Source: Octopus bimaculoides (Eukaryota). From it: a stretch of 64,000 bases of DNA. Of this stretch, positions 1-64,000 are shown piece by piece. Numbering within the stretch: the first letter of the stretch is position 1; each line of letters begins with the position of its first letter. Under the pieces are notes generated by a model. That model saw only the letters and a program-made list of their open reading frames with translations. It was not told the DNA's origin and made no database searches. The stretch covers positions 32,728,221 to 32,792,220 of the forward strand of contig NC_069004.1 of NCBI RefSeq assembly GCF_001194135.2, in the 5' to 3' direction. The position numbers were made by a program, and so were the translations under genes.

Positions 1-25200: not shown

Positions 25201-25857
25201 GACATTACACATCCAACGGAGCATATACACTTACATACACACTTTCCAAAATACTTATTATTACTATTAATATGTATTTATGGTTTATTTTCTTAACAAA
25301 ACAAAGAAATATAGACACACACACACACACACACACACACGCATACGCACACAGTTACACATTTGTTTATTCGTTTAACATCAGTTTTTTCATGCTAGCA
25401 TGAGTTAGATGAGAAGCTTGTTGCTGCAGGTCCTTTTGGACCAGATACGCTCCCTATCACCAACCCTTACTGTTTTTTGTTGTTGTTTTCAAGGTAGGGA
25501 TTTTATTCCAGGAAAAAGCCAAGCAACAAGTCATCGTATCAATAGGGAATATTTCACTGAAGCTTTGATATGCAGATAATAACCGTCGTACTCCTGTCAA
25601 GCCATCCAACCCATGCCAGCATGGAAAATGGACGTTAAAGGAGGATGAGGATGATGATTCAAATGTATGTATGTGTGTACAGTCATATACATATATGCAT
25701 ATATATCATCATCGTCGTCAAATATATGTGTAATATATATATATAGAAACCTTGCCAAATCAGACGGAAGCCTGGCTTGCCAGTTCTCTTTCACACCTTC
25801 CAACCCATGCCAGCATGGAAAGCCGACATTAAATGATGATGATTAGGATATATATGT

Positions 25858-26025
25858 ATAGGTGCAGGAGTGGCTGTGTGGTAAGAAGCTTGCTTCCCAA
25901 TCACATTCTTCTGGGTTCAGTCCCACTGTGTGGTACCTTGAGCAAGTGTTTTCTACTACAGCCTCGGGTCAACCAAATTTTTGTGAGTGGATTTGGTAGA
26001 TGGAAACTGAAAGAAGCCTGTTGTA
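25858..26025 (+). mobile_element. SINE family C (copies about 3285-3400, 28525-28650, 33165-33285; inverted 30170-30320, 59300-59462)
   Basis: Recurrent 'GGCTGTGTGGTAAGAAGCTTGCTT...GGTTCAGTCCCA...GTGAGTGGATTTGGTAGA.GGAAACTGAAAGAAGCC'. Confidence 0.8.
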
Positions 26026-26429
26026 TATGTATATGTACGTTAGGAAGGGCATCCAGCTATAGAAACCATGCCAAATCTGACTGGAGCTCTGGAGCTTGGT
26101 GCAGCTCTCCAGCTTAGCAGTTCCAATCAATTTGTCCAACCCATGACAGCATGAAAAGCAGATGCTAAATGATGATGATGATGACAGTGGTGATGATCTG
26201 TGTGTGTGTGTGTGTATCTTTGTGTATGTGTTTTCCCAACACCACCACTTGACAACTGATGTTAGTATGTTTACATCTCTCTCTAACTTAGTGGTTTGGC
26301 AAAACAGACCGATAGAATAAGTACCAAGTTTAACTAAAAAAAAAGTTTTGGGTTTGATTCTTTCAACTAATATTTCTTCAAGGCAGTGCCCCAGCTGTAG
26401 TCTCAAAACTGAAACAGGTAAAAGACAAA

Positions 26430-26473
<44 letters not shown>

Positions 26474-26686
26474 GTGTATATATTAGACACACACATATCA
26501 TACAACAAGCTTCCTACAGTTTCTCTCAGCAAAATCTACTTGCAAGCACTAGTTCACTTAGGACTATAGTAAAACATGTGCATATATACAGAGGCAAGGA
26601 TTGGTGAGTGATAGGAAGAGCATCCATCTGCAAAATCCTACTTCAAATAAGTACCTGTCGAGCCCAGGTTAGCAAATGAATACACA

Positions 26687-26729
<43 letters not shown>

Positions 26730-28759
26730 CGGAAGAAGATAACTCTGTAGTAGAACCCAGCCATTATCTATATTTTATCTTTAAACCTTCCTTATTTTAA
26801 TGCTTTTATTAATTAAAATAAAGGTCTACTCTGAAAGGAATGTCTAGCAGACAAAATACTAAATAACTTTTTATTAATTCTTGCCACTAAATTAATTAAT
26901 TACAACAGGTGGGTGATTGAGTTTGTATTTACGTTTTATAAACTTCCATTTGTTTTTTTATCGTTTTTTTTTCTCTTTTAAATGGTGAGTATTTATTTGT
27001 TTTTAGATCGAATGTTATATCCCAAAACTCTAACTCTGTGCGAATTTGTTTTTAACTGTCGTTTTTAGATTTATGTCTTCAAGTGATTCAAATAGGTCTT
27101 TCCTGAACACATCTAGTTGTCGGTTTTTTTTTATATTTCATGTAATGATTAAACCATTCCCTCAGTACAGACCATATTTTAAATAGTCAAATTTCTTGTT
27201 TAACCAATGTAAAATATAAAGGCCAGCAAGCTCACAAATTTCTGCAGAATCTATGCTTCCCATTGCTATACCAAAAACATTACAGTCCTCCTTTTTCACC
27301 TATTAACCCTTATCAAAAGCCAGTTATAATTTTCTTACATGCAGGATTATTTTGATATCCGATTCCTTAATTTGAATGTAATTTTTTGCCAAAGCTAATC
27401 TTTGGCAAAATCTTCTTCTATAAATTAGTTCAATAACTCACCTTCTTTCTCTCCTCCTCCTTACCCTCCTATTTCTTCTTTTTCCTTATAAGCTCTTTTT
27501 TTTTTTTTCCACCAACCCAATTGTGCCCATCCATACAGGTTTTTATTTATGTACTAAATATACTGTTACTCCACTCTTACTAGCACTACTCATTCATTTA
27601 CTTTGTCCAACTCTCTTGGGATTTCCTTTATAACATTTCTTTCCATTCCTCTGGAACCAAACACTCGGTTTAATTCCATTTCAAGCTGAAACATTAGCCT
27701 TTACCATTTACCGTTCTAGCAGCAACGATTTTCATATTGCTCTGGTTGTTTGGCCCTATTGATAAATATAAGAGTAATTTGATACGGCTTTGAAAATTTC
27801 TACACATTTGGGCTTCATTTTATATATTAATAAGGAAGACCCATAACCCCCCCCCCACACTCACATAATGTTTTTCAATGCTGTATCAATTTACTATATA
27901 TACTATATATATAATAAGTTGATACATATATATGTATCAACAGACAACACTCACACACACGTATGTGTACATATATATATGCATATGTATGTATTATATG
28001 AATGTGTGCGTGTGTGTATATATATATATATATATAATTTTATATATAAATATGTATTAAATTATTTTATATGTATGTATTAGAGATGATATAACTGAAG
28101 GAAATAGGTTCTGTGATTAAGGTTAAATGAATTATTGTATTTAGTTCCATATTCAATTATGTTGGTTTCTATGGGTACTTAGTCTATGACCTTGAGTAAA
28201 TGTTAATGAAATCAGCGTGTGATATAACAGCATTAGTATTGCATTATAGCATAGACAATACCGTTAGAGTACAAACAATATCGTTATACTATATGCAGCA
28301 TAATGATATCAGTACATACACTGCTGCCATGATTTTATAAATATCGGCCTTGATTTTGAATATATTGTGTATTTTTTTTTACTTTGAGGAGAATTGATAG
28401 TTTGTATATCATTCTGTTTGTGTGTGTTGATGGGGTGGAAGGATCGATCTCTTCAAATACTTGATTGTTTTCAATTTTGGTCAGTGCTTATAAGTGCACA
28501 CTTGGTTGTGTGGGGGGGGGGGGTTAAGATGTTTTGTTTGCAACCAGGTGATTTCAGGTCCAATTCCACTGTGTGGCACTTTGAGCAAGTGTCTCCATGC
28601 ATTATAGCCTTAACTCAGCCAATGTTTTGAAGGAGATATTAGTTGACGGAAATTGTAGGACGCCAATTGTGTGTGTATCCTCATCACCATTTCACATCCA
28701 TATTTCATGCTGAAGATGGTTAGATATAGTTTGTGCATGTATATGTGTGTGTGTGTATG

Positions 28760-28858
<99 letters not shown>

Positions 28859-29674
28859 CATCTGTCTTAAACCCTTTTGATACTGATGTGTCTGAAGCTG
28901 CTTCTGGTTCTGTCACAAGAGCTTCTTGTTTTAAAGATGTATAAATTAAAACCTTCCACCAACATTTCAGGTAAAAAACACCAGCTTAGTAATCCTTTCT
29001 ACTATAGACACAATTTGGTGGGGAGGGGCTAGTTAATTACATTGACCCCAGTGGTTCGACTGGTACATATTTTATCGACCACAAAAGGATGAAAGGCTAA
29101 GCCGACCCAGTTGACAGATGATGTGTCCCTAAGCATTTTGGTCGGTGTGCTAACAATTTTGCCAGCTCACTGCCTGACACCAGTTTCATAATGACAGATA
29201 TTCTACTAAATTTCTCATTTTTTAAAAATTAATTAAAACAAAGAAATTAATTAAAACAAAGCCATGTATTTCAAAGGAGACAGGGTAACAAAAGGGTCAG
29301 TTCATGTTCCAAACAACAGCATAATAATGACAAAGTTATTTTACTAAATTCTTCGTTGACTTCAAAATTAATTGAAACAAAAGCAGTGTGTTTTAACAGA
29401 AACAGGGTAACAAAGGGATTAATATAATAACAGTAATAATTTATTTTCATTTTTTTAAATTCCACTTTTGATTTCTAACTTTGGTACAAGCCTGATAATT
29501 TTTATGGAAGAGCTGTTTATTTTATCAACCTTGGAAGGATAGAAAAGAAAATTGAATCGTTGCAGAACCTGAACGCAGAATGTAAGGAAAAGGGGTTGAA
29601 GTCTTGCGAAACTTTTTAGTTTGGTGTTCTGTTGATTCAGTTACCATTCCAAATTCTAGCATTGGAACAAGACC

Positions 29675-29711
<37 letters not shown>

Positions 29712-30819
29712 GGGGCAAAATGGGTGACTCCCAGTCAGGGGCGTAGCTAGGGTAAATGGTACCCAGAGAAAGCATCGAAATTGTGCCCCCTCCCCAACCA
29801 AAAAGTGGAAACTTGCTTAGAAATTGCTTAAAGTTGGCTCCAAGTCTCACCCAGAGACCTCAAGAGACACGAGTTAGAAGTTCATGTTGGTGTTATGCTT
29901 AGGGTATCATATATTTGGTTTTGCTTAAGAAAACATAACAAAATTATAAGTTTGTTTTAAAATTTTATTATTATATAAGGTGGTGAGCTGGCAGAATTGT
30001 TAGCATGCTGGGCGACATGCATAGTGGTATTTCGTTTGTCCTTATGTTCTGAGTTCAAATTCTGCCAAGGCCAACTTTGCCTTTCATCTTTTCAGGTTCA
30101 ATAAATTAAGTACCAGTTGCATACTGGGGATCAATCTAATTGACTGGTTCCTTCCCCCAAAATTTCTTTCAGTTTCCGTCTACCAAATCCACTCACAAGG
30201 CTTTGGTCAGCCTGGAGTTATAGTAGAAGATACTTGCCCAAGGTGGCACACAGTGGGACTGAGCCCAGATCTATGTGATTCGGAAGCAAGCTTCTTACCA
30301 CACAGCCATGCCTGTGCCTATTGTGGATGAAAATATTTCTTATCATCATCATCATCATCTTTATTGTCATTATTGTCATACAACATAAGAACATATGTCA
30401 GAGGGTAATGAGCAAAGAGGTCCTCTATCCTGTCATTAAGGCTCTTGACCCCTTTTGTCTTTGCCCCAAACCCATATTTAGTGGTCTCAGGTTATTTCAT
30501 ATTCAACATCTTAAGTTGTTGTTCCTTATTGTTGTAGTTGTTGTTATTCATCTAGTTGTGTTGTTGTCTTTCTATGTAAATGTCAACCCACTCCACACCA
30601 CCACCATTCAGCTGGAATATAAACGGTGGTGGTGGTGTGGAGTGGGGAGATAAGGTATATTTCAGTTTCAGGTAAGTCGTCTGATTTAATAAGACGTGTC
30701 TCACCTTGTCTAAGTCTTAATCTTAAAATAACATTAAAAATTAATTAATTTTTAAAAAATACTGCTGCTGCAGGCATTGGTAAAATTTGAACTCTTGTTT
30801 CTTTAACTAACCATCTTAA

Positions 30820-30870
30820 CTAAACTAAACTAAACTAAACTAAACTAAACTAAACTAAACTAAACTAAAC
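30820..30870. repeat. (TAAAC)n pentanucleotide microsatellite
   Basis: Perfect tandem TAAAC units. Confidence 0.95.
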
Positions 30871-33074
30871 GTCACCTCAGTAAAATATTTCTGAGATAAT
30901 TGTATTTCTGTATATTTCATTATATATATTTTTTTTTACTATTTTTGTTTTATTTTATTTTTTTTTATTTCTGAAGCTTGTAATAATTATCTCCACAAAC
31001 TCTGTTGTCTGAGTATTGTTAATTAGAATTAATTAAAATGATAGAGAATTATTTTCCATCCCTGTCCCAGCCAGACAAATCATGCGGGTAAGAAGGCCAT
31101 TAGCAATTAATTACTGGTATGTTGGATATCTGCTCTTCTGCAATTCCCCCTAATCATGTCTTGAGTTAATGGGATGTTGTATTTCTGCTTCAGAGAGAGA
31201 CACACACACACACATCTGGTTGTCTTGGACACATTGGTCATACTTCTGCAGGGACACATCATCTGGTTCCTGGCCCTTAATTGTCTCCCTTCTGCACAGA
31301 TGCAATATTTGGTACCTGTTTCATATTTTGTGTCTATTCTGCTGAAGCCTGTCAGTACACATTTGTCTCCCTTCTTCGGGGACACAACATCTGGGGCCAG
31401 GAACAAGTGTTCTAACTACAGAGACACAACATCATGCATGATATTGCATTTCTCTCCCTTCTACAGAGACATATTTCCGGTGCCTGATCCACATTTGCCC
31501 CCTTTCTTTGGGGACACAGCGTCTAAGGTCAGGAACACACATGTTCCAACTACAGAGATGCAACATCTTGTGTGATGTGCATATGTGAATGTTCTACAGG
31601 GACACATTTCTGGTTCCTGGTACCTATTTGTGTATTTCTGACTTGTTCTCTCAACTGCACCTCAGGTACCTTATCAATTTAGCACCAGCTGGGCTGGAAC
31701 TGAAAAGGGAGATGCTAAACTTGTCATTTTGTAACCCTGATCAAACAAACCTAAAACCAGTACTGAGAAGTCAAAATATAGTTTCTTTGTAGAAAACTCT
31801 TGAATATACCTCTTCAAGTGGTGGTGGTCATGGTGCTAAATTGCTTGAGGACTTAAATTCTCTCTAAACAAGACCATCTCTCTTACAAGACCATCTTGTA
31901 AAATGACAAACTCTACTCGCCCTCACCTCCTTTCTCTTTATAAGTAAGTGTTTCTCAGCCTTTTTTGCCAATGGGTCCCACTTATTCCTATTTTACACTA
32001 CTGGACCCGCGGACCCTCACAACCATTCAATGTTTTAAAAAAATCCAGTTATGTTTTTATAATTAAATATTATAAGAAATTGTGTAAAAAGATTGTTGAA
32101 GTATTTTTTTTGTTTTATAGAAGTATAAGCATTCTGTTGCATGTAAGGTTCAGCAACAAAATATTATATGGACTCCCAAGGGCCTGGTGTAAATTAATCC
32201 AGTTAATTCCCCTCTCCCATTAAGACTCCAAATGTGACCACCCTGTTTAGGGCCCCAAGGGATGATGTGCAGTGTTACCTAGTATTTTCCTTATTTTTGA
32301 GCTGTATTGTTATTTAAACTAAAGCAACATGGTGGGTCAATTAATCTGGGTCTTTTTTTAATTTTTTTATAAATTTGAAAATTAATTAATGAAATTAAAA
32401 GTACAATTTGAAATTGAAGTAAATTTAATATTAACAAAGAAAATTAATTAATTCAATGCATATTTGAAATTTGCATGCATATTTGAATGCATATTTGAAA
32501 TTTGCTCTTTTTTTTAGGATTTTTTTTGTTTGTTTTTTTACATTTAATTTTTGTTTAAATATGGAATCGAATTTCAGTCATTTTTATTTCATTTCATTTT
32601 TATTTATATTTATTGTTTAGTTTTGTTGAGACACCTTGCCCTTTCCTATCCCCACAACCCCTATTTATTTCGTGGAGACATTTCTATTTTTTATTTTATT
32701 TTTGTTTAATTTTAGTTTTATCTTTTTTTGTATTTAAGATTTTTTTTTTAGAAAGATGAAAAAATGAGATTCAATTACATTAATTAAAATTCTCATCCCT
32801 CATTGTAATTTTCATTCAGAAATTGTATTCTTTTGATGATGATTATTATTTTTTTTTCATCCATTATTATGTATGTGTGTATGTCTGGGTGTGTGCTCTG
32901 TTGGTAATTAAAGTTTTTATTCGTCAATAGCTAATAGGAGACTAATAAACTAATTATCAATATAAAATATTCATTATCTTCAAATTTAACAAATACATAT
33001 GCATATATATATAGAAACACACAAACATACTTTTACATACATATGTGTATATATTTATGTATGTGTGTGTATAC

Positions 33075-33137
<63 letters not shown>

Positions 33138-33285
33138 CATTTATGTAAATATATATGTATATATAGGTGCAGATATGGCTGTGTGATAAGAAGCTTGCTT
33201 CCCAACCACATGGCTCCGGGTTCAGTCCTAATGCATGGCACCTTGTGAGTGGATTTGGCAGACGGAAATTGAAAGAAGCCTTTCA

Positions 33286-33324
<39 letters not shown>

Positions 33325-33818
33325 TTTTATGTGTATGTGTCTTTGTGTCTGTGCTTGTTCCCCCACCATTACTTGACAACCAATGTAGGTGTGTTTGCAT
33401 CCCCGTAACTTAACGGTTCAGCATAAGAAACAGATAGAGTAAGTTCGAGGCTTACAAAGAGTAAGTCCTGGGGTCGATTTCTTCAACTAAAACCCTGTAA
33501 GGCGGTGCTCCAGCATGGCCGCAGTCAAATGACTGAAACAAGTGAAAGAAGAAAAGAAAATACAAACACACATACATTTCTATACATATATATGTACATA
33601 TGTTTATGCATTTATATATATGTGTATGTATTGACCGTTGACTGGACACTATTCAATTTTTTTTCTCCGTGATTTTCTCCTTGTCTCCGTATTCTTTCTG
33701 TTGAAGAGCGTAGCTCGAAACGTCAAAGACTTTCCGTATTCCCGAGCGTCATACTAATACATCCTTTTGTTATTTACACCACCTGTCCTCGTCTGTTGTT
33801 GTTTTTTCGTATATTCTC

Positions 33819-33878
<60 letters not shown>

Positions 33879-36599
33879 ACATGCACCAAACACACACACA
33901 CACACACATATAGATAGATAGATATATCGAGATAGACTCACATACTTCCTTCTCCTTCATCCGACTTGTATTCATCATTCATTGCTCTCCACCACCCTAT
34001 CTATCATCGATTACATCCACCCCTCAGCCTTGCTATTACTAGGCGGGTCTAGCGATTACACAGAGGCTCATTGGCTTAACTCAACTCAGTTTGACCTACA
34101 AACACCCTCTGTGCAGCCACCCCCCACCCCACACAAATTATGGGTTTCATAGTTAAGGGTGTGCTTTGGTCATAGACACACACAGTGGGAGGAGGGGGTG
34201 CAACTGTTGATGGGATATGAACCTCAACCAGTACCCTTTGAGTTAGACTTACAACTGCAACTCACTGTCGTTCTCTTTCCCTGTTCCAGTTTGTTCCCAC
34301 CCCCACCTTTGCAGCACTCTCTCTCTCTCTCTCTCCCTTACATTTCTTTCTCTTTCTGTCCAACTCTCCTACAAATCTATCTATTTATATATATATGTAT
34401 GTATGTATGTACATGGATACACACATACACACACACATTCATCTATTAATGATAGCCATAAATATGCCTGAAATTTAATTGGACCCAGAAATTTAAAGTG
34501 TCATTCTTGACTGTTGGACAGAAGTGGATGAAAGAAAATCTAGAATCAGAAGAAACTAATAATAGTCTGTGCAGTGTCGAATAGTTGAAATAGAATACGA
34601 CTGGTGGCTAAGTAGCTACAAAATAGTCTGTGAACTTCATGGGATGAAATATAACACTGGTGATTTATATCGGGGAAAAACATTTATATTGCCTGTTTTG
34701 GACAGCAAGAAGTTGCAGGTGCTCTGTGGCGCAATCAGTATTCTGGTCATCTAGAAAGCAAAAGATATGGTTTCCAAATCTTGTTGGAGGGACTGCTTGC
34801 CATAAGTGTGAGAATCTGAGAGGGGAATATGTTGAATAAACTCATAATTAACTGATCCCTCGTGTATTTTCTTCTACCCAAAGCCAGGAACTTTCCAGCA
34901 ACCCCCTTGTACATATGCATAGTCACACGGGCCCTTACACTCACAACACATTCATTTACTCCTACAATTGTATTAGTGGCATTAGACAAGATACTCCATT
35001 TCCCAGTGTACAAATCACTGTTGTTTAATAATATACACACGCAAACATTCAGACATCATCATCATCGTCATTAACTTCTAAAGTTGTAATCTTTTTAATT
35101 TTTTTTTTTTTTTGTTAAATTAATTAAATGCCATTGTTTGTTCTTGTTGATATTGTCCTTGATGATTTTTCTCTTCTATTTATGAAAAACTGAATGCTTT
35201 AAATGCACCTGTCTGATTCCCCCCACCCCACCACTATCGCCACCATTCACCCACGGTATTAGTTTCATATTGTCATCATTGTTAGTTTACTTTTAGGTAC
35301 ATTTAGTCTTGTTCCCTAGCGCTGACAGCATCATCCCTGCCACCATCAACCCACACAGCTTCTTGTGTTGTGCCTCAGCAAAATCCCAAACTAAATTGCT
35401 TGATAGATAAAAAAGTTAACTTAGATATGAGACAAACTAGCAAAAGGATTAGACATTGGTAACGAAGTAGCTTAGATGGCTTAGACATTGATATTAGACT
35501 ATATAGCTTAGACAGTGGCATTAGACAAAATACCCTATTTCCTGGCATACAAGTCACTGTAGCATAGAGTGTACACGTTCAAACATCCTTACTCTCTTCC
35601 CAAATCATCATTGTCTTCCTAAAATTCACACATAATTTTTAGTCTCTACAAAATTTGACTGGTATGCCAGAAAATACAGTAGCAAAATGGCTTAAACATT
35701 GATGTTAGCAAAGTGCAAAATAATACATAGCTACCCACTGACCGCAATCCACCACACGCAATACCTCAAATTGCTTCTAGTTATATATATATGAATTAAC
35801 AGCTAAGTTTTGATGCACAAGATACTATGAGCATTAACATTGAACAGAATAACATTTCCAGTCTAATTTTGAAAGAAAAATGTGGCAGATGCTCTGTAAT
35901 GAAAGCAGTTATGATGTCACTTGAAAGACAATATATACCAGACAGTGTCAAGGGTGTGGCCCATAGCCTATTCTTTTCTTCTCTCAAAGTAATGCTTATA
36001 ATGTCTTAGGACATATTAGAATGCTAGCTGTTAATTTATATATANNNNNNNNNNNNNNNNNNNNNNNNNNNNNNNNNNNNNNNNNNNNNNNNNNNNNNNN
36101 NNNNNNNNNNNNNNNNNNNNNNNNNNNNNNNNNNNNNNNNNNNNNNNNNNNNNNNNNNNNNNNNNNNNNNNNNNNNNNNNNNNNNNNNNNNNNNNNNNNN
36201 NNNNNNNNNNNNNNNNNNNNNNNNNNNNNNNNNNNNNNNNNNNNNNNNNNNNNNNNNNNNNNNNNNNNNNNNNNNNNNNNNNNNNNNNNNNNNNNNNNNN
36301 NNNNNNNNNNNNNNNNNNNNNNNNNNNNNNNNNNNNNNNNNNNNNNNNNNNNNNNNNNNNNNNNNNNNNNNNNNNNNNNNNNNNNNNNNNNNNNNNNNNN
36401 NNNNNNNNNNNNNNNNNNNNNNNNNNNNNNNNNNNNNNNNNNNNNNNNNNNNNNNNNNNNNNNNNNNNNNNNNNNNNNNNNNNNNNNNNNNNNNNNNNNN
36501 NNNNNNNNNNNNNNNNNNNNNNNNNNNNNNNNNNNNNNNNNNNNNNNNNNNNNNNNNNNNNNNNNNNNNNNNNNNNNNNNNNNNNNNNNNNNNNNNNNN

Positions 36600-36633
<34 letters not shown>

Positions 36634-37265
36634 ACATATATACATACATCTATATATGAAATTTGTTTTTACTGTATTATTTATTTTTTATATGCATATG
36701 TTGGTATGGATGGGGGAGGTATTGTCTTTCTGTTCTGTCAATATTGGTTGGTACGTTGTCTCTGGTTCAATTTGCTGATGCGGAAACAGAATTTTTCCAG
36801 GTGAGAAAAACGCAGAACCTGAAAGGGAGTTCCATGAAGTGGTTGAGAAAAATTTCAAGAAAACAGGTCTGCCATTCCGACTTTGCCTTTGCCTCTAGCT
36901 ACAGATAGTTCGCTCCAAGTAGACAGTTTAGTATTTTAGTTCTCCATTCCCCATGTATATATTATATGTGTGAGTGTGAGTGTCTGTCTGTCGAAGTTTA
37001 CGTGTGTGTGTGTTTTTTTGTATGTGTGAATGTGTCTGTCTATATACAATATACATATATAAATACATGTATATATGTATATATATGTATATATATATAT
37101 ATATATATTGCCAGTGGATCATATATCTGAAAACGAAGCACACACTAAAAGTTAGAGCAGTGATGTATTTACATGCAGTTAAATATATGTCTGGTCTTAT
37201 AGTGACCAAAGGGTTTTATGGATGTGAAACTATTGGTCACTCTATGACTGGACATATATTACACT

Positions 37266-37296
<31 letters not shown>

Positions 37297-38339
37297 GCTC
37301 CCCATGAATGTATGCAATCATACGGAGATATATATACATGTATGTATGCATATTGTGTATTTAATTTGAATATGACTATACTAATGACTAAACATTAATT
37401 ATTTTGTTTTATTTAATTATATTTCATTCAAACGATGTATGAATAGAAAGAGAATTCTTTAGGTGGTTTTTTTTTTCTTTCTCTTTTTCAATGATGTAAG
37501 TTTAAACACCAGCATTTTTAAATTAGCAAAGTGCAGTTATTAGGCTAACTTAATAGTGCCATTAATTATATAATTAATATATTAACAATGCTATAAAATC
37601 TCTCAATAACACTACAGAAATAATGCCAATAATGCTTTAAAAAAATGGATGTCACATAATTTATGCATATTCGAAACATGCATCATATTGAAAGATATAA
37701 TGTGCACATTAAAAAAAAAAAAAGTAGCAAACATTATGGTGTTAATTCTTGGTTTGGTAAGTGAAAATTCTCATAACAGGATTTCGTTATGCGAAGGTCA
37801 ATCTGTTAGTTTTATGATCACATTAGCCTTGAATTTCAGAATTAAGCTCATTGTATATAATGCTAATGAAGGTGCATGGCTTGGTGGTTAGGGTGCCAGG
37901 CTCACAATCGTGAGGTTGTGAGTTTGAATCCCTGACCAGGCTGCGTGTTGTGTTCTTGAGCAAGACACTTTATTTCACGTTGCTCCAGTTCACTCAGCTG
38001 TAGAAATGAGTTGCAACATCACTGGTGCCAAGCTGTATCAGCCTTTGCCTTTCCCTTGGATAACATCAGTGGCATGGAGAGAGGAGGCTGGAATGCATGG
38101 GCGACTGCTGGTGTTTCATAAACGACCTTGTCCAGACTTGTGCCTCGGAGGGGAACTTTCTAGGTGCAATCCCATGGTCATTCTTGACCGAAGGGGTTTT
38201 TTACTCTTTACCCTTTACCCCTCATATAATGCTACTGCTAGGTCTCCAGCTGGTTGGCTCAACTTGGAGAATCTGTCTTGTGATCTTCTAATCATATGTT
38301 TGCAGTAGCAGATCTGTGATCTTGGAATGTGGAGAAGTA

Positions 38340-38640
38340 GCTTGACCTGCAACAAATTGAGTTGCAGCATTGCCTTCAGGGTTTGAATGCTGTGGCTCTG
38401 GTAAACCATTTTGCTGTGCTGTTCCGTTACCAAAGCAATGTTTCTGTCACTGTATAATCATCCAGTTCACCCAACATCTTGGAATTCTTCTGATGAATAT
38501 TCATATGGTTTTAATTTTGATAAGGAGTCTATTGGGTTGAAATCCAAGGATTGTGCTGGCCACTGTAGCCAGTCAGCACAAAAAGTCTCTCGTGAGATTT
38601 CTTTATCAATGTACCTCAAGAGGCCCAGACTGATGGGTCA
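38340..38640 (-). mobile_element. Tc1/mariner-superfamily transposase remnant
   Basis: Minus-strand WPAQSLDFNPID at 38527-38562 matches the 'WP.QSPDLNPI(E/D)' third catalytic-residue motif; stop codons follow. Confidence 0.6.
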
Positions 38641-40059
38641 AAACATGACCGATGGGTCTAATACGAAATCCACCTCCTACTATTAATTATTACNNNNNNN
38701 NNNNNNNNNNNNNNNNNNNNNNNNNNNNNNNNNNNNNNNNNNNNNNNNNNNNNNNNNNNNNNNNNNNNNNNNNNNNNNNNNNNNNNNNNNNNNNNNNNNN
38801 NNNNNNNNNNNNNNNNNNNNNNNNNNNNNNNNNNNNNNNNNNNNNNNNNNNNNNNNNNNNNNNNNNNNNNNNNNNNNNNNNNNNNNNNNNNNNNNNNNNN
38901 NNNNNNNNNNNNNNNNNNNNNNNNNNNNNNNNNNNNNNNNNNNNNNNNNNNNNNNNNNNNNNNNNNNNNNNNNNNNNNNNNNNNNNNNNNNNNNNNNNNN
39001 NNNNNNNNNNNNNNNNNNNNNNNNNNNNNNNNNNNNNNNNNNNNNNNNNNNNNNNNNNNNNNNNNNNNNNNNNNNNNNNNNNNNNNNNNNNNNNNNNNNN
39101 NNNATATATATATATATATATATATAAATGTATTTTTATAATACCTTGCCAACTTAAAGGATGCATTCATCTTCAAAATATAGCCGTGTAGTGTATTAAG
39201 AGAATTAAAAAAAGACCATTTGAGGAACGTAGTCTACTTTTAATTTAAAGCCATGGAAAAGAAATTCTCTTTTTATTTAACTATTGTTTGAATCTTGATT
39301 AAATGAAAGGGAATAATTAATTCTTAATTATCTGTATATGCATCTCTTTAAACTGAAACCATTGTGTGCGTGTGTGTGTGTTTTAGAAACCTTGCTATTA
39401 GATGTTATGTGAGTGTGTTGCTGTTGTCGTAACTGTTAGCATTTCTCCTGTTTCTCTCAAACCACAGCACTGCTGCTGCGGGTTGCCTTGGCCTTCCTTC
39501 TTCTTGACCTTGTCCATACAATACAGCTTGGCTAAAGCGTGTTTTTTAGCAACCAAAAAAACCAGAGACCTTGTACTCTCTGAAAACAGTTTCTCAGTCA
39601 GAAGACTAGGGAGCTTGGTACCTGTCAAACAGCCTTTTAACTCTTTGGCATTCAGATTTCTCAGTCAAAAGTAATGCTTATTTATTCACATTGATATGAA
39701 TTAGTCATGCATTACAATGTAGCTTGATAATTTCAATGATGTGAATATTTTTAGAATAATACTGTAGGGTAAGTGTGAGAGGCAAGAGCTGGCCAGTTTG
39801 AAAGTAAAACAGGTAGATTATTTTGGCTGGACATGGCCAGTTTAAATGCTAAAGGGTGAAACCAACAGAAGACTAGAGAGTATGGTACCCTGTCAAGTGG
39901 TCTGCTCTGCCAGCAGATGACTAGAGACCATGGTACCTTGTCAAACATTCTTCTCAGCAACCAGGAAACTAGAGAGCATGGTACCAGGTCAATAGATTCT
40001 GTCTACAGTGGCTGGCCCCTTAGCCAAGAACTTCTGTCACTGTGTCACTAGTACAACTT

Positions 40060-40400
40060 CTACATGGCCAGCTACTTTCAGCACTTAGTGACTCCTCATG
40101 AAGGCCCACCTGCATTGTGTACCTCCATATCCTTAGTTGTTCTTTTGACTATATAGCTGGCAATCTAGAAGCAGGTCCCTCTACAGGGTCTCCTTGGAAT
40201 AGTCCCATATTCACCCCATTCAGCAACTTTTCACATTAACGATTCCATGCCTCTTTCTTTTGCATATCAGTGAAGGCAAGTGCACCTTCCTTGATATCAT
40301 TTTTCTTCTATATACGCCCTGTATGTACCTGTGGAATTTATGTTGCTTCCTGAACACGACTATGGCCACTATATTCTTTCGCTTCAAGGAAATGCCTAGA
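40060..40400 (-). mobile_element. Degenerate RTE-like LINE ORF2 fragment (endonuclease-RT linker)
   Basis: Minus-strand GALAFTDMQKKEAWNR*CEKLLN...DPVEGPA, containing stops, resembles the RTE 'K.EAW..HYE.LLN...P.EGP' region. Confidence 0.5.
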
Positions 40401-40743
40401 TACCAGGTTCAGTTCTGCCTATTTCAAAAAAAGGTGTTTGTGTCTCGTTTACTAATGTATCTACGTAAGTTTGTGTGTGTGTACATGTCAGTCTATCTGC
40501 AGTTCTTTGTGTGTATACATATACACATATTCGTGTATGTATGTGTGTGTATATATAGATATAGTGGGTTAGGGTTAGGGTTGAATATGTGTGTTTATGT
40601 TTAGGTGGGTGAGAACATATGTGATCTGAGTTACTTGCAGTCATGGTGGTGGGAGTTTCTCTGTGTATATATATCTGTATGAATTATGTGTATATATTAG
40701 CATATGTGTGTATACGTTTGGGGAAATTTCTATCAGAAAATTA

Positions 40744-40813
<70 letters not shown>

Positions 40814-43800
40814 TTATACATACACAGACACAGTAAACTAGTATATGCATGTGTACGTATGTATTTTAGCTCCCGAGTCTCCCTCCTAAATTTACTTAGA
40901 TTAGTTGTAGTTTTGCCCTAACTTGTTTCCCTATAAACATGTTGTATACCTCCCTCATGTGTATATATATATATATATATATGTATGTGTATGTACATGT
41001 GTAAGTACGTACGTATGGATGTGTGTGTAAGTAGATACGTACATCTTCGTTTCTGAATGTATATGTGAATTATAATCGTAAATATATCCCCATATGCACA
41101 CGAAACACACACACACTTGTTATTTTCCCATAATGCTTCAGTAGGACAGCTTTTTATATCGTTAGATAGTCATTAACACTATTTGTGCTACATTTTTTTA
41201 TGTATATGCGTGTGTGTGTATGTATATATATATATATATATATNNNNNNNNNNNNNNNNNNNNNNNNNNNNNNNNNNNNNNNNNNNNNNNNNNNNNNNNN
41301 NNNNNNNNNNNNNNNNNNNNNNNNNNNNNNNNNNNNNNNNNNNNNNNNNNNNNNNNNNNNNNNNNNNNNNNNNNNNNNNNNNNNNNNNNNNNNNNNNNNN
41401 NNNNNNNNNNNNNNNNNNNNNNNNNNNNNNNNNNNNNNNNNNNNNNNNNNNNNNNNNNNNNNNNNNNNNNNNNNNNNNNNNNNNNNNNNNNNNNNNNNNN
41501 NNNNNNNNNNNNNNNNNNNNNNNNNNNNNNNNNNNNNNNNNNNNNNNNNNNNNNNNNNNNNNNNNNNNNNNNNNNNNNNNNNNNNNNNNNNNNNNNNNNN
41601 NNNNNNNNNNNNNNNNNNNNNNNNNNNNNNNNNNNNNNNNATCTTTACCATTTTTGGACAAAATGCTTCATGGCATTCTTCCAGCTCTACATTCTGAATT
41701 CCAGTTCCGCTGAAGTTGACTTTACCTTTCATGTTTTTGTGGGGTCAATAAAATAAGTCCTACTTGACCAGTAGGGTCAACTTAATCGATTACCCCCCAC
41801 CCCAGAATTTCAGGCCTTGTACCTATAGTCATCATTATCATCATCGTTTAACGTCCACTTTCCATGCTGGCATGGGTTGGACAGTTTAACTGGGGTCTGG
41901 TGAGCCAGGAGGCTGCACCAGGCTCCAATCTGATTTGGCAGAGTTTCTACAGCTGGATGCCCTTCCTAATGCCAACCACTCCGAGAGTGTAGTGGGTGCT
42001 TTTACAAAACACCTGCAGGAGGACCGGTCAGGCGGTACTGGCAACAAACTCACTCGAATGTTGTTTTTCATGTGCCACCGGCACAAGTGCCAGTAAGGCG
42101 ACGCTGGTAATGAACACACTCGAATGATGCTTTCTATGTGCCACCAGCACAGGAGCCAGTCAGCGGCCCTGGCAACGATCACGCTCGGATGGTGCTCTTA
42201 GTGCTCCACTAGCAACAGTATGTTTTTTACCGCTAGGTCATCTGGTGATCTGGTAGACCTTTGATCAAAGACCTTCCATCTGTGACCAATCAGTATACAT
42301 ATTTTTATACAGACATAGTATATTCTAAGACTATGTTCACCCATGTGTCCTTCCTCTTCTTAAGATGATAGACTACAATTTCTGGGTGGTTGGCTGCTAT
42401 GTCTATAAAACTGAGCAACCAGGTAAAATACAAAAATAAAAAAAAAACTCAATCATTGGTAAATGAAGTCTTGTTCGTTAGGGATTATATCATTATGTCT
42501 CCAATCGACCAATATTTTGTTCAGAAGAAGCTTTATTTCTTCCCTTTAGCTATACAGAAACCACTCTTAAGAAATTCAACTTTGTTAATCTCCTTTAAAC
42601 CTGTTAGCTTTCGGATTACTCTGTCAAATTTAACGCTTATCTATTCACATTGTTTTGAATTAATCATGCATTATCTCATCACCATCATCATCATCGTTTA
42701 ACATCCACTTTCCATGCTAGCATGGGTTGGACAGTTTAACTGGGGACTGGTGAAACCAGATGGCTACGCCAGGCTCCAATCTGATTTGGCAGAGTTTCAA
42801 ATCAGATTCTCATAGCTTTGAGATTTCGATGTCATGATAGTTTATTTTTAGAATGATATTGTCTAGGGTAGGTGTGAGAGGCTGGATCTGACGGGTTTGG
42901 CCATAAAACAGGTAGGACATCTGGGCCTGATGTGACCAGTTTAACCCTTTGCCTGTCCAAAGCATTTCCATAAGTTTGTCCTGAACTACTATGCTTGTTT
43001 TCAGAGATTTACTTAGCCCTTGTTTCATACATTCTGAATTCTATGAAGCTTTCCTTTCATAAGTCCCAAATTACTCTGGTGGCTGACAAAAATTGGTGAA
43101 TGTGTATCATATATGATGTGTAGACATTAGGGAAATGTGTCCTGTGAATCGCATGTGATACACAGGACAGTCAAAGGTGCTAAGCTGTTCTGTTAGAAGA
43201 GACAGTCTTAGTGTGACATTGGTGAATTATGTTACACATTATGTGTCCTTATAGTGAGGCTATCTGTGACATTAACCCTTTACCTGCACAAAGCATTTTA
43301 ATGCTTGTCCTAAGCATCTACACTGTTTCCAGACTTTTAGTCAACCCTTGTTACATGTGTTCTGAGTAATATAAAGCTCTCCTTTCATAAGTCCCAAATT
43401 ACTGTGGTGATTAAAAGAAAATTAGGATTGTGTTATCATATATGAAGAGGTTACTTCCAAAACCAGATACATGCATCGGAATGACTTTTGGAGTAATTGT
43501 TTAAAACCACAACTTGAATATATCTGATTTTGGTTGGAAGACTAAGATTCGTCTCCTGTCTATGGGGCATCTGTCCCAGGTTGACTGCAAAAAAATTTCG
43601 CATGCGTGAAACCAGCAGCTTACAGATTGTGTTTTAATGGTTATCATGAAATCAACCAAATATGCACTTATACCAGTTCTGAAAGTAAGCATGATGTGTG
43701 GACATTAGGGAAACAGGCCCTGTGTATCCCATGTGATACACGAAACAGTCAAAGGTGTTAAGCTGTTCTGTTGGAAGAGACAGTCTTAGTGTGACATTGG

Positions 43801-45007
43801 TGAATTATGTCACGCAAAATGTGTCTTTATAATGAGGCTAGCTGCGACATTAACACTTTATCTGTCTAAAGTGTTTTTCAGAAGTTTGTCCGAAACGCCC
43901 ACTCATGTTTTCAGACTTTTAATTATGTTCTGAGTAATATAAAGCTAAGTGTTAAATACTAAAGAATTAAGATTCTGTGAAAAGGTTTTATGACTTTGCA
44001 AGTGTTTTAAAACTAGCTCTTTTACTCGTGTCAAGGGGGTACGCAAACACACACACACACACACACACACACCCTGCTCCACTTCTCTATCTGCCATTGC
44101 AGCTATTCAACGTATAAATAACATTAATAAATGAAGATTTGTTAAGTGTACCATGTTATTGATATTAATGGTTTGATGTATGTTGAAGACATGTGTGGAG
44201 TTGGTCGGTGGTGGTGGTGAACAGTTGTAAAAAGGTCACCAAGTTAAAAGTAGGGGAAGCATTTGGGAAATCATCAGTGAGATTTTACTGGAGAGCTGCG
44301 TAGGTGTGTGTATGCCTGCACCTGTGTGAATGAAAGAGAAAGAATTTGTGCACCAATGTCAGTGAGAGAGAGAGAGAGAGAGAGTGTGAGGGTTTGTGCC
44401 CCCAATGTGAATGAGAGACATTGTGTATGTGTGCATGAGAACTTGTGAACATTTGTATGTGTATGAGACAAAGAGTATATACACCAGTGTGTGTGTGTGT
44501 TAGTGACCAGTTTGAACAAAAGAGAAAGAAAGAGAGAGAATTGCTTTATTGAAGGATCACCCACACAATTCTTATGTAATTTTGGTTATAAAAGCTCTCT
44601 TGCAAAATGATTGGTAGGTTTTCTGTTTTTTTTTTTTTTATGAGATTTTCTTCCAAATAAGTCCAACTTTGAACCAAAGAGGAATTTTTCTCTTCAGCTA
44701 TTTGGTATTTTTTTTTTAATTGTCAGATAGCATTTTTTTTTTATATATATATATTCTTCTTATATTTACTTTTGTTACTTGTGCACTGTTTTTTTTTATT
44801 TGTATTCCATTTGCCTCTGTTTTCTGTGTACCCAAAACAGACTAAACCACTTTGATGCAGGGTTTTTTTTTTTCTTCTTTCTTCTTTTTTTTTCTTTTCT
44901 TTTTTTTTTTTGTTGTTGTTGTTCCATTAGAGTATATTTTTAGTGATAGGTAATTGGGACTGAAAATAGAGTGATGACATTTTGAGAGTTGTTGGCTAAT
45001 GAAAGCA

Positions 45008-45053
<46 letters not shown>

Positions 45054-45539
45054 AATGAATGAATGAGAGAGAGAGAGAGATATAGTGCAAGTTGAAGAGG
45101 GCAGTTCAGAAGGGAGACTTTGCAGTTGAAGGTCAGGAGAAAGAGAAAGAGAGAGAGCGAGAGAGAGGGAGTGGAAGACTGACTAGCAGAGATATAAATA
45201 ACATGGTACCTTTATAATTTTGGAAAATGTTGGCATTCCTCATAAGTGCAAAGTGTAAAGTGGGGAGGTGGGGAGACTGGCATCTAAAAGAGGGGTGACC
45301 TGTGCTAAAACTGTCACACTGAACATGGGACTGTACACTGGACCCACCTCATTCTCTATGCTTCCCAGGGTTGTAACTTGGTGTGGGTATTTAGCTCCTG
45401 GTCAGCACTGATTAAAAAACAGAGACAACGTGGGTTTTCTGGTGGGTTTTAAGTCTTTAGAGAGGGAGAGAGGGGGGGAATAAAGCTTTATGAGTGAATT
45501 TGGTACATGGAATTTGGTACATAGCACCCCGATTAAATG

Positions 45540-45647
45540 CAAATAGTGTTGAAAATGCTCAGCTTTGTCCTCTTCCCATTCCATTCTAATGATCTGAAAA
45601 TACACAAAAATCAATAGAATTAAAAAATCAAAACACACTCGCTTGTA
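45540..45647 (-). mobile_element. Mariner-like 5' end fragment
   Basis: Minus strand starts TACAAG (TA plus a CGAG-like TIR start), then reads MEWEEDKAEHFQHYL, similar to mariner N-terminal 'K.EHFRH.L'. Confidence 0.35.
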
Positions 45648-46093
45648 GAGCAAAAAATTCTCTTTTAAATAACATAAAACATTTTGCTAATGCGTTTTAT
45701 TTCTGCATGCCTTTTTAAACTTGAAAAGAAATGCTCATTAATTATTCCACAACCCAATACATTAGGGAGTGAGTCTGATCTTTCTTTAGTACCTATAGAG
45801 GTAACTCTAGGCATGTTCCTTTCTCATTAGTCCTCCTCAGCAAAACGTCCTAATGTAGCTACCAGACTTTAGAATCTCTTTGAGAAGATATATATTTTTC
45901 TTCTTTTGTGGAAATTATTCATTGATTGGTGATAGGAAGGGAATCTAGCCAGGGAAAGAAAAATCTCCCACAACAATTTGCATCACATGTTTGTCTGTAC
46001 ATAACTGTATTCCTTCTGATTTTTTGCTATGGTGCAGAAATTTGCATTTGTGCAGACAACAAGCAACAACAGCAATGCACATACACACACAAC

Positions 46094-46129
<36 letters not shown>

Positions 46130-47000
46130 TATCTTGACATCACATGACAGTTGTAAATGAATGTCACCATCATATAGATGGTGTTGTTCGGTCTTAACAA
46201 ATTCTGTCTGACCCATACTAGCATAGAAATGTGGTCGTCAAAAAAATGATGGTTATGATTTTCGTATTCTTTATAGAATATAATCTCTTCTGCACAGGTT
46301 TAGCCATAAGAATCTTTGTTTGCTAAACCACAGTTTTTATCTGCAGAGAAGCAGTAATTTTCACTGTGTTTTGTCGAATACATTCGAAATTAATTAATGT
46401 ACCAACTGGTAGAATAAATATTACTTTTGTTTTTATCAACTAAAAGCATCTATAACAGAGAGGGATATGTGAGGACAAGAAAAAAAGCCATGAGAAGAAA
46501 ATGAGAGGTTGGGGAGAGCGGTCACTGATGTAATGTGTCTTTGATGGAGTTTGACTGCTATTTCTGGCAAATCAGGTGATTACATAGAAGCTCTCTCGGT
46601 GTGTGTATAGATAGAGAGATGAATAGACAGACAGACAGACAGATAGATAGATAGAAAATGGAATGAATACCATTCTTTATTTTAAAATCACCACAATTGT
46701 TACGACACATTTTTACACCTGTAGTACACTCGTTAGGCGTTGTGTAACGATGATCGTTCATTCAAGGTGTAAAATACACCTCCGCAGGTAACTGTTTAAA
46801 TAAGTCCTTCGTTAGATCCCACCATCATTTCACTGGATGTGACACATATATATTGTTTTTCTGCAGCTCTAAAGGTTTTTAACTCTTATTTCTAGCAATA
46901 TAGGTGCTACCTTGCACCCTCAGTCGCAATTAGTGACAATTGAATTTTTCCTTTCTCATTTTATATTGCGTATAGCTACCTTCGTTATTTTATATATATG

Positions 47001-47038
<38 letters not shown>

Positions 47039-47473
47039 TATATATGCATGTGTATGCAACAGTTTGTATAAATGGTTGTGATCTTGTGGATGCATGTACG
47101 TGTAGATACATGGGTGTATATACGATGTTTATTACTTGCGGTTGTGGGTGTTTAATGTTCGTGTGAATCTGGAAAGAGTGTGTTTTTATTCAAATGTGTG
47201 CATGTTGCAGATGGCGCTGTTGTCAAAATGTGCATACGTGTGAGTCTGTGCTCAGGCCATGCGATATTTGCACATAGGTACATCTACGTAGTTGCAACCG
47301 TTTGTGTATATATCTGCATCCATGAATACCTGTACGTCAGAGTAAATGTGTTAGTGTGTGTGTGTGTGTGTGTGTGTGTGCATGCATGTGTGTGTGCATG
47401 CATGTGTGTGTGTGTATGTCTTTGAATAAATGCTGTTTGTGTGTGTGTGTGTGTGTATGTCTTTGAATAAATG

Positions 47474-47504
<31 letters not shown>

Positions 47505-48580
47505 CATGCATGTGTGTGTATGTGTTTTAGAACAAATGCTGTGTGTGTGGTTTCTTATTGTTCAGAATGAGTGATTGGAAGGAAAGGGGTAAGGAAAGAA
47601 AAGAAAAGAAGGAGGTGATTTAGTGAGACAATAAATAAAAGGATAGAAGAGAGAGAGAGAGAGAGGGGAAGAAAGAAAGGTTGTGGTGAAATGAAGAGAG
47701 AGAGAGAGAGAGAGAGAGAAAGGTTGTAAGGAAGGTTGTAAGGAGAAGAAGAAAACAAGGGAAAGAGAGTAGAGGTGTGAGGTGCGAATGGCAGTAACAG
47801 AGAAAGAGTAAGAGGTTATAAGGTGAGAGTGGGGGTGTGAGGTGAAAGAGACAGTAAGGAAGGGGGGAGAGGGAGAGAGAAGTGGTGTGAGGTGGGAATG
47901 GAGGAAGTTAATATTGGGTTTTGATTTTATTCAAGACCAAAACTTGATACCCCGCCTCCTCTTTCTCTCTCTACTGAAACTCATCTCCTCCTCCCTCTCC
48001 TCCATTTCATTCTCACCTGGATTCTCTGGTTCTCTCTTTCTTTTTCTTTCCCCCTCTCCCTTCACACAGACAGTCTCCACGCGGTGCTCTGGCTGGCTTG
48101 CTAGAAATAGCAGCCAAAGCCACTTTATTCACACACCACTCACCATCTACAGCCAGTGGCCCTCAACCAGTGGCCCTCAACCAGGCTCCTTGGGCTTCCA
48201 TATATTTCGTCATGAGACAATATTTATTTTTTTCATACAATTCCTTGTAATATTTAAATATAAAAATATAATAGGATTATAGTCACGGATGGATTGCCTG
48301 GAGAGTCACGGGTGGAATGCCTTTAAACAAGGCTGGTCTCATTAAACAAAGACACGTCTGTCAATCTCTCTCTCTCTCTCTCTATCTCCCTCTCACACAC
48401 ACACGCACGTTTGTGTAGTTTTGTTCCTCCTCCCCCTCCCTTTCACACGCCCGTATATTCTTGGTACCTCTCCGTCTCTCTCACCCTTATAGTGTTCCCT
48501 CCCCTTTCTCTCTCTCTCTCTCTCTCACACACTTATATTCTTAGTCCGTTCCATCTTCATATCTCTCTTTTTCTCGCACA

Positions 48581-48613
<33 letters not shown>

Positions 48614-48614
48614 A

Positions 48615-48647
<33 letters not shown>

Positions 48648-48968
48648 AGGAAGGGGGGATAATGGGAGGAGGGAGAGGTGAAATGGTAGGCGAGGGAGAT
48701 TGAGGAAAGAGAAACAAGTGTTTATGCAAAAGAGGAGGAGGAGAAACACAAAAGTCTGAAGAGAGAGATGCATACAAGTCCCTCTCCCCCTCATATTCAT
48801 GTTCTTACCCCCTCTCTCTCATACACACTGGTATCTCTCGCTCTCACAGTAATCTCTCTGTTTTGTGTTTTCTTTTTGCACAAACGCTTGTTTTTTTTTG
48901 TTATTTTTTCTCCATGTTTCTCTCCTCCCACTACATCACTTTCTCTCTCCTCCCACTGTTCCTCGCTC

Positions 48969-49003
48969 TATAAAGCCACCCTCTCTATCTGGCCCATCAA
49001 TCC
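48969..49003 (+). promoter_or_regulatory. Candidate internal Pol II core promoter (TATA plus initiator)
   Basis: TATAAAG at 48969-48975 and YYANWYY-type TCAATCC at 48997-49003, putting the +1 A (48999) 30 nt from the first T of the TATA. CpG-retaining surroundings; no ATG between 48999 and 49203. Confidence 0.45.
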
Positions 49004-49106
49004 TCCGAAACCCGGTGCTGCCGACGTACAGGTACACAGAATCCTGTCGTTCTCCTGACGCTGTTCCAAGTCCACCTTGGTTACATTTAATAACCAACCA
49101 CAACAG

Positions 49107-49156
<50 letters not shown>

Positions 49157-49203
49157 TCTAAATCTGTCCGTAATTATCCACAAAAGCAAGTTTATCGTCT
49201 AGA

Positions 49204-49293
49204 ATGGGTCTGTTCCAGAGGAAAGCCTTTCTCAAACAGAAACTCGCCTGTATTTTGGCCGTCCTACGTAACAACTTCAATCACAACAAACAA
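49204..49293 (+). CDS. OXR1: Candidate alternative first coding exon of a short TLDc-only isoform (MGLFQRKAFLKQKLACILAVLRNNFNHNKQ)
   Basis: First ATG after a TATA/Inr pair, in context agaATGG (A at -3, G at +4). 30 open codons, then CAA|GTAAGG, a phase-0 donor compatible with the exon at 58454. No transcript evidence available. Confidence 0.55.
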
Positions 49294-49688
49294 GTAAGGT
49301 TTCGCTATCTCTTTCTCTCTTGGTTTCCGCTTCTATTTAAAAAAAAATATCCTTCCTTCTTATCGTAATGTTTCTTTTGTTTTCTAAGAGAGGTACTAAA
49401 ACTATTAATTGTATAATAAATAATTTTATTAATTACCTCTCCATTTTCTTATTCTCTAAATATATAAATATATGAACCACGGTTTATAATGGTTACCTCA
49501 TAGTTGAACTTTCTTATTTTCGTTGTATTTATGATCCCTTAATGAGGTTTATTGTCTTTACTTGATTATATCTATACAGGAAAGAATTGGTAGTATACCA
49601 TAATACTGCCGGGTATCTGGTAATTCTTCGGGTGAACGAACTCTATTTTGTACTCGGATACGTTCTTAACGGAATACACCTCAACTAC

Positions 49689-49760
<72 letters not shown>

Positions 49761-50346
49761 GTGTGTGTGAGAGAGAGAAATATGTAGCTCTCTCAGACTT
49801 TTTGTTTATCCTCATATACGTGTGTGTGTGTCACCTGTACTGACCAGAATATCGAATGTTGCTGCTCATCGCTGGCCACGATGCGTTTCCAATTCTTTCT
49901 CGGTTGCGATTTTCTTTTCAATCTTGGCTCAGATTGTTTAAATTTTGTTTGTTTTTTTTTGTTTTTTTGTTTTTTGTAATTAAAACAAAAACAAAAACGA
50001 TTCGCCTGTTATTTCTTGTAATTCCGAAAGCTCGCTTGCTCCTTTCTCAAGCGTCACAAATCTACCTAAGGATGTGGGAAATTATACCAGATATAATACT
50101 ATACAGAATACCGAAAGGATCTTCACCTCTTACATCACACATTTCTTCTTACTTCAACGTCGAGATGGTATAATTTCCTGGGAGAGAGATAATTTTGCGG
50201 CTGAGGATAGCTTTACATTGTAGATTATACACATATTATATTATGTTATATTATATTATATTATATTATACACATGTAGAGCTTGAAACACGTGTACCGC
50301 AGAATCCTTTGTAGTTTTGTTGTTATTTTTTTCTTTTGGATTTACA

Positions 50347-50380
<34 letters not shown>

Positions 50381-53289
50381 GTTTATATTTATATAAAGGG
50401 CATTATTACAGAAAAATAATAACGCCACACAGTGGACTTCTATATAGATAAAACAAATAATAAATGAGTATATGCATATATACGTACAGGTATGTGCATA
50501 CCTACGTCTACCTGTATATATAGGTGCATATCTGGGTACAGGACATTGCAAACAAAACGTAGACAATAAAAAATAATAATAACCAGAGTACAGAAAACAC
50601 ACAAGCCACATAGAGAACATTTTCCTTCAGTCCTTCTGTTTTAATGCCTTCTTATTAATTAACACACTCACCGGTTCAATTTCCACTCGTTATTTTTCTT
50701 CTGAAATTTTTTTTGCTTCTTGCAATCTCTTCAATCGTTGTTGACTCTTGTCCGTTCGTTTATTTCTTGTTTCTACACCAGTTTTTTAGTGACTCGATGG
50801 TGGCAGTTGTGTTCGTTGTTTGGACCCATGCCAAGCTCTGACCGAACAAACGTACGATCAAAGATGTTCCTTCCGGCCATGACCACCCGTCCTTTGTTTT
50901 CTTTGCTTAATCCAGCGGTGTGCCTATAGTAGAAAGGATTATTTCTAGCAGGTCGAGCGACCGCATACATAAAGTCCGTGTGTGTGTATATATATATAGC
51001 GACCATATTCATAAAGTCCGTGTGTGTGTTTGTATATATATATATATAGTATTGTGTGTGTGATGCTTATCTGTCTACCTCTAGCCCCTCCCCGATAAGT
51101 TTGTTGTGGCTGTTTTTATTTTGTCAACCATAATCGATTGTTATTTAATCATTATCTTAATTCAGGGACCAGATAAAATTAAAATCGGTCAAATAACTGG
51201 GGTAGGAATTCGATCGTTCATTTCTCCCCCACCCCCACCCCGGTGTCCTCGAAGTGTGTGGCCTTGTACTTAATCGCTACTATTTTTCGAATAACGATAA
51301 GGATAATTAATGAGCCGAAGCCAGCAATTTTATAAGGAAGGGATTAGTCGATTACGTCGACCCTAGTGTTCAACTGGTTATGTATTTCATCGACCCCCGA
51401 AAGTATGAAAGGCAAAATCGACCTCGGTGGCATTTGAACTCGGAACGTCAGGAGCCGAAAGCAACGCCACCAAACACCCNNNNNNNNNNNNNNNNNNNNN
51501 NNNNNNNNNNNNNNNNNNNNNNNNNNNNNNNNNNNNNNNNNNNNNNNNNNNNNNNNNNNNNNNNNNNNNNNNNNNNNNNNNNNNNNNNNNNNNNNNNNNN
51601 NNNNNNNNNNNNNNNNNNNNNNNNNNNNNNNNNNNNNNNNNNNNNNNNNNNNNNNNNNNNNNNNNNNNNNNNNNNNNNNNNNNNNNNNNNNNNNNNNNNN
51701 NNNNNNNNNNNNNNNNNNNNNNNNNNNNNNNNNNNNNNNNNNNNNNNNNNNNNNNNNNNNNNNNNNNNNNNNNNNNNNNNNNNNNNNNNNNNNNNNNNNN
51801 NNNNNNNNNNNNNNNNNNNNNNNNNNNNNNNNNNNNNNNNNNNNNNNNNNNNNNNNNNNNNNNNNNNNNNNNNNNNNNNNNNNNNNNNNNNNNNNNNNNN
51901 NNNNNNNNNNNNNNNNNNNNNNNNNNNNNNNNNNNNNNNNNNNNNNNNNNNNNNNNNNNNNNNNNNNNNNNNNNNNNNNNNNNNNNNNNNNNNNNNNNNN
52001 NNNNNNNNNNNNNNNNNNNNNNNNNNNNNNNNNNNNNNNNNNNNNNNNNNNNNNNNNNNNNNNNNNNNNNNNNNNNNNNNNNNNNNNNNNNNNNNNNNNN
52101 NNNNNNNNNNNNNNNNNNNNNNNNNNNNNNNNNNNNNNNNNNNNNNNNNNNNNNNNNNNNNNNNNNNNNNNNNNNNNNNNNNNNNNNNNNNNNNNNNNNN
52201 NNNNNNNNNNNNNNNNNNNNNNNNNNNNNNNNNNNNNNNNNNNNNNNNNNNNNNNNNNNNNNNNNNNNNNNNTGATAGTGTATAGAGGAATATATAATTT
52301 TAATAGAGTTCCAACTCTATCTGTTTTTTATGTTTTATTTATATTCTTATAAAATTAATGTGAGGTATGGAATATATAATATAAATAGTAAAATGAAACG
52401 AAGTATTGAATGTCTTATTGAGTATTAAATATATATATATAGGGGCTAGTATACTTTCCTGCTTTATAGCAGTCATCAAGGTCCCGTCGTGTGGGACAAT
52501 GCTAATAATAAAAATAATAGTTATTTCAAATTTAGGCACAAGACCAGTTATATATTGTCATCATCAGGGTGGACCCAAGAGAAGTAGGGGAGGCTGAGGT
52601 GCACATGCCCCCTCGAAAAAAGAAGTGCGCCCTTCTAGATAATTTTGCATATGTTGACTATTTTCTTCTTCATCTGCAAATACATGGCCTTATTCTTATG
52701 TCAGGAATCATTTTTTTAAGCTCACATAAGCTCTGGACTTTTAGCAATTTTTAGGAATATTTCCTGTAAATCTTAATACCACCAAGGCATGGTTCAAAGA
52801 GTCGAGGATAATCTTGAGTTCATGGTTTGAAATAAAAATGGAAAATAAATTTTACATAAATATATTTTCAAAGATAAATATTATGGTTATGTTGATGAAA
52901 TCAACTCCCCCCCCCCCAAATAAAAACAGCATTATTAATTAAGAAGCAAGCATATACCACCCATGTATGTACAATTTAAACCACAAACTGAAAATTTCCT
53001 GTGGATAAAGACCTTCAACAATCAACATATCATTTAGAAAAGTAAAAAAGAAACATGAATATCTGTTCAATTAATCGGATATTTTATTGAAAACACATCA
53101 TGCAAGAAGCACCCAGGACACTCTGTAAAGTGGATGGCATTTAGGAAGGGCGTCCAGTTGTGGAAACTATGCCAAAACAGAGGACCTTGATGCAGTCCTC
53201 AAAGCATCCAACCCATGCCAGCATGGAAAACTCGTGTTGAATGATGACCATGATGATGATGAAGAATGTCAAGAATTACTTTAGCATGA

Positions 53290-53500
53290 ATCAGGGTTTA
53301 TGCATTATTTGTTAAAGCAGATGTCTTCGTTATTTCCTTGAAATTCACTCTCAATATTTTAGGACCAGCTTGGTCATTGCGGTCATTCAGTCCCTTCCTT
53401 ATCCTGCTCCTTAAGAAGTTCTTTGCTGAAAGATCTCTCAGCAGATGTCATTGTAACAGGCAAATGTGCAGAACATTTGCAGTGTAGTATGTAGTTTTGG
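53290..53500 (-). mobile_element. hAT transposase C-terminal dimerisation-domain remnant
   Basis: Minus-strand PVTMTSAERSFSK matches the hAT 'PVT.ASAERSFS.L' motif; the frame is broken afterwards. Confidence 0.65.
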
Positions 53501-54574
53501 AGAAATATAATTTAACTTTGTACATTTTTTTTTTTTTTGTGTATTTAAAAAAGTTGATGTGGGGGGCCCCTCCTCCCCCTTCCCATACTCTCACCAAAAA
53601 TTTGATGCATGTATCATCTTAAGGTACCTCATTTCCACTTGCATGGATCTTGAGAGATTGTTTAGTTGTTTCTCCAGAAATCTTGTGCATATAACACCGA
53701 GTTCATCTTGTTCTACTGCAGTGCATGGTTTTTGCATTACAAATGCACCTCAGCATGTGAGGTCGTTTATTTTATTGCATGTGTGCAACATTGCTGTACT
53801 TACCTCGCATCAAAGAAACACCTTTAAGTCTACTGATTTTCCGTAGCCATCCTAGTGAAATGTGGTTATATTTTGTCATAGCACTTCTTCTATATACACA
53901 CTGCTGTAATGTCCCTAGAGATCTGTGTATATAGACATCTGTGACTTCTGATGTATAATTTTTGTATGTTATTGTGTCATTTAATGTCATCAGCTTCTGA
54001 AATATGCTGCGACAGAACCAGACTTTGCAGGGGGTGAAAACTGTGGCCCCACATTTTCACAATTCTAATGTACTTTTTTTTTTTCTTTTCTTTTTACTAA
54101 TCCTCTGACGGTATCCTAGCATGGCCAACTAGTTGGATCGTATCATGGCTGTATCTCAGTAGCTGAAACTAGAGTAAAAAACTTACAATAGATTTGAAGA
54201 AACCAAAGCAATTATATTCTGGACTAATTAAACTCATCTCTTGTCTGAAAAATTATAATTGTATTTTTATTCATTTCATACAATTAGATATTGATTAAAA
54301 AATGACAACACAGTAGCATCTTAGTGTGTGTGTGTGCATCGGTATTTGTCCCAGTGGTTTGTGTGTTGAGCTCCTGACCATAAGGCTGTGGGTTTGATTC
54401 CTGCACCAGGCAGCATGTTGTGCCATGGGGCAAGGTGCTGTGTAACCATACTGTTCTAACTCTCTCTCTCTCTCTCCCTCTCTCCACCTGTCACATCCTC
54501 CATGTCCTGCTTGCTTGACGGTGTAAGGACCAAGAGGAGGTCTATGTCCACTCACAACGACACAGACACCTTAA

Positions 54575-54795
54575 CCCTTTAGCATTTGAACCAGCCACAT
54601 CTGACCAAAATACTCTACCTGTTTTAGGTTCAAACTGGCCAGATCTTGCCTCTCACATTTAACCTACAATGTCATTCTAAAAATAGACAGTCACATCATC
54701 AAAATCCCAAAGTTACAAGATAATACAAGAGTAATTCCCAGCACCATAAATAGACAAACGTAACATTTGACAGAATAATCTGGAATGCTAAAGGG
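54575..54795. mobile_element. piggyBac-like MITE (partial opposite-orientation copies near 39700-39860 and 42800-42950)
   Basis: TTAA followed by CCCTTTTAGCATT at the left end; AATGCTAAAGGG followed by TTCAA (degenerate TTAA) at the right end. Confidence 0.65.
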
Positions 54796-56363
54796 TTCAA
54801 CCATTAATGAAGTCCTGGTTACCCTCTGCCAGGTCATGCTTGCAACGAGTTTGTTTCTCTTTTTGGTTTTGTAGTTGGATGAATTAAACCTGAATCTGCT
54901 CTGTAAACCTTCAGTTTTTGGGTACCTTATTGTGTCCCGATTACAATATACAGTTTTCAGGGTTTCTTAATTAAACCCTCTTCACACTGACTCATCTGAG
55001 GCCTTCTCTGGATTTTACATTTCAAAACTCTTCACATCAAAGTGTTCGTATTTGAATTAAACCATGTACCACGGAAATGAGATCTAGCGATTCAATGGAA
55101 AGCAGTTTTATTCACCCAATCTAGTTTTTCGTTGAGGAGTGTCATGTTTGGAACTATTTTTTGCTTTCAAGATATGTCAGTTTTATTGATGCATTGTGAC
55201 TTGTAGAAAATACCAATTCTATGTTTTGGTAGATATTTAACATCATTCCTGGAATAACCATGAAATTTAATTTCACAGTTGTACATCATTTTAATATATT
55301 TTACACTAAGTGATCAGTATTTTTATATATTTTATACTAACTATTACATCTAACTATGCAGCTAGTTTTTCAATATATCTTTTAGTATTGACTATTATAG
55401 CAATATGCAGTCACTATTTTAATGCATTTACTGCAGAAATCAGATATATCTTTTCAAAACTGCAGAAAGCAGTTTTATTTACCAATCTATCTTTTGTTGA
55501 GGAATGTCATGTTTGAAACTAGTTTCTGTTTTCAAAATATGTCAAGTTTATTGAGGCAACATGACTTAGAGAAAATATCAATTCTGTTTTTTGGCAGATC
55601 TTTAACATCATAATTTGAATTAATAAACTCTTGCTAATATGTTCCAAACACTAAATATTGGCAGGAAAAGTTCTCTCACTAAATTCCTTCTCCAAGTTCT
55701 TGATTATTTTCTAAATTAATTCAAACCCGTAGGCAACAGATGTTGTTTAGTCCCAAATCAACCTTGATTAAACAGACCTGTAATTAAAGGCATTCCAAAT
55801 GTGACCATCCTCTCTTTCTTTCAAACCTAGTACATTTACGACTGCATTAGATTGTCTCCTTCAATTACAGTGTATCTATGACAACATTATCTAATATGTC
55901 CTTCATTTAAGACAGTGTTCTGATGATTTGGCTGCTATTTCAAGCTAAGTGGGTACCTTCGTTAGTTTGGACATTCCTGGTAGTTGACCCAGGCAAGGGG
56001 AACATGTAGAATGAAATCTACAATACACAATGAAAAACTGACCTAGCCTGGATTTGGACTTGACTCTTGAGGCTAGTTGAGTAATCCTATACCATGCTAC
56101 CTGTCTTGACCATTTTCTTTCTGAGTGATTTACAGACTCTCCACACACACACACACACACACAGAGGGCACGTGTGTAGCCCAATTTAGCACACCATTTC
56201 TGTTGACATCAGCAAGAATCAAGGTTGAACATTGAACTTCACAGCAGAGGTGATGGGGGAGTGTGTGTGTGTGTTTGTGTGAGAGAGAGATGTATCACTT
56301 GTGTGGCGAGGATGTTATAGATATGTGTGTACGTGTATGAATGCATATGTGCTTCTCCCCCCT

Positions 56364-56429
<66 letters not shown>

Positions 56430-56895
56430 AGCACACACACCTGTGTATATATATGTGTGCATATCTATATATATATATAGAGAGAGAGGGGGGGGTGTAA
56501 TGCAATATTTAAAAGCTATTTATTGCTTAATCTATTTTGAGTTCTATTGCTAAAAATTAAGATATAGGTTTATCTTTAGATATCTGTGGAGTGGGGGAGT
56601 GTGTGTAAGATAGGTGGGAGGTAGAGTGGCCTGGATATGATCTGTCAAGAATTTGATAGCCTTTGATCTCTTCCGGCACCATGCTCACGGCTTGTTCAAG
56701 TCTCACCTAGGGCCAGCAGGATGGCCACCTCACAACACTCTCCTCCTCCTCTTCTTCTTCCTCTTCATTTAAACCAATAATCACTCATGCCATTTATCAC
56801 CTCATCTACTATTCAAAGTCATCCTAATTATCACTCATTATTTATTGACTGATAATTAATCTATTTTCAAGATGGTTTCTATTTCCGACCGAGTA

Positions 56896-56926
<31 letters not shown>

Positions 56927-57397
56927 GTGTTGGTGGCGGTGGTGTTGTCGCTTGGCCTCACGTCAGCCCACATCTAGTAAACATACAATCAAAAGCCTAC
57001 ACATATTTTTGTATATTAGGGATCATGTCGTCTGATGCATCCTTCAAGACAATAAGGGTGTGATTTGAGGAAGATTTGGTTGTTGTCTCTGGCAAGTCGA
57101 GCTACATGTTTTCATTGCTGTTGTAATTAGTGGCTTCAAACCAAAGTGTGCCTGGAGAGTCTCTGTAACCAAGGGGGACTTGTAGTTTAGTAGCAATTGT
57201 ACCAGAAACTGGGGCTTGTGAGTAACACATGGCCCTCTGCTCCATCTAGGAAGGGAGTAACCGTGAATGAGAACAAATTCAGCCTGTGATGACTGGCTCG
57301 ACCCATGGCAACATGTAAAAGCAGACATAATAGGATGATGATCAACATCATCTTTATTTAATGCCTCTGTTCCATGCTGGTATGGGTTGTTATTATT

Positions 57398-57595
57398 AAG
57401 GTGGCGTGCTGGACGAAGTGCTTAGCAGTATTTTGCCTGTCACTATGTTCAGAGTTCAAATTCCGTCGAGGTTGACTTTGTCTTTCATCCTTTTGGTGGG
57501 GTCGATTAAATAAGTACCAGTTACGCACTGGGGTCAATGTAATCGACTTACCCCCTCCTTACAAATTTCAGGCCTTGTAACTATAGTAGAAAGGA
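57398..57595 (+). mobile_element. SINE family B (copies about 2575-2780, 14335-14520, 29978-30165, 62755-62972, 62985-63165; inverted about 14560-14690, 29010-29170, 51330-51470)
   Basis: Recurrent 'TTCTGAGTTCAAATTC..CC.AGGTC.ACTTTGCCTTTCATCCTTT.GGGGTC.ATAAA.TAAGTACCAG' with a B-box-like GAGTTCAAAT and an (ATT)n tail. Confidence 0.85.
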
Positions 57596-58453
57596 TAATA
57601 ATAATTATTATTATTGCTAGCATCAGATAATTATTTTGAACTTCAGTGTTGATAGTCCAACCAGACAAGTCCTGTTCCAATAAAACTGCTCACTCCATAT
57701 TTTCTGAACAAAAGAAGAAAAAAAAAAACGTGGGGGTAGTTTCGAGGCAGCTCATTTGACTGCTATCTCTAGCAGATTGAATAACTGCATAGAAAAGCTT
57801 ACTCATATGGTGAAGGATTCAACTGACAAATAACAAATGAATAATGATTAAAAATAGTTTTTGTTTTGTGTCTCTCTGTTCAGAGTTCAAGCTTTGTCAG
57901 TGGTAGTGTACCCTTAAAATCAATCCCTGTTGTTCCAAATGGTGAGTGGTGATAGGTCTTGATAAAGTTAAGTACCACTCATACATTGGGGTTGATGCTG
58001 TCGACTGCACCACTTCCAGATGGAAACATTTGTATTTTTATCTGTTCCAAAGATATTCTTTATTATTTAGCCATTTGTCTTATGCCACTCGACTTCTTAA
58101 AAACAGCAGCCAATTCCCCTCAAACTCTTAAAAACAGAAAGAGTGCATCGGTTGATGTAGTCCAGGATACTCTTAAAAAAAGATGAGATGGTCATGGCTG
58201 GAATACCTCTGATCCTAGGTCTACAAGGATGGTCAGCTAAAGAACAACAGCCCTTGACATAATAAAATGGTACTTTATGCGATGGTACTTTACATATAAC
58301 AGTTTCTGGTTGTGGTACGTGGGAGGGCTGGGTACAAATGCTAGTGTGAATGTACCATATGTCACACATGGGGGTGTGGTTGGGGTAGGCCTTGGGCTGT
58401 GACCCTTTGACACCGACTAATGAAGTTCCTTTCTGTGTGTTCTCTACTTGTAG

Positions 58454-58567
58454 ATTGTAACCAGTGATGAAGATTACCGTAAGAAGTCCCTCGAGGTTGA
58501 CGACACCCCTGTCCTACCCGAGTTCGTTGGCGAAACACATATCCTCACAGAAGAGCAAATTACTACG
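58454..58567 (+). CDS. OXR1: OXR1/NCOA7-family exon leading into the TLDc domain
   Basis: CTTGTAG acceptor and GTAAGC donor; 114 nt, phase 0-0. Encodes IVTSDEDYRKKSLEVDDTPVLPEFVGETHILTEEQITT, resembling the 'P.L...S.LL....I..L' start of TLDc. Confidence 0.88.
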
Positions 58568-58814
58568 GTAAGCCCCAACATGAAGTCTTTTATCTTTTTT
58601 ACTTGTTTCAATCATTGGACTACAGCCATGCTGGAGCACCACCCTGAAGAGTTTTCAGTCGAATGAATCGACCCCAGTACGTTTTTTTTTTTTTTTAAAG
58701 CTGGTACTTATTCTATCAGCCTCTTATGTTGAAACCACTAAGTTATGGGGATGTAAATAAACCAACATCTGTTGTCAAGTGGTGGTGGGGGGAACAAACA
58801 ACGCATACACACAC

Positions 58815-58975
58815 ATAGATGGGGTGCTGAAAAGTTCCTGGCTTTGGGTAAAAGAAAATACACGAAGATCAGTTAATTATGATTTTATTCAACATATTTC
58901 CCTGCTCAGATTCCCTCACTTATTGCCGCAGTCCTTCAGTTTTCCTAAGCCCTGTAAAAGAACTCGGAAAGCCAG
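58815..58975 (+). mobile_element. Mariner-like element end (second copy inverted at about 34800-34915)
   Basis: GGGGTGCTGAAAAGTTCCTGGCTTTGGGT...GATCAGTTAATTATG...TTCAACATAT is shared with the reverse complement of 34800-34915, which ends at TA. Confidence 0.5.
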
Positions 58976-58993
58976 GAATTTTTCAACAGCCCC

Positions 58994-59025
<32 letters not shown>

Positions 59026-59855
59026 TTTTATATACATACACGGTGGGCTTCTTTCAGTTTCCTTCTACCAAATCCACTCACAAGGCTTTGGTCAGCCCGA
59101 GGCNNNNNNNNNNACAAAACCGGTTATTTCTCAAAATACAATGTTTATATACCAAAAAGATTTTATAACATTTTTATAACATTTTTCTGACATAATTTAA
59201 ATATATACTTTAACCATGTAACACAAGCCTTCTGTAGTTTTTTCACTCTTATTATCTTTTATATATATATATATATATATATTTTTATATACATACACGG
59301 TGGGCTTCTTTCAGTTTCCTTCTACCAAATCCACTCACAAGGCTTTGGTCAGCCCGAGGCTACAGTAGAAGACACTTGACCAAGGTGCCAGGCTGTGGAA
59401 CTGAACTCGAAACCATGTGGTTGGGATGCAAGCATCTTCCCATGGCAGCCACACCTGCACCTGTTCTTGAGAAAGACTTCTTTCTTCAACACATAAGATA
59501 TTGATTTTAGAGAAACAATGTGTTTTCTTTCCATTATTCCATCTGTATTGTGGTTTGACCAAAGCTGAACTACTAATTTACAGGGGCTTAAAGAAACCAA
59601 AACTTATCAAATGGTGGGAGTGGTGGTGGGGGTAAACATAAAGGCACAGACACACACACACACACACACACAACAGGCTTCCACACAGTTTCCGTCTGTG
59701 TGAAATTAAGCAGATGGATACTGTGTGGAAGCATAGCTGCAATTGAACAACTAAAGCTTTCCCCACTTCCTCCTTTTCTCATCTCCCACCGTCACTCACA
59801 TCCCCTGTTCATTTGATTGTTTTTAAAGCACCTCCTCCTCTTCTTTTTTCTGCAG

Positions 59856-60008
59856 TTGGTGGAGCATCTACCCGGCCGTACAGTGGGTTACTCCTGGATA
59901 CTCATATACAGTACAGACTTACACGGCTTCAGTTTGAAAACTCTCTACCGAGACATGACCAACTACGAGAGTCCAGTGTTATTGACTGTCCGTAACACTC
60001 AGAGTCAA
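59856..60008 (+). CDS. OXR1: TLDc domain exon
   Basis: TTTTTCTGCAG acceptor and GTGAGT donor; 153 nt. Encodes LVEHLPGRTVGYSWILIYSTDLHGFSLKTLYRDMTNYESPVLLTVRNTQSQ, with the TLDc 'HLP.R..GY.W.L.YST..HG.SLKTLYR' signature. Confidence 0.97.
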
Positions 60009-60185
60009 GTGAGTACCGTTTCTAGTAGTGTTGGTGTGGAGTGGGAGAACCAGTGCCTGGATAATAATTAGAGAAAAATTATATTTTCTTTGAAGTCCCT
60101 AAATCTTAGGGGTAAAATTCTTGTTTCTTGTCACAGCTGTTACCTCCCCATCCTAACCGAGTTGCAATGTTTGTTCTTGTTACAG

Positions 60186-60281
60186 GTGTTTGGTGCTTTA
60201 ATATCATGTCCTCTGAAAGTTAGTGATCATTTCTACGGCACCGGAGAATCCTTCCTGTTCACCTTCCATCCAAAGTTCAGG
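60186..60281 (+). CDS. OXR1: TLDc domain exon
   Basis: TTACAG acceptor and GTGAGT donor; 96 nt. Encodes VFGALISCPLKVSDHFYGTGESFLFTFHPKFR, with the TLDc 'VFGA...FYGTGE.F.F' motif. Confidence 0.97.
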
Positions 60282-62004
60282 GTGAGTATTCTGATCAGAG
60301 ACAATGTGTGAGAGAAATTGAGAGATGGATATTACTGTTTTTATTTGTATTACTCTTTCTTATTCTTCCGTCCTTTCTCTGTGCATGTGTAAATATATAT
60401 ATCAAATCTCCTGCAATTTAACTCTGGATTCCTTGACTACAATGTAACCTTCATTTAACTAAGGTACCTTCGACCTGATGAGTAGCTAGCAGTGTACCTT
60501 TCATTGAGTAATTAATACTTCCAAAGTTTTGCTAGCTAGGAAACATATATAGCCTGGATTTTACCTGCGCCATTCTCTCAATTTGGATTTTTGTTCACAT
60601 ACATTGCAACCTTAGTTGATAACCGTGAACTTATAAAGTACCTTCTACAGACTGCTTGAAGCTTACTAACTTCCTACACCTGAGTCCTTGGTGCTTGCTT
60701 TTACATATCATTATATAATATAACAGAGTAACGTACGGTAGATTTTCTACCTGGCCAGTTCCTGTGAACCATCCTACCCATGCATGCATGGAAGATGGAC
60801 GTTCAATGATGACAATCAAGACATCATGAAGAAGAATTATACATTTTCAAAACTTATTACATTATTATTCTCATTAAATTCCGGTAGACTAGTAAGTAAA
60901 GGTGAGTGTAGATGAGCCAGGTGAGGGGGATATTCTGAACTATCCTGTCCAGGGTTCAAGCCTGGTCAGGATGAGGGAAGAAGGTGAGTCTTTTTATTTA
61001 TTTTTTTTTTTCGTTTATACAAAAATATTAAAAAATATATTTCCTAGATAGAAATTGAAACCTCTACCTTCATACAAGGTTATTAGTTAAATTACTAACA
61101 CCTTTACCTATTAGGCCATCAAACCAACACCTGAGAAACAACTTAAAAATGAGATATTTAAATCTATTTTTATTATTGATTGGACACTATTATAGATTTA
61201 AGTATCTTATTTTCCACAGAAATTAACAGGGCACCCAATGTAAGTAAAGACANNNNNNNNNNNNNNNNNNNNNNNNNNNNNNNNNNNNATCCTGTCCAGG
61301 GTTCAAGCCTGGTCAGGATGAGGGAAGAAGGTGAGTCTTTTTATTTATTTTTTTTTTTCGTTTATACAAAAATATTAAAAAATATATTTCCTAGATAGAA
61401 ATTGAAACCTCTATCATCTTGCAATGCTATTGAACTAATTATAAATACCTTTATTCAGGAGGTCGTCTCTGCAGCAACAAGAACAAGCTTAAAGATGGGA
61501 TATTTATTTAAATCCATTCTCAATAATGATCTGATGCTGTGTTAGATTTAAATATCTCATTTTTTACTGAATCTCGAAGTGGGAGACCCAATACATACAT
61601 ACATATATATATATGGGAGAATATACGAAAAAACAACAACAGACGAGGACAGGTGGTGTAATGTACATACATATACATATATACATATATACATATACAT
61701 ACATACATATATATACATATATATATCGTCATTGTTTAACATTTGCCTTCCATGCAGAAGCCTGCACTAGACTTCTGTGACTGTCTTGGTAGGATTTTTA
61801 CAGCTGGACGCCCTTCCTAACACCGAGAAAATGTATACACACTTGAGGAAAAGAAAAATCTGTATAAATATTTGTATTCAGTGTTATCGCAATTTCGTAA
61901 AACATAGAAAGAGTTAACTATATTTATAGAGGTACTTACACAAGTTAAATATTTGTACAGATTTCTCCTTTCCTGAAGTGTGTATACATGTCTTGGGCAG
62001 ACCC

Positions 62005-62051
<47 letters not shown>

Positions 62052-62306
62052 ACCACTATCATTTAAAATCTGTTTTCCACATGCTGGCATGGGTTAGACA
62101 GTTCGACAGGTGCTGGTAAGGCTGGGGACTGCACCAGGATCCATTGTTTTGACATGCTTTGTACGGCTAGATGCCCTTCCTAACACACACACACATAAAA
62201 TCCCCATCTCTACAGGTACAACCTTTTTTTTTGCCTTTATCCTATCCTATTCACATCACTTTTGTCTTCTTTCGTCATTAATTTCTGTATTTTACTTTTG
62301 TTCCAG

Positions 62307-62380
62307 ATTTTCCGTTGGACTGGAGAAAATAATTTCTTTGTAAAAGGCAACCAAGAAAGTTTGGTTATTGGTGCTGGAAA
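62307..62380 (+). CDS. OXR1: TLDc domain exon
   Basis: TTTTGTTCCAG acceptor and GTAAGT donor; 74 nt. Encodes IFRWTGENNFFVKGNQESLVIGAG(K), with the TLDc 'F.WTG.N.FF.KG...SL..G.G' motif. Ends in phase 2. Confidence 0.97.
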
Positions 62381-63564
62381 GTAAGTGCAAAGCATCAATA
62401 AGCGTCCCAGTGTTTTCTCTCCTTAAGCAGCTCTGCACCTTTCCTCTATTTCATTCATATCCTTTACCTTAGTCACCTTTTTCAAGCCTTAATGGTTATA
62501 CTCTACTCTCGACTGCAAATCAATCCAATGAGAGAGAAACTATGTGGTAGAAGCACAAGGTGAATAGAAAGTGAGTGGCTGGACAGAGGGGGCAATAGTG
62601 GGGGCAGAATCGTTAAGAACTGGAAAAAAATACCTTAAAATTTTTCCTCCAGTTCTTTGTTTTGAGTTCAAATCCTGCTGAGGTCAACTTTACCTTTCAT
62701 CCCTGCAAAATAGCTGGCTTTGTGCCGTAATTGGAAACCATTAGTATTACTATTAAGGCGGTGGGCTAGCAGAACCATTAGCAGGCCAGGCAAAATGCTT
62801 ATCAGCATTTTGTCTGTCTTTACAATTCCGAGTTCAAATTCTGCCAAGGTCGACTTTGCTTTTCATCTTTTCGGGGTTGATGAAATAAGTACCAGTTAAA
62901 TACTGGGGTCGATATAATCGACCAGCTCACTCCCCCACAATTTCAGGTCTTGTCTCTATAGTAGAAACGATTATTAAGCTGCCAGACAAATTTGTTTAGC
63001 AGCATTTCTTTCAGTTTCACATTCTGGGTTCAAATGCCATTGCAGTCAACTTTGCCTTTCACTCTTTCAGGGGTTGATAGATAATTAAGCACCAGTTGAG
63101 CCCTGGGATCGACATGGTTGACCGGCCATCTCCTACGAAATTCCAGGCCTTGTGCCTAAAGTAGAAATACTGAGTGGGGTAAGCACTGACGATGGTGTCA
63201 CATAAAAAGCACCCAGTGCCACTCAGTGAAGTGGTCGGCATTAGGAAGAGCATCCAGCTGAGGAAACCAAGTCAAAACAAACTAAGGAACCTGGTACAGT
63301 CCCGGTCCTTGCAATTTCCTCTCAAGTCATCCAACCTATGCTGACCAATGATGACGTATTGGTGGAACCAGTAGTGTCAGATGAAATGCTTTGTGGTATT
63401 TAGTTACCGTCCTTTACACTGTGAGTTCAAATCTCACCAAGGTTATCTTAGTTTTAAAGTCATTTAAATGAACAAGTTTTCCCCTCCCACTAAAATCTAT
63501 TGTTTGTTACCAACGTCAGACATTGTTGTTAATCTATTGTTTGTTATTGTTTTGTTATTTCCAG

Positions 63565-63700
63565 GGGCTTCTTTGGTTTATGGTTCGACGGAGATCTCTA
63601 CCATGGCCGGAGCCATCCTTGTGATACTTTTGGCAATGACGTCCTTTGCGAAGAAGAAGATTTTGTTGTGCAAGCGTTTGAAGCTTGGGGTTTCGTATAA
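63565..63700 (+). CDS. OXR1: TLDc domain terminal coding exon with stop codon
   Basis: TTATTTCCAG acceptor, phase 2. Encodes [44 protein letters not shown], with TAA at 63698-63700; matches the TLDc C-terminus '[17 protein letters not shown]...EDF....E.W.F'. Confidence 0.97.

Positions 63701-64000: not shown

What the first reader, a model, noticed from the sequence alone, without database searches (positions are those of the whole stretch)
48960..49300. Hidden internal promoter and first exon predicting a ~220-aa TLDc-only OXR1/NCOA7 isoform
Seen in sequence, inside the 52-kb intron: TATAAAG at 48969, an initiator-like TCAATCC whose A lies 30 nt downstream, no upstream ATG, a Kozak-strong ATG at 49204, 30 open codons (MGLFQRKAFLKQKLACILAVLRNNFNHNKQ) and a phase-0 donor CAA|GTAAGG. 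Splicing to 58454 gives 30+38+51+32+69 = 220 aa. Established: vertebrate OXR1 and NCOA7 (including the interferon-induced NCOA7 short isoform) and Drosophila mtd make TLDc-only isoforms from internal promoters at this junction, and TLDc proteins bind the V-ATPase. Inference: this is a separately regulated mollusc short isoform, and its basic Gly2-starting N-peptide could be a membrane or organelle targeting signal.
Basis: partly seen in the sequence, partly recalled or inferred. Interest (0 to 1): 0.8.

Follow-up and report, generated by a model that had tools for sequence, protein, structure and literature searches.

The report
Predicted internal promoter for short OXR1 isoform
Inside a 52-kb intron of an OXR1/NCOA7-type gene there is very probably a second promoter and first exon that would make a 220-residue protein carrying only the TLDc domain. 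This arrangement is already known from vertebrates and insects, so it is a good annotation rather than a new kind of biology.

Summary
These are TATAAAG at 48969, TCAATCC with its A at 48999, no ATG up to 49204, a 30-codon ORF and a phase-0 donor CAA|GTAAGG at 49293|49294. Splicing to 58454 gives a 220-aa protein with a complete TLDc domain, collinear with NCOA7-B and OXR1-C.

I found independent support. The window is strongly CpG-depleted (o/e 0.32) except for one block, 49,000 to at least 51,479 (o/e 1.15, about 10 SD above other windows). The best-fit 5' edge of the block is at 49,000, on the predicted start site. An old SINE inside it keeps 7 of 8 ancestral CpGs, against 18 of 70 in other copies. 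The block is therefore long unmethylated, not a young insertion.

No transcript or cross-species test was possible, because the databases hold no close relative. The N-peptide is basic and predicted helical. It fails the simple myristoylation pattern and resembles no other short-isoform N-peptide.

Verdict: observation confirmed, interpretation partly supported (about 0.65 that the exon is real). It is a new member of a known kind and of modest interest.

The parts
6178..6363 (+). Last long-isoform exon before the 52-kb intron. It ends ...ISKDWE with donor GAG|GTAAGC in phase 0.
   Evidence: tblastn of OXR1/NCOA7 proteins; reading frame and donor
48705..48715 (+). ISRE/IRF-like core GAAAGAGAAAC, about 290 nt upstream of the predicted TSS. 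This is a lead only.
   Evidence: 4 matches in the window against 0.68 expected. It lies in GA-rich low-complexity DNA.
48969..48975 (+). TATA box, TATAAAG
48997..49003 (+). Initiator TCAATCC (YYANWYY). The predicted +1 A is at 48999, 30 nt after the TATA T.
   Evidence: It is one of only 3 TATAAA+Inr pairs in 128 kb.
48999..49203 (+). Predicted 205-nt 5' UTR without any ATG. It contains an (AT)22 microsatellite at 49109-49153.
49204..49293 (+). Coding part of the predicted alternative first exon: 30 codons, MGLFQRKAFLKQKLACILAVLRNNFNHNKQ. Kozak context A(-3)/G(+4). Donor CAA|GTAAGG in phase 0.
   Evidence: The donor scores 4.95 bits, against 4.7-6.75 for the gene's own donors.
49000..51479 (.). 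CpG-undepleted (inferred germline-unmethylated) island with 86 CpG and o/e 1.15. It runs into the N gap at 51480-52272. CpG o/e is back to about 0.3 after the gap.
58454..58567 (+). Shared exon 2: 38 aa, IVTSDEDYRKK...EEQITT. Its phase-0 acceptor is used by both the long and the predicted short isoform.
59856..60008 (+). TLDc exon, 51 aa
60186..60281 (+). TLDc exon, 32 aa
62307..62380 (+). TLDc exon: 24 codons plus 2 nt, donor AA|GTAAGT
63565..63700 (+). Last TLDc exon: 1 nt plus 44 codons plus TAA

Best explanation
An intragenic alternative promoter (TATA box at 48969, initiator A at 48999) drives a transcript whose first exon runs from about 48999 to 49293. That exon carries a 205-nt ATG-free leader and 30 codons. 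It splices from the phase-0 donor at 49293 to the shared phase-0 acceptor at 58454.

The product is a 220-aa protein with three parts: a lineage-specific basic N-terminal helix (residues 3-25), a disordered linker (26-52) and a complete TLDc domain (56-219). It is the counterpart of vertebrate OXR1-C and NCOA7-AS/B and of insect mtd short isoforms. By homology its TLDc domain would bind the V1 sector of the V-ATPase and modulate its assembly or activity. The N-peptide would supply isoform-specific localisation or partner binding.

Shown here: all sequence signals, the intact spliced reading frame and TLDc domain, the same splice junction as in other phyla, and a long-standing unmethylated CpG island beginning at the predicted TSS.

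Inferred: that transcription starts there, that the splice is used, that the protein binds V-ATPase, and any role for the N-peptide.
For: 1. All motifs, the frame and the phases were verified.

2. The spliced product has a full TLDc domain (PF07534, residues 56-219, 166.6 bits). It aligns end to end with NCOA7-B in V-ATPase complexes (7uzj, E 1.8e-59) and with zebrafish OXR2 TLDc (4acj).

3. Short isoforms of insects, mites and vertebrates all join an unrelated N-peptide at the homologous junction, (I/L/V)(I/L/V)(T/S)..(E/D). Unique first coding exons for OXR1-C and NCOA7-B, and an internal interferon-regulated promoter for NCOA7-AS, are documented (PMC5614904, PMC8329711).

4. The donor scores 4.95 bits, within the range of the gene's own donors (4.72-6.75). 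It is the best phase-0 donor ending an ATG-initiated ORF in the whole intron.

5. The composite of signals is expected 0.005 times per intron in shuffles and is seen once. TATAAA+Inr pairs are rare: 3 per 128 kb.

6. Independent evidence comes from CpG content. CpG o/e is 0.32 across the window, with TpG and CpA at 1.3. In 49,000-51,479 it is 1.15, with TpG and CpA about 1.0. Ninety-six other 2.48-kb windows range 0.15-0.48. The maximum-likelihood change point is 49,000, with a gain of 29 log-likelihood units and a 2-unit support interval of 48,950-49,000.

7. A SINE copy inside the block is as diverged at non-CpG sites (17%) as nine other copies (11-24%). Yet it keeps 7/8 ancestral CpGs against 18/70 (Fisher p = 0.0011). 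The block is therefore old and protected from methylation, not newly inserted.

8. In octopus, methylation marks gene bodies, and a large class of methylated genes lacks it at the TSS and promoter (PMC9476566).

9. The N-peptide has net charge +6 and no acidic residue, like OXR1-C (+6/+7) and several insect first exons. Only 0.85% of the window's ORF peptides share this property.

10. An in-frame TAA at 49171 and the lack of any phase-0 acceptor before the ATG exclude use as an in-frame cassette exon (direct reading).
Against: There is no transcript, junction, CAGE or proteomic evidence.

Conservation could not be tested. The 5.8-billion-protein collection holds nothing closer than 68% identity to the TLDc part. 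It holds nothing sharing words with exon 1 or even with the constitutive exon 2. The metagenome scans were empty.

The N-peptide shows no significant similarity to any other short-isoform N-peptide. The shared FLKQK word has p of about 0.21.

The thresholds of the composite scan were chosen after seeing the candidate.

The island lies almost entirely downstream of the proposed TSS, and its 3' end is lost in a 793-nt gap. The true TSS could therefore lie elsewhere within it, and an unmethylated island can also mark an enhancer.

The leader contains a 45-nt (AT)n microsatellite and CT-rich low-complexity DNA. This partly explains the absence of upstream ATGs.
Confidence: 0.65

Rival explanations
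1. The ORF, donor, TATA box and initiator are a chance constellation in a long AT-rich intron. The CpG island is real but marks something else, such as an intronic enhancer or insulator, or the promoter of an unrelated (for example non-coding or antisense) transcript.
For: There are 20 ATG-to-phase-0-donor ORFs in the intron. ORF plus donor plus Kozak alone occurs in about 20% of shuffled introns. The N-peptide has no homologue. The island extends downstream only, and its far end is hidden by a gap. No transcript data exist.
Against: The island edge (48,950-49,000) coincides with one of only three TATAAA+Inr pairs in 128 kb. That pair has the right orientation and is followed by the best phase-0 donor ending an ATG-initiated ORF in the intron. 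The minus strand has no TATA+Inr in the island. No Rfam family reaches its gathering score there. The gene family is known to place short-isoform first exons in exactly this intron (PMC5614904).
Confidence: 0.2
2. The island is a genuine alternative promoter for a TLDc-only isoform, but the first coding exon is a different one. Candidates are the 6-codon ORF MHIYVQ at 50472-50489, with the strong donor CAG|GTATGT, or an exon hidden in the 51480-52272 gap.
For: The donor at 50489 scores 6.06 bits, is in phase 0 and lies centrally in the island. Very short first-exon peptides exist in some arthropod short isoforms. 793 nt of the island region are unsequenced.
Against: The Kozak context is poor (T at -3, C at +4) and the ORF sits in TA/TG low-complexity DNA. 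No TATA+Inr precedes it. The 49204 exon has every signal and sits at the island edge.
Confidence: 0.1
3. The CpG-rich block is a recent insertion, a duplication of unmethylated DNA, or an assembly artefact. It therefore says nothing about a promoter.
For: The block ends in an assembly gap. It differs in GC content (0.35 against 0.45 just upstream).
Against: The 5' change point lies inside a contig (the gaps are at 41244-41640 and 51480-52272). The SINE within the block is as old as other copies by non-CpG divergence but retains its CpGs. The block has no other copy in the window and no transposon-like ORF.
Confidence: 0.04

Closest known systems
Human/mouse OXR1-C (shortest OXR1 isoform, NP_001185464)
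   Same: It has a unique first coding exon in the intron just upstream of the exon beginning (L/I)ITT.ED. The product is about 216 aa and consists almost only of TLDc. The N-peptide is basic with no acidic residues (MSRLWYGKKGRKHQPVNRKCT, +7). Sources; PMC5614904.
   Different: The N-peptides share no sequence similarity. The peptide here is longer (30 aa), has an 8-residue hydrophobic stretch and is predicted to be a single helix.
NCOA7-AS / NCOA7-B (interferon-induced short isoform, 219 aa)
   Same: It is driven by an internal promoter and has a unique first exon joined at the homologous junction (…EPFVK|IITVEEAKRR). Its size is nearly identical (219 against 220 aa). The TLDc part aligns over residues 44-219 to the chain seen bound to V-ATPase (7uzj) (PMC8329711).
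   Different: The NCOA7-AS N-terminal domain forms a beta-hairpin that binds the PX domain of SNX5/6 (PMC13543948). The peptide here is predicted helical and basic, and lacks that motif. Interferon regulation cannot be assumed. Only a single ISRE-like core was seen, at about -290.
Insect mustard (mtd) / 'TLD domain-containing protein 2' short isoforms
   Same: Many annotated isoforms of 200-230 aa have alternative N-peptides joined at VLSMS(E/D), the homologous junction. Several are strongly basic. A short TLDc-only mtd transcript is functional in fly immunity (PMC5614904, PMC3684835).
   Different: A recurrent insect motif, K(F/Y)LK(Q/T)(K/R)TK, lies directly before the junction. The FLKQK word in the candidate lies 17 residues from the junction, and the match is not significant.
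N-myristoylated TLDc proteins (yeast Rtc5, human mEAK7/TLDC1)
   Same: They have Gly at position 2 and a TLDc domain that binds V-ATPase. In Rtc5, N-terminal lipidation is needed for vacuole-membrane localisation (PMC11066047).
   Different: [quoted passage not shown] Here residue 6 is Arg and the PROSITE pattern fails. The TLDc part is of the OXR1/NCOA7 type, not the mEAK7 type (about 204-221 bits against about 66-70 bits).

Membership tests
OXR1/NCOA7-type TLDc protein | Complete C-terminal TLDc domain (PF07534) of the OXR1/NCOA7 subtype | tested here: met
   Pfam TLD covers residues 56-219, 166.6 bits against a cut-off of 24.5. The best PDB matches are zebrafish OXR2 (4acj) and NCOA7 (7uzj, 7obp), at 202-221 bits. 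mEAK7 scores about 66-70 and skywalker/TBC1D24 78.
TLDc-only short isoform from an alternative first exon (OXR1-C / NCOA7-AS/B / mtd-short type) | A unique first coding exon lying in the intron immediately upstream of the shared exon that begins (I/L/V)(I/V/L)(T/S)..(E/D), and phase-compatible with it | tested here: met
   The exon 49204-49293 has a phase-0 donor. The acceptor at 58454 is in phase 0 and starts IVTSDEDYRKK. The long-isoform donor at 6363 is in phase 0. The same junction is seen in 30+ short isoforms of other phyla.
TLDc-only short isoform from an alternative first exon (OXR1-C / NCOA7-AS/B / mtd-short type) | Product of about 200-230 aa: short N-peptide, then linker, then TLDc, lacking LysM and GRAM domains | tested here: met
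   The product is 220 aa. The AF2 model has a helix at 3-25, a low-confidence linker at 26-52 and a TLDc domain with pLDDT above 90.
TLDc-only short isoform from an alternative first exon (OXR1-C / NCOA7-AS/B / mtd-short type) | Its own promoter or TSS inside the gene | tested here: inconclusive
   Only indirect sequence evidence is available: TATA+Inr and an old CpG-undepleted island starting at 49,000. No CAGE, 5' RACE or chromatin data are available.
TLDc-only short isoform from an alternative first exon (OXR1-C / NCOA7-AS/B / mtd-short type) | Transcript evidence for the exon 1 to exon 2 junction | not testable with these tools
   The exact 220-aa product is absent from the 15-billion-protein collection. 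No protein there shares words with exon 1 or exon 2. The junction 28-mer is absent from metagenome and metatranscriptome contigs. The collections evidently lack this lineage.
TLDc-only short isoform from an alternative first exon (OXR1-C / NCOA7-AS/B / mtd-short type) | Conservation of the first exon (ATG, frame, donor) in related species | not testable with these tools
   No relative closer than 68% identity is retrievable. The Mytilus ortholog (L001) is too distant and shows no match to the peptide.
V-ATPase-binding TLDc proteins | Physical binding to V1 subunits | not testable with these tools
   This is inferred only, from 46-56% identity to NCOA7 and OXR1 chains solved in V-ATPase complexes and from the literature (PMC8608904, PMC11066047).
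N-myristoylated proteins | Gly2 followed by a permissive motif, G-{EDRKHPFYW}-x(2)-[STAGCN]-{P} | tested here: not met
   In MGLFQRK the fifth motif position is Arg, so PS00008 does not match. Dedicated predictors were not available.
Interferon/IRF-inducible NCOA7-AS-like promoter | Functional ISRE/IRF elements and induction by a viral mimic | tested here: inconclusive
   There is one ISRE-like core, GAAAGAGAAAC, at 48705-48715 in GA-rich DNA. The window has 4 such cores against 0.68 expected. There is no expression data.

The most novel reading that the evidence does not exclude
The unmethylated island marks a separately regulated, stress- or infection-inducible promoter (an ISRE/IRF-like core lies at about -290) in a cephalopod OXR1/NCOA7 gene. 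Its lineage-specific basic helical N-peptide targets the TLDc domain to V-ATPase-bearing membranes or to another organelle. That would be an independent, convergent invention of an NCOA7-AS-like inducible regulator of endolysosomal acidification in an animal without interferon.
Probability: 0.1. Interest if true: 0.55.

Novelty: new member of a known kind. Interest (0 to 1): 0.3.

Why it matters
If real, the exon adds a mollusc to the list of animals that make a TLDc-only OXR1/NCOA7 isoform from an internal promoter at one conserved exon junction. That would show the two-promoter architecture is ancestral to bilaterians, while the N-terminal peptide is reinvented in each lineage.

Practically, it would correct or extend the gene model. 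It would also supply a compact 220-aa protein for testing how N-peptides direct TLDc proteins to V-ATPase pools.

The CpG analysis also illustrates a cheap, sequence-only way to find alternative promoters inside methylated invertebrate gene bodies. The approach is to look for CpG-undepleted islands, with old repeats used as an internal clock to exclude young insertions.

Tried and rejected
1. Searching the 5.8-billion-protein collection with the 220-aa product gave only distant relatives, at most 68% identity. The 68-aa N-terminus gave no candidate at all, and the exact look-up failed. The collections lack this lineage, so absence says nothing about the exon.

3. Metagenome scans with back-translated peptide patterns and with the exon 1 to exon 2 junction 28-mer found nothing. 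The 30-aa peptide alone was too short a query for the search for related loci.

4. An apparent shared motif, FLKQK, with hymenopteran, hemipteran and dipteran short-isoform exons was tested against shuffles and window ORFs. It is not significant (p about 0.21) and was rejected as evidence of homology.

5. The amphipathic-helix idea was tested. The hydrophobic moment is 0.35, and 21% of random window ORF peptides exceed it. It is not supported as a distinctive feature.

6. Myristoylation: the PROSITE pattern is not met.

7. The young-insertion explanation of the CpG block was rejected by the SINE CpG-retention test and by the absence of repeats or transposon ORFs.

8. An Rfam scan of 47.0-53.5 kb gave only sub-threshold microsatellite artefacts.

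9. A literature search for the SINE sequence, intended to fix the taxon, gave no hits. A search for OXR1 with octopus gave nothing relevant.

10. Use of the exon as an in-frame cassette exon was rejected. There is an in-frame TAA at 49171 and no phase-0 AG between it and the ATG (direct reading).

Full report
**Observation.**
- TATAAAG occupies 48969-48975.
- TCAATCC occupies 48997-49003. It is a perfect YYANWYY initiator, and its A at 48999 lies 30 nt after the TATA T.
- No ATG occurs in any frame between 48976 and 49203.
- The ATG at 49204 has A at -3 and G at +4.
- Thirty open codons encode MGLFQRKAFLKQKLACILAVLRNNFNHNKQ.
- The exon ends at a phase-0 donor, CAA|GTAAGG.

The downstream exons are 58454-58567, 59856-60008, 60186-60281, 62307-62380 and 63565-63700. 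All have canonical splice sites. Joined to the 30 codons they give exactly 220 aa.

The upstream long-isoform exon is 6178-6363. It ends ...SKDWE with GAG|GTAAGC in phase 0. The intron is therefore 6364-58453 (52,090 nt), and the acceptor at 58454 can accept either donor in frame.

**Is it more than chance?** An ATG-initiated ORF ending at a phase-0 donor is common. Twenty of at least 15 codons occur on the + strand of this intron. The candidate has the best donor score of these, 4.95 bits on a generic metazoan matrix. That is within the 4.72-6.75 range of the gene's own donors. One of those real donors is also CAA|GT.

I then required five features together: at least 25 codons, a donor of at least 4 bits, R at -3 with G at +4, a TATAAA within 400 nt upstream, and no intervening ATG. 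This leaves one hit on the + strand (the candidate), none on the - strand and 0.005 per intron in 200 Markov resamples. The thresholds were set after the fact, and low-complexity DNA helps the ATG-free leader, so this is suggestive only. TATAAA followed by YYANWYY at +28 to +33 occurs just three times on both strands of the 64-kb window.

**What the product would be.** The spliced protein has a complete TLDc domain (PF07534, residues 56-219, 166.6 bits). It aligns over residues 44-219 with NCOA7-B as solved on the V-ATPase (7uzj) and with zebrafish OXR2 TLDc (4acj). An AlphaFold2 model built on 36 homologues has mean pLDDT 86.7. It gives a single helix for residues 3-25 (pLDDT 65-77), a low-confidence linker at 26-52 and a confident TLDc fold.

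Short isoforms of 200-230 aa from insects, mites and vertebrates were retrieved and read. All attach an unrelated N-peptide at the homologous junction:
- …|VLSMS(E/D) in insects
- …|LITTRED in OXR1-C
- …|IITVEEAKRR in NCOA7-AS/B

The literature confirms unique first coding exons for OXR1-C and NCOA7-B (PMC5614904). It also confirms an internal, interferon-regulated promoter for NCOA7-AS (PMC8329711), a functional TLDc-only mtd transcript in flies (PMC5614904, PMC3684835) and V-ATPase binding by TLDc proteins (PMC8608904, PMC11066047). The prior that some alternative first exon exists in this intron is therefore high.

**Independent evidence: a CpG island at the predicted start site.** The window as a whole is strongly CpG-depleted, with o/e 0.32 and TpG and CpA o/e of 1.3. 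This is the signature of germline methylation of a gene body.

One block is different. From 49,000 to at least 51,479 there are 86 CpGs, with o/e 1.15 and TpG and CpA about 1.0. The block then runs into the assembly gap at 51480-52272, and o/e is 0.3 again after the gap. Ninety-six other 2.48-kb windows range from 0.15 to 0.48 (mean 0.32, SD 0.08), so the block is about 10 SD out. A likelihood scan places the 5' change point at 49,000. This gains 29 log-likelihood units over a single rate, and only 48,950-49,000 fall within 2 units. That is on the TATA box and initiator.

The block is not a young insertion.
- It has no other copy in the window.
- It has no transposon-like ORF.
- Its 5' edge is inside a contig.
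- A SINE copy at 51320-51479 provides an internal clock. It is 17% diverged from the family consensus at non-CpG sites, like nine other copies in the window (11-24%). Yet it retains 7 of 8 ancestral CpGs against 18 of 70 for the others (Fisher p = 0.0011).

The region has therefore been protected from methylation for a long time. In octopus, methylation is concentrated on gene bodies, and a large class of methylated genes lacks it at the TSS and promoter (PMC9476566). From general knowledge, unmethylated islands inside methylated gene bodies commonly mark alternative promoters. This raises my confidence that transcription starts here to roughly two in three.

**Limits.** Nothing here shows a transcript. 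The protein collections contain no close relative. The best TLDc identity is 68% (Mytilus and an unnamed transcript), and no protein shares words even with the constitutive exon 2. The exact product is absent, and the metagenome scans were empty. Conservation and expression are therefore untested, not negative. I could not verify the taxon. AT-rich DNA, (TA)n and (TG)n microsatellites, the SINE family and the many gaps are compatible with a cephalopod draft assembly.

The island lies almost wholly downstream of the proposed TSS, and its far end is unsequenced. A different TSS or first exon within it remains possible. The only other in-phase option seen is a 6-codon ORF, MHIYVQ, at 50472-50489. 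It has a strong donor but a poor start context.

**The N-peptide.** The peptide has net charge +6 and no acidic residue. Only 0.85% of the window's ORF peptides share this, but it is typical of OXR1-C and of several insect first exons. It contains an 8-residue hydrophobic run (LACILAVL).

It is not significantly similar to any other short-isoform peptide. The FLKQK word shared with hymenopteran exons has p of about 0.21. Its hydrophobic moment is unremarkable. It fails the PROSITE myristoylation pattern because residue 6 is Arg. This differs from Rtc5 and mEAK7, where myristoylation is documented (PMC11066047). It also differs from the NCOA7-AS N-terminal domain, a beta-hairpin that binds SNX5/6 (PMC13543948). 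A targeting or partner-binding role is a reasonable guess, but no more than that.

**Comparison and verdict.** By architecture this is a member of the OXR1-C / NCOA7-AS/B / mtd-short class. It has the same gene family, the same junction, the same size and an alternative first exon. Membership is met for those features. It is inconclusive for promoter activity and untestable here for transcript evidence and conservation.

Novelty is that of a new member of a known kind, and the exon may already be present in RNA-seq-based annotations that I could not reach. Interest is modest (0.3). The most novel reading still open is a convergently evolved, inducible NCOA7-AS-like isoform in an interferon-less animal. 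It is hinted at only by one ISRE-like core at about -290, and I rate it at about 10%.

Noticed in passing
window 49000-51479 (to the gap at 51480-52272): This is the only CpG-undepleted block in the 64-kb window (o/e 1.15 against 0.32 elsewhere). Its 5' edge lies at the predicted TSS. It became the main independent evidence for the finding.
   Followed up: yes
window 2620-2745, 14365-14470, 14555-14695, 29010-29120, 30030-30165, 41680-41800, 51320-51479, 57440-57580, 62815-62935, 62985-63125: At least ten copies of one roughly 130-nt SINE-like repeat (consensus ...GTCGATTACATTGACCCCAGTG...AAAGGCAAAGTCGACCTTGGTGGAATTTGAACTCAGAATGTAA) lie on both strands. All but the copy inside the CpG island have lost most ancestral CpGs to TG or CA. 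The family was not identified.
   Followed up: partly
window 48705-48715: An ISRE/IRF-like core, GAAAGAGAAAC, lies about 290 nt upstream of the predicted TSS. The window has four such cores (also at 56875, 61051 and 61398) against 0.68 expected. It sits in GA-rich low-complexity DNA.
   Followed up: partly
window 50472-50489: A six-codon ORF, MHIYVQ, ends at a strong phase-0 donor CAG|GTATGT (6.06 bits) in the middle of the CpG island. It could be a second alternative first exon. Its start context is weak and it lies in low-complexity DNA.
   Followed up: partly
L001 (Mytilus galloprovincialis UYJE01010334.1) 7750-9250 and 4434-4544: The mussel ortholog is also CpG-depleted (o/e 0-0.7) and has one undepleted stretch (o/e 1.0-1.44). 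That stretch lies in the intron after the junction exon, just upstream of the TLDc exons. The annotation splits the gene there into a LysM gene and a 149-aa TLD gene. The equivalent of the 52-kb intron is only about 3.5 kb. It holds a 37-codon ATG ORF ending at a consensus phase-0 donor, AAG|GTAAGT.
   Followed up: partly
proteins P0019, P0030, P0053, P0094: Short mtd/TLDc isoforms of a sand fly, a parasitoid wasp, a kissing bug and an orchid bee share a basic first-exon motif, K(F/Y)LK(Q/T/Y)(K/R/L)(T)K, immediately before the VLSMS junction. This suggests one ancient insect short-isoform exon. It is not significantly related to the candidate peptide.
   Followed up: partly
window-wide (N runs at 7984-8625, 9591-9826, 11238-11749, 23645-23944, 24643-25038, 36045-36599, 38694-39103, 41244-41640, 51480-52272 and smaller ones): The intron is interrupted by 13 assembly gaps, mostly flanked by (TA)n microsatellites. 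About 4.3 kb are unknown sequence, so further exons or promoters could be hidden.
   Followed up: no
protein searches: No protein in the 5.8-billion-sequence collection is more than 68% identical to this TLDc domain. None shares words with the constitutive exon 2. The lineage of the window is effectively unrepresented in the searchable collections.
   Followed up: yes
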